Below, piece after piece: positions 1 to 64,000 of a stretch of 64,000 nucleotides of DNA. Source of the stretch: Candidatus Latescibacterota bacterium (GTDB taxonomy: Bacteria; Latescibacterota; UBA2968; GCA-2709665); contig CBDDDZ010000002.1 in NCBI GenBank assembly GCA_965226795.1, positions 448,001 to 512,000 on the forward strand, in the 5' to 3' direction. Numbering within the stretch: the first letter of the stretch is position 1; the number at the start of each line of letters is the position of its first letter. A program made the position numbers and the translations under genes. The notes below the pieces were generated by a model. The model worked only from the letters and a program-made list of their open reading frames with translations, made no database searches and was not told where the DNA came from.

Positions 1-130
1 TCTGCGCCCGGTCGATCACCTCTCCCAGACGCGATCCGTTCCAGCCGCCCTGGTGTCGTACTTCGTATCCCCTGGCGTGAAGCGCCGAGCGGATCGCTTC
101 GTAAAGCCGAAGTTCGTACCTGCGCGGCAT
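1..130 (-). CDS. Hypothetical protein, 5' part (runs off window edge)
   Basis: ATG at 130 preceded by GAAGGGGA; open frame MPRRYELRLYEAIRSALHARGYEVRHQGGWNGSRLGEVIDRAQ to the edge; co-oriented with the upstream minus-strand genes. Confidence 0.45.
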   Translation of the reverse strand, partial: MPRRYELRLYEAIRSALHARGYEVRHQGGWNGSRLGEVIDRAQ

Positions 131-387
131 CCGAAATGGGTCCCCTTCCAACTGGCGGCTGAATCCCAACAAGACCCGCCCGGCGTACCGGAGTCCGATA
201 TCCGGGTCCCTGTCCGACGCCAATACGATGAGACCTATCCGTTTCGGGCGATACCGCGCAAAGGCCGCCGCCGCCGAATTCGTCCCTTTGGCGAAAGACT
301 CTTTCTTTATCTCCCCGCCCCCGGATGGCGTCGCCCCGATACACAATAGCCCGCACAAAAGCAAAAAGCGCACACACGCCTCACGTT

Positions 388-1707
388 TCATTCGTTGCGA
401 TTCAACCCGTGCAGCATTTCCAGCGTAGCGGATTTGATCATTCGTTCACAGGCCGACGTAATCATCAGCGTACCGTAATATCGGAACGCGTGGTCGACCT
501 CGTACCCGCCCTCCGAAAATGCCTCCGCCGTCGGCACGTATCCGATGCATCCGTTGCTATACCCGAGCGTGATCGTCTTTTTGAATGGCGACACCCGATC
601 CATTTCCAGTTGATAATCCACGAACATCTCGCCCGGGTAGGCTACCAGCGCCGCCTCTCCGATCCGCATGGCCTGAATCTCGAACGCTTCCGGCCGGGGC
701 TGGCGGTTCTGCGCGGCCACCAGATAGTCCTCCGCCCATGCGATCTGCCCCCGGTACTGACGAATCAGATAGTCGGACGCCTCGGGGTCTTTCTCTGCCT
801 GGCTCACGCGGGTCTTCTGCTCCTTGAGCGCACGTTCCGCCTCATCCACCGACGGGATTCTGGTGGGCAGATGTATCACCTGTCGCGCTACCCCCAGGCG
901 ATTCGACCTCAAGGGTTCCGCGCGCCGGGCGGCGGCGACGGCAGCGGCTCCCAGCAATTCGCCCTGCTGTATCGTTGTATGCAACGTGCCGTCCATCGGC
1001 GTACAGTTGATGTCGCCGCAACATCCCTGAGCAAACATCGGTAGCCCACCGTCCAATTCGCGTCGGATAAAGCCTGCCGCATATCCCGGAAATTCCGCGC
1101 TGAACGCCAGGCCCCGCAGGTTGACGGGATGGGCCGCCGTTGTATAAAGAAGACCGAGCGTGGAACCCGAGCGACGGTCGATGCGAAGCACGTCCACCCA
1201 GGGTGCTTCGGGGCCCTGCGGATTGTGTCCGATCGTCATGCGTCCGTTACGACGGGCGCGCCTGTTATGGGCAATCCGGACCGGGGCGCGGCCAGCGCGA
1301 AGAGAAACTGTCTCCAGCCGGTCCGCCGCCATGCGGACGGCGCCCGCGACCTGCCGGCAGAGCACGTCCTCGTATGCCCCATCCCGCTGGCCCATGCTAC
1401 GAAACGACATCACCGTCGGACCGGAATGGGAGTGGGATCCGTTCAACAAAAGGCACCCGCCCGGTATACCCGTCGCGCTTTCCACCAGGTCCCGTATCCG
1501 CGTCACGAGGTCGGGCGCAAATGCGATGAGATCCGACGTGACCATAGCCAGCCGGGTCTGGTCGTCGTCAAGTACCAGAGCGCGTGCGAACAGATCGTCG
1601 TAAACCGTTTCGGCCGGTCCCTTTCTGTTACCGAAGCCACACAACGAAACGCCGATTGGCGGCGTAATATTGACCTCGGCAACGCCGGCCTTCAGTTCGC
1701 CCGTCAC
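388..1707 (-). CDS. Neutral/alkaline non-lysosomal ceramidase N-terminal-domain family hydrolase
   Basis: AGVAEVNITPP, DDLFARALVL, SHSHSGP, AAHP, QGCCGDIN and GYSNGCIGYVPT..EGGYE motifs typical of this family. Confidence 0.75.
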   Translation of the reverse strand: MTGELKAGVAEVNITPPIGVSLCGFGNRKGPAETVYDDLFARALVLDDDQTRLAMVTSDLIAFAPDLVTRIRDLVESATGIPGGCLLLNGSHSHSGPTVMSFRSMGQRDGAYEDVLCRQVAGAVRMAADRLETVSLRAGRAPVRIAHNRRARRNGRMTIGHNPQGPEAPWVDVLRIDRRSGSTLGLLYTTAAHPVNLRGLAFSAEFPGYAAGFIRRELDGGLPMFAQGCCGDINCTPMDGTLHTTIQQGELLGAAAVAAARRAEPLRSNRLGVARQVIHLPTRIPSVDEAERALKEQKTRVSQAEKDPEASDYLIRQYRGQIAWAEDYLVAAQNRQPRPEAFEIQAMRIGEAALVAYPGEMFVDYQLEMDRVSPFKKTITLGYSNGCIGYVPTAEAFSEGGYEVDHAFRYYGTLMITSACERMIKSATLEMLHGLNRNE

Positions 1708-1769
1708 AGTAATCTCCCAACCCGACGATGCAGACCGCCCATCCCGCGGTGGTCTGGTTTTTTCTCAAC

Positions 1770-2795
1770 CTAAAACTGGCCGTTCCGCGCTTCGTACTTT
1801 GTCGGCTTGCCCAGGGTCGGACCCCCGCGCATCACCCACGCGGCCACCCATTCCATCATTTCCTCGGACGACACCCGGGGCAGGCCCATGAGATCGAATA
1901 ACGCCCCCGCATTGCCCAACAGGGCCGTCTGACTCTCCTCTCCCTCGAAAACAGGCGTCCGCCCCATCAGCGCGCCCAGCTTCAGCGCAACGTCCCGGAC
2001 CTCCAGCAAATCGCACCCGGTAAGGTTGAGCACCCGCGCGGGCCTTTCACAGAGCGGAAAGCTGCGCGCAAGATAGGCGTTCGCATCGCCCTGCCAGATC
2101 TGGTTTACATATCCCATGGTCAGATCGATCGGTTGTCCGCTCCACACCCGCTGCGCGATATCCAGAAACACGCCGTAGCGCAACTCCGTTGCGTAGAACA
2201 GCCGGATGATCGCTAACGGAGTGCCGTTCCGCTCCGCGTAGTAAGCCGCCAGCCGCTCGCCCCCCAGACGGGACTGCGCATACTCTCCGATCGGGTCCAG
2301 CGGCGACAACTCCACCGAGCCGCCCGAATCCGGAGAAACAAACCGGTAGACGTTCCCCGAAGACACATAGACGATTTGGGAATCCGGAAACCGCTGCATC
2401 ACCTTGCCCGGTAGCAGCGCGTTCATTGCCCAGGTCAGTGGCGCATTCCCGGTTGAACCGAATTTGTGGCCGGCAAGCAGGATAATGTGTCCCACGTCCG
2501 GCAGACTGCGCAGCGCATTGTCGTCGATCAGGTCGCACCGTAAGGTCCGTATCCCCCTGGTTTCAAGGTAGTTCCGATCACCTGAATTGGAAAACCGGGA
2601 GACCCCGATGACGCCACTGGCCCCTGAACGCACCAGGAGTTCGCCCAGTGTCAGCCCCATTTTGCCGGCGATGCCCAGTATCATCACCTCGCCGTCGATT
2701 CTGGATAACGCATCCGTTACTTCGGGAATCGGTTCGGTCATCCGATCGACCAGCGCGGTTTCGTTCTCGATAGGTTCAATGGTAAACTTCGACAT
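1770..2795 (-). CDS. NAD-dependent epimerase/dehydratase family protein
   Basis: GIAGKMG Rossmann motif, SSGNVY, EYAQSR; start placed at ATG 2795 after GAGGGAG RBS. Confidence 0.8.
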   Translation of the reverse strand: MSKFTIEPIENETALVDRMTEPIPEVTDALSRIDGEVMILGIAGKMGLTLGELLVRSGASGVIGVSRFSNSGDRNYLETRGIRTLRCDLIDDNALRSLPDVGHIILLAGHKFGSTGNAPLTWAMNALLPGKVMQRFPDSQIVYVSSGNVYRFVSPDSGGSVELSPLDPIGEYAQSRLGGERLAAYYAERNGTPLAIIRLFYATELRYGVFLDIAQRVWSGQPIDLTMGYVNQIWQGDANAYLARSFPLCERPARVLNLTGCDLLEVRDVALKLGALMGRTPVFEGEESQTALLGNAGALFDLMGLPRVSSEEMMEWVAAWVMRGGPTLGKPTKYEARNGQF

Positions 2796-3097
2796 CTTTT
2801 TCGATGCTCCCTCACTGAGAGGACACCCGTGCACACCCCGACCGACTCATCGATTGGCCACCGGCACGCTCACGGCGTTTTGCCGCCGATGCTGCCAGTC
2901 GACGGCAGCCGCAACACCCATACCTGCGATACGTAATCCTTTACTTCGGCGGCCGGGAATCCATAAGCAGACATTTTAATTAAATGTACTCTGCTATTAA
3001 GATAGCTAAATTTTCGTACGCTAGCCCACAATATAGAGTGTAAGTCCTTCTCACACAACCGAAAATTCGAGTGCGCATACCTGGGAGGCCAAAATAG

Positions 3098-3126
3098 TTG
3101 ACTTTATCCCCGCAGAAACCTACGTT
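3098..3126 (+). promoter_or_regulatory. Putative sigma70 promoter of ABC transporter gene
   Basis: TTGACT-17 nt-TACGTT in AT-rich divergent intergenic region. Confidence 0.45.
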
Positions 3127-3224
3127 TAAGGTCCCATTCGCCAATGCCGCCGTTCCTGGAGAGCACGGTCCGGGGCCCGGGTTATTTCAAGATCGCTCTT
3201 TCCTGTGGAGACTGTATTTCGACC

Positions 3225-4985
3225 ATGAGCTTTCTCACCCAATTCTACCGCATTCTGGAGGGAAAACGCCTTCTCATCGCCCTGACCGTGGCATGCGGGC
3301 TTCTCTTCGCCGCGGCCAACCTTCTACCGCCGTTGCTCATCAGAGAACTCATCCGCTGGCTGACGGAAGGCGCCGCCGCCGACCTGTTTCGGATCAGCCT
3401 GTTTCTTGTGGGGGTCTACCTTTTTCGGGGCGCGGCCAGATACGGTTACGGTTTCTTTTCTCATATTGCCGCCTATCGTGTGATGCACGACCTGATGGTG
3501 AAGATATATCGACACCTGCAGAACCAGCCCCATCGCTTTTTCAACACGCAGCAAACCGGCAGCCTCATCTCACGTTCAATCAACGATGTTGAAGCCCTGG
3601 AAGACTTTGTCGCTCACGGCATCCCGGAGACCGCACTGGCCGCGATTATACCCGTTTCGATGACCGTTGTACTGTTCACTCTGAACCCCGAACTCGCGCT
3701 CATCACCCTGATCCCCATTCCGCTGACAGCCCTGCTGGTCTACCGTTACGTCTCCAGAGTGCGCGCCCTCTGGGCCGCCGTGCGCGCGCACCTGGCCGAC
3801 CTGATCGCGCTTGTCCAGGACAGCTTCTCCGGCATTCCGGTGATCAAGTCCTTCGCGCAGGAACACCGGCGCGCCCGCCTTATCGAAGCCCAGAGCCTGA
3901 AATTCAGAGACAGCAGCGTAACAGCCAACCGCATCTCCCTACTACCGGCCGGGATCATCGAGGCCGCGGGGGGAATCGGCATCGTTCTGGTGATCTGGAG
4001 CGGCGGCAAAATGGCACTGGAAGGTGTCATTTCCGTTGCGGACCTCTTTGTCTTTATCGTCTACATGGGGCACATCTACCAGCCTTTTCTCCAACTCGCC
4101 TCGTTTAACGACATTCTGCAGAAAGCCGCAGCCAGCACCGACCGTGTTTTCCAGCTCCTTGCCGTCGAATCGGACATCAAAGATGCACACGACGCCCGAA
4201 CGCCGCAAGCCATGACCTGGAACATCCGTTTCCAGAACGTCACCTTCGGATACGAGCCCGAAAATCCCGTGCTTCACGGGGTCGACTTCCATGCCGACGC
4301 CGGCGAGATTATCGCCCTTGTCGGCCCCACCGGCGCCGGCAAAACCACCGTTGCCAACCTGGTCCCACGCTTTTACGATCCGCAGCGAGGCGGAGTCTTC
4401 ATTGGCGGGCACGACGTCCGCACCCTTCCGCTGGCCTACCTGCGCTCGCAGATCGCTACCGTGTTCCAGGATGTTTTCCTCTTCCACGCCACCGTGCGCG
4501 AGAACCTGCTCTTCGGCCGTCCCGACGCTACGGATCTACAGGTCCGGGCAGCGGCCCGGGCGGCCAACGCGGAAGACTTCATCCTGGATTTGCCGGAAGG
4601 CTACGACACGCTCGTCGGGGAGCGGGGCGTCCGGCTTTCCGGCGGCCAGAAGCAGCGGCTCTCCATCGCCCGCGCCGTGTTGAAAGACGCCCCCATCCTC
4701 ATCCTGGACGAAGCCACCTCCTCGGTGGACGCCGAGACCGAGATCCTCATTCAGGAAGCCATCGCCCGCCTTACGCGCCACCGCACGACCATTGTGATCG
4801 CACACCGGCTTTCCACCGTGCGCAATTCGGACAAGATTCTCGTTTGCAGCGGCGGTCGCGTTGTCGAGTCCGGCACCCACGAGAAGCTGATGGAACAGGA
4901 TGGCCTTTATGCACGCATGGTGCGTACGCAGGAGATCTCCCGTGGGTGGCGTATACCCCAGGCCCGCGAAAACGCCGCCGATTAA
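3225..4985 (+). CDS. ABC exporter, fused permease/ATP-binding protein (MsbA-like)
   Basis: N-terminal TM domain; Walker A GPTGAGKT, LSGGQKQR signature, ILILDEATSS, IAHRLS; GGAG before ATG 3225. Confidence 0.92.
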   Translation: MSFLTQFYRILEGKRLLIALTVACGLLFAAANLLPPLLIRELIRWLTEGAAADLFRISLFLVGVYLFRGAARYGYGFFSHIAAYRVMHDLMVKIYRHLQNQPHRFFNTQQTGSLISRSINDVEALEDFVAHGIPETALAAIIPVSMTVVLFTLNPELALITLIPIPLTALLVYRYVSRVRALWAAVRAHLADLIALVQDSFSGIPVIKSFAQEHRRARLIEAQSLKFRDSSVTANRISLLPAGIIEAAGGIGIVLVIWSGGKMALEGVISVADLFVFIVYMGHIYQPFLQLASFNDILQKAAASTDRVFQLLAVESDIKDAHDARTPQAMTWNIRFQNVTFGYEPENPVLHGVDFHADAGEIIALVGPTGAGKTTVANLVPRFYDPQRGGVFIGGHDVRTLPLAYLRSQIATVFQDVFLFHATVRENLLFGRPDATDLQVRAAARAANAEDFILDLPEGYDTLVGERGVRLSGGQKQRLSIARAVLKDAPILILDEATSSVDAETEILIQEAIARLTRHRTTIVIAHRLSTVRNSDKILVCSGGRVVESGTHEKLMEQDGLYARMVRTQEISRGWRIPQARENAAD

Positions 4986-5021
4986 AAACACGGGGCGATC
5001 AGTCGGATCGCCCCGTGTTTT
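4985..5021. terminator. Bidirectional intrinsic terminator
   Basis: Perfect 16-bp stem AAAACACGGGGCGATC-agtcg-GATCGCCCCGTGTTTT between convergent genes. Confidence 0.8.
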
Positions 5022-5078
5022 GGCCGCAGCAGGTCGCTTGCAGCCTGACTCCGGTCGCCGCTGACCACAGGTTCGCAC

Positions 5079-6077
5079 TCATTTCTCCCATACCGTCACG
5101 TCGACGTATGCCGTTCCCGCTCTGTCTCCGGAGACGCGTTGCCTGTACGTGACGGTTGGGCGGAATCCCGCCTGCGAGAGCGCCGTTGCTTTCGGTTCGA
5201 AACCCGCGTCGCAATAGGCCAGGTACCGATCCGCTTCCGGTAGCGGCAATGCACCTAGCAGGTCGCACGAGCGGTCCCAGAAATCCGGATGGCAGTACAC
5301 GTCCACCACGCAGCTTCCGGGCCAAAGACGGTCGAACGACCACATCGCCAGGCCCGCTACGGCCGTCGTACCCCGCCGCCGCAACACCTTCACACGCGCC
5401 GGCTTGCCACCTGCCCGTCGCGCCACCGCGTCTCGAAGGAACGGCAACAGCGGGCTCTCGGTAGACTGCCGTCCGAAAATCCGCATGCCGGCACACCGCG
5501 TTACCCCCGGAAAATCTCCCGAAAATAGGGCCGTCGACGCAGGCCAGTCCCGCCAGTCCAGCCCCGCCACATCTGTGGGTCCTTTGGAGAAATAATCCGT
5601 CTCGAACTCTTTCTTTGAAGTCGTGTAGTAATCCATATAGCCGCTTTGCGGCTCCAACCCTTCAAATCCGTGCGCCCGATAGATGTGAAACGGATGCGAG
5701 TCATAACCGGTCCCGAGGTAAAGCGCCCGCCCGCCCCTCCCTCTGAAATGATCCATCATCAGGCGCATCAGTTCCATCGCCGCCCGCTTCCGCCTGTCCT
5801 CCGGTTTTGTATACACGTGTCCGAAAATTCCCACCCCCAGAATTTCGACCGTGGTCATATTGGCAATCGGAATCCCGTCGCGATGCAGAATATAAAAGTA
5901 GGCCTCGAGGTCCAGTCGTTCCCGCAGCACCATGCTGTTTCCCCAGCGCCAGATCCCGGCTTTGTGCTCCAGCAGCGCCTCAATGTGTTCTGCCCAGACC
6001 GGGTCCGGCCCCTTCACAACTCCAGCATCCACCGATTCGCCCGACTTGAGTCTGATCGTGCCGATGGGTTCGTACAT
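5079..6077 (-). CDS. GNAT family N-acetyltransferase (two-domain)
   Basis: VYTKPEDRRKRAA acetyl-CoA motif A variant, IYRAHGF; GAGGA RBS. Confidence 0.7.
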   Translation of the reverse strand: MYEPIGTIRLKSGESVDAGVVKGPDPVWAEHIEALLEHKAGIWRWGNSMVLRERLDLEAYFYILHRDGIPIANMTTVEILGVGIFGHVYTKPEDRRKRAAMELMRLMMDHFRGRGGRALYLGTGYDSHPFHIYRAHGFEGLEPQSGYMDYYTTSKKEFETDYFSKGPTDVAGLDWRDWPASTALFSGDFPGVTRCAGMRIFGRQSTESPLLPFLRDAVARRAGGKPARVKVLRRRGTTAVAGLAMWSFDRLWPGSCVVDVYCHPDFWDRSCDLLGALPLPEADRYLAYCDAGFEPKATALSQAGFRPTVTYRQRVSGDRAGTAYVDVTVWEK

Positions 6078-6093
6078 AGCATTCCTCGTCGGT

Positions 6094-7241
6094 TTACTTT
6101 GCCCAGTCCGGTAACCCCGTTAACTCGATTCCCAAAGCCGACTCGCCCAGCGTATAAATGGCGCCCGCGACGATCGCGACCCCTATCAGATTCAAAATCA
6201 ACCCCACACGGGCCATATCCGTCATCCGAACGCGGTCCGTTCCGAACACGATCGCATTCGGCGGCGTGGCAACAGGCATCATAAACGCGAACGAACAGGA
6301 GAGGGTGGCAGGGATCATCAACAGAAGCGGATCCACCTGTATAGCGACACCCAGCGCCGCCAGAATGGGGAGGAACATCTCGGCCGTGGCGGTATTCGAC
6401 GTCAACTCGGTCAAAAACGTAATCATCAGGCACAGGATGCCCACCAGCAACATGGGATGGAGCGCACTGAGCCCCGCCAGGCGATGCCCGAACCACATGG
6501 ACAAACCTGAATCCTTGAACCCTGTAGCCAGGGCGAAGCCCCCACCAAAGAGCAGCACGATGTGCCACGGCAACTTCGACACCGTCTTCCGGTCCAGAAT
6601 CTTGGCAGCGGAAGCGCTCCGTGCGGGAACCAGAAAAAGCAGAAGCGCCATTCCCATGGCGACGGTCCCGTCATTCAGAAACGCACCGCCGGGAAACAGC
6701 CCCGACCACCCCGGAATCACCGCATCGCCGATCCGGATCTCGTTCCGGAAGAGCCAGAGAAGCGCCAGCAGCACGAAATCGGCACCATCATCATTGTGGT
6801 CGCCGTATTGGAGATCCACATCGACAAAAACGCCGTCGACACCATGAATCCCAGCAGTATCCGCCGCGGGCGAACACCGCACCACAGGAGCACGCGCAAT
6901 GCGATCCGCCGATGCAGATTCCAGCGCTGCATGGCAAGAGCAACCATAAAGCCGCCGATGAACAGAAAAATTACGTGGTTGAAATAGATGGGCGCGACCT
7001 TCTTGCCGTCCATGATCCCCAGCAGCGGGAACAACACTACCGGGAGCAGCGCCGTAGCCGCGAGCGGCACCGCTTCCGTCATCCACCACACGGCCATCAG
7101 CAGGGCCGCGGCAGCCGTCCTGGTCACAGCCGGCCGCCCCGGCTCCAGATCAAAGAATAAGAGTAGAAGGATCGCCAGAACGGGTCCCGCGATCAGTCCG
7201 ATTTTCTGCATCCTCGTGCCGGATGGTTCCTTCACATCCAT
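6094..7241 (-). pseudogene. SLC13/DASS family Na+:dicarboxylate/sulfate symporter, internally deleted and frameshifted
   Basis: N-part (WWMTEAVP, FIGGF, WISNTAT) in one frame from ATG 7241 (GGAGGTG RBS); C-part (LFGGGFAL, LTSNTAT, ATPPN) in another frame; junction about 6778; first GTPPN region missing. Confidence 0.8.
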
Positions 7242-7321
7242 GTGCCCACCTCCGATCGTCTGCGATTCGCCAACCGCCCAATATATGCACGTCCCGCCTT
7301 CAGAAAAGCGTAAAATGCTCA

Positions 7322-7350
7322 TTGACAACCTGCCGGCCATATCCTACATT
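7322..7350 (+). promoter_or_regulatory. Putative sigma70 promoter
   Basis: TTGACA-17 nt-TACATT upstream of the Gfo/Idh/MocA pair. Confidence 0.55.
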
Positions 7351-7437
7351 TCACCCTGCTCGATTTCTTTTTTCTCGCGGTCCGGTGCCACAATAACTGT
7401 TGCGTACGCCGGGGTTACGCGAACTTGGAGGCGGTGA

Positions 7438-8511
7438 ATGAAGAACGGGAAATTCGGTTTCGGCATCATTGGCTGCGGCGTGATCGCGCCGACCCATCGC
7501 CTGGCCATTGACGCATGCGACGAGGCCGAACTGGTGGCGGTCTGCGACACCGACGAGAGTCAGATCGGGTCATTTCTTGCCGGCATAGATAGTGGCGCGG
7601 CCGGAATTCGTACCTATTCAGACTATAGAGAACTGGTTCAAGACGGAAACGTAGATATCGTCAGCGTCTGCACGCCCTCCGGTTTGCACCACGAAGGCGT
7701 GACCGCGGCCGCAGGGGCCGGAAAGCATGCGCTGTGCGAGAAGCCCCTCGAGATCGACGCCGGCCGCATGACCGAAATGACGAACGCATGTCGCGAAGCG
7801 GGGGTGAAACTCGGCTGCGTCTTCCAGAGCCGCACCAGTCCGGACATGATCAGAGCCCGTAAAGCCATTCAGGACGGCCTGCTGGGCCAGATGATTCTGG
7901 CCGACGCCTATCTCAAAGACTACCGTTCCCAGGCCTATTACAGGAGCGCGGGCTGGCGGGGCACCTGGACGCTGGACGGCGGCGGCGCCCTCATGAACCA
8001 GGGCGTACACGGCGTGGACCTTCTCCTCTGGCTTATGGGCAGCCCCGTCGAATCCGTATTCGGGCGCGTCGAACATAAAGTGCGCGACATCGAAGTGGAA
8101 GACACGGCCGTGGCCAATCTGAAATTCAAAAACGGCGCGTTCGGCGCGCTCATCGGCACCACCTCGTGCAACCCAGGCGAAGCCCGTCGCATCGAGATGC
8201 ACGGAGACCGCGGCACCATCACGGTAAGCGGGAGTTCGATCTCCCGCTGGGCGAACACGCTCGAAGAAGACGGACGCGCCGAAGACGGCGAGCCGCCAAG
8301 AGAAATCGAAATCCAGGGCGCGGTGGCCGATCCCAAGGCCATCGGTAGCTCTGGCCACGTCTTCCTGGTGGATGACCTCATCCGCGCTATTAAGGAAGAC
8401 CGTGACCCTTACGTGACCGGCGAATCCGCCCGGGGTGCCGTAGACCTGATTCTGGCAATCTACGAATCCGCCCGATCGGGAAGGGAAGTCGAGGTTCGCC
8501 AGGCGGGCTGA
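7438..8511 (+). CDS. Gfo/Idh/MocA family oxidoreductase
   Basis: GIIGCG, CTPSGLH, CEKP, GGGALMNQGVH. Confidence 0.92.
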   Translation: MKNGKFGFGIIGCGVIAPTHRLAIDACDEAELVAVCDTDESQIGSFLAGIDSGAAGIRTYSDYRELVQDGNVDIVSVCTPSGLHHEGVTAAAGAGKHALCEKPLEIDAGRMTEMTNACREAGVKLGCVFQSRTSPDMIRARKAIQDGLLGQMILADAYLKDYRSQAYYRSAGWRGTWTLDGGGALMNQGVHGVDLLLWLMGSPVESVFGRVEHKVRDIEVEDTAVANLKFKNGAFGALIGTTSCNPGEARRIEMHGDRGTITVSGSSISRWANTLEEDGRAEDGEPPREIEIQGAVADPKAIGSSGHVFLVDDLIRAIKEDRDPYVTGESARGAVDLILAIYESARSGREVEVRQAG

Positions 8512-8572
8512 ACCCATCCGATCCAGGCGCGGCATGCCGCGCTCCAACCCCCGAAAAGGAACCATGTACAAC

Positions 8573-9631
8573 ATGGCTGAAAATAGCAAACTCGGCTGGG
8601 GCATCATTGGCGCCGGAATGATCGCGGGTCATTTCCGGTCGGGAATCGAAGCCTGCCCAAACGCGGAACTGGTTGCCGTCTGCAATTACAACGAAGATAA
8701 GGGTAGGAAATTCGCGGCCGAGTCCGGCGGCATCAAATTTTATCAAAACCATCAGGACATGGTCGGTGATCCGGACGTGCACATCGCCGGTATCTGCACT
8801 CCCTCCGGCATGCACGCCGACAACGTTATCGCGGCCGCAAGGGCCGGCGTGCATTCCCTGTGTGAGAAACCGCTGGACGTCACGCGCGAGAAAATGAACC
8901 GGATGATCGATGCGTGCCGCGATGCCGACGTGAAACTCGGCTGCATTTTTCAAAGTCGAACCAGCGATGAAGCCATCAGAGTGCGGAACGCCATCAAAGA
9001 CGGCGATTTAGGAAAACTGGTGCTGGCCGACACCCTGATGAAGAACTACCGCTCTCAAGCGTACTATAACAGCGCCGGCTGGCGCGGCACATGGAAGGAC
9101 GACGGCGGCGGCGCGCTGATGAACCAGGGGGTGCACGGCGTGGACCTTCTGCTGTGGCTGATAGACGACGAGGTCGAATCCGTGTTCGCGCGCGCCGAGC
9201 ACAAGGTGCGCGACATCGAAGTCGAAGACACCGCGGTCGCCACCATCAAATACAAGAGCGGGGCGTTCGGAACGCTCATCGGCACCACGTCCTGCAACCC
9301 CGGCGAGGCGTCCCGGATTGAACTACATGGTGAGTCCGGAACCATCACCATGAATGGCACCCGGATCACCCGCTGGGCTACCACCACCGAGGAAGACGGC
9401 CGTGCCGTCGACGCTTTTCCTCCACGGCTAATCGCTGCCGCCGGTAACGTGGGCGCCGCCAGCGCCGTCGCGCCCGGCCACGCCTGGCTCGTGAACGACA
9501 TCACCCGCGCCGTCTTGGAAGACCGCGAACCCTATATTCCGGGCGAGTCCGCCCGAAAATCCGTGGACCTGATCCTGGCCATCTACGAATCTGCCCGGAC
9601 CGGACGGGAGATTGTAATGGACGCATGGTAG
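8573..9631 (+). CDS. Gfo/Idh/MocA family oxidoreductase (tandem paralog)
   Basis: GIIGAG, CTPSGMH, CEKP, GGGALMNQGVH; start may instead be 8564 or 8534. Confidence 0.92.
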   Translation: MAENSKLGWGIIGAGMIAGHFRSGIEACPNAELVAVCNYNEDKGRKFAAESGGIKFYQNHQDMVGDPDVHIAGICTPSGMHADNVIAAARAGVHSLCEKPLDVTREKMNRMIDACRDADVKLGCIFQSRTSDEAIRVRNAIKDGDLGKLVLADTLMKNYRSQAYYNSAGWRGTWKDDGGGALMNQGVHGVDLLLWLIDDEVESVFARAEHKVRDIEVEDTAVATIKYKSGAFGTLIGTTSCNPGEASRIELHGESGTITMNGTRITRWATTTEEDGRAVDAFPPRLIAAAGNVGAASAVAPGHAWLVNDITRAVLEDREPYIPGESARKSVDLILAIYESARTGREIVMDAW

Positions 9632-9705
9632 ACGCCGCGCCTTGAGGGCGCCGCGAACCTCGGCTCCACGGCATCGGACAAGGGGCGGAAGTCGTTACGC
9701 AAGTT

Positions 9706-9754
9706 ACAAAAGGAACAGCCGGTTGTGAGACCAGAAACCGGCTGTTCCTTTTGT
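9706..9754. terminator. Bidirectional intrinsic terminator
   Basis: ACAAAAGGAACAGCCGGTT...AACCGGCTGTTCCTTTTGT inverted repeat between convergent genes. Confidence 0.8.
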
Positions 9755-9774
9755 TTGGCTGATGTCCGGCGCGT

Positions 9775-10848
9775 TCAGGCGCCGTAACCGCCCACCGTCA
9801 CGACCTTTCCATTTTCAGCGGAGGCATAGATCGCTTCCACCACCTCCACGGCTCTCAGCCCGTCCATTCCCGTGATTCCGGGAGGTTTCCCGTCCATAAT
9901 GGCCTCCACCGTCTCGCTCAAATACACCCGGCCCGAAACACCTCCGTAACCGTCCGCCGCCTGAGAAGCGATCCGCAGCGTCGTCCGCGGTCCCGCTGCG
10001 AAATAGGGATGGTCGCTCACCACAAAGACCTCGTCAGCGGTCCCGCCCCAGGCCGGACTCCACGACGCGGTACCCAGCGTTCCTCGAAGGCCAATGAAAA
10101 GGTCTCTGCCGGCGGGATAGGCTTTCGGTGCGGAGTAACTGATATCCAGCGTCGCTATCGCGCCGTTCCTGAATTTTACAATACCGAAACTGTTATCTTC
10201 GATATCCAGTTGATGTTGCTGGTGGCTCACCATGCCGGTCGCCTGCTGAACCTCGTCCTGCAGGAACCACCGAAACAGATCGATCCAGTGTGTACCCAGA
10301 TTGTGCATCGGGCCGCCGCCCGCAACCGCCCTCAGATTCAGCCAGGGTGAAATCTCGTTTTCCAGGTAACGCAGGGGTGAGCCCGCCGCGCACCGCCCCT
10401 CGAGCGCGACAATCTGCCCCAGCATGCCGCGATCGACGAGTTCCTTGATCTTTCTTGAGGCCGGATGCGCGCGCCAGCAGTAGGGTGAAGACAGCGCCAC
10501 GCCCGCCTCTCCCGTCGCCGCGATCATGCGCCGGATGCCCTCGCACGTATCCGCCATCGGCTTCTCGACAATCACGTGCTTACCGGCCGCCGCCGCCCGT
10601 TCCACTGCCTCCGGGCACTCCGAATGCGGGAGCAGGATCACCACCAGGCCGATGTCCCCCCGCGCCAGAAGCGCGTTGTAATCGTCGTATCCATCAATCC
10701 CGGTCTGCCCGCACACCTGCTTCAGATAGACCGGATCCGCCTCGGCGACAGCCCGCACCTCCGTCTGGACGATGGCTTCAAAATGTGGAAGATAATCCAC
10801 GGAATGAAGGTGGTGGAATCCGATTATCCCAACCCCGAGCCTCTTCAT
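9775..10848 (-). CDS. Gfo/Idh/MocA family oxidoreductase
   Basis: VGIIG, VEKPMA, GGGPMHNLGTHWID. Confidence 0.9.
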   Translation of the reverse strand: MKRLGVGIIGFHHLHSVDYLPHFEAIVQTEVRAVAEADPVYLKQVCGQTGIDGYDDYNALLARGDIGLVVILLPHSECPEAVERAAAAGKHVIVEKPMADTCEGIRRMIAATGEAGVALSSPYCWRAHPASRKIKELVDRGMLGQIVALEGRCAAGSPLRYLENEISPWLNLRAVAGGGPMHNLGTHWIDLFRWFLQDEVQQATGMVSHQQHQLDIEDNSFGIVKFRNGAIATLDISYSAPKAYPAGRDLFIGLRGTLGTASWSPAWGGTADEVFVVSDHPYFAAGPRTTLRIASQAADGYGGVSGRVYLSETVEAIMDGKPPGITGMDGLRAVEVVEAIYASAENGKVVTVGGYGA

Positions 10849-10911
10849 CGAATCGCATTCTCCGTTTCGGCCGGACGCGCCTTTCTGCCGGCGCTTTCCG
10901 GCGATGTGTGT

Positions 10912-12147
10912 TTACCCACACCAATCCACGATTGCGCACGCGAGCACCTCCGCCCCCGCAGCCAGGTCCTGCACCGGGATCTGCTCCTGGCTGGAGTGTG
11001 CCACGCCCAGCGTTCCCGCGCCGATCACCACTGCGGGTACCCCGATCAGATTCGAATAGAACCACGCATCGCACGACGCCGGCATCGCCCCCACCTCGGT
11101 GGCCTGCCCGCTTGCACGACAGGCCCGTTCCAGCGTCTTCACGATGGGATGATCGGCGGGCACTTCGTTGCAGTCGTGCCGGTACATGAACTCCATATCG
11201 AAATGGCCCGAGAGCCAGTCTCCTCCCTCGGTTTTCAGCGCCTCCTCCATCTCGCGCATCACATCTTCTTTGTTCCGTGTCGGCAGGAATCCGAGGACCC
11301 CCTTGAACGTCGCCTTTCTCGGCGCCATTGCCGGCCAATCCCCGGCCTCCAGTGTTCCAAACGTGATGGGCATGGGGTTTTCATAGGCATCGTAGAGCGG
11401 GTGTCCCCTGGATTCCGCCAACAACCTCCCGTGATATCCCTCCAGAATCTCAATTGCCCGCATGGCCTCCTTCAGCGCGCTTACCGTGCGCCCCGCCTGT
11501 CCGCTGTGGCCCGCCCGCCCGTACACGTTCACCGTGAACCATACAGCGCCGCGGATCGACGGCAGGATCTTCATTTCGGAGGGCTCCAGCACCAGGGCCG
11601 CATCGGCCCGGTCGGCTCCACGCACAAACGCCAGTGTTCCGTTGCCGCCGCATTCCTCCTCAATTACCAGGTGCCCGATCAGATCCCCTTTGAGTTCGAT
11701 CCCCATTTCACTCAGGGCGGCAAGCGCCAGGTAAAACATGGCCGCCTGACCCTTGCAATCACACGCCCCGCGGCCGAAAACGACCCCGTCTTCCACGCGC
11801 CCCTCAAACGGCCGGTCCTGGTCCGACGAGGCCGGCACGACGTCCAGGTGGGTATTCACGATCAACGACCGTCCACCGCCGACTCCTTTTTTTGCGACCC
11901 TGAGATTCGGCCGATCGGCGTAGCTGAGATCCGGCAGCTTGAACGAATAGTCGGGATCCTCCTGAATCGTGTCCGCAACCGGCAACAGTTCCCGCTCGTC
12001 CACCACGTCCGCCATTCGCGCGTGCAACATGCGCATCGCCCGTCCTTCGTCTCCGCGCACGGACGGGATGTGGATCAGATCGCAGAGCAGCCTGACCGCG
12101 TCTTCCTTGTGAGTCTCGATTGCCGCCTTCAATAGCCGATTATCCAA
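10912..12147 (-). CDS. ArgE/DapE-like M20 family deacylase
   Basis: NTHLDVVP, GRGACDCKG, EEECGG and C-terminal AH metal ligands; TTG start after AGGGAG. Confidence 0.88.
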   Translation of the reverse strand: MDNRLLKAAIETHKEDAVRLLCDLIHIPSVRGDEGRAMRMLHARMADVVDERELLPVADTIQEDPDYSFKLPDLSYADRPNLRVAKKGVGGGRSLIVNTHLDVVPASSDQDRPFEGRVEDGVVFGRGACDCKGQAAMFYLALAALSEMGIELKGDLIGHLVIEEECGGNGTLAFVRGADRADAALVLEPSEMKILPSIRGAVWFTVNVYGRAGHSGQAGRTVSALKEAMRAIEILEGYHGRLLAESRGHPLYDAYENPMPITFGTLEAGDWPAMAPRKATFKGVLGFLPTRNKEDVMREMEEALKTEGGDWLSGHFDMEFMYRHDCNEVPADHPIVKTLERACRASGQATEVGAMPASCDAWFYSNLIGVPAVVIGAGTLGVAHSSQEQIPVQDLAAGAEVLACAIVDWCG

Positions 12148-12250
12148 GAGCGCACTCCCTGGATCCGGCGCGTATGCACGCCCGTTCCGGATCCTTATGT
12201 TACAGGGACGGTCTGATGGCTCGCCCCGGTTCCGGATTACACCTGCCGGG

Positions 12251-13588
12251 TCACCCGCCGAGTTCCTCCAACGCACGGTCGAGGATGTCTATGCCCATCC
12301 CCGCTTCCTCTTCGGTAATTACCAGCGGAGGCGCGATCCGTACGACATTTCCGTACAACCCGACCTTGCCGAGCAGAAGACCGTACTCCCCCGCCCTCAG
12401 CAGCAGATCGGACGTCAGTTCCGGCGCAGGTGTCTTGTCGTCGCGGTTCATTACGAGTTCCAGCCCGATCACCAGCCCCCGCCCACGCACGTCGCCCAGG
12501 ACCTCGTATTTCGCCTGTAGCGCCTGAAACCGCGCCATCATATAATTGCCCGTACTTTGGGCGTTTTCCGGCAGTCTCTCGTCTTCCATCACGTCCATTA
12601 CAGCATGCGAAGCTGCGCTGGCCAGCGGATTGCCCCCGCAGGTGCTGGACATCTCGCCGACCCCCATGCACTCGAATATCCGGCTCTCGCCGGCGAGCGC
12701 GGAAGCGGGCATCCCGCTGCCGATGCCCTTGCCAAGGCAGACCATGTTCGGACGCAGGTTCTCCCACTCCAGCGCGAACAACTTTCCAGTACGTCCGAAC
12801 GAGGATTGCACCTCGTCCAAAATGAAGACCATCCCCCGGTCCCGCGCCCACCTTTCAAGCCCCTTCAACCAGCCGGCAGGCGGGAAAATGAAACCCGCGC
12901 CTCCCTGGTAGGGCTCGGTTATCACGGCGCCCACGTCGCCCGTGGACGTCGAATCGATAATCCGGTCCAGGTTTTCGAGGCATCGCTGCGCGCATTCCCC
13001 TTCCGTTTCGCTATTGTAAAAATCCCGGTAAAAGTAGGGAAACGGCGCCAGAATTCCGCCCGGCAACTGGGGGCCGAATCCACGCTTTGTCTTCATATTT
13101 CCGGCTACGCTCATCGGTCCGTACGTGCGCCCGTGAAATCCCCCGTAAAATGACAGCACCTCGTGCTTGCCCGTGAATCGCTTGGCAATGCGGATCGCCG
13201 CCTCCGTTGCCTCGGCCCCCGTTGTCAGCAGGAATGTCTGATCGATATTTTCAGGCAGCATATCGGTCAGGCGTTTCGACAGCGTCACCCGCTCCGGCGT
13301 CGGGAACGAATAACAGTTCATCAGGCGTCCGGCCTGTTTCCGGATGCTCTCTACGTGGCGGGGGTGGGAGTGTCCCAGATTGGTCACCAGCACTCCGGAC
13401 GTGAAGTCCAGAAACCGGTTGCCGTCCACGTCCCACACCCAGACACCCTCGCCGTGGTCCCACACCACCGGCACCTGATCGGCCATGCACGGCGGCTCGT
13501 ATTGCCTGGATACGTCCAGCAACGCAGTGGATCTGGGTCCCGGGATCTTTCGCTTTTCCAACGTGATTGCGTTCGCCACATGCGCCAT
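12251..13588 (-). CDS. Class III PLP-dependent aminotransferase (GabT/ArgD-like)
   Basis: DVDGNRFLDF, GAEATE, FHGRT, DEVQSSFGRTG, LGKG. Confidence 0.92.
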   Translation of the reverse strand: MAHVANAITLEKRKIPGPRSTALLDVSRQYEPPCMADQVPVVWDHGEGVWVWDVDGNRFLDFTSGVLVTNLGHSHPRHVESIRKQAGRLMNCYSFPTPERVTLSKRLTDMLPENIDQTFLLTTGAEATEAAIRIAKRFTGKHEVLSFYGGFHGRTYGPMSVAGNMKTKRGFGPQLPGGILAPFPYFYRDFYNSETEGECAQRCLENLDRIIDSTSTGDVGAVITEPYQGGAGFIFPPAGWLKGLERWARDRGMVFILDEVQSSFGRTGKLFALEWENLRPNMVCLGKGIGSGMPASALAGESRIFECMGVGEMSSTCGGNPLASAASHAVMDVMEDERLPENAQSTGNYMMARFQALQAKYEVLGDVRGRGLVIGLELVMNRDDKTPAPELTSDLLLRAGEYGLLLGKVGLYGNVVRIAPPLVITEEEAGMGIDILDRALEELGG

Positions 13589-13623
13589 ATCAGATCTCCT
13601 GACAGGTTGATTCTCTCAACCGC

Positions 13624-14613
13624 CTATGCCAGTTCCTTGTTGATCAGGAACCGCGGCGGCCGCCCTTCTATAAACCGCACAAAGTCCTCCATCACCTTCT
13701 CCCGCATGCTCCAGTTCGCCTCTTCGGAATACCACGCAAGATGGGGCGCCAGAAGGGCATTTTCCAGATTGAATAAATCCATTTCCGGATCGGGTGGCTC
13801 CTGTTCGTACACGTCGATGGCTGCGCCGGCGATCCACCCCTCCCTCAGCGCCCGGGCCAGCGCGTCCGCGTCAACCAGACCGCCCCGAGAGGTATTCACC
13901 AGATAGGCGTGGGGTTTCATCGCCCGGAGTTCCCTTTCCCCGACGAGATGATACGATTCCTCGTCGAGCGACGCGTGAATCGTAATCATATCCGCTTCTT
14001 TCAGAACCGTATCCAGGTCCACCGCCTGCACGCCCAGTTCCTTCTGGCGCTCCTCGGAAAGATACGGATCGCAGACCAGGACATTCACTTCAAATCCGGC
14101 AAGTTTCCGCAGCGTCAGGCTCCCGATTCGGCCGCATCCGACGATGCCCACTGTCTTTCCCTTGACGGAATACACCGGGTATACCTCGTTGAAATCCCAG
14201 ATCCCGTTTCGACTCGACGCCTCCAGAATCTTCCGCCCCACATTCAGCTTGCGCCAACCGGACAGCATCAATGCAATGGCGTGTTCCGCCACCTCATCCG
14301 AACAATAGTCGGGCTCGTAGGCAACCCGGATTCCCTTTGCCGTGGCCGCCGTCACATCCACGTTGTCGTATCCGACGCCGTGCCTGAGAATCAGCTTGCA
14401 CCTGTCCAGTTGGTCGATCACACCGGCGGTCATCTTCACCATATTCACCAGAATCATATCGGCGTCGCCGATCTTTGTGGCCAGTTCCGTCTCCGGCATG
14501 AACTTGAGTTGATGATATTCAAACTTGACATGCCCGTATTTCTTGAGTTCCTCCTCTTCCCACTTCAGGTCGGGCTCGATATAGTCAGTCACCACAATCT
14601 TGATCGGCTCCAT
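13624..14613 (-). CDS. D-isomer-specific 2-hydroxyacid dehydrogenase (CtBP-like)
   Basis: GVGYDNVD, GIVGCGRIG, NTSRG, DVYEQEP, PHLAW. Confidence 0.92.
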   Translation of the reverse strand: MEPIKIVVTDYIEPDLKWEEEELKKYGHVKFEYHQLKFMPETELATKIGDADMILVNMVKMTAGVIDQLDRCKLILRHGVGYDNVDVTAATAKGIRVAYEPDYCSDEVAEHAIALMLSGWRKLNVGRKILEASSRNGIWDFNEVYPVYSVKGKTVGIVGCGRIGSLTLRKLAGFEVNVLVCDPYLSEERQKELGVQAVDLDTVLKEADMITIHASLDEESYHLVGERELRAMKPHAYLVNTSRGGLVDADALARALREGWIAGAAIDVYEQEPPDPEMDLFNLENALLAPHLAWYSEEANWSMREKVMEDFVRFIEGRPPRFLINKELA

Positions 14614-14643
14614 AGAACACTCCCAAAAATAGAAAATCCTGGT

Positions 14644-15687
14644 TCAACCGTTGAACGGCAGCGCCACGGGGTCGCCCGTCCTCGCCGATTCGTAAATCGC
14701 CAGGATGATTTCGATTGCCCGCTTCGACTCCGGACCATCGATTTTCGGCTCACCGCCTTCATTCAGAATACGAACCATCTCCGCGATCTGTGCCCTGTGT
14801 CCTTCCGTGCCGAAGGTCTTGGAATCAGATGCCGCCCTGGCCACGTCGGTTGTGTCCGCCGCCGTCTCTTCCGCACTCTCGCCCGCGACGTCCCACCTGG
14901 TAATCTGGTCGGCTTCCACCACCACCGTACCCCGGTCTCCGGAGAATTCCATCCGTGCCGGTAAACCGGGATACGCGGCGGAAGACGCTTCAACCACCCC
15001 GAGTGCCCCGTTCTCGAATTCCAGTGTGGCAACGACCGTATCTTCCACCTCGATATCGTGAATCAACGTGCCCATCCTGGCGTAGACGCGCTTTACCGGT
15101 CCCATAATCCACTGGAGCAGATCCACCGTGTGACTGCCCTGAGTCATCAACGCCCCACCGCCCTCCATTTTCCAGTTACCCCGCCAATCGTCCGCATCGT
15201 AGTAGGCCTGGGGCCGGAACCACTTGACATAGGCGTCACCCAGCACCATCCTGCCGAGAGCGCCGGATTGAACCGCGTCATGTACCCTGTTGACCGCCTC
15301 CCCGTACCTCAACTGGAAGACTCCCATCAGCTTCACCCCGGCGTCTTCGGCCGCTCGGATAATGCGATCCATATTCTGAATCGATACATCAAGAGGTTTT
15401 TCCACGATCAGATGCTTGCCCGCCGCCGCCGCATCCGTTACGATAGGAATGCGCACGCCGCTGGGGGTGCAGATGCAGACCACATCCACTTCCGGTCGGC
15501 GGAGAATGGCTTCGTGATCCGTAAACCAGGCCACGCCGTGCGCCTCTCCCGTGGTCCTGGCGCGCGATTCGCTTCGGCTGTATACCGCGACAAGTTGGGC
15601 GCCTTCGGTATCCTGCACCGCGCCAATATGATAGTCCGCCACCACGCCGCATCCGATCATTGCAAAACCGATGGTCCGATCACCCAT
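14644..15687 (-). CDS. Gfo/Idh/MocA family oxidoreductase
   Basis: IGCG, CTPSG, VEKP, GGGALMTQGSHTVD. Confidence 0.92.
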   Translation of the reverse strand: MGDRTIGFAMIGCGVVADYHIGAVQDTEGAQLVAVYSRSESRARTTGEAHGVAWFTDHEAILRRPEVDVVCICTPSGVRIPIVTDAAAAGKHLIVEKPLDVSIQNMDRIIRAAEDAGVKLMGVFQLRYGEAVNRVHDAVQSGALGRMVLGDAYVKWFRPQAYYDADDWRGNWKMEGGGALMTQGSHTVDLLQWIMGPVKRVYARMGTLIHDIEVEDTVVATLEFENGALGVVEASSAAYPGLPARMEFSGDRGTVVVEADQITRWDVAGESAEETAADTTDVARAASDSKTFGTEGHRAQIAEMVRILNEGGEPKIDGPESKRAIEIILAIYESARTGDPVALPFNG

Positions 15688-15906
15688 AAGCGAATCCTCC
15701 CGGTCTGTAGCCTCAACCTAGCGGAAATTTCCGCGGCAGAGGTGCAGACTCCGTGGCGTGCCGTCACTGCCGATTCTTCCAGACTTGCAACAAGGCCGAG
15801 GACGGTGTATCTTTTCCGAGCCTTCCGCACAGGGGCGCCTCGCCTGATTTCGATTTCTTGAATCTGCGTTGCGAAAGACGCCTTTACCCACGGAGGTCAT
15901 GACCAT

Positions 15907-16734
15907 ATGGAATACGTACATCCCGACCTTCTGGCCGGCAAAGTCGCGTGGGTCACGGCTTCCGCTCGGGGCCTGGGCCGGGCGATTTCGGAACGTCTGG
16001 CCCGTTGCGGCGCTTCGGTGGTTGTGCACGGACGATCCGACCGGACGGCGGCGGAGTTCAAGGAAGCCCCGTCTACGACTCACGTAGCCCGGGAAATCGG
16101 GAAAACGGCCAACGCCGTCATCACCGTATTCGCGGACGTCTCGGACCCCGTCCAGGTCAAAGCCGCGGTTGAACGGATCGAAAGCGAACTCGGGCCGATC
16201 GACATTCTGGTCAACAACGCCGGCGGCGATATTGCCGCGGCAGGCGGAAAACCGAAGCCCAACGATACTCTGGGTATCCCGCTGGAGGACATCGAAGCCG
16301 TGTTCAAGAGGAATTTCGCCACAACCCTGCATTGCTGCCGCGCCGTCGTTCCGGGCATGATTCAACGCGGGGGAGGCAGAATCGTCAATGTAGGCTCCGT
16401 GGACAGTTTCACCGGCGAGCCAGGTGGAGGCCCCGTTTACGCCACGGCCAAAGCGGCCCAGACCCACTATACCCGCTGCCTGGCCGCTCAAGTCCGGGAA
16501 CACAACATCACCGTGAACATGGTTGCGCCGGGCGCCTCACCCAGCGGTCGCTTTGTAGCCACGGGACAGGCCGACCCGGAACTTATGAACGCAATGAACC
16601 GGCCTACGCTGATCCGATACGCGTATCCGGATGAGATCGCACGGGCCGTACAGTTCTTCGTTTCGCCCCTGGCAAGCTTCGTGAGCGGCCAGATCCTCCG
16701 TGTCGACGGGGGAGCGCAGCTTTCGCCGGCGTAA
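15907..16734 (+). CDS. SDR family oxidoreductase
   Basis: TASARGLG, NNAG, YATAK, VAPG, VSGQILRVDGG. Confidence 0.92.
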   Translation: MEYVHPDLLAGKVAWVTASARGLGRAISERLARCGASVVVHGRSDRTAAEFKEAPSTTHVAREIGKTANAVITVFADVSDPVQVKAAVERIESELGPIDILVNNAGGDIAAAGGKPKPNDTLGIPLEDIEAVFKRNFATTLHCCRAVVPGMIQRGGGRIVNVGSVDSFTGEPGGGPVYATAKAAQTHYTRCLAAQVREHNITVNMVAPGASPSGRFVATGQADPELMNAMNRPTLIRYAYPDEIARAVQFFVSPLASFVSGQILRVDGGAQLSPA

Positions 16735-16770
16735 ACCGCTACCGTTCAGGATAACGGCGACGCCCTTCTG

Positions 16771-16930
16771 CAGCCCGTTGAAAAAGTCCATCCGGGCTGC
16801 GGCCGGCTCTTGTGGCCGAATTACTGCGTTGCGCTCCCTCTCCGAATCCCCCGATTCGACTCGGTCGCGCGCCTTGTCTTCGGTCACAATGGCTCGGCCT
16901 CGCCTGCAGAGCAACTTGATCAACGGACTG
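16771..16930. mobile_element. MITE/REP-like palindromic element (160 bp)
   Basis: Imperfect terminal inverted repeats CAGCCCGTTGAAAAAGT / ACTTGATCAACGGACTG with nested internal IR (TTGTGGCCGAA / TTCGGTCACAA). Confidence 0.55.
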
Positions 16931-17527
16931 TCAGCGCCTGTCCAATTCCGCCCGATATTCCTCCGGCGTATCGATATCCCGCAAAACCCCCTCATCCTCG
17001 ACGTCGACTTCGAGCGTATCGTCAGGGTGCCCTCGTATTACGGGTTTCAGCCCGTGTTCTCCCGTCAGGGATTGGATTTCTGAAAAATACCGACCGAGAT
17101 CCACCAGGGCCGGATGCCCTCGTTTGCCCCGGCAGACCGGAACGACAATCCCCTTGTTGCCGTTTTGATACGCCGCCGCCAACCTCCTGACCACGTTCGA
17201 ACGGATGTGCGGCTGATCGCCCAGGGCGATCAGCGCGGCATCGGCCGACTTGATTATCGTGGAAAGCCCGCACAGGATACTTGAAAACATCCCACTGCGG
17301 TAATCGGAATTCACGTGAAACATTACCGGCCGCTCCGCCAGACTCCCACGCACGGTATCCGCCTCGTGGCCAAGCACCACCAGGATACCGTCCAGATCGG
17401 CTTCAAGCAGCGTATCGACCACGGATTGAAGCACCGTTTTTCGGCCGAACGGCAATAGCTGTTTAGGAGACCCCATGCGTGTCGACATACCGGCAGCCGG
17501 CACAAGTGCGCAAATGCGTTTTTTCAT
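16931..17527 (-). CDS. Molybdenum cofactor cytidylyltransferase-like NTP transferase (MobA/MocA family)
   Basis: AAGMSTRMG..KQLL, GMFSSI, GDQP, GHPAL, DIDTPEEY. Confidence 0.88.
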   Translation of the reverse strand: MKKRICALVPAAGMSTRMGSPKQLLPFGRKTVLQSVVDTLLEADLDGILVVLGHEADTVRGSLAERPVMFHVNSDYRSGMFSSILCGLSTIIKSADAALIALGDQPHIRSNVVRRLAAAYQNGNKGIVVPVCRGKRGHPALVDLGRYFSEIQSLTGEHGLKPVIRGHPDDTLEVDVEDEGVLRDIDTPEEYRAELDRR

Positions 17528-17781
17528 TTGGATATCAAGTATAATAAAAAACATCGAGTGAGACCACAAATTCTAACCGGCGATCGGACAACACCGGCGC
17601 AGCCGGCTGCTCTGTATTTAAAAACAATTACTTAATCGTCATAGTTCAAGTCGTGTCACCGGGAGGCGGATCCGGATCCCACACCGGAAAGGGCCGATGT
17701 GCGGACGATTCGCATTTTCCGTGATGTTTCTCATAAGAATATAAATACCAAATAGTTATGTTTCTAAATTTACGCTTTGTC

Positions 17782-17809
17782 TTGACTTTTCTGTATTAAA
17801 TAGTACATT
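17782..17809 (+). promoter_or_regulatory. Putative sigma70 promoter
   Basis: TTGACT-16 nt-TACATT in AT-rich region. Confidence 0.4.
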
Positions 17810-17876
17810 ACATCCTTTTGAAATGTTGAGGGGGTCGAATCCCACACATACTCAGCTTCCGGAGAAGTCATTTCAC

Positions 17877-18122
17877 GTGCTCTGTGCAACGTGTGAAAAG
17901 CGTGACGCCACACGGGTCTCCACCCGGGTCCTCAATGGCGAGAAACAGATCACTTATCTTTGTGAGGTCTGCGAAGCGTTGGCCGATGCCGGGTCGAAAC
18001 CTCCCCTTGAGCGCCCCTGCGAGCGCTGCAGGCAAAGAAAGGGTCGGATCAAATTTACGCGCCTCGCGGAACGTTATCGAACCGTAACGTATCTCTGTGA
18101 GACATGCGCGGCGAAGGCTTAG
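17877..18122 (+). CDS. Small protein with two McsA/ClpE-N-terminal-type Zn-finger modules
   Basis: GTG after GGAG; MLCATCEKRDATRVSTRVLNGEKQITYLCEVC...CERC...TYLCETC, four CxxC motifs in two similar units. Confidence 0.7.
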   Translation: MLCATCEKRDATRVSTRVLNGEKQITYLCEVCEALADAGSKPPLERPCERCRQRKGRIKFTRLAERYRTVTYLCETCAAKA

Positions 18123-18264
18123 CCGGAGCGCTTATACAGGATCCTCGGCCTCCGAAGCGAATGTCGACACGATGTCGGAGGCGGGTGTTCAATCACGAAA
18201 CCCCGCCAACATACGTGCGCAAGCAGCCCTCGGTTGTCGCGCCCATTTGTAACAGGCCACCCAC

Positions 18265-21200
18265 ATGATGGACACCAGCACATTCCTGAATCCCCCGGCG
18301 CCATACCGGATTCTGACTTCCTGGAACTGGAACGGCACCATCGAGGAGGGTGAGATCGTGCGCCAGATCCGGGAGATGAACGATAAGGGTCTGGGTGGAT
18401 TCTGTCTCTCCGCGGGGCCGGGGCTTCGCATTCCATACCTCTCCAAAGTCTGGTTCGATCGTGTTCGGCTGGCGGTGGAAACCGCCCGGGAGTGCGGCCT
18501 CCAGGTCTGGCTGCAGGGCGAATACCCCCATCCCCACAGCATCAGCGGCGGCCAGGTTTCGCTGGGTTATCCGCAGTATCGGGCTCAGCACCTCACCTTT
18601 GATGAAATCACCGTTCAGGGCGGGCAGCAGGTCGACATGGAACTGCCGTGGGGCACGGTATTGCGTGCGCTCTCTGTTCCCCTCAAGCGGGACCGGTGCC
18701 TCTGGGAGAGTGTGGCCGATATCGGGGATTATATCGGCACAAATCAGCGCCATGAGATATACCACGAACACACGGACGACGCGGCATACCATAACAAACG
18801 ATTTCTCGCCCGACACGTCACGCATCGCCTGTTCTGGAAGGCGCCGCCGGGACGCTGGAGAGTGCTCGTCTTCATACAGCGAGAAAGCGACGAGGCGGAA
18901 TCTCATGGAATCCACTTCGATCCGTTCAACGCGGAAGCCGTCGCCTGTTTTCTCGAGACCACCCACGGACGGTACGCAAGCGGGCTGGCAAAAGGTCTTG
19001 GCGGCGTGATCCAGGGCATTTTGACCACCGAGGCGTTTCCCATTCCGGGCAGATGGCACTGGTCTCCGACATTGCCCCGGGTATTTCGGGAGCGCAACCA
19101 GTACGACCTGCTCAACTGCCTCCCCGCGCTGATGACCAATTTCGGCCCGAATACGGAGCGCATTCGGTACGATTACTTCCAGACTTTGAGCGAGATGCTC
19201 AGAGACAACTTCCATAAAGTCTTCGAGACGTGGTGCGCGAAACACAAAGTGCTGCACGCGGCCGACGTCACTGTTTTCAGGAACGCCCACAGGTGCAACG
19301 TTCACATCCCCGGTACGAGCGGCGGGGGTGAAAAGGTGGGAGGGTTCAGAGGCCGGGACGCACATGCCGCCGCTTATCGCCGCAACCCCAGGTTCTCCGT
19401 GTCCGTCCACGACGGGGGCCGCGCCTTCAACACCTGTTTCCAGGATACCGGCTGGTCTCTGACCCTTCAGGATATGAAATGGTCGATCGACCGGATGGGC
19501 GCTCTAGGCGCCAACCTGTTTCACGCACGGGGATTGTCCTATACCCTGGACGGGTTGCGCAAACACCACAATCCGCCCTCGATTTTCCATCAGAATCCCT
19601 ATTGGAAACATTTCCGGCTTCTGGCGGACTACGCCGGCCGCCTCTCATACGTCCTCAGCCAGGGACGTCGACGGGCGAATCTGGCCCTTCTCGATCCGGC
19701 AACGAGTCTCTGGGCGCACCTGGGCAGCCCCGGCCTCGGATGGGAATATATCGGCTACGATGAGGAAGAGGCCAAGCTGACCCAACGGCTCGCTTCAGAT
19801 TGGGCGTACCTGATCGAATCCCTCTGCCAGATGCAGCGAGATTTCGATTCCCTGGATCCGGAAACGTTGGCGGCGGCGCGAATTGCCGGTGACCGGCTGC
19901 AGACTGACGTAGGCAGCTACGAGGTGCTCATCCTGCCGCCCATCACAAACCTGGAGCGAGACGCGTTTGAACGCATCCGGCAGTTTATCAACGCCGGCGG
20001 CAGAGTTATCTGTCTCGGCCTGCTGCCGATTGAAGACATTCAGGAAGGTTCGTCGGTCGTCGAGGCATTCTCCCGGCTTACCGATATGGAACCCGGCAGA
20101 ATGAGGCGCGACTATATCGGCCACGAACTGGGCGTACATCTCATTCAGAGGGGAGACCTCTACTTCATTCGTACGGGAGGGTCCGTCAGAAAAAATCGCG
20201 GCGCGCGTATGCTGGCCGATTTGCTCCACCGCATACTTCCTCCTGACGTGATTGTCGAAACCGACAAAAAGAACGGTTCGGCGATCCTGTCGCAGAGGAG
20301 AGAAACGCCAAAGGAAGATCTGTTCTTCTTCACGAATACCGATCAAAACGCCTTTACATCCCGGATCACATTAAGGGTGCCGTCAAGCCGCCGAAAAGTG
20401 GAACGGTGGGACCTGGAAACCGGCAGGCGGACCTCATTAAGGGCGGACAGGGAAGGTGATAGGATCACGCTAAACCTCGACTTCGAACGGTTGCAATCCC
20501 ACGTTATTGTTGCATCGGAAGACAAACCCCAGTCTCTGAGGGAATTGGAAACGGCGGCGGTTTTGCGTCCCGACGCGGACGGTGGGTGGAAAGTCGATCC
20601 CGAAGACGACAACTGCCTGCGCATGGACAGGTACCAAATGCAACTCGATCCGCAGAACAAAGGAATCGAGCAGGGCTGGCACAAACCCGGCTACAGAGAC
20701 AACCGCTGGACGTCAGTAACCCCCAAACCGATGATTGAACAAATCAAAAGTCTGCCTACTCTTTCCAGCCTGCCCTTCACGTTCAATAGCGGCGGACCGG
20801 GTCAGACCGCCGGTCCGGGCATCAAATTTCCCCTGGTTTGCTGGTTCAGAACCGCATTCTCCGCCGACGTCGTGCCTTCAAAGCTCTCCCTGGTGATGGA
20901 CCGCAGCGCCATTCTGGGCAATTATCAGATCTACCTTAATGGTGTCCGCCTGCCCGGAAAAGCCTTCCGTCCCACGTTCCGATACGACCATAACAACGTC
21001 ACCTGCGCGGTTGTGCGTCGCGTCACAACCGGCAGGAACGTCCTGGCCATCCGTGTGGAACTCGACCACCTCAACCAGGGCCTGGTCGATGCCTTCTACC
21101 TTTTCGGAAAATTCGGTGTCAGGCGGTGGCTCAGCCACTATCTCCGAATGGTCGCTCCGGTCGACCGTGGTTTTCCGGGCGAACTCGACGAGCAGAAAAT

Positions 21201-21507
21201 GCCCTATTATGCGGGAACGGTTGTGTATACAAAAGATATGACGTTTAGCGAGCCCCCCGAGTCCGAACAGTTCGTTTTTTCGCTCGAGGAGGAACTTAAA
21301 GACGTCTCCGATATTGTAGAGGTCGCCATAAACGGCCGCTCCCTCGGTACGAGAGCCTGGGCGCCCTACAAGTGGACGGCCAGAACCGAATGGCTCAGAC
21401 CCGGAAAGAACCGAATCGTCGTCCGGATGACCAACACACTTTCCCGGCTGCTCACCGGCAGTGAATTTGAGACCCGAACCCACTCCCTGAAACCCGTCAA
21501 GCTTTAG
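18265..21507 (+). CDS. GH106/alpha-L-rhamnosidase-like glycoside hydrolase homolog
   Basis: WNWNG..EIVRQIREM..GLGGF, PYLSKVWF, RIRYDY, GWSLTLQDMKW, PPSIFHQNPYW, C-terminal beta-sandwich (WAPY, GKNRIVVRMTNTL). Confidence 0.75.
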   Translation: MMDTSTFLNPPAPYRILTSWNWNGTIEEGEIVRQIREMNDKGLGGFCLSAGPGLRIPYLSKVWFDRVRLAVETARECGLQVWLQGEYPHPHSISGGQVSLGYPQYRAQHLTFDEITVQGGQQVDMELPWGTVLRALSVPLKRDRCLWESVADIGDYIGTNQRHEIYHEHTDDAAYHNKRFLARHVTHRLFWKAPPGRWRVLVFIQRESDEAESHGIHFDPFNAEAVACFLETTHGRYASGLAKGLGGVIQGILTTEAFPIPGRWHWSPTLPRVFRERNQYDLLNCLPALMTNFGPNTERIRYDYFQTLSEMLRDNFHKVFETWCAKHKVLHAADVTVFRNAHRCNVHIPGTSGGGEKVGGFRGRDAHAAAYRRNPRFSVSVHDGGRAFNTCFQDTGWSLTLQDMKWSIDRMGALGANLFHARGLSYTLDGLRKHHNPPSIFHQNPYWKHFRLLADYAGRLSYVLSQGRRRANLALLDPATSLWAHLGSPGLGWEYIGYDEEEAKLTQRLASDWAYLIESLCQMQRDFDSLDPETLAAARIAGDRLQTDVGSYEVLILPPITNLERDAFERIRQFINAGGRVICLGLLPIEDIQEGSSVVEAFSRLTDMEPGRMRRDYIGHELGVHLIQRGDLYFIRTGGSVRKNRGARMLADLLHRILPPDVIVETDKKNGSAILSQRRETPKEDLFFFTNTDQNAFTSRITLRVPSSRRKVERWDLETGRRTSLRADREGDRITLNLDFERLQSHVIVASEDKPQSLRELETAAVLRPDADGGWKVDPEDDNCLRMDRYQMQLDPQNKGIEQGWHKPGYRDNRWTSVTPKPMIEQIKSLPTLSSLPFTFNSGGPGQTAGPGIKFPLVCWFRTAFSADVVPSKLSLVMDRSAILGNYQIYLNGVRLPGKAFRPTFRYDHNNVTCAVVRRVTTGRNVLAIRVELDHLNQGLVDAFYLFGKFGVRRWLSHYLRMVAPVDRGFPGELDEQKMPYYAGTVVYTKDMTFSEPPESEQFVFSLEEELKDVSDIVEVAINGRSLGTRAWAPYKWTARTEWLRPGKNRIVVRMTNTLSRLLTGSEFETRTHSLKPVKL

Positions 21508-21608
21508 GATACTGACGTCAGGCGGCGCAAATCGACTCCGTCACCGGAGGAACGGGATGCGCCATCGGTCTCCATTGCCAGGGTCGGATATCCCGTATCG
21601 CAGAAAAG

Positions 21609-21644
21609 GAAAAGCGGCCTCACGTCGAGGTCGTTTTCGTGTTT
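21609..21644 (+). terminator. Putative intrinsic terminator
   Basis: GAAAAGCGGCCTC-acgtc-GAGGTCGTTTTC hairpin (G:U pairs) about 100 nt after the GH stop. Confidence 0.45.
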
Positions 21645-22178
21645 AAAACAAGAGCGGAAATCGCCGGGAAACCCATGTCGTGCATCCGTTGACCGGGATG
21701 AGCCGATGGCAGGTTTGTCTCAATAAGCGGCGGCCCGTTCCGCCGTTATCCGAATAAAGAAGTGGCATATCTACAGGGCGCCTTCAACCGTTTTAAATTA
21801 GGCAGATGTCATTTCAATTGGAGACGACTATGAAACGGGGATGGATCGCAGCAGGCGTGATAGCCGCGATACTTTCAGGTTCCCGGACCCTTGCATTTTA
21901 GAATGGCGGTCTATATATTTCGAGAGCATGCGGAACAACCGGCCGCACCGTCGCTCTGAGCACTGCCTCAATACTGTTCAGTGGTCCCAGCGGGACAGGT
22001 TCCATGCGCGGGTCCCGCCTACTTCACTTGCAGTGGAGTTCGGGCACGTAGCGCCCACTTTCCCGTAACCGAGAGATGAAACGGCGATCCATTCAGGCCT
22101 TTGCCGGACCCACTCTTTGTAGCCATGCAGTATCTTGAGACAAGAGAAGACGCCTCTCCCAAAAATGGAGAATTCGCG

Positions 22179-22435
22179 ATGGCTGATGTAGAACGGAATA
22201 CGATAGAATTGGGAAAGATCGTCTCGCGTGATCCTGAAATCCACAGCGGAGATCTGGTATTTGCCGGCACGAGGGTTCCGGTAGACTGTCTGGTGGGTTA
22301 TCTTAAAGGGGGCACTCCATCGAAGAGTTCCTCCTGGACTATCCCACGGTCGAGCGCTGGCAGATAGAGCGGTTTCTCGACCTTTCACCTGAGGGTCTGG
22401 AGCACTTGAGAGCACAGAATGCGAGTGCTTCCTGA
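22179..22435 (+). pseudogene. DUF433 family antitoxin, frameshifted
   Basis: DPEIHSG...FAGTRVPV..L.GYLKGG continues as HSIEEFLLDYPTV in the -1 frame; one G missing from G5 run at 22308-22312. Confidence 0.85.
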
Positions 22436-22745
22436 CGAGGATATTCCGATCAGACTCAGGCTCTACTTCCAATCAGAAGTAGAGGTCGAAACGGTGGAGT
22501 ATCGTGGATGGAAGGGTCTTAAAAATGGCGCATTACTGCGTGCCGCCCAACGACATTTCGATGTTCTTGTTACGATGGACGGTAACCTTCCTGATCAACA
22601 ATCTCTTCAACAATTCGACCTGGGCGTGGCTGTCTTGCGTGCATCGAGCAAGACGCTTGAGGGTTTGGTAGCAATGGTACCGGAACTCGAAAGATTGCTA
22701 CCTGAGATCGGGCTTGGACAAGCTTTGCGGATCTATCCCAAATAG
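22419..22745 (+). CDS. DUF5615 family PIN-like toxin
   Basis: MRVLPDEDIP, GWKGLKNGALL, FDVLVTMDGNL..QQ; overlaps DUF433 3' end. Confidence 0.85.
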   Translation: MRVLPDEDIPIRLRLYFQSEVEVETVEYRGWKGLKNGALLRAAQRHFDVLVTMDGNLPDQQSLQQFDLGVAVLRASSKTLEGLVAMVPELERLLPEIGLGQALRIYPK

Positions 22746-23033
22746 ACTGCGGCCTTAGCCTCTTTGACAAGGCCACCGCCAATTTGCCACAGGCTGACAC
22801 TACGCACGAACACGTCCTCCCGACCCACCCTCCGCACGCAACAACGTCAACAACCCGCATCCCCGCCGGCAACTATACACTCGTCGTCCGGCAAGAACCC
22901 GACCACCTCGGCGTGACTCTATCGATACCTATATCCAACTTGCGATCTTCGCCACCCGGCCGGCAGATGGGTCAGGGCTACGGCTAAGAATCAGACGTCA
23001 ACACCCCAAACTATACCCGGAGGCGTGCAACTC

Positions 23034-23441
23034 ATGAACCCCTGGAAGATCAATCTGGACGACGTGCCTGAAGATCATCAGACGTGGACCTGGAAGACCG
23101 GAAGCTACGAACGCTATCGCCGCCATGTATCCGTCGCCCTGGGAAACACCCCGGAAACGCCCCATCCGTTCGACGTTGAAATGACGCGTCTGCCGCCGGG
23201 GGCGCGGCCATGTCCGGTGCATTCGCATGCCCGCACGTGGGAATTCTTCATTGTCGCCTCCGGCCGCGCCGTGGTCGATCGTGAAGGAGATTCCACCGAA
23301 GCCGTCGCCGGAGACTGCTTCATGCAACCGGCGGGCATCCGGCACCGGATCCGAAATGCCAGCCGATCCGAAGATCTGGTCTTCTACGTTATCGCCAACG
23401 AGCATGGCGAGCCCGATCCGGGCCGGAAATACGAGGTCTGA
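23034..23441 (+). CDS. Cupin domain protein
   Basis: PVHSH..WEFF..SG and G..H.IRN cupin motifs; GGAGG RBS. Confidence 0.85.
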   Translation: MNPWKINLDDVPEDHQTWTWKTGSYERYRRHVSVALGNTPETPHPFDVEMTRLPPGARPCPVHSHARTWEFFIVASGRAVVDREGDSTEAVAGDCFMQPAGIRHRIRNASRSEDLVFYVIANEHGEPDPGRKYEV

Positions 23442-23619
23442 TCGACCCGGTACAATGCTCGATCAGCCCGCTGTCGTTTTTCGACGCGAACGCCCCCTTC
23501 CCCCGCGTTCCGCGTATGCACCGTCTGAACGGGACGGTTAGCGCCCGCACCAGAATCGCGGAATCGTCTCTTCCGCTCTCGTCAGATCTTGATTCCTGGA
23601 ATCCGCTCGGGGAGCCAAA

Positions 23620-24507
23620 TTGGGGTTTACGATCTCTCCCGGTGAGGTCTTCGGACTGCTGTGCTCGCTCGTCTGGGCGCTGAACAGCCTGATGGTCCGC
23701 ACTCAGTCACAGGTGATCCCTCCGGTGATGATGAACGGCATCCGGTGCGCCGTGGCCACGGTCATTTTCTGGGCGCTGCTCCCGTTCGGACCGCCGCTTT
23801 CCAGCTACGCCCACGTAACCGGAACGGAGTGGGCGCTGCTGGTGGGTGGGTTGGTGATCGGGATGGCCATCGGCGAGACGATGTACCTGGCGGCAATCAA
23901 GGAGATCGGCGTGTCGCGTGCGATGGCGCTGTCCGGAACCTTCCCGCTCGCCACGTTTTTCTTCGAGTGGGCCCTGCTGCAGAATCCGTTCAGCCGAAGA
24001 TTCTTCCTTGGGATCTGTCTTGTGGCCGTTGGGGTGATTTATCTTTCAAGCCGGGCCCGACAGCCCTCCGGTGAGCGGCCCGTTCGGCTCGCGCTGGGCA
24101 CATCCCTGGCGCTGTTCGCCTGCCTGCTGTGGGGCCTGAGTACGGTGATGCTCAAACCGGCGATCACGCACATGACGTCCGTTCAGGCCAACAGTGTCCG
24201 CGTGCCGATCACGGCCGCGTTGCTCTTCCTGGCCCGGGCATGGACCGGCCCGGTGATGCGCATCCGGGATATCGACCGGCGGGCGCTGTCGATTGTGGCC
24301 GCGAGTGGGATCGTCGGCGTGGGCGCGGGATCCATGCTGTACGTGATGGCGATCAGCCGGATCGGCCCCGCCAAGATGGCCACCCTGGCGTCTGTCTCGC
24401 CCGTTCTGGGGCTGGTGATGGCGGTCATCTTTCTGAAGGAGAAGCTGACCCTGCGGCTGGTGACGGGCGTGGTGTTCTGTGTGGCGGGCGTGTGGATGGT
24501 GCTTTGA
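23620..24507 (+). CDS. DMT/EamA family transporter
   Basis: About 10 hydrophobic helices in two repeats; AIKEIG..A, AISRIG..A, IFLKEKL. Confidence 0.88.
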   Translation: MGFTISPGEVFGLLCSLVWALNSLMVRTQSQVIPPVMMNGIRCAVATVIFWALLPFGPPLSSYAHVTGTEWALLVGGLVIGMAIGETMYLAAIKEIGVSRAMALSGTFPLATFFFEWALLQNPFSRRFFLGICLVAVGVIYLSSRARQPSGERPVRLALGTSLALFACLLWGLSTVMLKPAITHMTSVQANSVRVPITAALLFLARAWTGPVMRIRDIDRRALSIVAASGIVGVGAGSMLYVMAISRIGPAKMATLASVSPVLGLVMAVIFLKEKLTLRLVTGVVFCVAGVWMVL

Positions 24508-24572
24508 CGCAAGGGCCCTTCTCGAGACAACACACACTTGTGTGTATAGATGGTGCCAATCGGGCTCCCTGG

Positions 24573-25193
24573 ATGGGGTTCTGCGCCGACGCCGGGCCGG
24601 AGGAGATACGGGCGGCGGTCGATCGGAATGTGGATGTCATTGTCACACACCACGATGCATGGGATTTCATGTTCGAGCAGAGGGAGGAGGTCCGTTCTCT
24701 TTTACAGAAGCACGGACTCACGCACATCTGGGCGCACCTTCCGCTCGACCTGGCGGACTTCGGGACCTCCGCAATGCTGCTGTCGGAGATCGGTTGTAAC
24801 CCTGTGGCCACGCTGGCCGAAAACGCGGGAAGGGTGGGCGAACTATCCGAATCCGCCAGCTTGGCCACGGTGCGCTCAAACCTCACGTCTCTGTTGTGCG
24901 AGGAGCCCTGTAGAGTGCATGACGCGAACCGGTCCGTGCGCAGGGTAGGCACGGTAACGGGTGCGGGATTCTATACGAATTACCTGAGGGAGGCGTTGCA
25001 CTACGATATCGACCTGTACGTCACGGGGGAGACGAGTCTCTTTCTGCTCGAGTACGCGAAATTCCAAAACGTGAACGTGCTGGTGTATTCTCACAACTAT
25101 TCCGAGTTGCCGGGGGTACGTGCCTTCGCCGCGGGAATCGCCGACGCGCTGAACCTCGAGTTGAAGGGCCATCTGGGGGATTCCCACTTTTAG
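24573..25193 (+). CDS. Nif3-like dinuclear metal centre protein, probably N-terminally truncated
   Basis: VTHHDAW, HLPLD, GAG, YVTGE, HNYSE; first about 35 residues of the fold not recognisable. Confidence 0.7.
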   Translation: MGFCADAGPEEIRAAVDRNVDVIVTHHDAWDFMFEQREEVRSLLQKHGLTHIWAHLPLDLADFGTSAMLLSEIGCNPVATLAENAGRVGELSESASLATVRSNLTSLLCEEPCRVHDANRSVRRVGTVTGAGFYTNYLREALHYDIDLYVTGETSLFLLEYAKFQNVNVLVYSHNYSELPGVRAFAAGIADALNLELKGHLGDSHF

Positions 25194-25293
25194 GGACGGT
25201 TTGTAAAGCACAAAGCCGCCGTCGATCCCTCTTGAATAATTGTTTGAATTTGGCGATTTTGTAGGAAATCGAACATCCACGGGAGGAAAGACA

Positions 25294-25488
25294 ATGAAGC
25301 TCTCGTTTGATCTCACCGAATCTCAAAATGAAAAGTTGGATGCAGCTGCAAAACGACTTGGTATCCGCCCGGAAGAACTTGCAAAGGCGGCGTTGGACGA
25401 TTTGCTGGGTGGGCCTGAAGAGGAATTCGAAGCTTCTGTACAGCAGGTATTGAGTAAGAATAAGGAACTCTACAGAAGGCTGAGCTGA
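25294..25488 (+). CDS. RHH/CopG-like antitoxin
   Basis: 64 aa, GGAGG RBS, MKLSFDL..LDAAAKRLG, KNKELYRRLS; TGATG overlap with doc. Confidence 0.75.
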   Translation: MKLSFDLTESQNEKLDAAAKRLGIRPEELAKAALDDLLGGPEEEFEASVQQVLSKNKELYRRLS

Positions 25489-25874
25489 TGAGATATGTTT
25501 CCCTGGCGGAGGTGGTCGACCTTCACAGGCGTCTAATCGATCAGACTGGCGGAGCATCGGGGTTGCGTGATCTGGGCAGATTGGAATCATCCATCGCGCA
25601 ACCCCGAATGTCTTTCGGCGGGCGGGATCTCTATCCAACGCTGATTGAGAAAGCCGCCGCCCTGAGTTTTGCTTTGATCCAAAACCATCCCTTTGTCGAC
25701 GGGAATAAAAGATTGGGTCACGCAGCGATGGAAGTATTTCTTGTTCTGAATGGGCATGAAATCAAGGCGGATGTGGATGAACAAGAGACCATTATCCTGG
25801 GCGTTGCTTCCGGACAAGTGTCGAGGCAAGGTCTATCGGAATGGTTGACCGACCACGTGTTGAAAATCGGATAA
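25488..25874 (+). CDS. doc: Death-on-curing (Fic/Doc) toxin
   Basis: GLRDLGRLES, HPFVDGNKR Doc motif. Confidence 0.9.
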   Translation: MRYVSLAEVVDLHRRLIDQTGGASGLRDLGRLESSIAQPRMSFGGRDLYPTLIEKAAALSFALIQNHPFVDGNKRLGHAAMEVFLVLNGHEIKADVDEQETIILGVASGQVSRQGLSEWLTDHVLKIG

Positions 25875-25983
25875 ATGAAGATTGTTTAGCGCCCAAGACA
25901 TCTCTCCCGGGCTATATGGCCATGAGCGTCGGGGAACTTAAATCGTCAATACCCGCCAACCGCGCGTCGACGCTTTCAGGAGA

Positions 25984-26016
25984 ATCTACGATGTCGAAAT
26001 CGTCGACTATCACTAA
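25984..26016 (+). pseudogene. higB: HigB toxin C-terminal remnant
   Basis: IYDVEIVDYH-stop, the characteristic HigB C-terminus, just upstream of higA; no intact 5' part. Confidence 0.65.
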
Positions 26017-26036
26017 CTGAAAGAGAGGTGTCGATC

Positions 26037-26351
26037 ATGGTACGTGTGCCAACAGATCGTGTTCCGACTCATCCGGGTACGATGCTGCTGGAGGAGTTTC
26101 TGAATCCTTTGGGTCTAACGTAGCGCGAACTGGCTGCCGCCATAAATGTCCCTTATCAACGGGTCAACGAACTGGTAAACGGTCGACGCGGCGTTACCCC
26201 CAATACGGCTCTGCGCCTGGCGAGATATTTCGATGTATCGCCGGCATTTTGGCTGAATCTCCAACTTCGCTGGGACCTGTATCATACCACCCGATCTGAA
26301 GCTCGGGAAATAGAGGCGATTGAGCCACGGGATATTGGACTTGAAGTATGA
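26037..26351 (+). pseudogene. higA: HigA antitoxin with in-frame nonsense codon
   Basis: PTHPG..LLEEFL.PLGLT*RELA...RVNELVNGRRGVTP.TALRLARYF..SPAFWLNLQ; TAG at 26121-26123 where Gln is typical. Confidence 0.88.
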
Positions 26352-26375
26352 AGAACAAACCCACGGAGTGCTGAA

Positions 26376-27110
26376 GTGCTTTGTATGGCGGCCAAACGTA
26401 TAGATGACATCCATACCGTAGAAGACGCGGAGCTTCTCGATCGTTCCCTGGCTGAAAACGTAGATTGGGAGTCCTTCTACGCGAAGGGCAAGCGGACTCC
26501 GCCTTTTCTGAGGAATGTCCCGGACGAGAATCTGGTCAGATACGTAAAGCGGGGGCGCCTCAGGTCCGGTAACGCTATCGATCTGGGTTGCGGGATCGGC
26601 CGAAACGCGGTCTATCTGGCGAAGGCCGGATACCGTGTTGACGCCATCGATCTGTCGCAGACTGCGATCGGGAGAGGTCGTCGTTTTGCAGAGGAAGGGC
26701 GGGTTTGCGTCAATTCCATCGTCGGGTCGGTCTTTGACGTACCATTGCGCGAGAACCATTGCGACTTTGCTTGCGATTCCGGCCCATTCCATCATTTGCC
26801 GCCACATCGAAGGCCAATCTACCTCGACCGCGTTCGCATGGCGCTGAACCCGAACGGACGCTTCTGGATGACCTGTTTTGACAAGACAGGCGGTCAACCC
26901 GTGGAAGATCGGGAGATATACGAAACGGGAAAGATGCCGCCGGGAATCGGCTACACTGAAGATAGACTTGGAGATATACTGCAACACCATTTCGAGATTC
27001 TTGATTTACGGCCGATGAAGGTTTATCCCGAGGACGCCGAATTATTCGGCATATCGGGTCTTTGGACCGTTCTGATGAAGCCGTCCGCGCCCGGGGAGGG
27101 AGGTCAATGA
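26376..27110 (+). CDS. Class I SAM-dependent methyltransferase
   Basis: IDLGCGIGRN, AIDLS, DSGPFHH. Confidence 0.88.
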   Translation: MLCMAAKRIDDIHTVEDAELLDRSLAENVDWESFYAKGKRTPPFLRNVPDENLVRYVKRGRLRSGNAIDLGCGIGRNAVYLAKAGYRVDAIDLSQTAIGRGRRFAEEGRVCVNSIVGSVFDVPLRENHCDFACDSGPFHHLPPHRRPIYLDRVRMALNPNGRFWMTCFDKTGGQPVEDREIYETGKMPPGIGYTEDRLGDILQHHFEILDLRPMKVYPEDAELFGISGLWTVLMKPSAPGEGGQ

Positions 27111-27589
27111 AACTCGCGGTCAAGACCCGACACGCGGTTGAGGCGGACGTCCCGGCGCTTGTTGACCTGGCGCGGCGGTCCTGGCTTTCCGGAAACTGTG
27201 AACTCGCCCCGATTCAGGCTGTACGCGATTGGATGGAGGCGGATTTGGAGAGCAAGCGGTATCCGGAGACCTGGCAGAACGTCACGGTCGTGGAGCATCA
27301 GTCTCGAATTGTCGGCCTGACGCATCCCGATGGTCAGGAAGTCGCCGATCTCTGGGTGCATCCGTCCTTTCAGCGGCGCGGGATAGGGAGTACGCTGTTG
27401 CAGAATTGCGAGGACGAGATACGCACCGCGGGTCATGACACCGCCAGACTGCGGTACACGGAGTACAACTTTGCGGCACCTCTCTTCTACCGCGCTCACG
27501 GTTACATTGAGGTAAGCCGATCTCCCGACAGACTCCCATGCGGTCTAGTGCGGGATGTCATCGTTATGGAGAAAACGATCGGAGTTTGA
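27107..27589 (+). CDS. GNAT family N-acetyltransferase
   Basis: WVHPSFQRRGIG, FYRAHGY; ATGA overlap with upstream gene. Confidence 0.85.
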   Translation: MKLAVKTRHAVEADVPALVDLARRSWLSGNCELAPIQAVRDWMEADLESKRYPETWQNVTVVEHQSRIVGLTHPDGQEVADLWVHPSFQRRGIGSTLLQNCEDEIRTAGHDTARLRYTEYNFAAPLFYRAHGYIEVSRSPDRLPCGLVRDVIVMEKTIGV

Positions 27590-27808
27590 AGAATCGCGAC
27601 GCAATGGCACCCACGACGGCGGAACCACGAGTCGGAGAGAACACAGCCGAAGGAACGCGAGATTCAGGTATGCCAGGTCCGGTACCAATTCAAGAGGTAT
27701 TGACATCAGGATAGATCAGTAACCCGAATGGACACGGGTGACCGTAGCGAATTCTTTCGTCGGATTCCGACTATCGGGGAAAGGGCGCGACGTCGACTTC
27801 CGCGACCT

Positions 27809-28193
27809 ATGAAAGTGAAAGCAATCGACTTCGTGATATCGCACGTTTCCGAATACGCGGGAGGCAGTTCGTTTCTATCGCGAAGTCCTGGGGCTCGATC
27901 AGGATTTTATCGACGATGGGGTGATAACGGGTGACGGAACGCAGGAGACGTGGACGGAGTTCGACACGCGTCCCGTAAGCCTCACACTGGTCCGATGGGA
28001 CGAGGAGGCGGGACGACCGGGGATCGCGCTTGCGGTAGACGACGTGGATGAGGCGGTGGAAGAACTGCGCGGGAAGGACGTCGAAATCGTGATGGAGCCG
28101 GCCGATAGCGGAAGCTGCAGGATGGCCTGGATCAAGGATCCATGGGGAAACCTGCTCTGCATCCATCGCCGAAACGACGGCACATGCGGTTAG
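27809..28193 (+). pseudogene. VOC/glyoxalase family protein, frameshifted
   Basis: MKVKAIDFVISHVS continues as REAVRFYREVLGL in the +1 frame (about 27852); IALAVDDVDEAVEEL, DPWGNL. Confidence 0.8.
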
Positions 28194-28346
28194 CCAAGAG
28201 GCGAAAACCTCGCGACGAACATAGCAGGAACGGACGAAATCCTCGAGAGAAAGGAATTAACGGAAACAGTATACCGGGTGATTGAGAGTCTGCCTGAAAA
28301 GCGTCGACAATTTTCCAGGGATGAATTGCGGAGGGGGATAAATGCG

Positions 28347-29213
28347 ATGGCGAAGCGAAAGTTGCACAATCGCACTGATTCAGGAAGCGGTGAGTCTTCT
28401 CTACGAAAGAGCAACGAGACGACGCTGGAAGATGACGTCACCCGTGGGCTTGGCGAAATCAGGCTCATGCATCCATCCGGCACAGCTCCGATCACGCCAG
28501 CCAGCATGATTTCCGTTGAAGCGATATGCGGCTATAGACATCTGTTCGAGGGGATTGGCATCGACTGGGGAAGCGGCGGGGGCTGCCTGTCCATCGCCGC
28601 TGCACGGATGCCAGGGGTAAACCGGGTTGTCGGGCTCGAGATCAGCGCACCAAATGTATCCGTCGCCCAGAGGAACGCCAGGTTGAACGGCGTTGAAGAC
28701 AAGGTCACGTTCATGCGGTCGGATTCGTACGCGCCGTTTGCGGATGGTGACAGACGTTCCCTCGAAGCCTTGACGGGGCGAGCGGATTTCCTCATCGCAA
28801 ATCCGGACGCGAGCGAAGACGATGACGGATTCGGATACAAACGGACGGTCCTTCGCGGCGCCAGGGAGTATCTGCGTGATGGCGGCCGGGTCTTCCTGAG
28901 CATTTCATATCAGTACGGCCGACCGAGGATCGCAGCTCTGGAGCGTGACGTCCCGGGATTTTTCCACGAAGGTGTCCTGGCGAAAAGCGAGTGCGTTCCC
29001 TTCGACCTTGGGCGGCCCGATCTTCTGAACTGTTTGAAGGTCTATGCACGAGAAGAATCCAGGGGAGGCATGGAATACGCGTTCTGCAATCCCTCACGAC
29101 CCTCCCTGGCCATGAACGCGCGGGCTTCGTTGGCGTTCTACGAACGGACGGGCCGGAGTCCGCTGTCGCAGTGGCAGACGCATCTCTTCAGGTACTTTCC
29201 GGATCGCCTTTAA
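28347..29213 (+). CDS. Class I SAM-dependent methyltransferase (HemK/small MTase-like)
   Basis: IDWGSGGG, VVGLEIS, RNARLN, IANP; GGAGGGGG RBS. Confidence 0.8.
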   Translation: MAKRKLHNRTDSGSGESSLRKSNETTLEDDVTRGLGEIRLMHPSGTAPITPASMISVEAICGYRHLFEGIGIDWGSGGGCLSIAAARMPGVNRVVGLEISAPNVSVAQRNARLNGVEDKVTFMRSDSYAPFADGDRRSLEALTGRADFLIANPDASEDDDGFGYKRTVLRGAREYLRDGGRVFLSISYQYGRPRIAALERDVPGFFHEGVLAKSECVPFDLGRPDLLNCLKVYAREESRGGMEYAFCNPSRPSLAMNARASLAFYERTGRSPLSQWQTHLFRYFPDRL

Positions 29214-29236
29214 TCGTCACCTGGCAGGAAATCCCG

Positions 29237-29386
29237 ATGGATCCAATCGTCACATCTATGACGACGGACGACTGGGAGACCGTGCGCCGGATTTACGAGG
29301 AAGGGATCGCGACGGGAGAAGCGTCCTTTGAGACCGACACTCCTGTCTGCCCTTCGCATTGGTGCTCACGTCCCATACCTGTGTGA
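29237..29386 (+). pseudogene. Phosphinothricin-acetyltransferase-like GNAT, N-terminal fragment
   Basis: MTTDDWETVRRIYEEGIATGEASFETDTP, then similarity is lost and the frame stops. Confidence 0.65.
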
Positions 29387-29424
29387 ACCGTGGGCACCGC
29401 ACAATCTGACCGTGAAGTGCGACG

Positions 29425-31515
29425 TCAACCGGATGAGGTTTCTTTACCGAAGGCGCTTGCAAAGATCAGAAAGTCGCCAAAGCCAATCGTGCCGTTCCCG
29501 TCCAGATCATATCGTGCGTCGTAGTCTTCATCAGAATGACTCAGACCGAAATGTGCTGCGAAATCTATAAAGTCCGTGAAGGCAACGGTACCGTCGCCAT
29601 CGAAGTCGGGGATAGGGATATCAGCGGTGACATATGGTGACATATCCCAAAGCAGAATCGTACCGTCTCCACTCCCACTGGCCAGGGTGAGTCCATCCGG
29701 GGAGAACGACACGGCCGTGGCAACCTCGGTATGCCCCCTCAGGACGCCTTTCTCCCTATGGCTGACCACATCCCACAAACGTACTATCCCGTCCTCGCTC
29801 GCACTGGCCAGTGTGGACCCATCTGGCGAGAACGACACCGCGAGGACCCTACTCGCATGCCCTGTCAGGGTGGCCTTTTCCCGACGGCTGACCACATCCC
29901 ACAAACGTACCGTCTCGTCCCCACTCCCACTTGCTAAGGTGGACCCATCCGGTGAGAACGACACCGAATAGACCCAGGACGTATGGCCTGTCAGGGTGGC
30001 TTTCTCCTGACCGCTGACCACATCCCACAAACGTACCGTCTTGTCGGCACTCCCACTGACTATGGTGGACCCGCCCGGTGAGAATATCACGGACGCTACT
30101 GACCCTGTATGCCCCGTCAGCGTGGTCTTCTCCTGACTACTGACTACGTCCCACAAACGTACCGTATTGTCAACACCTCCGCTGGCCAGGGTGGATCCAT
30201 CCGGTGAGAACAACACCGAAAAGACCCAGGACGTATGGCCTGTCAGGGTGGTTTTCTCCTGACTGCTGACCACATCCCAAACCCGAATCTCCTGCCTGCT
30301 CACACCGGCCAGGGTAGACCCATCCGGCGAGAACGATACCGAAAAAACACTCCAACTCGTATGCCCAGTCAGAGTATTCTCCTCATGTCTTCCGGCCACG
30401 TCCCACAAACGTACCGTATTGTCAACACCTCCGCTGGCCAGGGTGGCCCCATCCGGCGAGAACGACATCGAAAAGACCCAGGACGTATGTCCTGTCAATG
30501 TGGCTTTTTCCTGACGGCTGACCACGTCCCACAACCGAATCGTACCGTCCCTGCTTCCACTGGCCAAGGCAGATCCGTCAGGCGAAAACGATACCGAATG
30601 GACCCTGCGCGTATGCCCAGTCAGGGTAGCTTTCTCCTGACCGCTGGCAACATCCCATAACCGAATCGTATTGTCATTACTCCCACTGGCCAGGATGGCC
30701 CCACCCGGGGAGAACGACACCGAATAGACCCAATACGGATACAAGGGCAGGGTGGCTTTTTCCTGACGGCTGACCACGTCCCACAGTCGAATCGTACCGT
30801 CCCTGCTTCCACTGGCCAAGGCAGATCCATCCGGGGAGAATGACACCGAAAGGATCTGCTCTTCATGCCCTTTCAGAGTTGCCTTCTCTTGGCCGCTGGC
30901 AACATCCCACAACCGAATCGTATTGTCTTCATTAAGTAGATTCCCACTTCCGCTGGCCACGGTGGCCCCGTCCGGCGAGAACGAAACCGAGTTGACCCAT
31001 GACGTATGCCCTGCCAGTGTGGCTTTCGTCTGACCGCTGGCAACATCCCACAACCGAATCGTATTGTCCCAGCTCCCGCTGGCCAGGGCGGAGCCATCCG
31101 GGGAGAACGATACCGCAGTGACTCTTTCCGTATGCCCTGTCAATGTGGCTTTCGTCTGACCGCTGGCAACATCCCACAACCGAATCGTATTGTCCCAGCT
31201 CCCGCTGGCCAGGGTGGATCCATCCGGGGAGAACGATACCGCAAGGACATACCGCGTGTGCCCCGCGAACAAGGCCACTTCGGCGCCGGTGTGGGCATTG
31301 TACAGCCAGATACCGATGCTGCTTGCCACCGCCAGGCGCGCGCCGTCCGGCGAATAGGCTACCGCTCTGTCATTAAAACTGATATCACCTTTGCCCAGGC
31401 GTACAAGGGCGCCTTCCGGCAGACTGAAGGGGTTTTCCTTCCCGGCGAGGCTGGCCCGCGCGAACAGGACGCCAACCAACAACAGGGCGATGCTGAATGA
31501 ATGGCGCATTCTCAT
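29425..31515 (-). CDS. Secreted WD40-repeat protein (14 repeats) with C-terminal dockerin/EF-hand-like domain
   Basis: Signal peptide; repeated GH..V.SVSFSPDG..LASG..D.TIRLWD; tail DFDGDGTV.F.DF / DLDGNGTIGFGDF. Confidence 0.92.
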   Translation of the reverse strand: MRMRHSFSIALLLVGVLFARASLAGKENPFSLPEGALVRLGKGDISFNDRAVAYSPDGARLAVASSIGIWLYNAHTGAEVALFAGHTRYVLAVSFSPDGSTLASGSWDNTIRLWDVASGQTKATLTGHTERVTAVSFSPDGSALASGSWDNTIRLWDVASGQTKATLAGHTSWVNSVSFSPDGATVASGSGNLLNEDNTIRLWDVASGQEKATLKGHEEQILSVSFSPDGSALASGSRDGTIRLWDVVSRQEKATLPLYPYWVYSVSFSPGGAILASGSNDNTIRLWDVASGQEKATLTGHTRRVHSVSFSPDGSALASGSRDGTIRLWDVVSRQEKATLTGHTSWVFSMSFSPDGATLASGGVDNTVRLWDVAGRHEENTLTGHTSWSVFSVSFSPDGSTLAGVSRQEIRVWDVVSSQEKTTLTGHTSWVFSVLFSPDGSTLASGGVDNTVRLWDVVSSQEKTTLTGHTGSVASVIFSPGGSTIVSGSADKTVRLWDVVSGQEKATLTGHTSWVYSVSFSPDGSTLASGSGDETVRLWDVVSRREKATLTGHASRVLAVSFSPDGSTLASASEDGIVRLWDVVSHREKGVLRGHTEVATAVSFSPDGLTLASGSGDGTILLWDMSPYVTADIPIPDFDGDGTVAFTDFIDFAAHFGLSHSDEDYDARYDLDGNGTIGFGDFLIFASAFGKETSSG
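29640..31270 (-). repeat. 126-bp WD40-coding tandem repeats
   Basis: e.g. 71 identical nt at 31018-31088 and 31144-31214 (period 126). Confidence 0.9.
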
Positions 31516-31595
31516 CCGAGATGCTCTTTCGGTGAAGGCGGCTGGGGCCGCCTATCGTGAAGTCCGCCCTTTCTTCGAAATCCTTCGCCCACTGG

Positions 31596-32357
31596 TCATC
31601 CTGACTCGGCATCCGATTTGTGTACGGCGACGAATTTGTCGATCTGGCGGAAGATCCGGTGCATGGTGGCAACGTCTCGGCGATCCATGGAGAGGCGCCC
31701 GAAGAGGCGGCGGATGGACCGCGGGAAGGCCTTCGGCATGTAGTCGGCGGGGAAGCCCAGCTTGTTCAGCGCGGACGCGATGTGCGTGTAGAGGGATTCC
31801 ATTTCTTCAAAGGACGCCAGGTCCAGTTCCGGAATCTCTCGGGGCCTTGCAGCCGCGCGGAAGAGTTCATAGCCGAAGATGAGAACGGCCTGGGAAAGGT
31901 TCAGGGAGGGATACCGGTGGGCGGTCGGGATATTGGCGATCACGCTGCAGAGTCGCATTTCATCGTTGGTGAGGCCATTTTCTTCGCGGCCGAAAACGAG
32001 GGCGGCTTCGTTATTCTGCGGCAGGGAAACCAGCTTTTCCGCCACGTGCCGCGGCCCGTACATGATGTCGAGGTGTTCCCGTTTCCGGTGGGTTGTACCT
32101 ACCGAGAGAACCGTGCCGGACAGGGCTTCTTCAAGCGAATTACATATGGTGGCGCCGTAGAGCACGTCTCCCGAACCGTGGGCCATTTTTCGCGCGTCGC
32201 CGCAGGTATGGTCCGGCGGGTCCACAAGGTAGAGCCGGGAGAGGCCCATATTCTTCATGGCGCGCGCCACCGAGCCGATGTTGCCGGGCTCCTTGGTGCC
32301 CGTCAGGACAACACGAATGCGGTTGAGCGCTTCCGGTGCAGCCGTCTGTTGACGCAT
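31596..32357 (-). CDS. trmJ: tRNA/rRNA SPOUT methyltransferase (TrmJ/LasT family)
   Basis: PGNIGSVARAMKNMG, VFGREENGL, SLNLSQAV. Confidence 0.88.
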   Translation of the reverse strand: MRQQTAAPEALNRIRVVLTGTKEPGNIGSVARAMKNMGLSRLYLVDPPDHTCGDARKMAHGSGDVLYGATICNSLEEALSGTVLSVGTTHRKREHLDIMYGPRHVAEKLVSLPQNNEAALVFGREENGLTNDEMRLCSVIANIPTAHRYPSLNLSQAVLIFGYELFRAAARPREIPELDLASFEEMESLYTHIASALNKLGFPADYMPKAFPRSIRRLFGRLSMDRRDVATMHRIFRQIDKFVAVHKSDAESG

Positions 32358-32480
32358 CTGTATCTCCTTGCCTTCCCCTTTGTGCAATGCTGACGCCGAC
32401 ACGGCGCAGTCTTCAAGCCGGGTTCCGGGATGCGGGGCATTGCGAGTCGTGCGTGCGCGCCGTTCAAACCGACCTATCCG

Positions 32481-33695
32481 CTATTGACTCAAAAAGCGTT
32501 TCCACCCTTCGGGAACGACATTGGTTTCGAGCAGCATCAGCACCGCCTGCCGCTGCGCGGTCTGCAGGCTGTCCTCCCGGGCTTTCCAATAGGCGGCGCC
32601 ACGTCGGGTTGCATCCGGGTGCATTGAAAACGAGCCCCGGGTGAAGAGGGAGTCGTGAAGCACGGGGTTCAGCGTATAGTCGCCAATACGCGTGGTTTGT
32701 TCTGCCAATATGCCGGTCGAGGTGTTAATGCGGACGGTTTGTAGTACGGGCAGCCAATAGCGGTCGTAATAGAGCGCGTTTTCCTGGTAGGTGCGCAGTT
32801 CCTTGATGCCGAGCGATTTTCTGCCTTTTTTGTTCAAGCGCAGGTCGTAGCCCACCAGCGAGAAGTCGGTTTCGGAAATCCAGATGTCCCCTTCCAGTGC
32901 GGGGCGTCTTTTTTTTCTGGGTTCAATGCGAATCCTGTGCACCGCCACGTCGCCCATCTGAACCGTACTCATCAGGCGATATCGATAATCTCGCCTGGCG
33001 CCGGATTCCAACGGAAGGGGACCTACATCAAAATCGCGGCTGTTGAGGCGGCCGCTGCGGATTTTTACGATGATGCCGGGATGCATCCCGAATTGCTGCG
33101 CAGGCGCGTGACGCGACCGGTACGCCGTGATGACCTGAACGATTTCTCCCGGATTTCGATAATATCCCCGGCCGTCGTACTCGATTCGGGCAAGGACGCG
33201 GGAACCGGTATGGCTGCCGGCGTAGAGGGTTTGGGCGCCACGTATCGAAAAACGATGGGTCCTCAGGTTCACGTAGCGCGTGTGAAAGACGTTTTCCCGG
33301 GGATTGTGGCCGATGTTTGTCAGAAGATCCTTGAGGGATGGGAGTGGCAGGTCGACATGCGACTTAAGCGGAATTGGAGAGGGGGAAAGCGAAATGTCCA
33401 GTCGGCTGTCCGCAGACCCGGATACGTCAATCCTCCGCAGTGCCGTCCGATAGCCGACATATGAAACCTGGACGCGAACGGGGCCCCCGGGCAGGTCGGC
33501 AAGGGTGAATCGGCCATAAAGGTCCGTCTGGTCCCCGCGTTTGAGTTCCGGCAGGATGACCGTGGCGTACGGCAACGGCGTGCGTGTCGCGCTGTCTCTG
33601 ACAGTACCGTTCAGGGCGGCGGCGGGCGTCGGCGCCTGAAAGATGTGCAGCGCGAAAACGCCGGCGAGAATTCTAAAAGAATGCCGCGCGGACAT
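32481..33695 (-). CDS. Secreted protein with carboxypeptidase-regulatory-like N-domain and DUF5686-like region
   Basis: Signal peptide; GTVRD..T..PLPYATV, TD.YGRF, VSYVGY; FCB-type architecture. Confidence 0.65.
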   Translation of the reverse strand: MSARHSFRILAGVFALHIFQAPTPAAALNGTVRDSATRTPLPYATVILPELKRGDQTDLYGRFTLADLPGGPVRVQVSYVGYRTALRRIDVSGSADSRLDISLSPSPIPLKSHVDLPLPSLKDLLTNIGHNPRENVFHTRYVNLRTHRFSIRGAQTLYAGSHTGSRVLARIEYDGRGYYRNPGEIVQVITAYRSRHAPAQQFGMHPGIIVKIRSGRLNSRDFDVGPLPLESGARRDYRYRLMSTVQMGDVAVHRIRIEPRKKRRPALEGDIWISETDFSLVGYDLRLNKKGRKSLGIKELRTYQENALYYDRYWLPVLQTVRINTSTGILAEQTTRIGDYTLNPVLHDSLFTRGSFSMHPDATRRGAAYWKAREDSLQTAQRQAVLMLLETNVVPEGWKRFLSQ

Positions 33696-34857
33696 CTGCC
33701 AGTGCCTGGATGAGTCGGGTGATATCGTCCTCGCTGTGGTCGGCCATGAGCGTGAGGCGAAGGCGGCTCTCTCCTTCGGGTACGGTTGGCGGCCGGATGC
33801 CGCTCAGGTAGATCCCCTCCTTAAAGAGATGGTCCGAAATCGCCATGGTGCGCGCGGCGTCGCCGATGAGGATCGGAACAATCTGGGATTGGGAGCCCAT
33901 AAGATCGAACCCAAGGCCGCGCAGGGCCTCTTGAACGGAGTGAACGTTCCGCCAAAGGCTTTTTCGCAAGTCCGAACGGGATTCGATGAGTCGCAAGGCG
34001 GCTGTGGCGGCCCCGCAGGCGTCGGGTGGCAGGGCCGAGGTGAATATAAACGCCGGTGCCCGATTGATCAGCAGGTCGATGAGTTCCGTTGTTCCGGCGA
34101 CGAACCCGCCACAGGCGCCCATTGCCTTGCTGCCTGAGGTTGTCAGAATGTCGATGCCCTGCGTAATGCCGAAGTGTTCGTGGATTCCCCGGCCGGAAGC
34201 CCCAAGGACCCCGGTCCCGTGCGCATCGTCGACCATAAGTATGGCATTGTGACGATTCGCGGCGTCCACTAGTTCGGGCAGGGGGGCAAGGTCGCCGTCC
34301 ATGCTGAACAGCCCGTCGGTGACGATCAGGCGGCGCCGGAATTCGAGTTGGGTCTTGAGCAGGCTTTCCAGATGGTCGACGTCCCGGTGGCGATAAACAA
34401 AGGTCTTCGCGTGTGAGAGCCGGCAGGCGTCGATGATGCTGCGATGGTTCAGACGGTCGCTGAAAACCGCGTCATCCGGGCCGACAAGCGCACTTACTGC
34501 GCCCAGGTTCGCCATGTAGCCGGTGGGAAAACAGAGGGCCGATTCGGCTCCCAGGAAGCCGGCCATCCGGTGTTCCAGCGTCCGATGCGGTTCCATGTTG
34601 CCGGAAATCAGCCGGGAGGCCGCCGCGCTGAGCCCGTACGCGCGCAGTGCATCGTCCGCACCTTCCGTAAGAATGGGGTGGTTTGCAAGACCGAGGTAGT
34701 TATTGGAACAGAAAAGGAGACGCTCTTTACCGTCGATGCGGACCCTGGGACCCTGCGCGCCTTCCACCAGACGGAGGCTGCGGTACAGCCCGCGGGCTTT
34801 CAGATTGTCCAGCTCCGTGGCGAGATGGGGAAGCACTGGAAGTATACCGTGACGCAA
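33673..34857 (-). CDS. bioF: 8-amino-7-oxononanoate synthase
   Basis: FCSNNYLGL, GYMAN, NHRSIIDA, FSMDGD, DDAHG, GSKA, IRPPTVP; start uncertain. Confidence 0.92.
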   Translation of the reverse strand: MRHGILPVLPHLATELDNLKARGLYRSLRLVEGAQGPRVRIDGKERLLFCSNNYLGLANHPILTEGADDALRAYGLSAAASRLISGNMEPHRTLEHRMAGFLGAESALCFPTGYMANLGAVSALVGPDDAVFSDRLNHRSIIDACRLSHAKTFVYRHRDVDHLESLLKTQLEFRRRLIVTDGLFSMDGDLAPLPELVDAANRHNAILMVDDAHGTGVLGASGRGIHEHFGITQGIDILTTSGSKAMGACGGFVAGTTELIDLLINRAPAFIFTSALPPDACGAATAALRLIESRSDLRKSLWRNVHSVQEALRGLGFDLMGSQSQIVPILIGDAARTMAISDHLFKEGIYLSGIRPPTVPEGESRLRLTLMADHSEDDITRLIQALADVRAAFF

Positions 34858-34941
34858 CGAGGTTGAGGTGAGGCGAAATGTGGACGGAAATTATGGAATT
34901 TCCCATGGCTTGTCAAGCGGTTGAGGGGGAATGGTACGGGT

Positions 34942-34969
34942 TTGACAATAGGGTCCATTCGTTTATATT
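34942..34969 (+). promoter_or_regulatory. Putative sigma70 promoter of lnt-tatC operon
   Basis: TTGACA-16 nt-TATATT; a divergent TTGACA at 34916-34911 faces bioF. Confidence 0.5.
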
Positions 34970-35114
34970 CTAAGCGGGTTTTTGGGGTGGGTATCAACCG
35001 TACCGGTTGGCGGGACTCACTGCTTGCGGCCAACCGGTTTTTCTGTCCCGAAACCCGAACCGTGAAAACGCGGCCCGTGAAGTACCGGCAGAAGGGTTCG
35101 GAGGAACCGGAGTT

Positions 35115-37436
35115 ATGACGGAGGCACGGCAGGGCGCAGACTGGAAATGGATGGTGCTGTTTCCGGCGGTTTCGGGCCTTGTCCTGGGCGCGGCATTCCC
35201 ACCCCTGCCCATGGGTTTCCTGTCTTACGTGGCGCTTATCCCGCTGCTGATTTCGGCGGAACGGCTGTGCGGCCGTGCGGCCTTTGGCGCCGGTTTCGTT
35301 CAGGGGATATTTTTCTACGGAGCGACACTTTACTGGATCGGTTGGATCACGCCCCCCGGCATGGCCGGGGCGGTTTTTTACATGTCCCTGTTCCGTGGGC
35401 TGTTTTTGTGGACGTTCGCCCGCGTCGTGCGGCGGTACGGCGCCACGGGCATGTGGAGCGCGCCCTTTCTGTGGGTTGGGTTCGAGTATTTCAATTCTCT
35501 GGGAGACATGGGGTTTCCATGGGTGGTGCTTGGTAATTCGCAGACGGCCTATCTGTGGCTGATCCAGTATGCTGAAGTGACGGGGGTATATGGGGTTTCG
35601 TTCTGGATTGTAGTGGTCAATCTGAGCGTACTGATGCTGTGGAGGAACGGAGCGCGGCGCTGGGCTTGGGCTGCCGCGGTGGCGGCGCTTTTTGCGGGAC
35701 CGGCGGCGAACGGGTATCTGGCGCTGAAGAATGATTCTGATCAGCAGGCCGTGCCGGTGGGTGTAGTCCAACCGGATATGCCTCCGGTGGCCAAGGAATA
35801 CAGGGGATTCGATTACAATTTCGGCAAACTGAAGCCGATGACAGTGGAAGCCGCGGGGCAGGGGGCGAAGCTTGTGGTGTGGCCCGAGACGGCGGTCGGC
35901 TATATGAAAGGGGAACTGTACCGGCACCATCGAGAGCAGGTGCAGGCGATGGTGGACTCGCTGGGCATCTACCTTCATACGGGCGCGTACCGACTGGTGA
36001 CTGGCGACCCGGTAAAGGTGTACAACTCCTCGTTTCTGTTCGTGCCCCAAAAGGGGATCACGGGATACTACGATAAAACTCGCCTGGTGCCGTTCGGCGA
36101 ACGGGCGCCGTTCCCGGATTTGCTGCCCTTTCTGAGGAAAACCCGGTTCACCGGCGGCGGGTACGTGGGGGGCAACTGGGATTCCGGAGAGACGCGGACG
36201 GTTTTCAATGGCCCCGAGGCCCGGTTCTCCGCGCTAATCTGTTACGACTCGGTTTTTCCGGGATTTGTCCGGTCCTTTGTGGACCGGGGCGCGGAGTTTC
36301 TGGTCGTTATTACCAACGATGGCTGGTTCGGTCGCACTTCCGGACCCTATCAGCATGCCGAGGCGGCTGTGTTTCGCGCCATCGAGAACCGGCGGGACGT
36401 GGTGCGCTGCGCGAATACAGGTGTGTCCACGTTTATCGACGCCTTTGGACGGAAGTCGGGGACAACGGGAATTTTCCATCCGGCCGTGTTGACTCACGGC
36501 GTGGTGCCACGAAGCGCAAAGACGTTTTATACGAGGTACGGAGACCTGTTCGCGCAGCTCTGCCTGGTTCTGGGCGCGCTTCTGGTGGTGATGGCCATCC
36601 GCCGGCACACGATGGATGCAACGCCGTCGATTCTGCCCCCGGACGCCGAAACTCCCGGCCGACGCACCCCCGAACCGTCCGAGCGTGGGGACGACAAGGC
36701 GATGCCCTTTCTGGATCATCTGGAGGAACTGCGATGGCGCATATTAAAAGGGTTGGCGGCCCTCGTGTTCGGCGCCGTGATCTGCGGGATATTTTCGGAC
36801 AGCATCCTCGGTTGGCTTGTGTTGCCGGTTCGCGACGTGACCCCCGTAATGGAGTGGTTGGGCGTGGCGCCGGTTGAACCGCCCGTCAAGCTTATATATT
36901 TGAAACCGATGGGGATGTTTCTCGTCAAATTTCAAATTTCCCTGGTGGGCGGCGCGATCCTGGCGTTGCCGTTTCTCCTGTATCAATTGTGGATCTTCGT
37001 TGCTCCGGGTTTATTGAAATCGGAGCGGCGGTACGTATCTTTTATTGTTTTTTCGTCGACGGTCTGTTTTGTTCTGGGCGGCGCCATTGCCTACGTGAGC
37101 GTGGTGCCGCTGTCGTTTCGATTCCTGATTCTGATCGGCGAGGGGACCGGCGTCGACCCCCAGTTCGATATCGGCTACTACATCGGCTTTGTGCTGAGAC
37201 TGCTGGTGGCCTTCGGTGTTGTCTTCGAACTGCCGGTAGCGGCGTTTTTCCTGAGCCGGATCGGCCTGTTGACCGCGGATCGAATGCGGCGCGGCCGGCG
37301 GTATGCGGTAGTGATCGGCTTTATTCTGGCTGCCCTGCTCACGCCTCCGGACCCGATCTCCCAACTCCTGATGGCGCTGCCGCTGGTGCTGCTTTACGAA
37401 TTCAGCATCTGGGTGGCCCGGGTCGCCGGCAGATAA
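35115..37436 (+). CDS. lnt-tatC: Fusion of apolipoprotein N-acyltransferase (Lnt) and twin-arginine translocase TatC
   Basis: Lnt: GFPW, WPETA, YDK.RLVPFGE, ICYD, TNDGWF, ANTG. TatC: FLDHLEELR, W.FVAPGL..ERR, FELP, TPPD. One open frame. Confidence 0.9.
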   Translation: MTEARQGADWKWMVLFPAVSGLVLGAAFPPLPMGFLSYVALIPLLISAERLCGRAAFGAGFVQGIFFYGATLYWIGWITPPGMAGAVFYMSLFRGLFLWTFARVVRRYGATGMWSAPFLWVGFEYFNSLGDMGFPWVVLGNSQTAYLWLIQYAEVTGVYGVSFWIVVVNLSVLMLWRNGARRWAWAAAVAALFAGPAANGYLALKNDSDQQAVPVGVVQPDMPPVAKEYRGFDYNFGKLKPMTVEAAGQGAKLVVWPETAVGYMKGELYRHHREQVQAMVDSLGIYLHTGAYRLVTGDPVKVYNSSFLFVPQKGITGYYDKTRLVPFGERAPFPDLLPFLRKTRFTGGGYVGGNWDSGETRTVFNGPEARFSALICYDSVFPGFVRSFVDRGAEFLVVITNDGWFGRTSGPYQHAEAAVFRAIENRRDVVRCANTGVSTFIDAFGRKSGTTGIFHPAVLTHGVVPRSAKTFYTRYGDLFAQLCLVLGALLVVMAIRRHTMDATPSILPPDAETPGRRTPEPSERGDDKAMPFLDHLEELRWRILKGLAALVFGAVICGIFSDSILGWLVLPVRDVTPVMEWLGVAPVEPPVKLIYLKPMGMFLVKFQISLVGGAILALPFLLYQLWIFVAPGLLKSERRYVSFIVFSSTVCFVLGGAIAYVSVVPLSFRFLILIGEGTGVDPQFDIGYYIGFVLRLLVAFGVVFELPVAAFFLSRIGLLTADRMRRGRRYAVVIGFILAALLTPPDPISQLLMALPLVLLYEFSIWVARVAGR

Positions 37437-37524
37437 GCCGGGCATTCGGCCGCGGACGTCCGATACGCGACCGCGCGGGAACACTTTGCAGCGGCTGTAT
37501 AAATTGACAAGGGATTGTTTTTTT

Positions 37525-38502
37525 ATGAGTATACCGGTTGCGGTCGGCATTCTGGCGGTGTGTTTCGTGGTTCTTGCCAAGTGCGCTTCGTGGTTTGTGG
37601 ACGGAGCGGTGGGGATTGCCGAATATCTGAATGTTCCGAAGATGCTCATCGGCATCGTGCTGGTGAGCCTGGCGACGACCTCACCCGAACTGGCCGTGTC
37701 CGTTCTGTCCGCACTCGAGGGGCATCCGGAGATGGCGCTGGGCAATGCCGTCGGTTCCGTGATTGTGGACGACGGCGTTGCGCTGCCGCTGGGCGTCCTC
37801 GTGGCAGGGACGCCGATTCTCATCAATCCATATTTGTTACGGACGACCGGGATATTTCTGATCGTCGTGGATTTGGCCGCGTACGCGATGGCGTTTGACG
37901 GGCGCCTGGGGCGCGCCGAGGGAGGGGTACTGCTACTGCTGTTCGTGGCGTACACGGTTTTTGCATATGTGACGCGTCGTCGATCTTCCGAGGCAGAGGG
38001 GAACCGGCTGGAGGAACTGCAGGAGATCGAGGCGTCAATTGAGGGACGCGGTCTGGGGATGCTGCTGCTCTGGTTTTGCGTGGGGCTGGTCGGCGTGATG
38101 ATATCCAGTCATTTTATCGTGGGATCCGCGGTGGCCATCGCCTCGGAGCTGGGCGTCAGCGAAGCGGTAGTTGCGCTTACGGTTATTGCTATTGGCACGT
38201 CGTTGCCGGAGATCGCCACCGGCGTGACGGCAGCGCGGGGGGGACATGGGGAGATCGTGGTAGGCAATATTCTGGGCGCGGATATCCTGAATATCTGCTG
38301 GATCGCAGGGGCATCCGCAGTGGTGAATCCGCTCGTGGTGGCGCCCAAAGTGATCCATTTTTCGTTTCCCGCCATGCTGGCGATTGTATTGGCGATGCTC
38401 GTCATGATGCGCACAGGCCACCGCCTGACCCGAATCGAAGGTTTCGTGCTGCTGGCGGTATACGGGGTGTATTTGACTTTAACGGGGATATTGTTCTTTT
38501 AG
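37525..38502 (+). CDS. Calcium/sodium antiporter (YrbG/CaCA family)
   Basis: ATTSPEL..GNAVGS and GTSLPEI..GNILGA alpha-repeats. Confidence 0.88.
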   Translation: MSIPVAVGILAVCFVVLAKCASWFVDGAVGIAEYLNVPKMLIGIVLVSLATTSPELAVSVLSALEGHPEMALGNAVGSVIVDDGVALPLGVLVAGTPILINPYLLRTTGIFLIVVDLAAYAMAFDGRLGRAEGGVLLLLFVAYTVFAYVTRRRSSEAEGNRLEELQEIEASIEGRGLGMLLLWFCVGLVGVMISSHFIVGSAVAIASELGVSEAVVALTVIAIGTSLPEIATGVTAARGGHGEIVVGNILGADILNICWIAGASAVVNPLVVAPKVIHFSFPAMLAIVLAMLVMMRTGHRLTRIEGFVLLAVYGVYLTLTGILFF

Positions 38503-38511
38503 GGGATCATT

Positions 38512-39546
38512 ATGGCCGGGATTTTTGTGACCGGTGGCGCGGGGTTTATCGGTTCGAACTTTGTTCGGTACTGGTTGTCCAAATATCCGGATGACAGAGT
38601 TGTAAACTACGATTTGCTCACGTACGCCGGAAATCTCGATAACCTTTCCGACGTGGTGGAAACATATCCCGGCAGGTACGAGTTCGTCCACGGCGATATC
38701 GGCAACTATGAGTTGACTCGAGATCTTTTCGAGCGGCACAGGCCGGATTATATCGTGAATTTCGCCGCCGAGTCCCACAACAGCCGTGCGGTCGTGAATC
38801 CGGACGTTTTCTACGAGACGAACGTGCTGGGGACACAGCGCTTGCTCCGGGCGGCTTACGACGCCAGAGCGCCCCGGGTTCACCATATTTCAACGTGTGA
38901 GGTCTACGGGGACCTGCCCCTCGATTCGGAGGCAAGCTTTTCGGAGACCGACCCTTATCTGCCGCGTACGCCTTACAACGCATCCAAAGCGGCGGCGGAT
39001 CTGGCGGTCCGGGCGTACCATCATACCTTCGGGCTGCCGGTCACGATTTCCAATTGTGCGAACAACTACGGGCCCTACCAGTTCCCCGAAAAGGTGGTTC
39101 CTCTCTTTGTCACTCAGGTTCTGAACAGGAAGAAGATGACGCTCTACAGGAGCAGCCGGAACAAACGGGAGTGGCTCCATGTGGTGGACCATTGCAGGGC
39201 CATCGACCTGATCCTGAAACGAGGCAGGGTCGGAGAGACGTACAATATCGGCAGCGGTTTTGAGGTGGACGTCGAGACGATTGCAGACACGATTCTGGAT
39301 GTACTCGGGCTGGAGGGATCATCCAAGGTATACGTTCCGGACCGACCCGGACACGATCGCAGGTACCTTCTGGATTCGAGCAAGTTACGCACCCAACTCG
39401 GATGGCGCCCCGAAGTTTCTTTTGAAGATGGGTTCAAAGAAACAATACTCTGGTACACTGACAATCGTGCCTGGTGGGAACCCCTGCTGAAGCGCCTCGA
39501 CGTGGACGAAGAAGGCTGGACGCAGGTGTCGTCCCGGCACTCCTGA
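38512..39546 (+). CDS. rfbB: dTDP-glucose 4,6-dehydratase
   Basis: TGGAGFIG, LTYAGN, FAAESH, YNASK, NNYGPYQFPEK, DRPGHDRRY. Confidence 0.93.
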   Translation: MAGIFVTGGAGFIGSNFVRYWLSKYPDDRVVNYDLLTYAGNLDNLSDVVETYPGRYEFVHGDIGNYELTRDLFERHRPDYIVNFAAESHNSRAVVNPDVFYETNVLGTQRLLRAAYDARAPRVHHISTCEVYGDLPLDSEASFSETDPYLPRTPYNASKAAADLAVRAYHHTFGLPVTISNCANNYGPYQFPEKVVPLFVTQVLNRKKMTLYRSSRNKREWLHVVDHCRAIDLILKRGRVGETYNIGSGFEVDVETIADTILDVLGLEGSSKVYVPDRPGHDRRYLLDSSKLRTQLGWRPEVSFEDGFKETILWYTDNRAWWEPLLKRLDVDEEGWTQVSSRHS

Positions 39547-39585
39547 TCTGAAATACGCGTCGATTTCTCCGGGAAAGGAAGTTGG

Positions 39586-40158
39586 ATGCCATTCCGGTTT
39601 CAAAGGATGGGAATTCCCGAACTCATTCTGGTCGAACCCCGGGTTTTCGAAGACAACCGCGGCTTTCTGATGGAATCCTATAAGAGGTCTGATTTTGAGG
39701 CGAACGGGATTTCCGCCGAGTTCGTGCAGGATATCCACTCCCATTCGGTCCGGCGCGTTCTGCGGGGGTTGCACTACCAGCTGAACCCCAGGGCACAGGG
39801 CAAGCTGGTCCGTGTCGTGAAGGGCGAGGTGTTTGACGTGGCCGTGGATATCCGCAGGAACGCACCCACCTTCGGACGGTGGGAAGCGGTTGTGTTGTCG
39901 GGCGCCAACTTCAGGATGTTCTACGTCCCCGAGGGTTTTGCGCACGGGTTCTGTGTGTTGAGCGACGAGGCCGAGTTCGTGTACAAGGTGACCGCGGAGT
40001 TCGCACCGGATCTCGACCGGGGCATTGTTTGGGACGATCCGGCCATCGCCATCGATTGGCCGGTTTCCAATCCAATACTCTCAAGGAAGGACCTGGAACT
40101 CCCCCCGCTGGCCGACGCCGAGAGGAATTTCATCTACGACCCTGGAGCGGGTGTCTGA
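39586..40158 (+). CDS. rfbC: dTDP-4-dehydrorhamnose 3,5-epimerase
   Basis: FEDNRG, VLRGLHYQ, QGKLVRV, FDVAVDIR, GFAHGF. Confidence 0.95.
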   Translation: MPFRFQRMGIPELILVEPRVFEDNRGFLMESYKRSDFEANGISAEFVQDIHSHSVRRVLRGLHYQLNPRAQGKLVRVVKGEVFDVAVDIRRNAPTFGRWEAVVLSGANFRMFYVPEGFAHGFCVLSDEAEFVYKVTAEFAPDLDRGIVWDDPAIAIDWPVSNPILSRKDLELPPLADAERNFIYDPGAGV

Positions 40159-40180
40159 GAACGAAGGGGACGCGACACCC

Positions 40181-40444
40181 CTGGCGTGGGCGGACATTCT
40201 CAACATGGAGAATTATCTGGATGTTTCTGAGGCGATTGTGAACGGCGCCCTGGTGCGAAAAGAGAGCCGGGGATCGCACTACCGCTCGGATTTTCCGGAG
40301 AGAGACGATCGTGCCTATCTCTGCGATTTCGTTGTTACAAAGGACAGGCCGACGCCCGTAAGCCGTGAGGTTGTGTTGACTCGTATGAAACCGGACTTAG
40401 ATAGGTCATTAACGACGCACGAAATTGCTAGAAGGAAAACGTGA
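40181..40444 (+). pseudogene. C-terminal fragment of SdhA/FrdA/NadB-type flavoprotein
   Basis: ALVRKESRGSHYRSDFPERDD motif with no FAD-binding N-terminal part. Confidence 0.75.
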
Positions 40445-40784
40445 CGACAGGGTGCCGTTTGCGGACGAACCGAAAAGAGTTTTCGTTCACGGGGCCGTAC
40501 AAATTTGGAAACGACGCAATTAGAATGGAATGTTTCGAGTAAACCGAGGGGATTATCTCAGGTATCGATGTTTGGAACAGCGTCTTACCTTGAGAGTTAT
40601 ATTACGCTAAGGATCGCATGGGCAGTTTTCTCGTAAATCCTCCAAAACGCTGTGGAATCCTACGACTATGTTGATTCAGTCGCCAATAATCAGAAATCAA
40701 TCGTACCCTTGAAGAGTTATTTCATTAAATTTCCCCCAATACCGTGTCTTGCGAAAATGTACATCTACAATAAGGGAAGAGGTT

Positions 40785-41267
40785 CTAACTTATTCGATCT
40801 GCACTGAATTTAATGCGACGTAACCGCATCGTAAGAACGGTATGCCTAACTACGCTCACCTCAGATTCAATTGAAGCCAGCAGTCCTGTAATCATCTCTA
40901 GTAACTCGCCGATGAGACGAACTTCGACCTCCAAATCTCTTTTTGCCTGATTTCGAATCCTGATTCGAGAAATAGTGTAGCCCAAACCAAACATAATTAC
41001 TACTGTGAGTCCGAAAACACTGACTGTTAAACCAATGGTCGACATTTCGATATTCGCCTTTATGTATAGCAACGCGCCACCCAATATGGTCAAATAGGTA
41101 GCGGAAAAAACTGCCAGATACTGACCTCGAGAGGAGACGATAGATTGCTCAAGAGTTTCGATTCGTGCCGAAATCTCTTCTGCAAGGTCAATGAGTTCTT
41201 CTACTTCACGAAGCCTAGCTGCGGGATCAAATTTGTGTCCTTGTTGGTGTCTGCCGCTTGTGTTCAT
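40785..41267 (-). CDS. Hypothetical 2-TM protein with flanking helical/coiled-coil regions
   Basis: Two hydrophobic segments (YLAVFSATYLTILGGALLYI; IGLTVSVFGLTVVIMFGLGY); TGATG coupling to the GTPase; low GC. Confidence 0.75.
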   Translation of the reverse strand: MNTSGRHQQGHKFDPAARLREVEELIDLAEEISARIETLEQSIVSSRGQYLAVFSATYLTILGGALLYIKANIEMSTIGLTVSVFGLTVVIMFGLGYTISRIRIRNQAKRDLEVEVRLIGELLEMITGLLASIESEVSVVRHTVLTMRLRRIKFSADRIS

Positions 41268-42145
41268 CACTTCCTCTTACCATAGCATAAACTAGCTAAG
41301 TTGCACAACATGTGCTTTAACAAGGCACGAGCGGATTCATCGCCTCCGATTTCTGTATTATGCATTCTGCCATTCCACTCGAAGTTTTCCTGCCAAGAAC
41401 ACACGGGCGCCGCTGAAACTTTGAAATTCCCGCGGCCCACTTTATCAAGCATCTTGTTAAGTATGTCTGTGAATGGGCTCTCTAGCCTTGGATGGTAGTA
41501 GCGTTGTACTTCGTTGATTTCATTTACGAAGAGGTCTGCTTTATTTACAGCAATGAACATCCAATTTGGTCGTCTACAACGAGTATATGACTCCTGAATT
41601 CGGTCGCAGATTTTGGCGAAATCTTCGCGTTCCTGATTTAAATTGAACTCACGCAAATCCTTGATTGTGCTGAGTCCGTTTTTAGTTATATACTCTTCGC
41701 GAACAACCTGATCCCTTTCTCTGGTAAATCCCCAATCTACTACATAAACTACACCCTCAAGTTTATGATGAGAGCTAAATGCTTCATGTATCCCCAGATC
41801 CCGTTCCTGGATAGTGTCGCCGGGGACAATTCTGACGATTCGCGTCCATCTGCCAACTCGTAGGAGATGGCTCTCAACGTCACGGGAACGTTCGGGTTGC
41901 TCCCAAGCCCAGTCTTTATCCGCTAGCTTTATCCTTTCTACAAGAATTGACTTCCCAACACCTGATCGCCCGGTCACAACGATATTGGTTTTTCCTGAGC
42001 CGACATGATACATTAGCCAGAGCCACCCATAATGAAGCAGATGACGATGTTTGTACGCAGTCCACGGTAGTTTAATAAACCTCGGGATTAGATCGCTCCA
42101 CGCCTCATTGGCCTCGTGTAGGGCGGTTTTAGTGTCCTTCAACAA
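41267..42145 (-). CDS. TRAFAC-like P-loop GTPase domain protein
   Basis: G1 GRSGVGKS, degenerate G3 (IVPG), VVYVVD strand, G4 NKAD, G5-like CS; TTG start after GAGGG (ORF extends to 42196). Confidence 0.75.
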   Translation of the reverse strand: MLKDTKTALHEANEAWSDLIPRFIKLPWTAYKHRHLLHYGWLWLMYHVGSGKTNIVVTGRSGVGKSILVERIKLADKDWAWEQPERSRDVESHLLRVGRWTRIVRIVPGDTIQERDLGIHEAFSSHHKLEGVVYVVDWGFTRERDQVVREEYITKNGLSTIKDLREFNLNQEREDFAKICDRIQESYTRCRRPNWMFIAVNKADLFVNEINEVQRYYHPRLESPFTDILNKMLDKVGRGNFKVSAAPVCSWQENFEWNGRMHNTEIGGDESARALLKHMLCNLASLCYGKRK

Positions 42146-42492
42146 CGGTCTTCCCTCACTGTGTGTCCCGCAGTTCTTGAGAGAGCCCAAATGCATTTCT
42201 TAGAATAACTGACGGAGTCTCTCGTGTGAATATATGGTAAGACAATCCTCTATGCGAGTAATGCTGTACTTGGCGATTAATCGGCTAACAGGGATATCCA
42301 TATGCAGGCCTCTAAGAACCTATAGCAGGGGAACGGACTTCATGACATCCGTCGTCGTCGAAGGCGCGGAGAATCAGATCCAAATTGGTACGTAGGGGGC
42401 CTTGACGCAATTGATATCAGGGGGTTTTAATAAATCCACCTCACAAGACCTAATGAAAATGCCCGTAACAGGTTTGTCCCTTCATGAATTCC

Positions 42493-45321
42493 TCAGGATC
42501 CGATTTTGCCAACCTCTGCCCTCCCGTATTTCCGTAGGATATCCTTGATGTCCTCAGGGCTATAGGAAACGTCGGAAACCCACCGCCCGAAGCCCCCGTG
42601 CTGGTTGACGGCATGGGTCCACTGTTCCAATGCACGGCGCTTGGCGCGGCTCTGTTCGTCCGGCTGTCCCTTCGTCTCCAGAACCAGTAGATTCCCTGAC
42701 TTCAGACGGATGATGAAGTCAGGACGGTACTTTCGGACCACTCCCCTATAAACGTAAAGCACCTCAAATCCCAGGTGGTCGTTCTTGACCCATGCATCAA
42801 CTATGGGGTTGTGGTCTAACTCGAACGCTTCCGACGCTTCCCACGTGCTGTCGTACACGCACATGTTAATGTGGCTACGCTCAGAGACGTGGCACGGCTT
42901 GCCGGTGTACCAGGTCGCCACGTTGGCAGTCGAACGGATAGGATGGTCACGGTCAAAGACAGGCTCAAGCCTCTCCGTGTTCTCGATACGTACAGCGTCC
43001 CAAAGGTGCTGCACCACCTTTGTCATATTGAGAGTGATGATGAGCCGCCGAGCAGTGTCGTCCTGGTAGAACAGTGGTGGCGTGATATCAAGTCGATCAG
43101 TTAAGAGAAACTGCTCGACAAGCTTCACCAACTGGGCAATGAGAGACTCCCTGCTGCCCGACCAGGAAGTCTGCATCTGGTCGTAGACATCCCGTGCCGT
43201 TTCGAAGACGATTTTCTGTGTTCTGTACTCTCTCGCTAGCGCTTCCAGGTCAATGCTGGTCACCTTGGAGACGTCGGGTTTCCCGTCCACTATGGGAGCA
43301 AGTTCGGCGACCTGAGCCGTTTCGCTGGCATTGAGGTGAAGAAACTCGACTCGTCCCCAATCCAGAGAAAGGCGTGGCCGGTATACGTGCTCGATGCGAA
43401 TGACGTTGGGCCATTTGATTTCAAACGCAGCTTTTTCGGTCACCGGCTCAATGGCAGTTTTTGGACTTGGAGGTTTCGGCGCTACGCTGCCGTCTGACTC
43501 GTGAGGCAGGAAGGTGAAGGGCACCCCAAATATGTTTACGTACTCCGGCTCGAAAAGGCCGGTCTTGTCGTTCACCTCGTAAGTCGTACGGCGAAGGCCC
43601 CGGCCCACCACCTGCTCACACAGCAATTGGCTGGTGAACGCTCGGAGTCCCATAATGTGGGTAACGGTCTTGGCGTCCCAGCCCTCGGAGAGCATCCCCA
43701 CCGAGATGACGTTCTGTATCTTCTCGCCGGGCTGCCCCGGTCGCCCGACGGTATCCACCATCCTCCTGAGTTGCTCAGCCCTCTGGTCTGCGGTAAGCCT
43801 CAATGACTCAACTCCATTTCCAGATTTGTTTTTATCGTCCGCTTTGATCTGAGCTATCGGCTCCTCTGACTCCTCAGCCCGCTTGAGTACGCCGGAGTCA
43901 ATGTGCAGGGTCTGCTTCTCATTGCAGAGTTCGTCGATCAAGATACGCTTACGGTCAAAGGCGTGCTTGATTCGTGCCGCCGTCTCGGTCCGATTGGCAA
44001 CGGTGATCATCACTGGCGGTGTTTCTTGCTTTGATTTTCGCCACTCTTTGGCAGCCTCTCTCCAGTCGTAGCCAAGCAGGTAATACCCATTGGTCACCAG
44101 ATCAGGTAGTGGCTCGTGGGGCTGCGCACGCCGATTCAAGTCGTCTTTCACATCCGCGTCGTTATATATGTGGTAAAGACGGGACTTGTAGGTCCTTGCA
44201 TCGGGCACTGCATCGTCGCGTATTACTACACGGGGTGTCTTTACCAAGCCCGATTCAATGGCGTCGTTCAGTCCAAAGTCGCTCACGATCCAGTTGAAAA
44301 GGGCCTCATCTGAGCTTTTCTTGCCTGATGGTGCAAAGGGTGTGGCAGAGAAGTCGTAGCAGGTGAGAATGTTGCGCGCACGGTGAATCCGGTCTAATCC
44401 TCCCACCCACTTGGTCGCTTCCTCAATATCGGCCTTGGCGACGCCCTTGACCTTCGACTCGGCCGGAACACGCCAGGCGTGGTGCGCTTCGTCGTTGACG
44501 GCGAGCAGGTTTCGGGCTCCGGCCATCTCGCCCAGCACCTTGCGTACATAGGCCTCGTCGCTCTTGGCTCCTCGTTTGTCCACGCTACGTTTTCTGGCAA
44601 TCTGTTCATCTGTCTCCCAGTTGAGGGCATGCCAGTTGCGTACCATTACCTTTCCTTGGCGGAGTCGATCCAATAAAGGTGAGGGCACGATATGGAAAGC
44701 CTCGTAGTAGTTTTCGGGATTGGATGGTTCCAGGACCGCGAGGCGGCTTCTGACGGTGAGACCGGGGGCAACGACCAGCACATTCTTGGCAAAGCGGTTG
44801 TCCTGGGGATAGGCGACCTTGTTGAGAATGTGCCACGCGATCACCATAGCCATAACTACTGTTTTACCGGTTCCCGTCGCCATCTTGGCACATAACCGGC
44901 GGAACTCGCCGCCGTCACCGGGAATCTCTATCCCCACCTTTTCACTATCGGGCGCTTCAGTCAGCCAAATCAGCGTCGCTACGGCCTCGAGTTGGCAGAA
45001 GAAGAACCGCCGGTTCTCGAACTCTTCCGAGTCCGTCCAATGCTCCAAAAGGCGTTTGGTGATTGCTGTCACGCCAGGATAGCTGGCTTCTCGCCATGAC
45101 TTTACACGTGGCCGAATCTGATTGACCAGAGGGATTTCAACGAACACACCCGGGTCGTCGAAGGTCTTGGAGTCCGCCGACGCAATGAGGTAACCCGCAG
45201 ACCGACGACCCTCCGATCGTGAGAACGTCCGCCTCTCCCGGTTATAGCTCCAGTGCTCCGCTGGTTCAGCATAAGGCCCATTGATGATGAGCCGGTCTAT
45301 TGCGGCCTGTTCTTCAACCAT
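42493..45321 (-). CDS. res: Type III restriction-modification Res subunit (SF2 helicase + PD-(D/E)xK nuclease)
   Basis: KMATGTGKT, DEAHH, SATP, EGWD, QVVGRGLRR, YRPDF..LETKG. Confidence 0.92.
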   Translation of the reverse strand: MVEEQAAIDRLIINGPYAEPAEHWSYNRERRTFSRSEGRRSAGYLIASADSKTFDDPGVFVEIPLVNQIRPRVKSWREASYPGVTAITKRLLEHWTDSEEFENRRFFFCQLEAVATLIWLTEAPDSEKVGIEIPGDGGEFRRLCAKMATGTGKTVVMAMVIAWHILNKVAYPQDNRFAKNVLVVAPGLTVRSRLAVLEPSNPENYYEAFHIVPSPLLDRLRQGKVMVRNWHALNWETDEQIARKRSVDKRGAKSDEAYVRKVLGEMAGARNLLAVNDEAHHAWRVPAESKVKGVAKADIEEATKWVGGLDRIHRARNILTCYDFSATPFAPSGKKSSDEALFNWIVSDFGLNDAIESGLVKTPRVVIRDDAVPDARTYKSRLYHIYNDADVKDDLNRRAQPHEPLPDLVTNGYYLLGYDWREAAKEWRKSKQETPPVMITVANRTETAARIKHAFDRKRILIDELCNEKQTLHIDSGVLKRAEESEEPIAQIKADDKNKSGNGVESLRLTADQRAEQLRRMVDTVGRPGQPGEKIQNVISVGMLSEGWDAKTVTHIMGLRAFTSQLLCEQVVGRGLRRTTYEVNDKTGLFEPEYVNIFGVPFTFLPHESDGSVAPKPPSPKTAIEPVTEKAAFEIKWPNVIRIEHVYRPRLSLDWGRVEFLHLNASETAQVAELAPIVDGKPDVSKVTSIDLEALAREYRTQKIVFETARDVYDQMQTSWSGSRESLIAQLVKLVEQFLLTDRLDITPPLFYQDDTARRLIITLNMTKVVQHLWDAVRIENTERLEPVFDRDHPIRSTANVATWYTGKPCHVSERSHINMCVYDSTWEASEAFELDHNPIVDAWVKNDHLGFEVLYVYRGVVRKYRPDFIIRLKSGNLLVLETKGQPDEQSRAKRRALEQWTHAVNQHGGFGRWVSDVSYSPEDIKDILRKYGRAEVGKIGS

Positions 45322-45377
45322 GCTTTTTTTCTCTTATAGAGCGACCTTAGGGTGCCTGTGAAAGCCACTACGATTTG

Positions 45378-45911
45378 CTAAATCCTATCGTGGGCTTCTT
45401 GTGAGGTAAGGATTTCCGCGCCTTGGGGGCGCAGTTTCTTGGAATTCCTTAATAGACGCTGACGTCTTGTGGGGTCTCCGCGTTCCCTTTCAGGACCAAT
45501 AACGATGTGGACCTCGTCATTGGAAATAAGTACCGTCCCTTGGGATAAAGCGACATAGACGAATATACAGTCAAGGGCTTCAGACTTTTCAATGATGACC
45601 TTTCGTATAGCCTTCATCAGCGTGTCAGTCCAATTGATCGTAATTCTCAAACGAGGCGCATCTCGTATCCAATAACGCAGAATGTATACCTCGTTTCGCA
45701 AGTCGTCAGTATGTCGAATTATGGGTCCGATACGATCGTTATATTCTCCTGAGATGCGTTTTCCATCATCAATTAGCAGTGCGACGCGTTGCGCCATGAG
45801 ATGTACCAACAGCGTATTTATGTGTCCATCGACGTTGATTTGTGGATTCAGCAGATGCTCGAAGATGTTGGTGTCTATGCTCAAAGCATCCCGAAACGTT
45901 GGGGTCGTCAT
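45378..45911 (-). CDS. PIN-like domain protein (putative RNase)
   Basis: PIN acidic pattern: SIDTN, SGEY, LDCIFVYVA, LISND; ATGA overlap with upstream ATPase. Confidence 0.65.
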   Translation of the reverse strand: MTTPTFRDALSIDTNIFEHLLNPQINVDGHINTLLVHLMAQRVALLIDDGKRISGEYNDRIGPIIRHTDDLRNEVYILRYWIRDAPRLRITINWTDTLMKAIRKVIIEKSEALDCIFVYVALSQGTVLISNDEVHIVIGPERERGDPTRRQRLLRNSKKLRPQGAEILTSQEAHDRI

Positions 45912-47227
45912 TTCCCTGCCCCAAGCTGCAGACCTTCTAAAATGTCTGCTCCGAAGAATTCCATTGGCAAACCGGCTTCCATCGAACCATCCTCGTTGAC
46001 GTCCAGATTCTTGACGATGGGCATGTTGTGGTTGCTATCGTCGAAGGTAAAGAAAGCCACCGATACGTCATCCGGTGAGAGCTCTCCATTGGCTATCACA
46101 CGTCGCAACCTGAGAAGCACGTTGCTACTATGGGTTTCTATAACTGAACCCACATTCCGCCGCTTCCAGAGATCGGCAAAGAAGCTACCCAGTTCCAGTT
46201 GCGCTGTGGGGTGAAGCTGAGCTTCCGGCTGCTCCACCATCAACGTAGTATAGCGAGGCATGATAACGCCTTGAACAAAGATGGGAAGGCATTGGCTGAC
46301 GCCAAATCCGTAGTCAGCGATATGTACATCCGCCTCGGTAGTAATGTTCTTCGCGAAAGCTTGACTAACGTATCCTGATAAAGCCTTGAAATTGACTTTG
46401 TCTATACCTGCCACGCTTCTAAGGTACGGCACTATGAACTCGTATGCTTCCTGGTTCTCAGATGTTATTTTATGCAGATGTGCCAAAGCAAATTCACCCA
46501 TTGTGCCCACATTATCAACAGGGGGAGGAGATACGACAGCAACTCGCTGCGGTTCAGTTCTAACTGGGAGAAGATGCCGTAGTGAATCGATTTGATGCTT
46601 TAGCGTACCAATCACTTGCAACTCTATAGCATATCGCAAGAAAGACGTCGTACGTTGTTCCATCAGTTCAATTAACTGTTCGTGTGATCCGGCGAAGTCA
46701 TCTGGACTTGGGAATGGTTCCGCCAACTCAGGGTCAGACGCATGTTGTCCAAAGACTGAATCATCTAATATCTTCGAGTCAATCCGAAGGAGGGTTTCAC
46801 CTGAGGTCTCATCGGACAAACAGAAAGATGCTTCGCCGATGCTAGCCTTTCTGCCATACGAAACGCTGGCGCTGGCCCTGTAGACGAGCCTGTTGCCGTC
46901 AAAGTCTTCAGGTAAGTCTAGATCCGTCAATAGCGTCTTGTTTGGCCGGATGTTCGTATTCTTCGCTGCTAGCTCAAACCTGAGACTCCTTTTCCTCGTC
47001 ACCGTGTTCTTCAGCGCCGAGAATACTCCCAAATTGACCTTATCGCCTTCTGCGGTGAGGAACTGAGACCTGGCGGAGTCCATCGACTGCTGCAACATAA
47101 GCAGAAACTTTATGATCGACGACTTCCCTGAACTATTGCGGCCTATGAGGACAGTAATGGGTCGGAACCGAATCTTGACTTCATCGTCGAAAACTCTAAA
47201 GTTTGAGAGCTTTAGGACTGTTAGCAT
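45908..47227 (-). CDS. ABC-type (AAA_15/AAA_21-like) ATPase with DUF3696-like C-terminus
   Basis: LSNFRVF, Walker A GRNSSGKS, signature variant GFGVSQ, Walker B/D-loop MVEQPEAQLHP, H-loop IETHS; ATG 47227 after GAGGGA. Confidence 0.88.
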   Translation of the reverse strand: MLTVLKLSNFRVFDDEVKIRFRPITVLIGRNSSGKSSIIKFLLMLQQSMDSARSQFLTAEGDKVNLGVFSALKNTVTRKRSLRFELAAKNTNIRPNKTLLTDLDLPEDFDGNRLVYRASASVSYGRKASIGEASFCLSDETSGETLLRIDSKILDDSVFGQHASDPELAEPFPSPDDFAGSHEQLIELMEQRTTSFLRYAIELQVIGTLKHQIDSLRHLLPVRTEPQRVAVVSPPPVDNVGTMGEFALAHLHKITSENQEAYEFIVPYLRSVAGIDKVNFKALSGYVSQAFAKNITTEADVHIADYGFGVSQCLPIFVQGVIMPRYTTLMVEQPEAQLHPTAQLELGSFFADLWKRRNVGSVIETHSSNVLLRLRRVIANGELSPDDVSVAFFTFDDSNHNMPIVKNLDVNEDGSMEAGLPMEFFGADILEGLQLGAGK

Positions 47228-47238
47228 TACTATTTCCC

Positions 47239-49839
47239 TCAGACTGATATGATGCGAAGGCTCTCGATGCCTCGGTCGTCGACTATTTTGACGGCGATGC
47301 GCTGGTTGTCTCCCAGTTCGAAGGGCAGAGAGACCGTTCCACGGTACGCTACGATTAGATCTCGGTCTATCTCCGCCTTGAGATTCTTCGCAAGGCGCGC
47401 CCACCCGTCGTTCTGGCCGCCCATTGGGAAGAACACTTGACGAGGAAACAAGCTACGGCCGTCATAGTCCGAGTCCAGCATCCACATCGCGATTTTATCT
47501 TCTCCGCCCGATTCTACGTCGCCAGTCTTAGTATTGTAATAGTCGAATCCCTGTACTGCTATTTGCCACATCCCAGTGTTCTGACCCTTGCCAATTTGAT
47601 GCACGAAGACGTCCGGCTGCCCGATGAGCCAGAAGCTCTCATTGCTGACCCGTTTGCGCTTCAGATCCCCAGTCAGCAGGTCGGCATTCATCTGCGCCTT
47701 CAGCAGGGCGATGCCCGGCCATTTGGTCTCGTCGATATCCTTGGCCGCTTCGGGGTCGAATTGGAAGGCGGCGAAGACGATGACCCTGGGGCTCGGCCTA
47801 AGCGTTTCGGCTTCCTGGAGGGCATGGTTCACCTGCCGTTGCTCCAATGGCGCGTGATCGGGTCCGAAAGACACGACAATACGCTGGGCTGCTTGCGCCG
47901 AACCTTCCCGTACCGTGTCAGCGCCGTCCTTGTTGGGCAGGCTCTCGCCGTCCGCGTGAAGGTAGCGATAGCCCGGCAAGGGTTCCAAACGTGCAAAGCG
48001 GATGAACTGCCTCGCCTTGCCCCGGATCCCCGTCCTCAAAAGCTCGTCCCGCCAGTCCGCCTGGCGCAGCGTTTCGCCGGAGCGGGCCACCGTGTCATCG
48101 GCGGGCAGAGGCTCGGCGTCGTCAACGTCGTCGATGGGCTTCACCGCCGGGGCAGGCACGGCCTCGACGCTGAAGGGGCCGGTGACCCGCTTCTTGCCGG
48201 TATCCACCGATGGCTGGTCACACAGCGTCTCCTGGGGGGCGTGTCGGGCTATGGCCGCGTCGATCTCGGCTTGGCTCAGGCCTTCCTTGATTTCCGGGTT
48301 GTTGGCGATAGAGCCCAGAGTAATGTGTGGTACGGTCTTGTAGTTGAAGCCGCTGCCCACCCCCTCGGTAGGATGCGCTAGCTTGTAGTAGTTGAAGAAG
48401 GCGGTCATCAGCCGCTGCTTGGCAAGAGCTACGGCCACGCGGGAGGTGTCGCAGGTGATCCACCGGCGCCCCCACTGCTCGGCGACGTAGGCGGTGGTGC
48501 CGGAGCCGCAGGTCGGGTCGAACACCAGGTCACCGGGGTCGGTGGTCATAAGGAGGCACCGCTCAATGACTTTAGATGAAGTCTGTACCGCAAAGGTCTT
48601 ACCGATAGCCCCTTGGGTGTCCGTCCATTGATTGGTGATCTGCATTACGGGATAATCGTCAGCAAAGAAAACATACCCCGGCACGTGCGTTAGCCAACGG
48701 ACACGTCTAGCTGCGAGTAGGCGCTCCATTCCCTGTGGCGTCGTCTTCCAACTTGTCGCCGGATTGGGATATGCCCGCCGCCCGTCCAAATAGAATTCGA
48801 AATGGCACGATTCAGTGTATCCAGTCGCCATTAAGTCTGTGAGTCTGAAATAACGAACAGAGTCGTTCTCGGATTCGGAAACTTCGGACGCTTTTACCAC
48901 GCGACCGTCTTTCAAGAGTGCGTTAGAAAACTGCGTATTCTCTCCGTAATCTCGGGCGCTGAATAGTCGTCGAAACTTCACCTTTCCTTTGTTTTTTGCG
49001 TACCAGACCAGGGAATCAGCTATGTTGGGCAAGTATGCGGCGTTTAGGGGAATTTTCGTCCTAAATGAAATTTGGGACATAAATTGCCCAGGGCCAAATA
49101 GCTCATCCATAAGTGCCCGAACAAGATGAACATTCTCATCTCCTATCTGCACAAACACACTTCCGCTCTCGGTCAGCAACTCCCGGGCCAGCAGCAGGCG
49201 GTCCCGCAGGTAGGACAGGTAAGAGTGGATGCCCAGTTCCCAGGTGTCTCGGAAGGCCTTGATGGTCTCCGGCTCCTGGGTCAGGTCTTCATCCCGGCCA
49301 TCTCGAACGTTGCGCCGGTTGACGAAGGGCTGGAAGTTGGAGCCGTACCGGATGCCGTAGGGCGGGTCGATGTAGACCATCTGCACCTTGCCCGCCATGC
49401 CCTCTTTTTCCAGAAGGCTGTTCATCACCAGCAGGCTGTCGCCAGCCACCAGGCGGTTGGTCCAGTTGTGGCGGTGCTGGTAGAACTCGATGGCGCTGCG
49501 GACCGGCGGGTTCTCTTCCGGCAGTTCGAACAGACTGCCCTGTACGGGGCCACAATTGTCGTCTTGCTTGCGGGCGGCCTCGATAATGGTGCGGGGGTCG
49601 ATGCGTTCGTGAACGTGGAGCGACACCGTGGGCACCGCGAAGGAGGTGTGCTCGGCCTTCCCCGACCACTGCAGCTGCGGGTCCAGGTGAGGGTCATAGG
49701 CATAGGTCTTCCGCCCCGTCTCCGAATCGGTCTCAGGCGTAACCAAGCCGACAGGCGGGTTGTTCAGCCGCTCCTTGTCCCGGTGGTCATAGGACTCAAT
49801 AGGGCGTTTGGATCGGCGCGTGCGTCGTCGTGCAATCAT
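47239..49839 (-). CDS. mod: Type III restriction-modification Mod subunit (N6-adenine DNA methyltransferase)
   Basis: YIDPPY (motif IV), variable TRD, FDPTCGSGTT (motif I), C-terminal VKIVDDRGIE. Confidence 0.93.
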   Translation of the reverse strand: MIARRRTRRSKRPIESYDHRDKERLNNPPVGLVTPETDSETGRKTYAYDPHLDPQLQWSGKAEHTSFAVPTVSLHVHERIDPRTIIEAARKQDDNCGPVQGSLFELPEENPPVRSAIEFYQHRHNWTNRLVAGDSLLVMNSLLEKEGMAGKVQMVYIDPPYGIRYGSNFQPFVNRRNVRDGRDEDLTQEPETIKAFRDTWELGIHSYLSYLRDRLLLARELLTESGSVFVQIGDENVHLVRALMDELFGPGQFMSQISFRTKIPLNAAYLPNIADSLVWYAKNKGKVKFRRLFSARDYGENTQFSNALLKDGRVVKASEVSESENDSVRYFRLTDLMATGYTESCHFEFYLDGRRAYPNPATSWKTTPQGMERLLAARRVRWLTHVPGYVFFADDYPVMQITNQWTDTQGAIGKTFAVQTSSKVIERCLLMTTDPGDLVFDPTCGSGTTAYVAEQWGRRWITCDTSRVAVALAKQRLMTAFFNYYKLAHPTEGVGSGFNYKTVPHITLGSIANNPEIKEGLSQAEIDAAIARHAPQETLCDQPSVDTGKKRVTGPFSVEAVPAPAVKPIDDVDDAEPLPADDTVARSGETLRQADWRDELLRTGIRGKARQFIRFARLEPLPGYRYLHADGESLPNKDGADTVREGSAQAAQRIVVSFGPDHAPLEQRQVNHALQEAETLRPSPRVIVFAAFQFDPEAAKDIDETKWPGIALLKAQMNADLLTGDLKRKRVSNESFWLIGQPDVFVHQIGKGQNTGMWQIAVQGFDYYNTKTGDVESGGEDKIAMWMLDSDYDGRSLFPRQVFFPMGGQNDGWARLAKNLKAEIDRDLIVAYRGTVSLPFELGDNQRIAVKIVDDRGIESLRIISV

Positions 49840-50220
49840 GTGCTCCTAAGGGGCTATTCGACTACCGGCCATTGCGTTCTTGCCTGAATCATTCATGAAT
49901 TTTGTTATTTAGAGCAATATTGGAAGAAATGTGTTGTGCGCGGCCATTTTTGTTTCGGTAGCGTCGGATTTTGGCTCTTGAGGTCGGAGGGTGCTGTCTC
50001 AATGGGTATGGAGGTATGTTCAGCGCGTAATGATCCCGCGGCGTTGCTGTGGTCGTGGGTTTAGGATGCCTTGTCGTACTCGCCCGGCAGACGGCGATGT
50101 ATGGAGATCGCCAGTTCACAGCCGTGAATTCTCGCGTTGTCAGTGACTAGCGTTTCTGGGGAGGTCGCCAGAAATCTTGACGCTTGCAGCTTCTCCATGA
50201 GTATTTCGGGTCCGTTTTTC

Positions 50221-50862
50221 CTACCCAAGCGGGTCGCCGCCGCCGAAAAGGTCTTCGCCTTCTTCGGCGGTTTCTTCTTTGTTCGAGATGCCCCAGATCA
50301 GGCCGTGGGGATCCAGTTCGTTCAGAGGGGGGCCGTCGTAATCCGGTTGCAGTTCGTTCCCGCAGATGGGACAGCAGGCGTACGAGGGATGGTACAGGAC
50401 GTCGCTGTTACAGGTTTTGCAGGTTTTTACCAGTGTGTCCAGCTTTTCTCCGCAGCGCACGCAGTGCTGAAAGTAACCGTCGTAGGGCGTGCTTTTCCCG
50501 CACCCGGAGCAGGTCACCACGTCGTGCAGGCCCAGTTTGTCCGCCGGGGGCTGTTCGACTGACACCGCGTGCCGGTCAGGTACGGAAACGTATTCGGCCT
50601 TGAATGTCTGAAACTTTTCGCGGATCTGGCTGGTTTGAACGCCCAGGTATTTTTCTGATATCGTAATGGTGAAAACCAGGTTGGGCGAGATACCCAGGAA
50701 GTGGATGAGGTCTCGCGTGTTCCAATCCCGCTGTTCGACGATGGTGGCCTTGTGGGTTTCACACAGGCTGAGGAAGTCCTGGATTTTTTTCCGGTTTTCC
50801 CGCCGGCGATTATTGTCTTCCCGTTCAAATTCGTACAGGGTGCCGAAGTCGATACGGATCAT
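50221..50862 (-). CDS. Hypothetical protein with C-terminal double zinc ribbon
   Basis: CSGC, CVRC, CKTC, CPIC; ATGA overlap with uvrA stop. Confidence 0.7.
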   Translation of the reverse strand: MIRIDFGTLYEFEREDNNRRRENRKKIQDFLSLCETHKATIVEQRDWNTRDLIHFLGISPNLVFTITISEKYLGVQTSQIREKFQTFKAEYVSVPDRHAVSVEQPPADKLGLHDVVTCSGCGKSTPYDGYFQHCVRCGEKLDTLVKTCKTCNSDVLYHPSYACCPICGNELQPDYDGPPLNELDPHGLIWGISNKEETAEEGEDLFGGGDPLG

Positions 50863-53630
50863 AATGCGATCACCTCTTTGAGAAAGCGGCCGGTCTGGGA
50901 GGCCGGCGCCGCGGCAACGCGCTCCGGGGGCCCCTCCGCGACGACCCGTCCGCCGGAATCCCCCGCTCCAGGGCCGAGGTCGACAATCCAGTCCGCCCGT
51001 TTAACGACATCCAGGTTGTGTTCGATCACAACGACGGAGTTGCCCTTGTCGACCAGCCGGTCCAGAACGGCGATGAGCGACCGGATGTCCTCGAAGTGCA
51101 GCCCGGTTGTCGGCTCGTCCAGAATATACATGGTTTTTCCCGTAGCCACACGGGAAAGTTCGGAGGCCAGTTTGATTCGTTGCGCTTCGCCTGCGGAAAG
51201 GGCGGTTGCCGATTGTCCCAGCCGGATATATCCCAGACCGACCTCAGAAAGCGTTTTCAGTTTCCGCCGTGCGCCCGGAATATCTCTGAAGAAAGTGTGC
51301 GCTCTCTCCGTCGTCATGTTCAGAACGTCAGCGATCGAACAGCCCTTGAAACGGATTTCCAGGGTTTCCCTGTTGTACCGGCTTCCCCCACAGGTATCGC
51401 AGGTCACGTAGACGTCGGGAAGGAAGTGCATTTCGACCCGTCGCAGGCCGTCGCCCTGGCAGGGCTCGCAACGCCCGCCCTTCAGGTTGAAGCTGAATCG
51501 CCCGGGCGTATAGCCTCGAACCCTGGATTCCGGAAGCTGCGCGTAGAGCTCACGGATGTCTGTGAAAAGATCGGTGTAGGTGGCAGGATTTGATCTGGGC
51601 GTACGGCCGATCGGCGCCTGATCGATTCGGATGATCTTGTCGATTTGTGACAGGCCCTCGACGCCGTCGTGTTCAAGCGGCGTGACCGTGGCGTTGTGCA
51701 GCCTGTTCGCCAGTGCCGGATAGAGCGTACCGTTTATCAGTGTGCTCTTGCCGGACCCGGAGACACCTGTGACGCAGACGAGTATGCCCAGTGGGAGGGC
51801 GACGTCAATGGACTTGAGATTGTGCCCTCGCGCGCCCTTCAATACGATTCGGCCGGAGGGTTGTCGGCTGTCCGGAGGCGGGGGGATGGTCTTCCGGCCG
51901 GAGAGGTACGCGCCCGTAAGGCATTTCCCTGCCGCCATAATTTCCTGAGCGGTGCCCTGAGCCATAAGTTCGCCGCCCTGCTCACCCGCTCCCGGCCCGA
52001 GGTCGATCAGATGGTCCGCGGCGAGCATGGTTTCCCGATCGTGCTCCACGACCAGAACGGTATTGCCGAGGTCGCGCAGCTTGTGCAGCGTATTGATGAG
52101 TTTACGGTTGTCTCCCGGGTGCAGTCCGACGCTGGGTTCGTCCAGAACGTAGAGCACCCCCGACAGGCGCGCGCCGATCTGCGTGGCCATGCGGATACGC
52201 TGCGTTTCACCGCCCGAGAGCGATGCCACGTTTCGTTCCAGGGCGAGATAACCCACACCCACGTCCCGCAGGAAGGCAAGCCGGTTGCGGATTTCATGAA
52301 GAATCGGGTCAACGACCTCCCGGGGGCCCAGCGTTTCCTTCAGCCGATCCGTGAAATTGAAGGCCTCGTCGATGCACATCGCTGCAACCTGCGCGATGTT
52401 TTTTTCGGCAATTCTGACTGCCAGGGCCTCCGTTCGCAACCTGGCGCCGGCACAGTCGGAACATTCAACGGTGCGGACGTACGAATCCAGCCTGGATCCG
52501 GCCTCGTCAGACGCGGCATCCGCAACCCGCCTGTTGAGGGGTGGGATCACGCCGTCGAACCGGAGGGACTCATCGCCCCACAGAATGGCCTCCCTCGCTC
52601 TGGGTGAAAGAGAAGCGAATGGTGCGGCGAGATCGAAACGGTATCGGTCCATGAGGCGCTGGAGCAGATCGAGCGTCGCGCGTCCCTTGGGGACGCCCCA
52701 GGGCGCGATCGCACCCTCCGCAATGGAACGGCGGGTGTCCGGAACGACCCTGTCAGGATCGATATCGGTTCTCTTGCCCATTCCGTTACAGGCTGGACAG
52801 GCGCCGTACGGGCTGTTGAACGAGAACAGACGAGGCGTCAATTCTTCAAAGCCGATGTCGCAGTTTCTGCAGATGAATTGCGTGGAAAAGCTCAACTCGC
52901 GGTCTTCGAGGATATCCAGGAGGACGATACCCCCGGAAAGAGCCAGTGCGGTTTCCAGCGAGTCGGCAAGCCGGCGTTCGATTTTCGGGCGGACGACCAC
53001 ACGGTCGACAACCGCGTCGACCGTGTGCGTCCGCATTGGATCCAGGCGTATCTCTTCGTCCAGCACACGGTCGTGCCCGTCGATTCGCACGCGCACGTAT
53101 CCGTCGCGCCGCAGGCGTTCCAGTTCCTGTTCGAAACTGCCCTTCCGGTTGCGTATCCATGGCGCAAGAATCCGCAGCCGCGAGCCGTCGGGCAGGCCGA
53201 GTACGGTGTCGACGATCTCACCGACGGTCTGGCAGGCAATGGGGTTGCCGCAGTTCGGGCAATGCGGCAGGCCGGCACGGGCGAAAAGGACCCTGAGATG
53301 GTCGTAGATCTCCGTGAGGGTGCCAACCGTCGACCTGGAATTTCCAGAGGCGCGGCGCTGTTGAATGGCCACGGCGGGAGAGAGGCCGTCGATACTCTCC
53401 ACGTCGGGTCTCTCCATCATCTCCAGGAAACGGCGCGCATGTGCGGACATCGCTTCCACGTACCTGCGCTGTCCTTCAGCGTAGATGGTATCGAACGCGA
53501 GCGAGGATTTCCCTGAGCCGGACGGCCCCGTGATGACCACAAACCGGTTTTTAGGTATGTCGAGGTCGAGACCCCGCAGGTTGTGCTGGCGGGCGCCCCT
53601 GATTCGGATGGCGTCGTTGGTAAGAGGCAT
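50859..53630 (-). CDS. uvrA: Excinuclease ABC subunit A
   Basis: GARQHNL, GPSGSGKSSL, FSFNSPYGAC, LSGGE, DEPSVGLH, second ATPase GVSGSGKS, DEPTTGLH. Confidence 0.97.
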   Translation of the reverse strand: MPLTNDAIRIRGARQHNLRGLDLDIPKNRFVVITGPSGSGKSSLAFDTIYAEGQRRYVEAMSAHARRFLEMMERPDVESIDGLSPAVAIQQRRASGNSRSTVGTLTEIYDHLRVLFARAGLPHCPNCGNPIACQTVGEIVDTVLGLPDGSRLRILAPWIRNRKGSFEQELERLRRDGYVRVRIDGHDRVLDEEIRLDPMRTHTVDAVVDRVVVRPKIERRLADSLETALALSGGIVLLDILEDRELSFSTQFICRNCDIGFEELTPRLFSFNSPYGACPACNGMGKRTDIDPDRVVPDTRRSIAEGAIAPWGVPKGRATLDLLQRLMDRYRFDLAAPFASLSPRAREAILWGDESLRFDGVIPPLNRRVADAASDEAGSRLDSYVRTVECSDCAGARLRTEALAVRIAEKNIAQVAAMCIDEAFNFTDRLKETLGPREVVDPILHEIRNRLAFLRDVGVGYLALERNVASLSGGETQRIRMATQIGARLSGVLYVLDEPSVGLHPGDNRKLINTLHKLRDLGNTVLVVEHDRETMLAADHLIDLGPGAGEQGGELMAQGTAQEIMAAGKCLTGAYLSGRKTIPPPPDSRQPSGRIVLKGARGHNLKSIDVALPLGILVCVTGVSGSGKSTLINGTLYPALANRLHNATVTPLEHDGVEGLSQIDKIIRIDQAPIGRTPRSNPATYTDLFTDIRELYAQLPESRVRGYTPGRFSFNLKGGRCEPCQGDGLRRVEMHFLPDVYVTCDTCGGSRYNRETLEIRFKGCSIADVLNMTTERAHTFFRDIPGARRKLKTLSEVGLGYIRLGQSATALSAGEAQRIKLASELSRVATGKTMYILDEPTTGLHFEDIRSLIAVLDRLVDKGNSVVVIEHNLDVVKRADWIVDLGPGAGDSGGRVVAEGPPERVAAAPASQTGRFLKEVIAL

Positions 53631-53645
53631 GGATGATCGGGGAGG

Positions 53646-53675
53646 CAAAACCCCGATCGGGTGACCGGGGCTTTG
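53646..53675 (-). terminator. Putative terminator after tRNA
   Basis: Minus-strand hairpin AAAGCCCCGGTC-accc-GATCGGGGTTTTG directly after CCA. Confidence 0.55.
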
Positions 53676-53677
53676 GA

Positions 53678-53754
53678 TGGTGCGGCAGAGAGGACTCGAA
53701 CCCCCAACCGTCTGGTCCGAAGCCAGATGCTCTATCCGATTGAGCTACTGCCGC
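53678..53754 (-). tRNA. tRNA-Arg (anticodon TCG)
   Basis: GCGGCAGTAGCTCAATCGGATAGAGCA-TCTGG-CTTCGGA-CCAGA-CGGTTGGGGGTTCGAGTCCTCTCTGCCGCACCA; full cloverleaf with encoded CCA. Confidence 0.95.
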
Positions 53755-53768
53755 GAAGGCATTGCACA

Positions 53769-53796
53769 AATATACGTTTCGGCGGCACCGTTGCAA
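53769..53796 (-). promoter_or_regulatory. Putative tRNA promoter
   Basis: TTGCAA-16 nt-TATATT on the minus strand, 14 nt before the tRNA. Confidence 0.5.
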
Positions 53797-53901
53797 GGCC
53801 AAAAATCGCCACTTGACAATGACGGTCAAAATCCAAAGATTAAGGGCTGGTGTCCTGCACTGTGAAGTCTCAATACCGCTGTTGAATCAGGGGGGTGTTT
53901 T

Positions 53902-55191
53902 GTGAACGACCGTTCGGTTGCGTTATTCGAAGCGGCGCAACGGGTGATTCCGGGCGGTGTGAACAGCCCGGCGCGGGCGTTCGGCCCGGTGGGCGGCCAG
54001 CCGCTGTTTATAACGCGAGGAAACGGGTCGAAGGTATACGATGCGGACGGACAGGAATATATCGACTATGTCTGCTCGTGGGGTCCGTTGATTCTGGGCC
54101 ATGCGCCGCCTCGCGTGGTTGAGGCGGTCAAGCGGATCTGCGAACGTGGAACCAGTTTCGGGGCGCCCACGGAAATCGAAGTCAAAATGGCCAAACTGGT
54201 CACCGACCTCGTGCCCGGTGTGGAAATGGTGCGCATGGTGAACTCTGGCACGGAGGCCACGATGTCCGCCGTGCGTCTGGCCAGGGGGTATACGGGAAGA
54301 GAGAAAGTCATCAAGTTCGAGGGGTGCTGGCACGGGCACGCAGACAGCTTTTTGATTCAGGCGGGGTCGTCGGCGCTCACCATGGGCGTGCCCAGCAGTC
54401 CGGGCGTAACCGCGGGCACGGCGGCGGGTACCGTTACCGCGCCCTACAACGATCTGGAGGCGGTGCAGCGGATCGCCGCGGAGAACCCGGACGAGATCGC
54501 GGCCATCATCGTAGAGCCGGTGGCTGGCAATATGGGTGTGATTCCGCCGGCAGAGGGATTCCTGGAAGGGTTGCGCGAACTCACCGCCAATTCGGGCATC
54601 GTGCTGATTTTCGACGAAGTGATTACCGGTTTCCGGGTCCATCCGGGCGGCGCCCAGGCGTTATACGGGATCACGCCCGATCTGACCACGCTCGGCAAAA
54701 TTATCGGCGGAGGGCTGCCGGTGGGCGCATTCGGCGGCCGGCGGGAGATCATGTCGCATATTTCGCCGCTGGGTAAGGGAGTATCGCAGGCCGGGACGCT
54801 TTCCGGAAATCCCCTTGCGATGACGGCCGGTTACGAGACGCTCAAGCAGATCCGGGAACCGGGCGCGTATGAGGCGCTCGAGGGCAAAGCCGCCGCGCTG
54901 GAAGCCGGTTTCCGGGAAAACCTGAAGTCGCTGGGGTTGCCGTTTCGCCTGAACCGGGTCGGGTCCATGATGACCCTGTTTTTTACGGATCGACGTGTAA
55001 CCCGATACGAAGCCGCGGTGGCGTGCGACCAGGAGGCCTTCGCACGTTACTTCCGGCTGATGCTGGCACAGGGCGTGTATCTGGCGCCCTCCCAGTTTGA
55101 AGCGACGTTTGTTTCGCTGGCGCATACCGATGCGGATATCGATCGAACGGTTGAAGCGCAATTCAGGGCCCTGAAAGTATGCGCAGCCTGA
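53902..55191 (+). CDS. hemL: Glutamate-1-semialdehyde 2,1-aminomutase
   Basis: [51 protein letters not shown]. Confidence 0.96.
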
Positions 55192-55643
55192 GGGTTATTG
55201 TTCTATTGTCGCTCGGTCTGCCGGGATGCGGCGACGACGGCGATCACTTTACGCGGCTCAGATCCGGTACGCCGCGGGAGCGCGAGGACGCGGCGGCCTA
55301 TCTGGGCGCACGTCGCATTGCCGGGGCGGTTCCCTATTTACGAAAGGCGCTGAGGGATACGGTTCCGGAGGTGCGCGCGAAGGCGATCTGGGGGCTGGGA
55401 ATGCTGGGCGCCGGCGAAGCGCTGCCCGACCTGGTGCCTTTCCTGACAGACAGAAGCCGCCGGTTACGCCAGCAGGCCGCCGTCGCAATTATGCATATCG
55501 AACAGCCGGAGGCCATTCCCGTACTGAAACTGGCGTTGTGGACAGAGAAAGACCGATGGGTCAGGAGCGATCTGGCAAGGGCAATAGAGCATCTCAAGCA
55601 GTTTGTTGGGGAATCGGATATTGCTGAGGGCACATTCCGGTGA
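55179..55643 (+). CDS. HEAT-repeat lipoprotein
   Basis: Lipobox-like LPGC; PBS-lyase HEAT repeats ([19 protein letters not shown]). Confidence 0.7.
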
Positions 55644-55671
55644 GTGTGTTCCGCGCCGGGCCGGTGAGCGC

Positions 55672-55717
55672 GTTTCGACAAGCTCGCTTCGACAAGCTCA
55701 GCGCAAGCAGTGCAAGC
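55672..55717. repeat. Nested 23-bp REP-like units (TTCGACAAGCTCAG type)
   Basis: GTTTCGACAAGCTC[GCTTCGACAAGCTCAGCGCAAGC]AGTGCAAGC. Confidence 0.55.
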
Positions 55718-55803
55718 AGCGCGAGGAACGAAGCGAGAAGGGATGAATCGTCGGAAGAATGGTAACGTATTTCCGGGACAGGATATTTGGGGGTATCGTG
55801 CAC

Positions 55804-57978
55804 ATGAAAAGATGGCTGGAAACTCGTATTCTCGCGGCCTGCCTGATCGGCGGTTTTCCGATGGGATGGTCGCTGTCTGCCGCGGCCTCGGACTGGACGC
55901 ACTGGCGTGGTCCGATGCAGACCGGCGCGTCTGCGGAACGAGGCCTGATTACCGACTGGACTCCGGATGGAGAGAACCTGGTCTGGCGGTCGGAGTTTAT
56001 CGGCCGGTCCACGCCCGTGATTCTGAACGGGCGGGTATACGTGATCGGAAGAACCGGCGAAGGGGTAACCAAACAGGAGCACGTTGCCTGTTTCGACGCA
56101 CGGAACGGTGGGCTGGTATGGGAACACAAGTTCAATGTATGGCATTCCACCATTACCTTCAACCGCCTGGGCTGGGCGAATCTGGGCGCCGACGGGGAAA
56201 CCGGCAATGTGTACGCGCACCTGGTAAACGGTCTGCTGTTGGGCTTCGACCGTGACGGCCGGATCCTGTGGACCAGGTCGTTGACCGAGGAATTCAACAG
56301 GTTTTCCGGTTACGGAGGGCGGTTGCATACGCCCGTCGTAGACGGAGACCTGGTTGTCATCAGCATGGGCAACCGGGGCTGGGCGGACCGCCCGCCCTCC
56401 CACCGGTACATGGCCTTCGACAAGCGGACTGGAGAGACCGTTTGGATGTCGCGGCCGGGTGGGGGAGGGCAGGTCGACCTGACCGTATATTCCACGCCGG
56501 TAGCGGCGACCATCGACGGCCAGCGACTACTGATCGCCGGCAACGGAAACGGAGGTATTTTCGCCTTCAGGGCCGGGACCGGTGAAGTGGTATGGGGGTT
56601 CCCGCTGAGCAAGCGGGGTCTCAACACCTCTCCGGTTGCGGGTAACAACCGCGTGTACGCGACCCACAGCGAAGAAAACGTGGACAATACCACGATGGGC
56701 CGGGTGGTATGCATTGATGCGGCAACGGGAAGAGAGATCTGGCGCCAGGATGGCATCACGGCGGGGTACGCTTCCCCCGCCCTTCACGCGGGGCGCCTGT
56801 ACGTTATCGACAATTCGGCGAACGTGCACTGCCTGGACGCGGAGACGGGGCGCATATACTGGGCGCAGAATATTGGCACGGTCGGCAGGGGCTCTCCCAC
56901 GTGGGCCGACGGTAAATTGTACGTCACGGAAGTCAACGGCGGATTCCGGATTCTCAACGTGGGGGACGCGGGCGCACAGGTCCTCGACAAGAAGAAGGTC
57001 AGGATGCCGGGCGGGAGGCTCGCGGAAATCTACGGTTCGGTTGCCGTCGCGCACGGTCGAGTCTACTTTGCTACCGAGGCGGGATTGTTCTGTCTGGGAA
57101 ACAGGGACGCGGTGTTTACCACCACGCCCGCGCCGATTGCGGGGCACCCGCGCACACCGTCAGACGCGGAGCCAGCCTCGCTTCTGGTCGTCCCGGCCGA
57201 GAAAACACTGGCGTCGGACGAGGCGCTGCCACTCAGCGCCCGGGGGTACGACAAACGGGGGCGGTTGATCGGGGAGGTCGACGTGGAATGGTCCCTCGAA
57301 GGTCTGGCCGGGCGGGTTGAGGACGGGCGGTTTACGCCCGCGAAACCCGGACAGGCGGGATGGGTGGTTGCCACCTCTGGGGGGTTGTCCGCACGGGCGT
57401 GGGTACGGGTGGTACCGGATACGCCCTGGACTGAGGATTTTGAGGGGATCCCCGCGGGTAAGAATCCGCGCCACTGGGTGTGGGGCGGCAGGGGGTTCAG
57501 GGTCGAGGAACGGGATGGAAACAGGGTTCTGGTGAAGCCGCCGGCGGCGCGCGGCCTGGACCGTTCCAATCTGTACGTCGGACCGCCTGATATGAAGGGG
57601 TATACCATCCAGGCCGATCTGATGGGGGGACGGCGCAAGCGCAGGCGTCCGGACATGGGCCTGATCGCGCACCGATACATCCTGGATTTGCAGGGCGCTT
57701 ACCAGCGGCTGGAGGTCCGGTCCTGGTCATCGGATTTGCGGATGGTTCAACGCGCGGATTTCGAATGGGATCCCGACGTTTGGTATACCATGAAAATGAG
57801 GGTGGATATCGAGGGAGGTCGGGCTGTGGTCCGTGGCAAAGTGTGGAAACGGGGCGACCCGGAGCCCGACGCCTGGACGATCGAGGCGGAGGACCCGCTG
57901 CCCATTCGGGAAGGCAGTCCGGGACTTTACGGGTACTCGCCGGCGAACATATATTATGACAATGTGAGCGTGTATTGA
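55804..57978 (+). CDS. Secreted PQQ-like (BamB-family) beta-propeller protein with C-terminal lectin-like beta-sandwich
   Basis: Signal peptide, DWTHWRGP, repeated STPV..G.VY / D..TG..W; C-terminal EDFE...YYDNVSV. Confidence 0.85.
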   Translation: MKRWLETRILAACLIGGFPMGWSLSAAASDWTHWRGPMQTGASAERGLITDWTPDGENLVWRSEFIGRSTPVILNGRVYVIGRTGEGVTKQEHVACFDARNGGLVWEHKFNVWHSTITFNRLGWANLGADGETGNVYAHLVNGLLLGFDRDGRILWTRSLTEEFNRFSGYGGRLHTPVVDGDLVVISMGNRGWADRPPSHRYMAFDKRTGETVWMSRPGGGGQVDLTVYSTPVAATIDGQRLLIAGNGNGGIFAFRAGTGEVVWGFPLSKRGLNTSPVAGNNRVYATHSEENVDNTTMGRVVCIDAATGREIWRQDGITAGYASPALHAGRLYVIDNSANVHCLDAETGRIYWAQNIGTVGRGSPTWADGKLYVTEVNGGFRILNVGDAGAQVLDKKKVRMPGGRLAEIYGSVAVAHGRVYFATEAGLFCLGNRDAVFTTTPAPIAGHPRTPSDAEPASLLVVPAEKTLASDEALPLSARGYDKRGRLIGEVDVEWSLEGLAGRVEDGRFTPAKPGQAGWVVATSGGLSARAWVRVVPDTPWTEDFEGIPAGKNPRHWVWGGRGFRVEERDGNRVLVKPPAARGLDRSNLYVGPPDMKGYTIQADLMGGRRKRRRPDMGLIAHRYILDLQGAYQRLEVRSWSSDLRMVQRADFEWDPDVWYTMKMRVDIEGGRAVVRGKVWKRGDPEPDAWTIEAEDPLPIREGSPGLYGYSPANIYYDNVSVY

Positions 57979-58085
57979 ACGATCTGACATTTGGATGCGG
58001 CGCATTTCGGATTCAACCTCGATTCCGAAATAACCGTCTGCAGGACGTCAGGCAAGGACGCGGAAACGCGTGGAGAAAGGGACCG

Positions 58086-59513
58086 ATGAAATCGAAATGG
58101 GTTTTGAGCGGCGTTGCGATACTGGTCTGGGCGGTTTCGGGCGCCGGCGCGCAGGAGGCCGCTATGTGGGGATTCACACCCTCCCGAAACCTGGTATCGG
58201 ACGAGAAGAACCTGCCAGCGGATTGGAATCCGGCTACCGGCAAGAATATCAAGTGGAAGGCCGCCCTCGGTTCCCAGTCGTACGCCGGGCCTGTGCTGCT
58301 GGGCGGCAAGGTGTTTATGGGGACGAACAACCGCGGCGAACGCAATCCCGATATCAAGGGCGACCGCGGCGTGATGATGGCGTTTCGGGAATCCGACGGT
58401 AAGTTCCTGTGGCAGGCGGCCCATTCGAAGCTTCCCGCGGGAAGGGTGAACGACTGGCCGCTGCAGGGGGTCTGCTCCACGCCCTATGTCCACGGCGAGC
58501 GTCTGTACTACGTTTCCAACCAGGGCCGCGTGGTCTGCGCGGACACGGAGGGTTTTCTGGACGCGGAGAACGACGGGTCCTATACCGACGAAGACGTGAC
58601 GGGCACGAATGCCGTGGATATTGTCTGGGAATACGACATGATGGAAGAGCTGGATGTGTTTCCGCACAATCTGGCCACCTGTTCGCCTGTCGGAGAGGAC
58701 GGCCTGCTATTCGTGATTACCAGCAATGGCGTGGATGAAGGCCACGTCGCCATCCCGTCGCCGCTTGCGCCCAGTTTTATTGCTCTCAGCCTGAAAACCG
58801 GGGAACTCGTGTGGGAAAAGTCCTATCCTGGCACGAATATTCTGCATGGGCAATGGTCCAACCCGGCGTATGGTGTCGTTAACGGAGAACCTCAGGTCGT
58901 CTTGCCGGGAGGGGACGGCTGGGTCTATGCCGTGGCGCCGAAGACGGGCGAATTGATCTGGAAGTTCGATTGCAATCCCAGGGATTCCAGGTGGGCGCTT
59001 GGCGGACGGGGCACCCGCAACGCGATCATCGCCACGCCTGTGATTTACGACAACAAGGTGTATATAGGGGTGGGACAGGATCCCGAGCACGGTGAAGGAA
59101 TGGGGCATCTGTGGGCGATCGACGCAACCGGAAAGGGCGACGTTACGGACACACACGTTGTCTGGCATCTGGGAGACAAGGATTTCAACCGGACGATGTC
59201 GACAGTCGCCATTCACGACGGGTTACTGTATGCAGCGGACCTGAGCGGATTCGTTTATTGCCTTGACCTGAAAACCGGAACGCCGCACTGGACCTACGAT
59301 GCCTACGCCGCCATCTGGGGGTCGCCATTCGTGGCCGACGGGAAGGTATACATCGGCGACGAAGACGGCGACGTGATGATTTTCAAGGCATCGGCGGAGC
59401 TTGAGAAGATCAACGAAGTCAATATGGGCAGTGCGGTATACACCACACCGGTCGCGAAGGACGGGGTGCTGTACATTGGCACCCGCAATACGCTTTACGC
59501 TATAGACGAGTAG
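58086..59513 (+). CDS. Secreted PQQ-like (BamB-family) beta-propeller protein
   Basis: Signal peptide; NIKWKAALG, STP, D.KTG..W, SPFVADGKVY repeats. Confidence 0.85.
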   Translation: MKSKWVLSGVAILVWAVSGAGAQEAAMWGFTPSRNLVSDEKNLPADWNPATGKNIKWKAALGSQSYAGPVLLGGKVFMGTNNRGERNPDIKGDRGVMMAFRESDGKFLWQAAHSKLPAGRVNDWPLQGVCSTPYVHGERLYYVSNQGRVVCADTEGFLDAENDGSYTDEDVTGTNAVDIVWEYDMMEELDVFPHNLATCSPVGEDGLLFVITSNGVDEGHVAIPSPLAPSFIALSLKTGELVWEKSYPGTNILHGQWSNPAYGVVNGEPQVVLPGGDGWVYAVAPKTGELIWKFDCNPRDSRWALGGRGTRNAIIATPVIYDNKVYIGVGQDPEHGEGMGHLWAIDATGKGDVTDTHVVWHLGDKDFNRTMSTVAIHDGLLYAADLSGFVYCLDLKTGTPHWTYDAYAAIWGSPFVADGKVYIGDEDGDVMIFKASAELEKINEVNMGSAVYTTPVAKDGVLYIGTRNTLYAIDE

Positions 59514-59624
59514 GCGCCGCGGAACGACGGGCGCAACCTATGCGGGATGGCGATTTTCCGTAGCGCACGGGGTGGACCGTCAGGCGCTTGGTCCGGCAGG
59601 CCGGATTCGGCCCTCGAGGGTGAT

Positions 59625-60359
59625 ATGCCGTTGGAGAAGAAGGTGATTCTGGTAACAGGGGGGGCCTCGGGAATCGGCCGCGCCGCTTCGTTCTGTTGCG
59701 CCCGGGCCGGCGCCCGCGTGGGGGTCGCGGATTGCGACGGGGACGGCGTTGCGGCAACGGTTAGCGAAATCGAGGGATCGGGGGGCGCCGCACGGGGGTT
59801 CGAGGTGGACGTTCGGGTGGAGGCCGGAGTCCGGGCGATGGTGGAGGATGTGGTCAGTGCGTTCGGACGGATCGACGGTCTGATTCATTCCGCGGGTATT
59901 CTGGAAGGCGCGTTGGTCCCCGTTGATTTATTCGAAGAGGAGACCTGGGATCGGGTGATCGACGTGAATTTGAAGGGCAGTTTTCTGCTGTGCAAACACG
60001 TGGCGCCGGTTCTGGAGCGGTCCGGCGCCGGGGTGCTCGTGCTCGTCTCGTCCGGCGCCGGGGTGCGGGGCGGCAGTTCGTCCGCGGCGTACGGATCGAG
60101 CAAAGGCGGGGTGCACGGGCTCTCTCTGGTGCTCGCGCCGCAACTGGCCTCCAGGGGAATCCGCGTGCATGCGCTGTGTCCCGGAAGCCTCGAGACGCCG
60201 TTGAAGATGGGCGTGTTAGAGAAACAGGCGAATCTGGAGGGGCGGTCCCTGGAAGAGATGAGACAGGGTCTGGGCGATCCGGAGGGTGTGGGAAAGGTGC
60301 TGGCATTTCTGGTATCGGACGATGCGGACTACGTGAGGGGCACCGTCTTTACGAGATGA
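59625..60359 (+). CDS. SDR family oxidoreductase
   Basis: TGGASGIG, SAG, VNLKG, YGSSK, LCPG. Confidence 0.92.
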   Translation: MPLEKKVILVTGGASGIGRAASFCCARAGARVGVADCDGDGVAATVSEIEGSGGAARGFEVDVRVEAGVRAMVEDVVSAFGRIDGLIHSAGILEGALVPVDLFEEETWDRVIDVNLKGSFLLCKHVAPVLERSGAGVLVLVSSGAGVRGGSSSAAYGSSKGGVHGLSLVLAPQLASRGIRVHALCPGSLETPLKMGVLEKQANLEGRSLEEMRQGLGDPEGVGKVLAFLVSDDADYVRGTVFTR

Positions 60360-60481
60360 CGTACACCGGGCGCGCGGATCCGAAATCGCGGACGTCGGCA
60401 CCGATTGAATCGATCAAGTGAGAATGAGGTCCTGGCGCTTCCCGGGGAGAGAATCGAGAAGACGTGAAAGCGAGGTAAAGA

Positions 60482-61765
60482 ATGCAGCGCACGATGAAAA
60501 TCGCGCTGATCGGCGCGGGGATGTTCGGCGGCGACGTACATGCAAGGGCATTCGCCGATCTGCAGCGGATGGGAATCAGTGGAAATCTCGGACGGGTCGG
60601 GCTGGACCGGTGGGCGCGGGACCTGGCCGGTATACAGTTCGATCTGGTGGCTGTGGCCACGCGGTCCCAGGCGTCGGCGGAACGGGCGCGGGAGAACTTC
60701 AGGGCATCCACGGGTTGCGAGCCGGGAACCTACTGGGGAGAAACGCCGTGGGAAGACGTGTTGGGCGATTTTCCCGACCTGGACGTCATGGCGGTGGTCA
60801 CGCCGGACCATCTGCATACCGAGGTGACGCTGGCCGCGCTCCGGAACGGGACGCACGTGGTGATGGAAAAACCGATGTGCCTGTCCATTGAGGAGGCGGA
60901 CGAGATCATCCAACTGGCCGACGAGAAGGGGCTGGTGGTCTGTGTGGATATGCACAAGCGGTACGATCCGGATCATCTGCGCGTTCAGCACGATCTGTCA
61001 ACACGGATCGGAGAGCCGCTCTACGGGCAGGCCGTGCTTGAAGAGCCGCTGGAGGTGTCCACGAGCACGTTCAAGTGGGCGGAACAGAGCGATCCGTTCA
61101 GTTATGTCGGTCCGCACTGGACGGACCTGATTTACAACTATTTCAGGAGCAAACCGGTTGCGCTGTCCGCCGTCGGACAGAAGAAGCGGCTGGTTCGTGA
61201 CGGCATCAACGCCTACGACGCGGTTCAGGTGCGCGTGGAATTCGAAAACGGCATGAGCGTCTATTTCCACAATAACTGGATAACGCCCGTGGATTTCGAG
61301 GGCCCAGTGAATCAGGGCCATGAAATTGTGGGTACCGACGGCAAGGTGGAGTCGGACCAGCAGTACCGGGGTCTGCGTTTCTGGTACAATGGGGGCGGCA
61401 GCCGTACGGTGAACAATCATATGACACGCGACGTCAGGCGTCCTGACGGCTCTGATGCGTATATCGGATACGGTGTGGACAGCATCACGGTGGGGCTGGT
61501 TGCGGCCTGCCGGATCAAGTTCCTGGGGGAGACGCGGGAGGACGTGGACGGGATCTATCCGACCGCGGCCGATGGGCGGATTACGGTTGCGATTGTCGAT
61601 GCGGCCAGACGGGTGCGGGATCTGAACTTCAAATATCTGCAGGAAGGCAAGGGGACGCCGGTGACCGCCAGATTCGGGGAAGACGGCATCACCATCATCG
61701 ACCCCAACCGGATTGACGAGGGGCGGGAAGCGGTATTTCAGCGGATCTACGAAAAACCTTTATGA
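60482..61765 (+). CDS. Gfo/Idh/MocA family oxidoreductase
   Basis: LIGAG, TPDHLH, MEKP, HKRYDP. Confidence 0.88.
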   Translation: MQRTMKIALIGAGMFGGDVHARAFADLQRMGISGNLGRVGLDRWARDLAGIQFDLVAVATRSQASAERARENFRASTGCEPGTYWGETPWEDVLGDFPDLDVMAVVTPDHLHTEVTLAALRNGTHVVMEKPMCLSIEEADEIIQLADEKGLVVCVDMHKRYDPDHLRVQHDLSTRIGEPLYGQAVLEEPLEVSTSTFKWAEQSDPFSYVGPHWTDLIYNYFRSKPVALSAVGQKKRLVRDGINAYDAVQVRVEFENGMSVYFHNNWITPVDFEGPVNQGHEIVGTDGKVESDQQYRGLRFWYNGGGSRTVNNHMTRDVRRPDGSDAYIGYGVDSITVGLVAACRIKFLGETREDVDGIYPTAADGRITVAIVDAARRVRDLNFKYLQEGKGTPVTARFGEDGITIIDPNRIDEGREAVFQRIYEKPL

Positions 61766-61851
61766 TGAATAGCCGCAGCGGGCCGTGACACACCGCACCT
61801 TCCGATTCGGGCGGCGTCTCGCGGCTCGTTGTGCATTTTCAGGAGGTTGCG

Positions 61852-63222
61852 ATGGGCAGGGAGTTCGATATCACGCCCCGGGACGTTCCCCTCGTGGACA
61901 CCCGATACCGGCGAATCGTCTCCAAATTGCCGCATCCGGAGTCGGTTCCCGTGCTCGAGGCGCTTCGCACCTATGAGCCGACTTCGATGCGCGGACAGCC
62001 GCCGGTCGTGTGGGATCGGGCGGAGGACGTCCAGGTTCACGACAGGTACGGAAACATGTGGCTGGATTGGAGTTCCGGGGTGCTGGTGACCAATGCGGGC
62101 CACGGGATGCCGGAGGTGCGGAATGCGATTCTGGATCAGGTCAACAACGGGCTACTGCACAGCTACGTGTTTCCCAACGCCGCGCGGGCGAGGCTCGCGG
62201 AGTTTCTGATTCGACTGGCGCCGGAGGGACTGGATAAGGTATTTCTGCTGACAACGGGTTCCGAGGCCACCGAGAATGTGATCAAACTGGCGCGTACCTG
62301 GGGAATAAGGCAGGGAGGGAACCGGAAGGTTGGGATCGTAGGATTCGAGCGGGGGTTCCACGGCCGTACGCTGGGGGCGCAGCAGGCCGGGGGGATGCCC
62401 GGGCAGAAAGACTGGATAGTAAATGCGGATCCTGCCATCGTACAGGCTGCCTTCCCGGACGGATACTGGACGGAAAATACCGATTTCGACCACTTCTGTG
62501 CGACCCTGAACGCAAAGGGGATGAAGGCCGACGACGTGGCGGGGGTGATCGTGGAGACCTACCAGGGCGTGGGCCCGGACTTTCTCCCGGTGGAATATGC
62601 GCGAGCCCTGGCCGAATGGTGCAAGGCGCACGGGGCTCTGCTGATATTCGACGAGGTCCAGGCGGGGTTCGGACGAACCGGAAGAATGTGGGGGTTCGAG
62701 CACTACGGCGTCACACCGGATCTGATCACATTCGGGAAAGGCGTGAGCAGTTCCCTGCCTCTATCGGGCGTGATCGGGCGGACGGACGTGATGGATCAAT
62801 ACTCGCCCGGTTCCATGACCAGCACCCATACCGGCAATCCGGTCTGTGCGGCGGCGGCGCTGGCCAGTCTGAAGAAAATCGTGGAGGACGACCTGGCGGG
62901 AAATGCGGCCCGGCTGGAGACGGTGATGATGGACGGCCTGCGCGCGATTCAGGCCCGTCATCCGCTCGTGATCGGCAATTGCACGGGCAAGGGGCTGGTG
63001 GCGGGGTTGCAGATGGTTAAACCGGGTCTGAAGGAGCCGGACCCGGATCTGGCATTCGACGTGGTCGAACGCTGTTTTCACAAAGGGCTGCTGTTTTTCG
63101 CGCCGGTGGGATCCTGGGGGCAGACGGTAAAGATCTCTCCGCCGCTGACCATTACCGGGGAAGCTGTGGCCGAAGGGTTGGCGGTGCTGGCCGAGTCGGT
63201 GAACGAGGCCGTGGGAGGTTGA
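61852..63222 (+). CDS. Class III PLP-dependent aminotransferase
   Basis: GSEATE, FHGRT, DEVQAGFGRTG, FGKG, THTGNP; AGGAGG RBS. Confidence 0.92.
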   Translation: MGREFDITPRDVPLVDTRYRRIVSKLPHPESVPVLEALRTYEPTSMRGQPPVVWDRAEDVQVHDRYGNMWLDWSSGVLVTNAGHGMPEVRNAILDQVNNGLLHSYVFPNAARARLAEFLIRLAPEGLDKVFLLTTGSEATENVIKLARTWGIRQGGNRKVGIVGFERGFHGRTLGAQQAGGMPGQKDWIVNADPAIVQAAFPDGYWTENTDFDHFCATLNAKGMKADDVAGVIVETYQGVGPDFLPVEYARALAEWCKAHGALLIFDEVQAGFGRTGRMWGFEHYGVTPDLITFGKGVSSSLPLSGVIGRTDVMDQYSPGSMTSTHTGNPVCAAAALASLKKIVEDDLAGNAARLETVMMDGLRAIQARHPLVIGNCTGKGLVAGLQMVKPGLKEPDPDLAFDVVERCFHKGLLFFAPVGSWGQTVKISPPLTITGEAVAEGLAVLAESVNEAVGG

Positions 63223-63319
63223 CCTCCGGGAAGCCCTACAGGTAACACTCGGGATGAACCACTCTGAAAGGCGGGCGGGCGGGATTGTCGCTCGCCCTGT
63301 CGTGTACGGAGGAACCTCA

Positions 63320-64000
63320 ATGGATTTGTACGAGAAGTACCGGTTGACTCGCGTCATCAACGCCTGTGGTAAAATGACGCATCTGGCGGGGGCGATCGTG
63401 CTGCCTGAAGTGGTTGAATCGGTTACGCAGGCGATGGGCCAATTCTACGATCTGGATGAACTCCAGGATCGCGCGGGAGAGGTGATCGCACGTGCCACGG
63501 GCGCTCAGTGGGGGTGCGTGACCGCATGTACGGCTGCGGGCATATCCCTGGGTGTGGCGGCCACGATGACCGGAAACGATCTCGGCCGGGTCTGGCAACT
63601 ACCCGACACAACCGGAATGGCCAACGAGGTTGTGATTCAGAAGGGCCACGCGGTGAACTTCGGAGCGCCGGTGACGCAGGTGATCCGGCTGGCCGGCGCC
63701 GTCGCCGTGGAGATCGGCACAGTGCACCGTTCCACCGAGGAGCACCTCAGGCACGCTATCGGAGACCGGACGGCGGCGGTGGTTTTCGTGGTGTCGCACC
63801 ATACCGTCCGGTACGGCGCCCTGCCACTGACGCGGGTCGTCGAGATCGCGCACGAGTACGGCGTCCCCGTGGTCGTCGACGGGGCGGCCCAATCGTTTCT
63901 GATCAGAAAGATCGTGGACACGGGGGCGGACCTTGTGATCTGCAGTGGGCACAAGTATCTCTCCGGCACCACTGCCGGCGTGGTCTGCGGCCGGAAGGAT
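63320..64000 (+). CDS. SelA-like PLP-dependent enzyme (DgaE-type ammonia-lyase family), runs off window
   Basis: Read directly: RVINACGKMTHL, NEVVIQKGHAVNFGAP, VSHH, VVDGAA, SGHK; GGAGG RBS. Confidence 0.8.
   Translation, partial: MDLYEKYRLTRVINACGKMTHLAGAIVLPEVVESVTQAMGQFYDLDELQDRAGEVIARATGAQWGCVTACTAAGISLGVAATMTGNDLGRVWQLPDTTGMANEVVIQKGHAVNFGAPVTQVIRLAGAVAVEIGTVHRSTEEHLRHAIGDRTAAVVFVVSHHTVRYGALPLTRVVEIAHEYGVPVVVDGAAQSFLIRKIVDTGADLVICSGHKYLSGTTAGVVCGRKD

Follow-up and report, generated by a model that had tools for sequence, protein, structure and literature searches.

A stretch of DNA from a Candidatus Latescibacterota bacterium raises the question of why an enzyme of lipoprotein maturation and a core subunit of the twin-arginine (Tat) translocase should be encoded as one polypeptide. 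The stretch, hereafter the window, is 64,000 nt long (GCA_965226795.1, CBDDDZ010000002.1:448,001-512,000, forward strand), and its host genome, G000, spans 5.41 Mb in 5 contigs and is 96% complete. A sequence-only reading had described, at 35115..37436 (+), a single open reading frame with a complete lipoprotein N-acyltransferase (Lnt), a linker of about 30 residues and a complete TatC, and had proposed that it couples the export of folded proteins to the final step of lipoprotein maturation in a dedicated Tat-lipoprotein line. This prompts three questions: is the gene genuine, what do its partners in the genome suggest about its function, and how did it come into being?

The fusion gene and its product

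The lnt-tatC fusion gene encodes 773 aa in a stop-free translation and begins with a Shine-Dalgarno site and ATG start (35100..35117, +), the former forming a duplex of -9.5 kcal/mol with the 3' end of the G000 16S rRNA. Pfam recognizes LNT_N at 20-170, CN_hydrolase at 216-446 and TatC (PF00902) at 534-756 of the protein, the last with 228 bits and 208/208 profile positions, while NCBIfam assigns 326 bits to lnt TIGR00546 (cut-off 132.9) and 202 bits to tatC TIGR00945 (cut-off 132.7). These full matches, together with the genome searches, bear out the description of a single frame with two complete proteins joined by a short linker. The Lnt half (aa 1-499; 35115..36611, +), delineated by Pfam/NCBIfam, a structural model and a fold match, comprises an N-terminal membrane domain, the nitrilase domain and a last helix at aa 478-499. 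It is followed by a Pro/Asp/Glu-rich, tail-like linker that is predicted to be disordered (aa 500-529; 36612..36701, +), and by the TatC half (aa 530-773; 36702..37436, +), defined by Pfam, NCBIfam, residue mapping and Foldseek. The triad motifs WPET (aa 256), YDK (319) and ICYD (375) and the internal methionine motifs MDATP (500) and MPFLD (530) lie just where the sequence-only reading had placed them. The neighbouring genes are unrelated, with a bioF-like aminotransferase divergent upstream and a Na/Ca exchanger and dTDP-sugar genes downstream. Elsewhere in the window, 29425-31515 (-) encodes a 696-aa secreted-looking protein with 13 WD40 repeats, and in 40785-45321 (-), possibly a defence island, a type III restriction res-like gene is followed by a GTPase-like gene with a weak MMR_HSR1 match and by a membrane protein of 161 aa with no Pfam match.

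Since split genes occur among relatives in the class, in some cases in frame with one intervening stop, it might be supposed that a sequencing or assembly error conceals a stop here. However, the junction is read through without a stop in 53/53 genomes of the order (G000, 21 of f1 and 31 of f2), at 55-91% identity; the gene of G019 is split over two contigs and that of G029 is broken near its N-terminus, both breaks being away from the junction, and G085 was verified at its locus. Likewise, contigs of 6/8 runs from 4 studies (X3, X4, X8, X11, X13 and X14) bridge 36590-36710 without gap or indel, three of the six being RNA libraries whose contigs carry no proof of one transcript, strand or level. 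As for the other two runs, the contigs of X7 stop at 36686 and resume at 36693, and the listed pieces of X12 do not cover the junction. Over 100 database proteins also carry all three Pfam domains. Separate genes in close relatives together with a stop or indel at the junction, the combination by which the sequence-only reading thought its gene could be dismissed, were thus not encountered, and an artefact, which had next to no probability, is ruled out by these observations. Some of the runs containing the stretch are labelled sponge metagenome.

The catalytic residues of Lnt, Glu258 (35886..35888, +), Lys321 (36075..36077, +) and Cys376 (36240..36242, +), numbered by reference to the triad in sections of PMC8689077, are invariant across 109 aligned fused proteins. 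In the TatC half, the signal-peptide residues are equally well kept (H535, F628 and E637 in 109/109, E538 in 107/109) and correspond to H12, F94, E103 and E15 of E. coli, respectively; the polar site T743, D746 and Q750 is invariant in the 109, and the position of E. coli TatC Y100 is L or F in 104/109. The roles of these TatC residues are those given in parts of PMC13323110, transferred to the fusion by motif mapping. An AlphaFold model from the 109-row alignment has a mean pLDDT of 85.2, with residues 500-528 below 50. In Foldseek, its Lnt half matches E. coli Lnt 8b0p (TM 0.80 of target) and its TatC half 4b4a (TM 0.90 of target). The single-chain model has a pTM of 0.71, a value given without inter-domain error and with which a preferred packing of the two halves may be compatible. 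Judged by these alignments and models, both halves retain the fold and key residues of Lnt and TatC, and N-acylation, export and oligomer formation are predicted for them. Relative to known Lnt (TIGR00546, 8b0p), the fusion has the same membrane and nitrilase domains, triad and fold; however, it runs on into TatC where known Lnt ends after the last helix. Relative to known TatC (PF00902, TIGR00945, 4b4a), it has the full profile and the six-helix fold, but bears a 499-aa enzyme at its N-terminus.

The topological coherence claimed for the fusion stands: both ends of Lnt lie on the cytosolic side (passages of PMC5500890) and helix 1 of TatC begins at the cytoplasmic face (passages of PMC13323110). 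The latter source, in the same portion, describes a Tat core of three TatC, with the twin-arginine motif binding TatC helices 1-3 on the cytoplasmic side.

The sequence-only reading had also allowed that internal ATGs could yield free TatC. MDATP is rejected as a start: across 15 genus members its codon is ATG, GTG or a non-start, with 5 genomes in each case, and its ribosome-site score of -1.7 amounts to no ribosome site. The case of MPFLD is less simple. Met530 is kept in 109/109 aligned fused proteins, and Aquifex TatC starts at this position, so that a free product would be complete; the site in G000 itself scores -6.0, near the median of real G000 starts (-6.2, n=245), and some free TatC may therefore be made in this organism. 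However, the same Met is equally kept as an internal residue in split and unlinked TatC, and is Ile in G156. Median MPFL site scores are -3.7 in fused (n=51), -4.2 in split (n=36) and -1.6 in genus genes (n=15, with -6 or better in just two), against -2.9 for random internal ATGs of G000 (n=830), making the site weak and no better in fused than in split genes. Nor do the aligned fused proteins share a conserved linker motif. That the fusion exists mostly on paper, with TatC freed from the MPFLD ATG or by a cut in the linker, consequently seems quite improbable, and of the proposed starts MPFLD keeps some force for G000.

Tat and lipoprotein partners in the host

If the fusion belonged to a line devoted to Tat lipoproteins, a further Lnt might be expected to attend to the rest. 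The fusion is the only lnt and the only tatC found in G000, neither tblastn nor profile searches detecting a second copy of either; the N-acyltransferase search, which comprised lnt and Lnb, likewise detected no Lnb in this 96% complete genome. The Lnt of the fusion must therefore serve the Sec-type majority of lipoproteins. The order as a whole is similar, with one lnt match in 47/48 genomes and two pieces of one gene in G019. Furthermore, lgt is present in two copies (C4, C5) and lspA in one (C5), none of them near the fusion, which is on C2. Portions of PMC3850990 give the order of action as Lgt, then LspA, then Lnt, and Lnt is thus not the step that follows export.

The substrates were counted on our own gene calls for G000 (3847 genes, 79% coding), with lipoproteins recognized by pattern and not by SignalP. 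There are 68 Sec-type lipobox candidates; on 1802 long genes, the pattern finds 33 matches and its internal control 4. The strict twin-arginine proteins comprise 2 with a lipobox and 6 without; a loose twin-arginine pattern adds 5 lipoproteins and is set aside as noise (29 real matches against 18 in the internal control), which places the tally of RR-lipobox substrates at 2 clear and 5 loose. TIGR01409 recognizes 5 signals, of which 2 (40%) carry a lipobox, one of these being a DctP-family binding protein encoded at C3:310.5 kb. With a sole lnt, 68 Sec-type against 2 clear Tat-type candidates, and Lgt and LspA on other contigs, a dedicated Tat-lipoprotein line in G000, as judged from its gene content, is not supported.

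A milder form of this idea is that coupling was selected because an Lnt tethered to the Tat core finishes Tat lipoproteins near their export site while also serving the Sec pathway. The two lipobox-bearing TIGR01409 signals speak for it, as does the fixation of the fusion throughout the order. In f3 and f4, 52/57 genomes possess a second lnt, which forms a separate clade, has an intact triad and often lies beside a CorC-family gene; this would permit a division of labour between Lnt copies, which may obtain in f4. Nevertheless, the single lnt of the order, the preponderance of Sec-type candidates and the prior action of Lgt and LspA, unlinked to the fusion, all weigh against it, and the Tat signals of f4 genomes are not clearly different in number between those with fused (4-12) and split (2-8) genes. 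We consider such selected coupling unlikely.

The sole TatA-family gene of G000 lies on C5 (G000:C5:1873636-1873845, L102), away from the fusion, and no separate TatB or TatB-like second gene was found in G000. In this it differs from the Tat core complexes described in parts of PMC13323110: one TatA-family gene, unlinked to tatC, and no separate TatB detected. Across the class, 67/70 genomes have one TatA-family match, though TIGR01409 substrates occur in 70/70, so the system looks like a TatA-TatC system without TatB. In nine f4 genomes (G104, G115, G131, G151, G158, G159, G164, G166 and G167), tatA shares the strand of lnt-tatC and is located ~6-12 kb upstream of it, a position that hints at an ancestral envelope gene cluster.

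Distribution and origins of the fusion

Among genomes at least 88% complete, TatC occurs in a frame of more than 700 aa in 29/58 genomes of f4, in 0/3 of f3 and in 0/22 TatC-bearing genomes of other classes; in the latter, TatC was found in 22/24 genomes, in frames of 250-562 aa. Of the f4 fusions, 13/29 were checked directly at the locus. The 60 loci that were fetched comprise 14 fused, 36 split with tatC downstream and 10 without tatC, 7 of these last being from other classes and one at a contig end; at 44/44 further lnt loci there is no tatC within 0.3-4.1 kb downstream. A search of 1.84 billion representatives gave 2 proteins that span both halves among the best 150, below which a highly divergent fusion could rank, and in the ESM Atlas the three domains occur together in one cluster of 53, Latescibacterota being the commonest source. 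Hence the architecture, the phyletic spread of which the sequence-only reading had left to database searches, is found in the order of f1 and f2 and in 29/58 f4 genomes, with none confirmed outside the class, and appears confined to one class. Four other long Lnt matches were rejected as Lnt-TatC fusions because TatC is absent from them (two unassigned tails, PAP2 and SNase). Other Lnt fusions among the representatives (P0162, P0188, P0190, P0170, P0173) include PAP2-Lnt, Lnt-SNase and Lnt-LEA_2, and two further Lnt carry unassigned 330-aa tails; 4/4 that were looked up are single-member clusters.

Elsewhere in the class, lnt and tatC mostly adjoin each other, and their stop and start often overlap. 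Scored on ATG starts alone, 27/36 split loci have the nearest in-frame tatC ATG at -10 to +12 nt relative to the lnt stop, and in 12 of the 27 the two overlap exactly as ATGA. TatC in these loci begins with a 16-73-aa acidic tail before MPFLDHL, and in 4 split loci the MPFL ATG itself is the nearest. The linker of the fusions is 17-94 aa long and has 20% identity across homologues, compared with 62% for Lnt and 67% for TatC. The last 16 residues before MPFL have an Asp+Glu fraction of 0.28 in fused and 0.25 in split proteins, and in the fused G157 the linker still reads MTDD, resembling the starts of split TatC. This match in length and make-up indicates that the linker is most likely the former variable N-terminal tail of TatC. 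That its length and sequence are free further disfavours selected coupling of the two activities.

The adjacency has exceptions. G077, G092 and G093 have tatC without an adjoining lnt in the fetched stretch, which also counts against coupling, and the only lnt of G077 belongs to the second lnt clade. In G102, G103, G104 and G106, lnt and tatC are separated by 1.4-1.9 kb or more, the 1.9-kb insert at the G106 locus (L135) containing what we take to be a transposase-like frame. Several other features of these loci may be recorded. A Memo-family gene (PF01875; L057:6317-7705) is located downstream of tatC and has homologues in 19 loci of f1, f2 and f3. The TatC proteins of f4 (L106-L157) have a ~40-aa insert in the first periplasmic loop relative to those of f1/f2. 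In f10, from another class, TatC is unlinked to lnt and has a 150-200-aa acidic N-terminal extension with the shared motif RRxxIHPL (L191:1948-3183, L193:1761-3152, L194:1483-2772).

A tree of Lnt and TatC without the linker, from 40 rows picked to cover genera, gives 4 changes of state and places four fused groups each next to split relatives: the f1+f2 order, part of g25, part of g31, and g30. AU tests on 25/40 rows reject all fused proteins as one clade (p=3e-55) and the fused f4 proteins as one clade (p=4e-6), and weakly reject g30+g31 as one clade (p=0.034), this last value being soft since the tests relied on fast tree searches and on 5000 replicates, a number below that advised for IQ-TREE. 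Provided that the split state is ancestral, these tests point to three or four fusion origins. Parsimony counts changes without direction, and we infer the ancestry of the split state from the split sisters of each fused group and the unlinked genes of other classes. On this phylogenetic evidence, neighbouring genes were likely joined on three or four separate occasions. None of the 53 genomes of the order, whose identities fall to about 55-57%, shows a reversal to split genes.

The ribosome sites of the split genes bring up another possibility, namely that joining was selected for co-expression or stability, giving 1:1 output of two scarce membrane proteins, freeing tatC from a weak restart, or aiding insertion or folding of TatC behind Lnt. 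Many split tatC starts do have weak ribosome sites, e.g. -0.1 to -3 in most ATGA overlaps, so tatC likely already depends on translation of lnt, and the repeated origin is in keeping with such an advantage. On the other hand, we found no reason for equal amounts of Lnt and TatC, strong sites do occur in split copies (with scores of -8 to -8.6 at four loci), and in other classes tatC is as a rule unlinked. Selection of this type is therefore also rather doubtful.

A probable tethered housekeeping protein and its implications

The account that we find the most probable, on present sequence comparisons, is that the fusion is a tethered bifunctional housekeeping protein with two independently working halves. 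The ancestor would have had lnt directly followed by tatC, with an overlapping or nearby stop and start, and its TatC would already have begun with an acidic tail. The genes would then have been joined at the junction by a small indel or the loss of a stop, with the tail turned into the linker, an event that would have occurred three or four times. The resulting 14-helix protein would insert as one chain; its TatC halves would oligomerise with the single TatA and export all twin-arginine proteins, and its Lnt halves, on loose cytoplasmic tethers, would acylate whatever lipoprotein arrives. A TatC trimer is accordingly predicted to carry up to three Lnt domains on such tethers. The fusion would be tolerated because both ends are cytoplasmic and TatC accepts N-terminal partners, and would persist because a return to two genes requires a stop and a functional restart at once. 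As one small mutation suffices at an overlapping junction, such a fusion would arise readily and be difficult to reverse.

The recurrence of the fusion, with three or four origins within a single class, and the lack of reversals fit selection as well, and are among the points that favour coupling; so is the class-wide adjacency of lnt and tatC, which predates the fusion and needs its own reason. How telling the recurrence is would depend on how often other overlapping gene pairs fuse in these genomes. The most elaborate selective version, in which the Tat core is an export-and-acylation station of three TatC with three Lnt that was selected on each of the three or four occasions, strikes us as improbable.

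The joining of Lnt to a neighbour has a parallel in mycobacteria. Lnt-Ppm1, cited by the sequence-only reading as the known Lnt fusion, is indeed the one found in print; per excerpts of PMC3850990, Lnt and Ppm are fused in M. bovis but have a gene each in M. smegmatis, and Ppm remained active when the Lnt domain was deleted. That fusion shares with ours the C-terminal join of Lnt to the product of the next gene and the split state in relatives, as far as that source's excerpts describe it, but its partner is a soluble glycosyltransferase, whereas here it is a translocase subunit. Membrane proteins at the N-terminus of TatC are also on record: a tandem TatC2 occurs in a haloarchaeon (parts of PMC13186574), and TatB-TatC fusions of E. 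coli arose in a mutant screen and supported transport (parts of PMC5102672). The partners in both of these, in the portions of the two papers concerned, are Tat subunits, in contrast to the enzyme of another pathway seen here. According to the same part of PMC5102672, the TatB-TatC fusions had a partly dominant negative effect when the strain was wild-type, so the tolerance of TatC for fusion has limits. Our literature search, which covered few subscription papers, found neither a description of an Lnt-TatC fusion nor a natural case of TatC joined to an enzyme from a different pathway. Both parts belong to known families, and it is their combination that is new.

Database entries for the fusion proteins read only 'apolipoprotein N-acyltransferase' or 'hypothetical', and annotation thus conceals the TatC of an entire order. 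Even under the plain reading of a tethered housekeeping protein, the Tat core is probably able to form and to recruit TatA while every TatC bears a 55-kDa membrane enzyme, and such an assembly constrains models of the translocon. Finally, the class offers a natural series in which lnt and tatC are unlinked, adjacent, overlapping or fused several times over, with one or two Lnt paralogues, and this series lets the question of physical coupling between Tat export and lipoprotein maturation be asked.

Follow-up and report, generated by a model that had tools for sequence, protein, structure and literature searches.

We present here a pair of adjoining genes, encoding a small GTPase and a membrane protein with two transmembrane (TM) helices, from a 64,000-nucleotide stretch of Candidatus Latescibacterota DNA (hereafter the window). 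The pair is a horizontally acquired, translationally coupled and conserved two-gene unit. It is tentatively read, with a probability of roughly 0.45, as a mobile phage-defence module of the abortive-infection or exclusion kind in which the GTPase switches its membrane partner, and as such it would constitute a new two-gene type. This reading draws on the conservation of the unit, its rarity and absence from close relatives, its foreign GC content and its frequent mobile or defence-related surroundings.

The earlier note, made from the sequence alone, had described two coupled genes on one strand, of foreign composition and about 350 bp downstream of res, and all of these features were borne out (Table 1). 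The junction between the genes reads AAG AGG AAG TGA TG, such that the TGA stop of the GTPase gene shares one base with the ATG of the partner (TGATG); the alternative GTG at 41270 would give a partner of 161 aa and a four-base overlap. The open frame of the GTPase extends upstream to an ATG at 42196 (ORF 41267-42196, minus strand, 309 aa from the first ATG), and residue numbers of the GTPase refer to this 309-aa frame. TTG at 42145 was chosen as the start on account of the start of the closest homologue, a Shine-Dalgarno sequence GAGGGA at 42157-42152 with a 6-nt spacer, and the disorder of residues 1-30 in the AF2 model (pLDDT about 52-54). The pair, about 1.36 kb in length, has a GC content of 0.453 against 0.586 for the window and 0.59-0.62 for its flanks, with as few as 23 G+C of 60 nucleotides at 41521-41580. 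The spacer that follows the res stop (42493) is where the promoter of the pair presumably lies; a scan for promoters and terminators stayed at chance level (4 promoter-like sites, with 3.6 expected from shuffled sequence), and no meaningful direct or inverted repeats were found at the borders of the island.

Table 1. Location of the gene pair, its neighbours and the GTPase motifs. Nucleotide positions are those of the window; motif positions are residues.
Feature	Position	Strand	Description
Partner gene	40785..41267	(-)	160 aa from ATG at 41267; ORF 40785-41270
Coupling junction	41265..41278	(-)	AAGAGGAAG; Shine-Dalgarno-like run within the 3' end of the GTPase gene; read from sequence
GTPase gene	41267..42145	(-)	292 aa from TTG at 42145
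Spacer, res stop to GTPase start	42146..42492	(-)	347 bp; GC about 0.47
res, Type III restriction subunit (outside the pair)	42493..45321	(-)	942 aa; Pfam ResIII 5.2e-08, PADLOC REase_III 3.6e-09
Orphan (outside the pair)	45378-45911	(-)	177 aa
AAA_15 ATPase (outside the pair)	ORF 45908-47404	(-)	Pfam AAA_15 4.2e-22
mod, Type III methyltransferase (outside the pair)	47239..49839	(-)	866 aa; Pfam N6_N4_Mtase 3.2e-30, PADLOC MTase_III 1.9e-155
GTPase N-terminal aromatic helices	39-65
GTPase G1	76-83		GRSGVGKS
GTPase switch-I Ser	104
GTPase G3-like motif	123-127		IVPGD
GTPase G4	218-221		NKAD
GTPase G5-like motif	266-268		CSW

The motif reading of the GTPase given in the earlier note, namely intact G1 and G4, a G3 without its Asp and an aromatic-rich N-terminal segment, agrees with the family as a whole. 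In an alignment of 119 sequences the G1 and G4 residues G76, G81, K82 and D221 are invariant and P125 and G126 nearly so, while the first G3 position, that of the Asp in DxxG, is never Asp (V or I occupies the Walker-B position) and the consensus is VxPGQ. The window protein, like its closest relative, carries PGD as against the PGQ of the family, and since Asp there takes the place of a catalytic-type Gln, the window copy may hydrolyse GTP poorly or differently, to judge from its sequence. Residues 31-66 (36 residues) contain eight F/W/Y and four H. The family comprises 376 cluster representatives at E<=1e-3 (50% clustering) and lies at the edge of the generic G-domain model MMR_HSR1 (PF01926), as the scores straddle its gathering cutoff of 21.9 bits: 21.3 bits for the window protein and likewise for the homologue L006, both below it, and 26.6-29.8 bits for L001-L004, which pass. 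A PDB profile search matched Der/EngA only around the P-loop.

From its AF2 model (pLDDT 90.4), the GTPase is predicted to fold like Arl2, SR-beta, Arf, Sar1 and Rag; the closest folds were Arl2, SR-beta, Rag, Arf, Sar1 and G-alpha. Two aromatic-basic helices are modelled ahead of the G domain, where Arf/Arl proteins have their N-terminal helix, so that in the model both the closest G-domain fold and a helix preceding it are those of the Arf/SR-beta group. Rab/Ras and EngB scored just 2-3.5 Z units below that group, and its choice therefore rests on the predicted model. At the sequence level the defining G3 of Arf and SR-beta, DxxGQ with a Walker-B Asp, is absent (IVPGD in the window, VxPGQ in the family), and neither Pfam Arf (PF00025) nor SRPRB (PF09439) was matched by the GTPase at E<=0.1. 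Look-alike clusters in the ESM Atlas include SRPRB in 17% and Arf in 34-80% of their members, which serves as a lead only, and a search of BFVD with the model matched giant-virus small GTPases alone and zero phage proteins. The GTPase further differs from Arf, Arl, Sar1 and SR-beta in the extra long helices of its model (163-207 and 241-253), and the pair in being bacterial and mobile, with the GTPase coupled to a two-TM partner.

The partner had been described as two TM helices between charged helices, and this description held: the hydrophobic segments, at about 51-70 and 74-103, are preceded by an acidic N-terminal helix and followed by the basic stretch SRIRIRNQAKR. From N to C terminus, the partner has one cytoplasmic helix, a pair of TM helices with a short connecting loop, and a further pair of cytoplasmic helices. 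A word-index search with the partner returned only three relatives, and the partner set was obtained by reading downstream of the GTPase homologues. Across an alignment of 21 partners the cytoplasmic helices are conserved and the TM sequences are not, with Glu116 and Arg152 invariant; at one locus (L004) the TM helices are deleted and the cytoplasmic helices retained. The AF2 model of the partner (pLDDT 84.7; helices 16-75, 78-134 and 140-160) predicts a long helical hairpin with its tip through the membrane and a conserved part that forms a cytoplasmic three-helix bundle. Two TM helices do not prove a pore and could be a mere anchor. When the GTPase (alignment A2) and the partner (A3) were modelled as a complex, both runs, made without controls, scored 0.00, which counts neither way.

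Co-occurrence of the two genes, a check proposed in the earlier note, is pronounced. In 27 of the 30 loci that could be assessed, the gene immediately downstream of the GTPase encodes a recognisable partner; these are all 23 loci with at least 400 nt of downstream sequence, the window, a Hymenobacter plasmid (L027), a prophage (L036) and L031; recurrence at this level in several phyla is not chance. The three loci without a recognisable partner hold the most distant GTPases. The intergenic gap ranges from -17 to +21 nt with a median of 2.5 (22 pairs: 21 other loci and the window). The A3 profile (hmmsearch) missed the neighbour gene in Streptomyces, which was scored as a similar layout only.

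Bacteroidota, Gammaproteobacteria, Magnetococcales and the lineage of the source genome all have members that carry the GTPase, and wherever counted it is sparse: 1 of 41 relatives of the source genome, 3 of 151 genomes of the Saprospiraceae-level family of genome G041, and 1 of 67 in the genus of genome G042 (Photobacterium species), with at least 1 of 400 in the class of the latter. The pair thus combines a conserved operon with the patchy distribution of an accessory trait. A tblastn search of 50,697 deposited phage genomes with the GTPase returned no match, nor did a megablast search of 5,426 complete E. coli genomes with the prophage-borne pair. At four loci the GTPase gene is broken beside an intact partner, by an in-frame stop (L007) or by frameshifts (L009, L012 and L031), which argues that the partner alone is tolerated. 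Gene decay of this sort is common in costly accessory systems, and some of the broken genes may be metagenome assembly errors.

Sixteen independent long contexts, a fraction of the 376 family representatives, were classified by raw count as mobile or defence-related (8), ambiguous (2) or housekeeping only (6). In the first group, the window carries a Type III restriction-modification (R-M) system and an NsnB-like ATPase beside the pair; L016 has an integrase, AlpA and a resolvase, with a KAP NTPase matching PDC-S20 (4.8e-90) directly upstream; and L008 has a transposase and PDC-S01 (8.1e-109). The pair of L024 follows smpB, immediately after a D5-type primase, that of L006 is flanked by filamentous-prophage genes, and the Hymenobacter plasmid also bears transposases and a DUF262 gene. 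In L036 it occupies the moron site of a lambdoid prophage, with the Q antiterminator on one side and methylase/holin genes on the other, and lies on the opposite strand, and L004 has GmrSD_C and PDC-S09 genes at about 7 kb. The ambiguous contexts feature a Pif1-like helicase (L001) and a UvrD-type helicase (L013), and L002, L003, L005, L011, L014 and L017/L018 are the housekeeping-only ones. With six of the sixteen housekeeping only, and the figures being raw counts, the defence-neighbourhood signal is moderate. The proposal of a new anti-phage candidate in the earlier note therefore stands in part: the coupled, acquired and nameless unit and the eight mobile or defence contexts speak for it, and the six housekeeping-only contexts speak against it.

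Those housekeeping contexts also bear on the alternative that holds up best, which we nonetheless consider somewhat unlikely: an accessory membrane switch outside defence, where an Arf/SR-beta-like GTPase is recruited to a dedicated receptor and regulates envelope, secretion or stress functions in some strains. Sar1 with its membrane-bound exchange factor and SR-beta with SR-alpha offer an analogy. Several of the six lie by envelope or polysaccharide genes (SLT, glycosyltransferases, PMT), and three related Saprospiraceae-type loci (L003, L011 and L014) are found at a single syntenic position, suggestive of vertical inheritance. The nearest folds in the model are membrane-recruited switch GTPases, conservation is limited to the cytoplasmic part of the partner, as would be the case for a receptor or anchor, and the TM-less partner of L004 is tolerated. 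Such a role sits poorly with the very low and patchy prevalence, the foreign composition and the mobile carriers of the pair (moron site of a prophage, plasmid, integrase island, primase element), and there is no conserved third gene that would indicate a pathway.

Highly doubtful, in our estimation, is a toxin-antitoxin-like addiction module that retains a mobile element, with the small membrane protein as toxin and the GTPase as its regulator or antitoxin. Tight gene overlap, mobility as a two-gene unit and a small membrane protein among the products would suit it, as would residence on plasmids, prophages and islands and the loss of the partner's TM helices at one locus. If the GTPase were the antitoxin, however, the four loci (in metagenome assemblies) with a broken GTPase gene and an intact partner would be lethal, and Pfam revealed no DNA-binding domain of antitoxin type. 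We know of no toxin-antitoxin layout in which a 292-aa GTPase comes first and a 160-aa membrane protein second.

The association with Type III R-M emphasised in the earlier note is real at the window and goes no further, as ResIII and N6_N4_Mtase genes are lacking next to the pair in all 15 other long contexts. The AAA_15 ATPase and the orphan sit between mod and res (45378..47404) and have a GC content of 0.47-0.50 against 0.56-0.59 for res and mod. PADLOC matches of the ATPase were NsnB (1.4e-50), PDC-M55A (1.5e-42) and HEC-03B (1.6e-39), and its start is likely near 47230, as the profile matches begin at residue 60. That the pair supplies accessory subunits or regulators to the adjoining R-M system, as its place on the res strand 347 bp downstream might suggest, is scarcely credible, being largely refuted by those 15 contexts and at odds with the GC contrast between the pair and res/mod. 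On contexts and composition together, membership of the pair in the R-M operon is rejected.

No named system accounts for the pair, as had been supposed. PADLOC-DB 2.0 returned nothing below E 0.05 for either protein; the best match of the GTPase was mad3 at E 0.059, confined to the P-loop, and the partner had none at E<=0.1. Both genes of eight further loci (L001, L002, L003, L004, L006, L008, L016 and L024) and the partner of L005 were without PADLOC matches at E<=1e-6. NCBIfam and PHROGs gave no match to either protein, and Pfam gave sub-threshold or P-loop matches only for the GTPase and no family for the partner. A description of the pair was not found by full-text searches of the freely readable literature.

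Several better-known arrangements nevertheless resemble it in part. MglA, a Ras-superfamily GTPase of prokaryotes, has a G3 without the Asp (TxxGQ) and a dedicated partner encoded adjacent to it. The pair shares with it the missing G3 Asp and the partner gene alongside, but its partner is a two-TM helical protein and not of the Roadblock/longin fold of MglB, and the Pfam and NCBIfam profiles yielded no match of the GTPase to MglA families. A soluble nucleotide-binding or sensing protein together with a small membrane protein is the layout of RexA/RexB of phage lambda and of the CBASS and Pycsar systems with TM effectors. The pair shares this layout and, in L036, also sits in a lambdoid prophage, expressed independently of its lytic operons. 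It differs in that PADLOC showed no sequence or profile similarity, the switch is a GTPase, and the partner joins its two TM helices to a conserved cytoplasmic helical bundle.

Among conflict systems, the DO-GTPase/GAP1 systems (Kaur, Burroughs, Iyer & Aravind, eLife 2020, PMC7159879) come nearest in outline. According to that paper, a TRAFAC GTPase is proposed as the switch, many systems have TM components, sometimes a two-TM SLATT effector of pore type, and the DO-GTPase family is defined by a Walker-B Glu. DO-GTPase clusters appeared at 0.87-0.88 among the weaker ESM Atlas look-alikes of our GTPase, and the Pfam families DO-GTPase1/2 (PF19975 and PF19993) were not matched. The pair differs in having V or I in place of the Walker-B Glu and one fixed two-TM partner in place of GAP1, a second GTPase or variable effectors. 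No SLATT Pfam family was among the matches of the partner at E<=0.1, a test beyond whose reach distant kinship lies. Eleos (dynamin-like LeoA/LeoBC; Millman et al. preprint, 10.1101/2022.05.11.491447) is a GTPase-based defence that needs its P-loop and presumably works at membranes; it employs large dynamin-family GTPases without a separate two-TM partner, and PADLOC gave no match of the pair to it.

Under the preferred reading of the pair as a phage-defence module, the GTPase would at rest be soluble or loosely bound to the membrane. A cue from infection would change its nucleotide state, upon which it could dock on the conserved cytoplasmic bundle of the partner, which carries the invariant Glu116 and Arg152. 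Docking might then cause the partner to oligomerise or open, with the outcome that the membrane is depolarised or that the phage is stopped from bringing in its DNA or assembling at the membrane. The roles of phage sensor and harmful effector could fall to either protein. The most specific form of this proposal, in which an Arf/SR-beta-type GTPase and its own two-TM receptor make up a mobile immune module whose GTP-dependent docking opens or clusters the hairpin and aborts infection, is in itself quite unlikely.

Overall, the GTPases form a sizeable family for which Pfam, NCBIfam, PHROGs and PADLOC hold no dedicated model, and the pair, being small, self-contained and present in several phyla, is readily testable. 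If it protects, bacterial immunity would gain a compact two-gene system built around a small Ras-superfamily GTPase, in a field where GTPases of Ras-superfamily type have so far been mainly large dynamin-like and DO-type ones. Should the docking proposal prove true, the pair would represent a new defence class and a bacterial case of the small-GTPase-to-membrane-partner logic otherwise known from Arf, Sar and SR-beta proteins of eukaryotes and Asgard lineages. Independently of what it does, the pair provides an Arf/SR-beta-like switch from bacteria, matched with its dedicated membrane partner, with which the coupling of GTPases to membranes may be studied.

The GTPase gene and its two-transmembrane (two-TM) partner in the window constitute a real, conserved and mobile two-gene module that carries no name, and putative phage defence is its best-supported reading, at a probability of roughly 45%. 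The earlier note had interpreted the pair as a candidate new anti-phage system, which is partly supported: the module itself stands, and the defensive role is kept at that tentative level. All the elements that it had observed are present in the sequence. The two ORFs are coupled through TGATG at the junction AAG AGG AAG TGA TG, where the GTPase stop overlaps the partner start just 3' of a purine-rich run resembling a ribosome-binding site, and the composition is foreign, with a GC content of 0.453 in the pair against 0.586 in the window and exactly 23 G+C per 60 nucleotides at 41521-41580. The first residue of the closest homologue aligns with the likely TTG start of the GTPase, and residues 1-30 of the 309-aa frame are predicted to be disordered in the AlphaFold model (pLDDT ~52-54).

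Coordinates of the gene pair, its surroundings in the window and selected features of homologous loci
Feature	Coordinates	Strand	Remarks
Flavoprotein C-terminal fragment	40160-40444	+	directly after rfbC; Succ_DH_flav_C 2.7e-17
Low-GC, mosaic stretch	~40450 to ~50200		
Partner ORF	40785-41270	-	most likely start ATG at 41267, 160 aa
GTPase ORF	41267-42196	-	309 aa counted from first ATG
GTPase, likely start	TTG at 42145	-	292 aa; GAGGGA box 6 nt upstream
GTPase codon 127	41816-41818	-	Asp in place of the family Gln
res, Type III	42493-45321	-	both pair ORFs lie downstream
AAA_15 ATPase and 177-aa orphan	45378-47404	-	between mod and res; ATPase start likely near 47230
mod			within island; PADLOC MTase_III 1.9e-155
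L004 (Runella MAG), partner	3005-3349		114 aa
L006 (Photobacterium), 251-aa protein	9508-10263		convergent, just after the pair
L035 (IMG/VR contig), distant GTPase	3821-4618		lambdoid-type prophage
L036 (IMG/VR contig), pair	7857-9222		lambdoid prophage, opposite strand

The pair lies in an island bordered on one side by rfbB/rfbC with an orphan fragment and on the other by uvrA. The orphan corresponds to the C-terminal end of a fumarate-reductase/succinate-dehydrogenase-type flavoprotein whose N-terminal part is absent, and is probably a gene remnant that marks the island edge. The order within the island is mod, the AAA_15 ATPase with its 177-aa neighbour, res and then the GTPase pair. The ATPase matches NsnB (1.4e-50), PDC-M55A (1.5e-42) and HEC-03B (1.6e-39) of PADLOC, the 177-aa protein has no family match, and together they resemble a further candidate system that was inserted into the Type III restriction-modification (R-M) operon. 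Since GC differs between the blocks (0.453 for the pair, 0.47-0.50 for the ATPase and 177-aa gene, 0.56-0.59 for res and mod), separate acquisitions are suggested; the flanks have a GC content of 0.59-0.62.

When 1.84 billion cluster representatives were searched exhaustively with phmmer, 376 GTPase homologues were retrieved at E<=1e-3, of which 253 reach E<=1e-10 and 69 reach E<=1e-30; almost all of the 376 are 265-295 aa long. In an alignment of 119 of these homologues G76, G81 and K82 (G1), G156, D221 (G4) and Y234 are invariant, and P101, S104, E108, P125, G126 and K219, among others, are nearly so. The G3 motif lacking its Asp, as noticed earlier in the window copy, is a property of the whole family, which has no Walker-B Asp and reads VxPGQ in this region; the window copy reads IVPGD, an Asp replacing the Gln there and in its closest relative (P0009, 70% identity). 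The Gln of PGQ corresponds in position to the catalytic Gln of Ras, Arf and G-alpha proteins. Profile searches gave only the generic G-domain model MMR_HSR1 of Pfam at 21.3 bits (cutoff 21.9) besides P-loop-only matches, nothing useful in NCBIfam, PADLOC or PHROGs, and, in the PDB, matches to Der/EngA and more weakly to Sar1 that are confined to the surroundings of the P-loop. From the family alignment AlphaFold produced a confident model (pLDDT 90.4, pTM 0.84) in which helices 39-49 and 51-65 precede a G domain with long additional helices in residues 163-207 and 241-253. The protein is best described as a divergent small GTPase of the TRAFAC class, with the Arf/SR-beta group as the nearest match to its predicted fold; we do not count it as a member of that family, because it lacks both the profile matches and the G3 motif of the group.

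The partner has no family match in Pfam, PADLOC, NCBIfam or PHROGs, and fold searches with its model returned generic coiled coils only. Alignment of 21 partners revealed a conserved N-terminal helix (consensus ELExLIxLAExVS), two hydrophobic helices that are kept with unconserved sequences, and two conserved C-terminal helices bearing E116, LxxLLxMI and MRLxRIxF with the invariant R152. The model (pLDDT 84.7) consists of a long helical hairpin (16-75, 78-134) and a third helix at 140-160, predicting a cytoplasmic three-helix bundle. The two long helices of this bundle would extend across the membrane, with a short loop on the outer side connecting them, and the basic residues that follow TM2 agree with a topology in which both termini are inside.

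Co-occurrence of the two genes, a check that the earlier note had called for, is evident across genomes. Scanning of one-genome-per-species contigs and metagenome contigs yielded 25 loci, from which a spurious 27-residue match (L025) and a contig ending 75 nt past the GTPase (L010) were dropped. All 23 that remained have a partner homologue whose start lies no more than a few bases from the GTPase stop, and 22 of these partners have two predicted TM helices; that of L004 has lost both, with its N- and C-terminal helices kept and the GTPase intact. Four more loci have the pair, namely the window, a plasmid of Hymenobacter (L027), a contig of a lambdoid prophage (L036) and another Saprospiraceae-type genome (L031); the partners of the last three give E-values of 5e-28 to 6e-34 against the partner-alignment profile. 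A recognisable partner thus accompanies the GTPase in 27 of 30 assessable loci, the independent observations being somewhat fewer owing to near-duplicates (L017/L018 and L009/L012). The exceptions are the three GTPases that diverge most (29-31% identity). The copy on a Georgenia plasmid has no space for a partner beside it. In Streptomyces the GTPase gene overlaps a following ORF of like layout, which the partner profile does not detect. The L035 protein (31% identity) has its own hydrophobic segment at the N-terminus and no recognisable partner; all that lies downstream is an open stretch of 79 codons with two hydrophobic runs, which scores 10.8 bits against the partner profile.

A toxin-antitoxin arrangement with the GTPase as antitoxin would require the partner to be harmful alone. 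The GTPase frame is broken beside an intact partner ORF in four loci, by an in-frame stop in L007 and by frameshifts at different places in L009, L012 and L031; L009 and L012 are 97.5% identical and broken at different sites. Provided that these breaks are real and did not arise during assembly, cells tolerate the partner on its own, which speaks against the GTPase being an antitoxin.

The GTPase occurs in only one of 41 relatives of the window genome, 14 of the same genus among them, namely the window genome itself. It was found in 3 of 151 genomes of a Saprospiraceae-type family, 1 of 67 Photobacterium species and at least 1 of 400 genomes of the class Gammaproteobacteria, where few candidates were scored per genome. 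Named hosts include Saprospiraceae, Chitinophagales, Runella, Hymenobacter, Photobacterium and Magnetococcales, and this is the pattern of a rare accessory module moving horizontally.

Genomic context was assessed in 16 independent loci that carry a recognisable pair and have 3 kb or more of flanking sequence. Eight contexts are mobile or defence-related, two are ambiguous, adjoining a Pif1-like (L001) or UvrD-type (L013) helicase, and six have housekeeping neighbours only (L002, L003, L005, L011, L014 and L017/L018), with L003, L011 and L014 sharing one syntenic site after an amine-oxidase gene. Besides the window, with its Type III R-M and NsnB-like ATPase, the mobile or defence-related group comprises L016 (integrase, AlpA, resolvase and, directly upstream, a KAP NTPase matching PDC-S20 at 4.8e-90), L008 (transposase, PDC-S01 at 8.1e-109, HTH and SNase pair), L024 (smpB upstream, a D5-type primase immediately before the pair and a CdiA-CT-type RNase domain gene after it), L027 (three transposase genes and one DUF262 gene on the plasmid) and L004 (GmrSD_C and PDC-S09 genes ~7 kb off). 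In L006 two sets of filamentous-prophage genes flank the pair, and the 251-aa protein beside it has a weak TIR_2 match (26.1 bits, under the cutoff of 28). In L036 the pair sits between a Q-like antiterminator and methylase, holin, endolysin-like and spanin genes on the opposite strand, a classical moron-type position. The pair was rejected as part of the R-M system and regarded as independent of it, because no Type III res or mod lies nearby in any of the other 15 loci.

With regard to novelty, neither gene matched a model of PADLOC-DB 2.0, NCBIfam or PHROGs, and Pfam gave only sub-threshold or P-loop matches, so that the pair is assigned to no named system, as the earlier note had stated. 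From the DO-GTPase/GAP1 systems it differs in every defining feature. A description of the pair was not found in the openly accessible full-text literature, although a large candidate list published elsewhere may hold an entry. The general design of an NTPase with a small membrane protein is already well known in phage defence.

Overall, the genes for a GTP-binding-type protein and for a two-TM helical protein are inherited together, translationally coupled, rare and mobile, with a predicted Arf/SR-beta-like fold preceded by helices in the former protein and a predicted bundle-plus-hairpin in the latter. The GTPase may act as a nucleotide-dependent switch that docks onto the conserved cytoplasmic bundle of its partner. 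By analogy with the catalytic fingers of GEFs and GAPs, the invariant Glu and Arg of the partner's bundle could act on the nucleotide site of the GTPase. The result would be altered membrane integrity, as in abortive infection, or else exclusion through a block at the membrane.

Follow-up and report, generated by a model that had tools for sequence, protein, structure and literature searches.

An ABC ATPase-PIN gene pair nested between mod and res of a Type III restriction-modification system

In a 64,000-nt stretch of a Candidatus Latescibacterota genome (contig CBDDDZ010000002.1, positions 448,001 to 512,000; hereafter the window), a Type III restriction-modification (R-M) system's mod and res genes enclose two further genes, encoding an ABC ATPase and a small PIN-fold protein. 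On balance, we regard this pair as having probably resided for a long time in the slot between mod and res in one Type III family. Reasoning by analogy with related defence systems, we lean towards a self-contained ATPase-caged RNase, whose trigger would be sensed by the ATPase and which would constitute a resident second layer behind restriction.

Gene content and composition of the locus

All four genes are located on the minus strand in the order mod, ATPase, PIN and res. The mod gene (47239..49839) encodes an 866-aa N6-adenine methyltransferase, which matches PADLOC MTase_III (1.9e-155) and Pfam N6_N4_Mtase (3.2e-30) and carries the motifs IDPPY and DPTCGSGTT; its low-GC, variable middle part is presumed to be the target-recognition region. 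The 942-aa product of res (42493..45321), a Type III-like helicase-nuclease, reached 1133 bits with NCBIfam NF046055 (BPTD_3080 family; cut-off 800), matched Pfam ResIII (5.2e-8) and carries MATGTGKT, DEAH, SATP, QVVGRGLR and PD...ETK. With an N6-methyltransferase as Mod and a Res above the cut-off, the host system belongs to the BPTD_3080 family of Type III R-M systems.

The inserted genes encode a 439-aa Rad50/SMC-like ABC ATPase (45908..47227, minus strand), identified by Pfam, PADLOC, motifs and fold model, and a 177-aa PIN-fold protein (45378..45911, minus strand), a predicted ribonuclease according to its model, fold matches and conserved acidic site. The gene coordinates agree with the spacings given in a first-pass annotation of the sequence: the ATPase gene starts 11 nt after mod and overlaps the PIN gene by 4 nt (ATGA), which is separated from res by 56 nt. 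Judged from this spacing, mod, ATPase, PIN and res would be co-transcribed. A scan of the insert for internal promoters and terminators returned counts at chance level. Since relatives begin at an equivalent MLT/MLK, the ATG at 47227 was preferred as start of the ATPase gene, which ends at 45908, over the GTG at 47404, where the mechanically assigned ORF begins and from which it runs into mod.

As first described, 26 of the 60 nucleotides at 46381-46440 are G or C, and the insert (ATPase, 48.9%; PIN, 46.8%) is lower in GC than the conserved parts of mod (61%). It ranges about 10 points under the genome (58.3%; res, 56.0%), and the third-position GC of the ATPase (0.53) and PIN (0.49) genes compares with 0.76-0.78 in conserved mod. 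A mobile element bounded by ends of its own was rejected, since no meaningful direct or inverted repeats were found around the insert, and the window's genome contains no second copy of the pair. Downstream of res, a gene for a 309-aa P-loop GTPase-like protein (42196-41267, minus strand; MMR_HSR1, 3e-4; GC 46%) overlaps one for a 161-aa membrane protein (41270-40785, minus strand; GC 44%). Both genes, possibly a second defence cargo, are missing from the same site in G008, a genome of the same genus.

The ATPase matches Pfam AAA_15 and AAA_21 and the PADLOC models NsnB (8.8e-51), PDC-M55A (1.1e-42), HEC-03B (9.7e-40) and AriA (3.1e-25). Its fold model (pLDDT 89) retrieved retron/Septu PtuA (1.6e-11) and then Rad50 (6.3e-11) as best Foldseek matches, a sequence search of solved structures matched only OLD (6P74, 1e-7), and the helical insert of the model is short, consisting of one helix (182-214). 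The ATPase motifs had been described as intact, which holds for Walker A (GRNSSGKS, residues 29-36), the signature (DYGFGVSQ, 305-312) and the H-loop (ETHS, 364-367), but not for Walker B (332-335), which reads hhhh-EQPE instead of DE. The Gln of EQPE occupies the position of the catalytic Glu in ABC ATPases. Among 127 ATPase homologs Walker B reads EQPE in 123 cases and EEPE in the other four, and Walker A, the signature G[FY]GV[SG]Q and ETHS are conserved. Since plasmid HEC-03 ATPases have the same EQPE (and GFGVSQ) motifs, this deviation characterises the wider group and does not reflect decay. The designation DUF3696-like is fair but weak: the C-terminal tail GLPMEFFG (419-426) is conserved and DUF3696-like and distant plasmid relatives carry this annotation, but the query has no Pfam DUF3696 match, and only 7 of 58 family members show one at E<=0.1 (best 1.5e-3).

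The assignment of the small protein to the PIN fold was confirmed by its model (pLDDT 93), which matched VapC21 best (5sv2; Z 10.1, rmsd 3.6, 127 aligned residues). About 37 of the first 40 structural-match rows were PIN-domain proteins, and the best Foldseek match was a Shigella VapC (E 3.5e-3). The four acidic positions reported as intact are indeed conserved in the 157 full-length sequences among 184 retrieved relatives (D13 in 156, E56 in 148, D114 in 156 and D132 in 150), as are D48 (157) and N131 (154). Based on the model, the protein is predicted to be a VapC-like ribonuclease. A search among 1.84 billion cluster representatives detected 195 relatives at E<=0.001 and 149 at 1e-10, so that the family comprises 195 or more clusters at 50% identity. 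The nearest clusters in the ESM Atlas are unnamed, with PIN clusters at 0.92-0.93. The 177-aa query alone matched no Pfam, NCBIfam or relevant PADLOC model, which implies that the family escapes current defence-system models.

Occurrence of the pair and of other cargo between mod and res

Scans for PIN patterns yielded 42 genome loci, 13 metagenome loci and one plasmid among 72,556; as they rest on short exact peptide patterns, they provide a partial, context-blind sample of the family. No phage-borne copy was found among 119 pattern matches in viral contigs. The 62 PIN loci formed 47 clusters at 80% identity, and 45 remained after removal of the window and of L121, which had been picked by its res. 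The conserved pairing expected from the single locus was observed in 44 of these 45 clusters, in which the ATPase gene directly precedes the PIN gene, while the remaining one ends at a contig edge. In 39 of the 45 clusters the pair occupies the mod-res slot, a tie to the R-M operon far stronger than one stretch of DNA could have revealed. Mod precedes and res follows in 33 of these, and the other six have res after the pair and a contig end on the upstream side. Nested copies occur in eight phyla (Chloroflexota, Latescibacterota, Planctomycetota, Chlorobiota, Nitrospirota, Thermodesulfobacteriota, Pseudomonadota and Cyanobacteriota), and the slot preference persists across PIN identities down to 30-35%. 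The whole four-gene unit was also found on a plasmid of a cultured cyanobacterium, Planktothrix agardhii (AP017994.1).

The six remaining clusters comprise one in which the pair lies directly upstream of mod without being nested (L015, overlapping L142), one ambiguous case and four unlinked copies (L027, L028, L035 and L040). No mod-end scars were seen upstream of the unlinked copies. In L027 and L028 the pair is intact away from mod and res, and the L028 genome (9.3 Mb, one chromosome record) gave no match to res. The PIN gene is broken in the two others, by a frameshift in L035 and a stop in L040, compared to about 5 of the 39 nested copies with a lesion in either gene; given the small numbers and possible assembly errors, this suggests only weakly that the pair degenerates outside the R-M context.

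A control search for the ATPase in 168 and 201 genomes detected, beyond the window and two known loci, only distant ATPases (E above 1e-42). The 30 top rows of the first genome set, together with every one of the 11 from the second, resulted in 38 sister loci, none of which (0/38) had mod or res in flanks reaching about 1 kb beyond the pair. A slot fidelity of 39/45 against 0/38 lies far above what a free passenger would lead one to expect and counts against the self-contained reading preferred here.

Some copies are decayed: in L041 (L041:7971-9662) the N-terminal half of PIN runs in frame into a truncated res, in L038 PIN is split by an insertion sequence, and in L036 mod, ATPase and PIN carry frameshifts. 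Moreover, an operon of multiubiquitin, E2 family E, JAB+ThiF and DUF6527 genes, resembling bacterial ubiquitination-like defence operons, follows PIN in 11 of the 45 clusters and accompanies the pair in two unlinked copies. It was Pfam-checked in L017 (L017:8528-10952) and L023 (L023:8514-11417) and recognised by size and sequence in L010, L015, L021, L024, L025, L027, L030, L034, L035 and L042. We take such operons to be those named Bub or Bil.

Viewed from the res side, the same slot is more promiscuous. Searches with res across 1,572 genome slots yielded 65 strong matches; 60 loci were fetched after exclusion of the window and four centre genomes, and 49 of them included both ends of the junction. 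Five of these 49 res-picked junctions contain the pair, 15 are empty and 29 hold other genes. The empty junctions rule out that the pair is an obligate third and fourth R-M subunit. From 36 of 98 junction and neighbouring ORFs that were scanned, the other cargo was identified as TIR, OLD, other ABC ATPase pairs, Lamassu-like, AAA-protease, SIR2 and KilA-N genes, together with toxin-antitoxin pairs of VapC-type, nucleotidyltransferase-HepT and DUF4258/DUF2283. In G008, mod and res DNA is 88% identical to that of the window and located at the same chromosomal site, but a VapBC-type pair is present instead, the swap spanning from the mod end to the res start. There, the C-terminus of Mod continues in frame into a short antitoxin-like peptide, and the vapC gene comes next (L076:9390-9966). 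The mod-res slot is thus a hotspot for interchangeable cargo. In the res tree, pair-bearing rows are mixed among others, with at least 14 changes among 73 rows. Duplicate fragments of the mod end or the res start were present in three junctions, in line with growth of the slot by recombination between operon variants.

For the 27 complete loci, tree-distance correlations were 0.66 for mod-res, 0.48 for PIN-mod, 0.47 for ATPase-res, 0.39 for ATPase-mod, 0.32 for ATPase-PIN and 0.27 for PIN-res. These values were matched by 0-24 of 2000 shuffles, and by none of the 2000 for ATPase-res, ATPase-mod and PIN-mod. The mod, res, ATPase and PIN trees share shallow clades and conflict in deep splits: 8-9 of 13 well-supported ATPase splits conflicted with res or mod, compared to 7 of 17 between mod and res. 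This pattern shows block transfer with reshuffling, in which function and linkage are not separable.

Relation to HEC-03 and other ABC ATPase systems

The first-pass annotation did not recognise the combination as a named system. This no longer stands, since HEC-03 is already such a pair. According to Payne et al. (10.1101/2024.01.29.577857), it consists of an ABC ATPase and a VapC-like PIN protein, both genes being required, was discovered through its embedding in DNA-modification systems, defends E. coli without R-M and lowers plaquing by orders of magnitude; that survey covered Hma, BREX, DISARM and Type I R-M, with Type III outside it. Like HEC-03, our pair has the ATPase gene first and the PIN gene second, a homologous ATPase with the EQPE Walker B, and a PIN profile that aligns with that of HEC-03 (92%, E 5.8e-7, 81 columns; three sequences on the HEC-03 side). 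However, two ATPase trees (84 and 37 rows) place this ATPase in a clade of its own (12 rows, support 100/100), distinct from the HEC-03 clade (11 rows, 100/99), both being fully supported amid several other ATPase+PIN-like lineages; sisterhood of the two clades was neither established nor rejected (p-AU 0.32). The identity to HEC-03 ATPases is about 28-34%, and the HEC-03 ATPase model scored 135 bits compared to 367-445 for plasmid HEC-03. The HEC-03 PIN model gave no match to this PIN at E<=0.1, in contrast to 84-95 bits for plasmid HEC-03 PINs and 1e-24 to 1e-42 for true members, and weakly matched 14 of 150 members of the PIN family (best 2.4e-5). (In PADLOC-DB, HEC-03B designates the ATPase and HEC-03A the PIN protein, the reverse of Payne et al.) Separate ATPase clades and the mismatch of the PIN model rule out HEC-03 in the strict sense; since the HEC-03 PIN model fails on this PIN, no existing two-gene model covers both genes. 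The ABC ATPase+PIN architecture was already known, and this is a separate lineage tied, unlike HEC-03, to the Type III slot: none of 20 fetched HEC-03-type loci had mod or res in its flanks. A full-text literature search found no ATPase-PIN lineage tied to Type III R-M, although Krishnan et al. 2020 or the supplements of Payne et al. may list it.

In three genomes of the window's genus (L173, L183 and L185), HEC-03 proper is located directly before a Type I hsdR, which implies that the wider group, too, tends towards embedding. On Azotobacter, Rhodococcus and Aeromonas plasmids (L097, L098 and L099) a gene of the RNA ligase family directly follows HEC-03, suggesting an RNA-repair partner and pointing to RNA damage in this cousin lineage. 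In two or more additional lineages, related ATPases are paired with small PIN-looking proteins, which start with LVIDA-V and C-I-DAN (L192, L197, L198, L199, L203 and L204; L195, L205, L208 and L084). These partners matched no PADLOC model at 1e-8.

Menshen provides the best single model match of the ATPase, NsnB. As described for Menshen (PMC12065111), NsnB likewise has the GxG signature, an altered Walker B and a DUF3696-like tail, the system includes a partner with PIN-like fold, and some Menshen operons adjoin Type III R-M. In contrast to Menshen, no NsnA (ParB/DUF262) gene precedes the ATPase, which begins only 11 nt after mod, and the distance from the mod stop to the ATPase stop is 1261-1420 nt in 26 of 27 loci. 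Furthermore, NsnC is described there as an inactive PIN with a C-terminal effector, unlike the single 177-aa PIN with complete acidic site found here. The missing NsnA and the single, active-site-complete PIN rule out Menshen.

Further systems with similar components were compared and rejected. PrrC in EcoprrI (Type IC R-M) also combines an ABC ATPase with an RNase and is embedded in one R-M type. Its anticodon nuclease, which we take to be HEPN-type, is part of one polypeptide in a Type I host, whereas unfused ATPase and PIN genes, a PIN fold and a Type III context exclude this identity for the pair. Dependence of PrrC on its R-M has been demonstrated; for the ATPase-PIN pair it is hypothetical. 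PARIS resembles the pair in using an ABC ATPase as antitoxin and sensor with a separate RNase; it senses anti-restriction proteins directly, AriA caging and then releasing the nuclease (PMC10802264). Unlike the PIN partner, AriB is a TOPRIM nuclease, and neither the locus nor the PIN relatives matched the AriB model, which rules out PARIS. PDC-M55, a PADLOC candidate with a matching ATPase model, was excluded because its 350-aa partner PDC-M55B (L100) does not match this PIN, and RemAIN because it consists of a HEPN nuclease and an immunity protein (PMC13043305).

Proposed function and alternative readings

By analogy to HEC-03, PARIS and Menshen, an ATPase dimer would cage the PIN protein and keep the predicted RNase inactive. 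The Menshen geometry, in which NsnB dimers are predicted to grip the PIN-like domain via two DUF3696 tails (PMC12065111), may serve as best template for the complex. A phage product, most likely a protein, for example an anti-restriction DNA mimic, would be sensed by the ATPase itself; the released PIN would then cut host RNA (tRNA or rRNA, as VapC does), and translation would stop, resulting in abortive infection or growth arrest. Complex formation, caging, RNA target and trigger are all suggested by analogy in this scheme. A trigger sensed by the ATPase is favoured because intact copies exist away from R-M and the HEC-03 cousin is autonomous. The Gln at the usual catalytic position, read from the sequence, questions a release driven by hydrolysis: in PARIS, AriA requires the Walker B Glu393, and the E393Q exchange is reported to abolish both hydrolysis and defence (PMC10802264), whereas this ATPase family has Gln. 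The pair may stay in the slot because it borrows the promoter of the operon and spreads through recombination within mod and res, with the restriction layer and the ATPase-PIN layer selected together.

An alternative that we consider doubtful, yet the most serious of the competing ones, is a PrrC-type guard, an idea raised in the first-pass annotation, in which the ATPase-PIN complex is bound to or monitors Mod2Res and is silent until the Type III enzyme is inhibited by a phage protein. The pair would then be the Type III counterpart of PrrC, guarding BPTD_3080 Mod-Res and shutting down translation, with an ATPase that would bind ATP and hardly hydrolyse it, a version we likewise hold to be rather unlikely. 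It draws on the occupancy of the slot across eight phyla against its absence from all sister loci, and like PrrC, which Payne et al. single out as almost always embedded (10.1101/2024.01.29.577857), the pair is almost only embedded in one R-M type. In addition, Ocr inhibits Type III enzymes and is able to cause cell death via one (10.1101/2023.04.06.535777; review PMC12707154), PIN lesions occur in two of the four unlinked copies, and the ATPase-res, ATPase-mod and PIN-mod correlations (0.39-0.48) compare with 0.66 for mod-res. However, linkage by itself yields co-divergence, most of the well-supported splits in the ATPase tree disagree with res or mod, and many unrelated genes occupy the same slot. 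Moreover, 44 of 49 junctions of this R-M lack the pair, intact copies live without R-M (L027, L028), and the closest tested cousin, HEC-03, functions in R-M-free E. coli.

The frequent toxin-antitoxin pairs in the slot and the low GC of the insert, pointing to foreign origin, would also suit an addiction module or neutral passenger, with the ATPase as mere antitoxin, the pair stabilising the mobile R-M cassette and no anti-phage role. We consider this improbable, as ABC ATPases of this kind (439 aa, nucleotide motifs conserved) serve as sensors in tested defence systems and the HEC-03 cousin reduces plaquing so strongly. Even less probable in our view is accessory DNA-end processing, with a Rad50-like ATPase and a PIN exonuclease finishing Res-cut DNA and leaving the cell unharmed. 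It agrees with slot fidelity, with Rad50 as second match in the ATPase fold search and with the exonuclease activity ascribed to certain PIN domains; against it, this PIN is nearest to VapC RNases, the one-helix insert is unlike the DNA-clamping arms of Rad50, and the RNA ligase gene after HEC-03 on three plasmids suggests RNA damage.

The pair, which we prefer to read as an ATPase-caged RNase backing up restriction as a second layer, bears on a question raised by Payne et al.: whether nesting of defence within defence reflects a sink in the genome, joint transfer or genuine back-up wiring. For this question the lineage offers an unusually clean test, as it almost never leaves one slot while its tested cousin HEC-03 is free-living, and near-identical R-M loci with and without the pair are available. 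If the guard reading were true, the pair would be the first case of two genes dedicated to guarding a Type III system.
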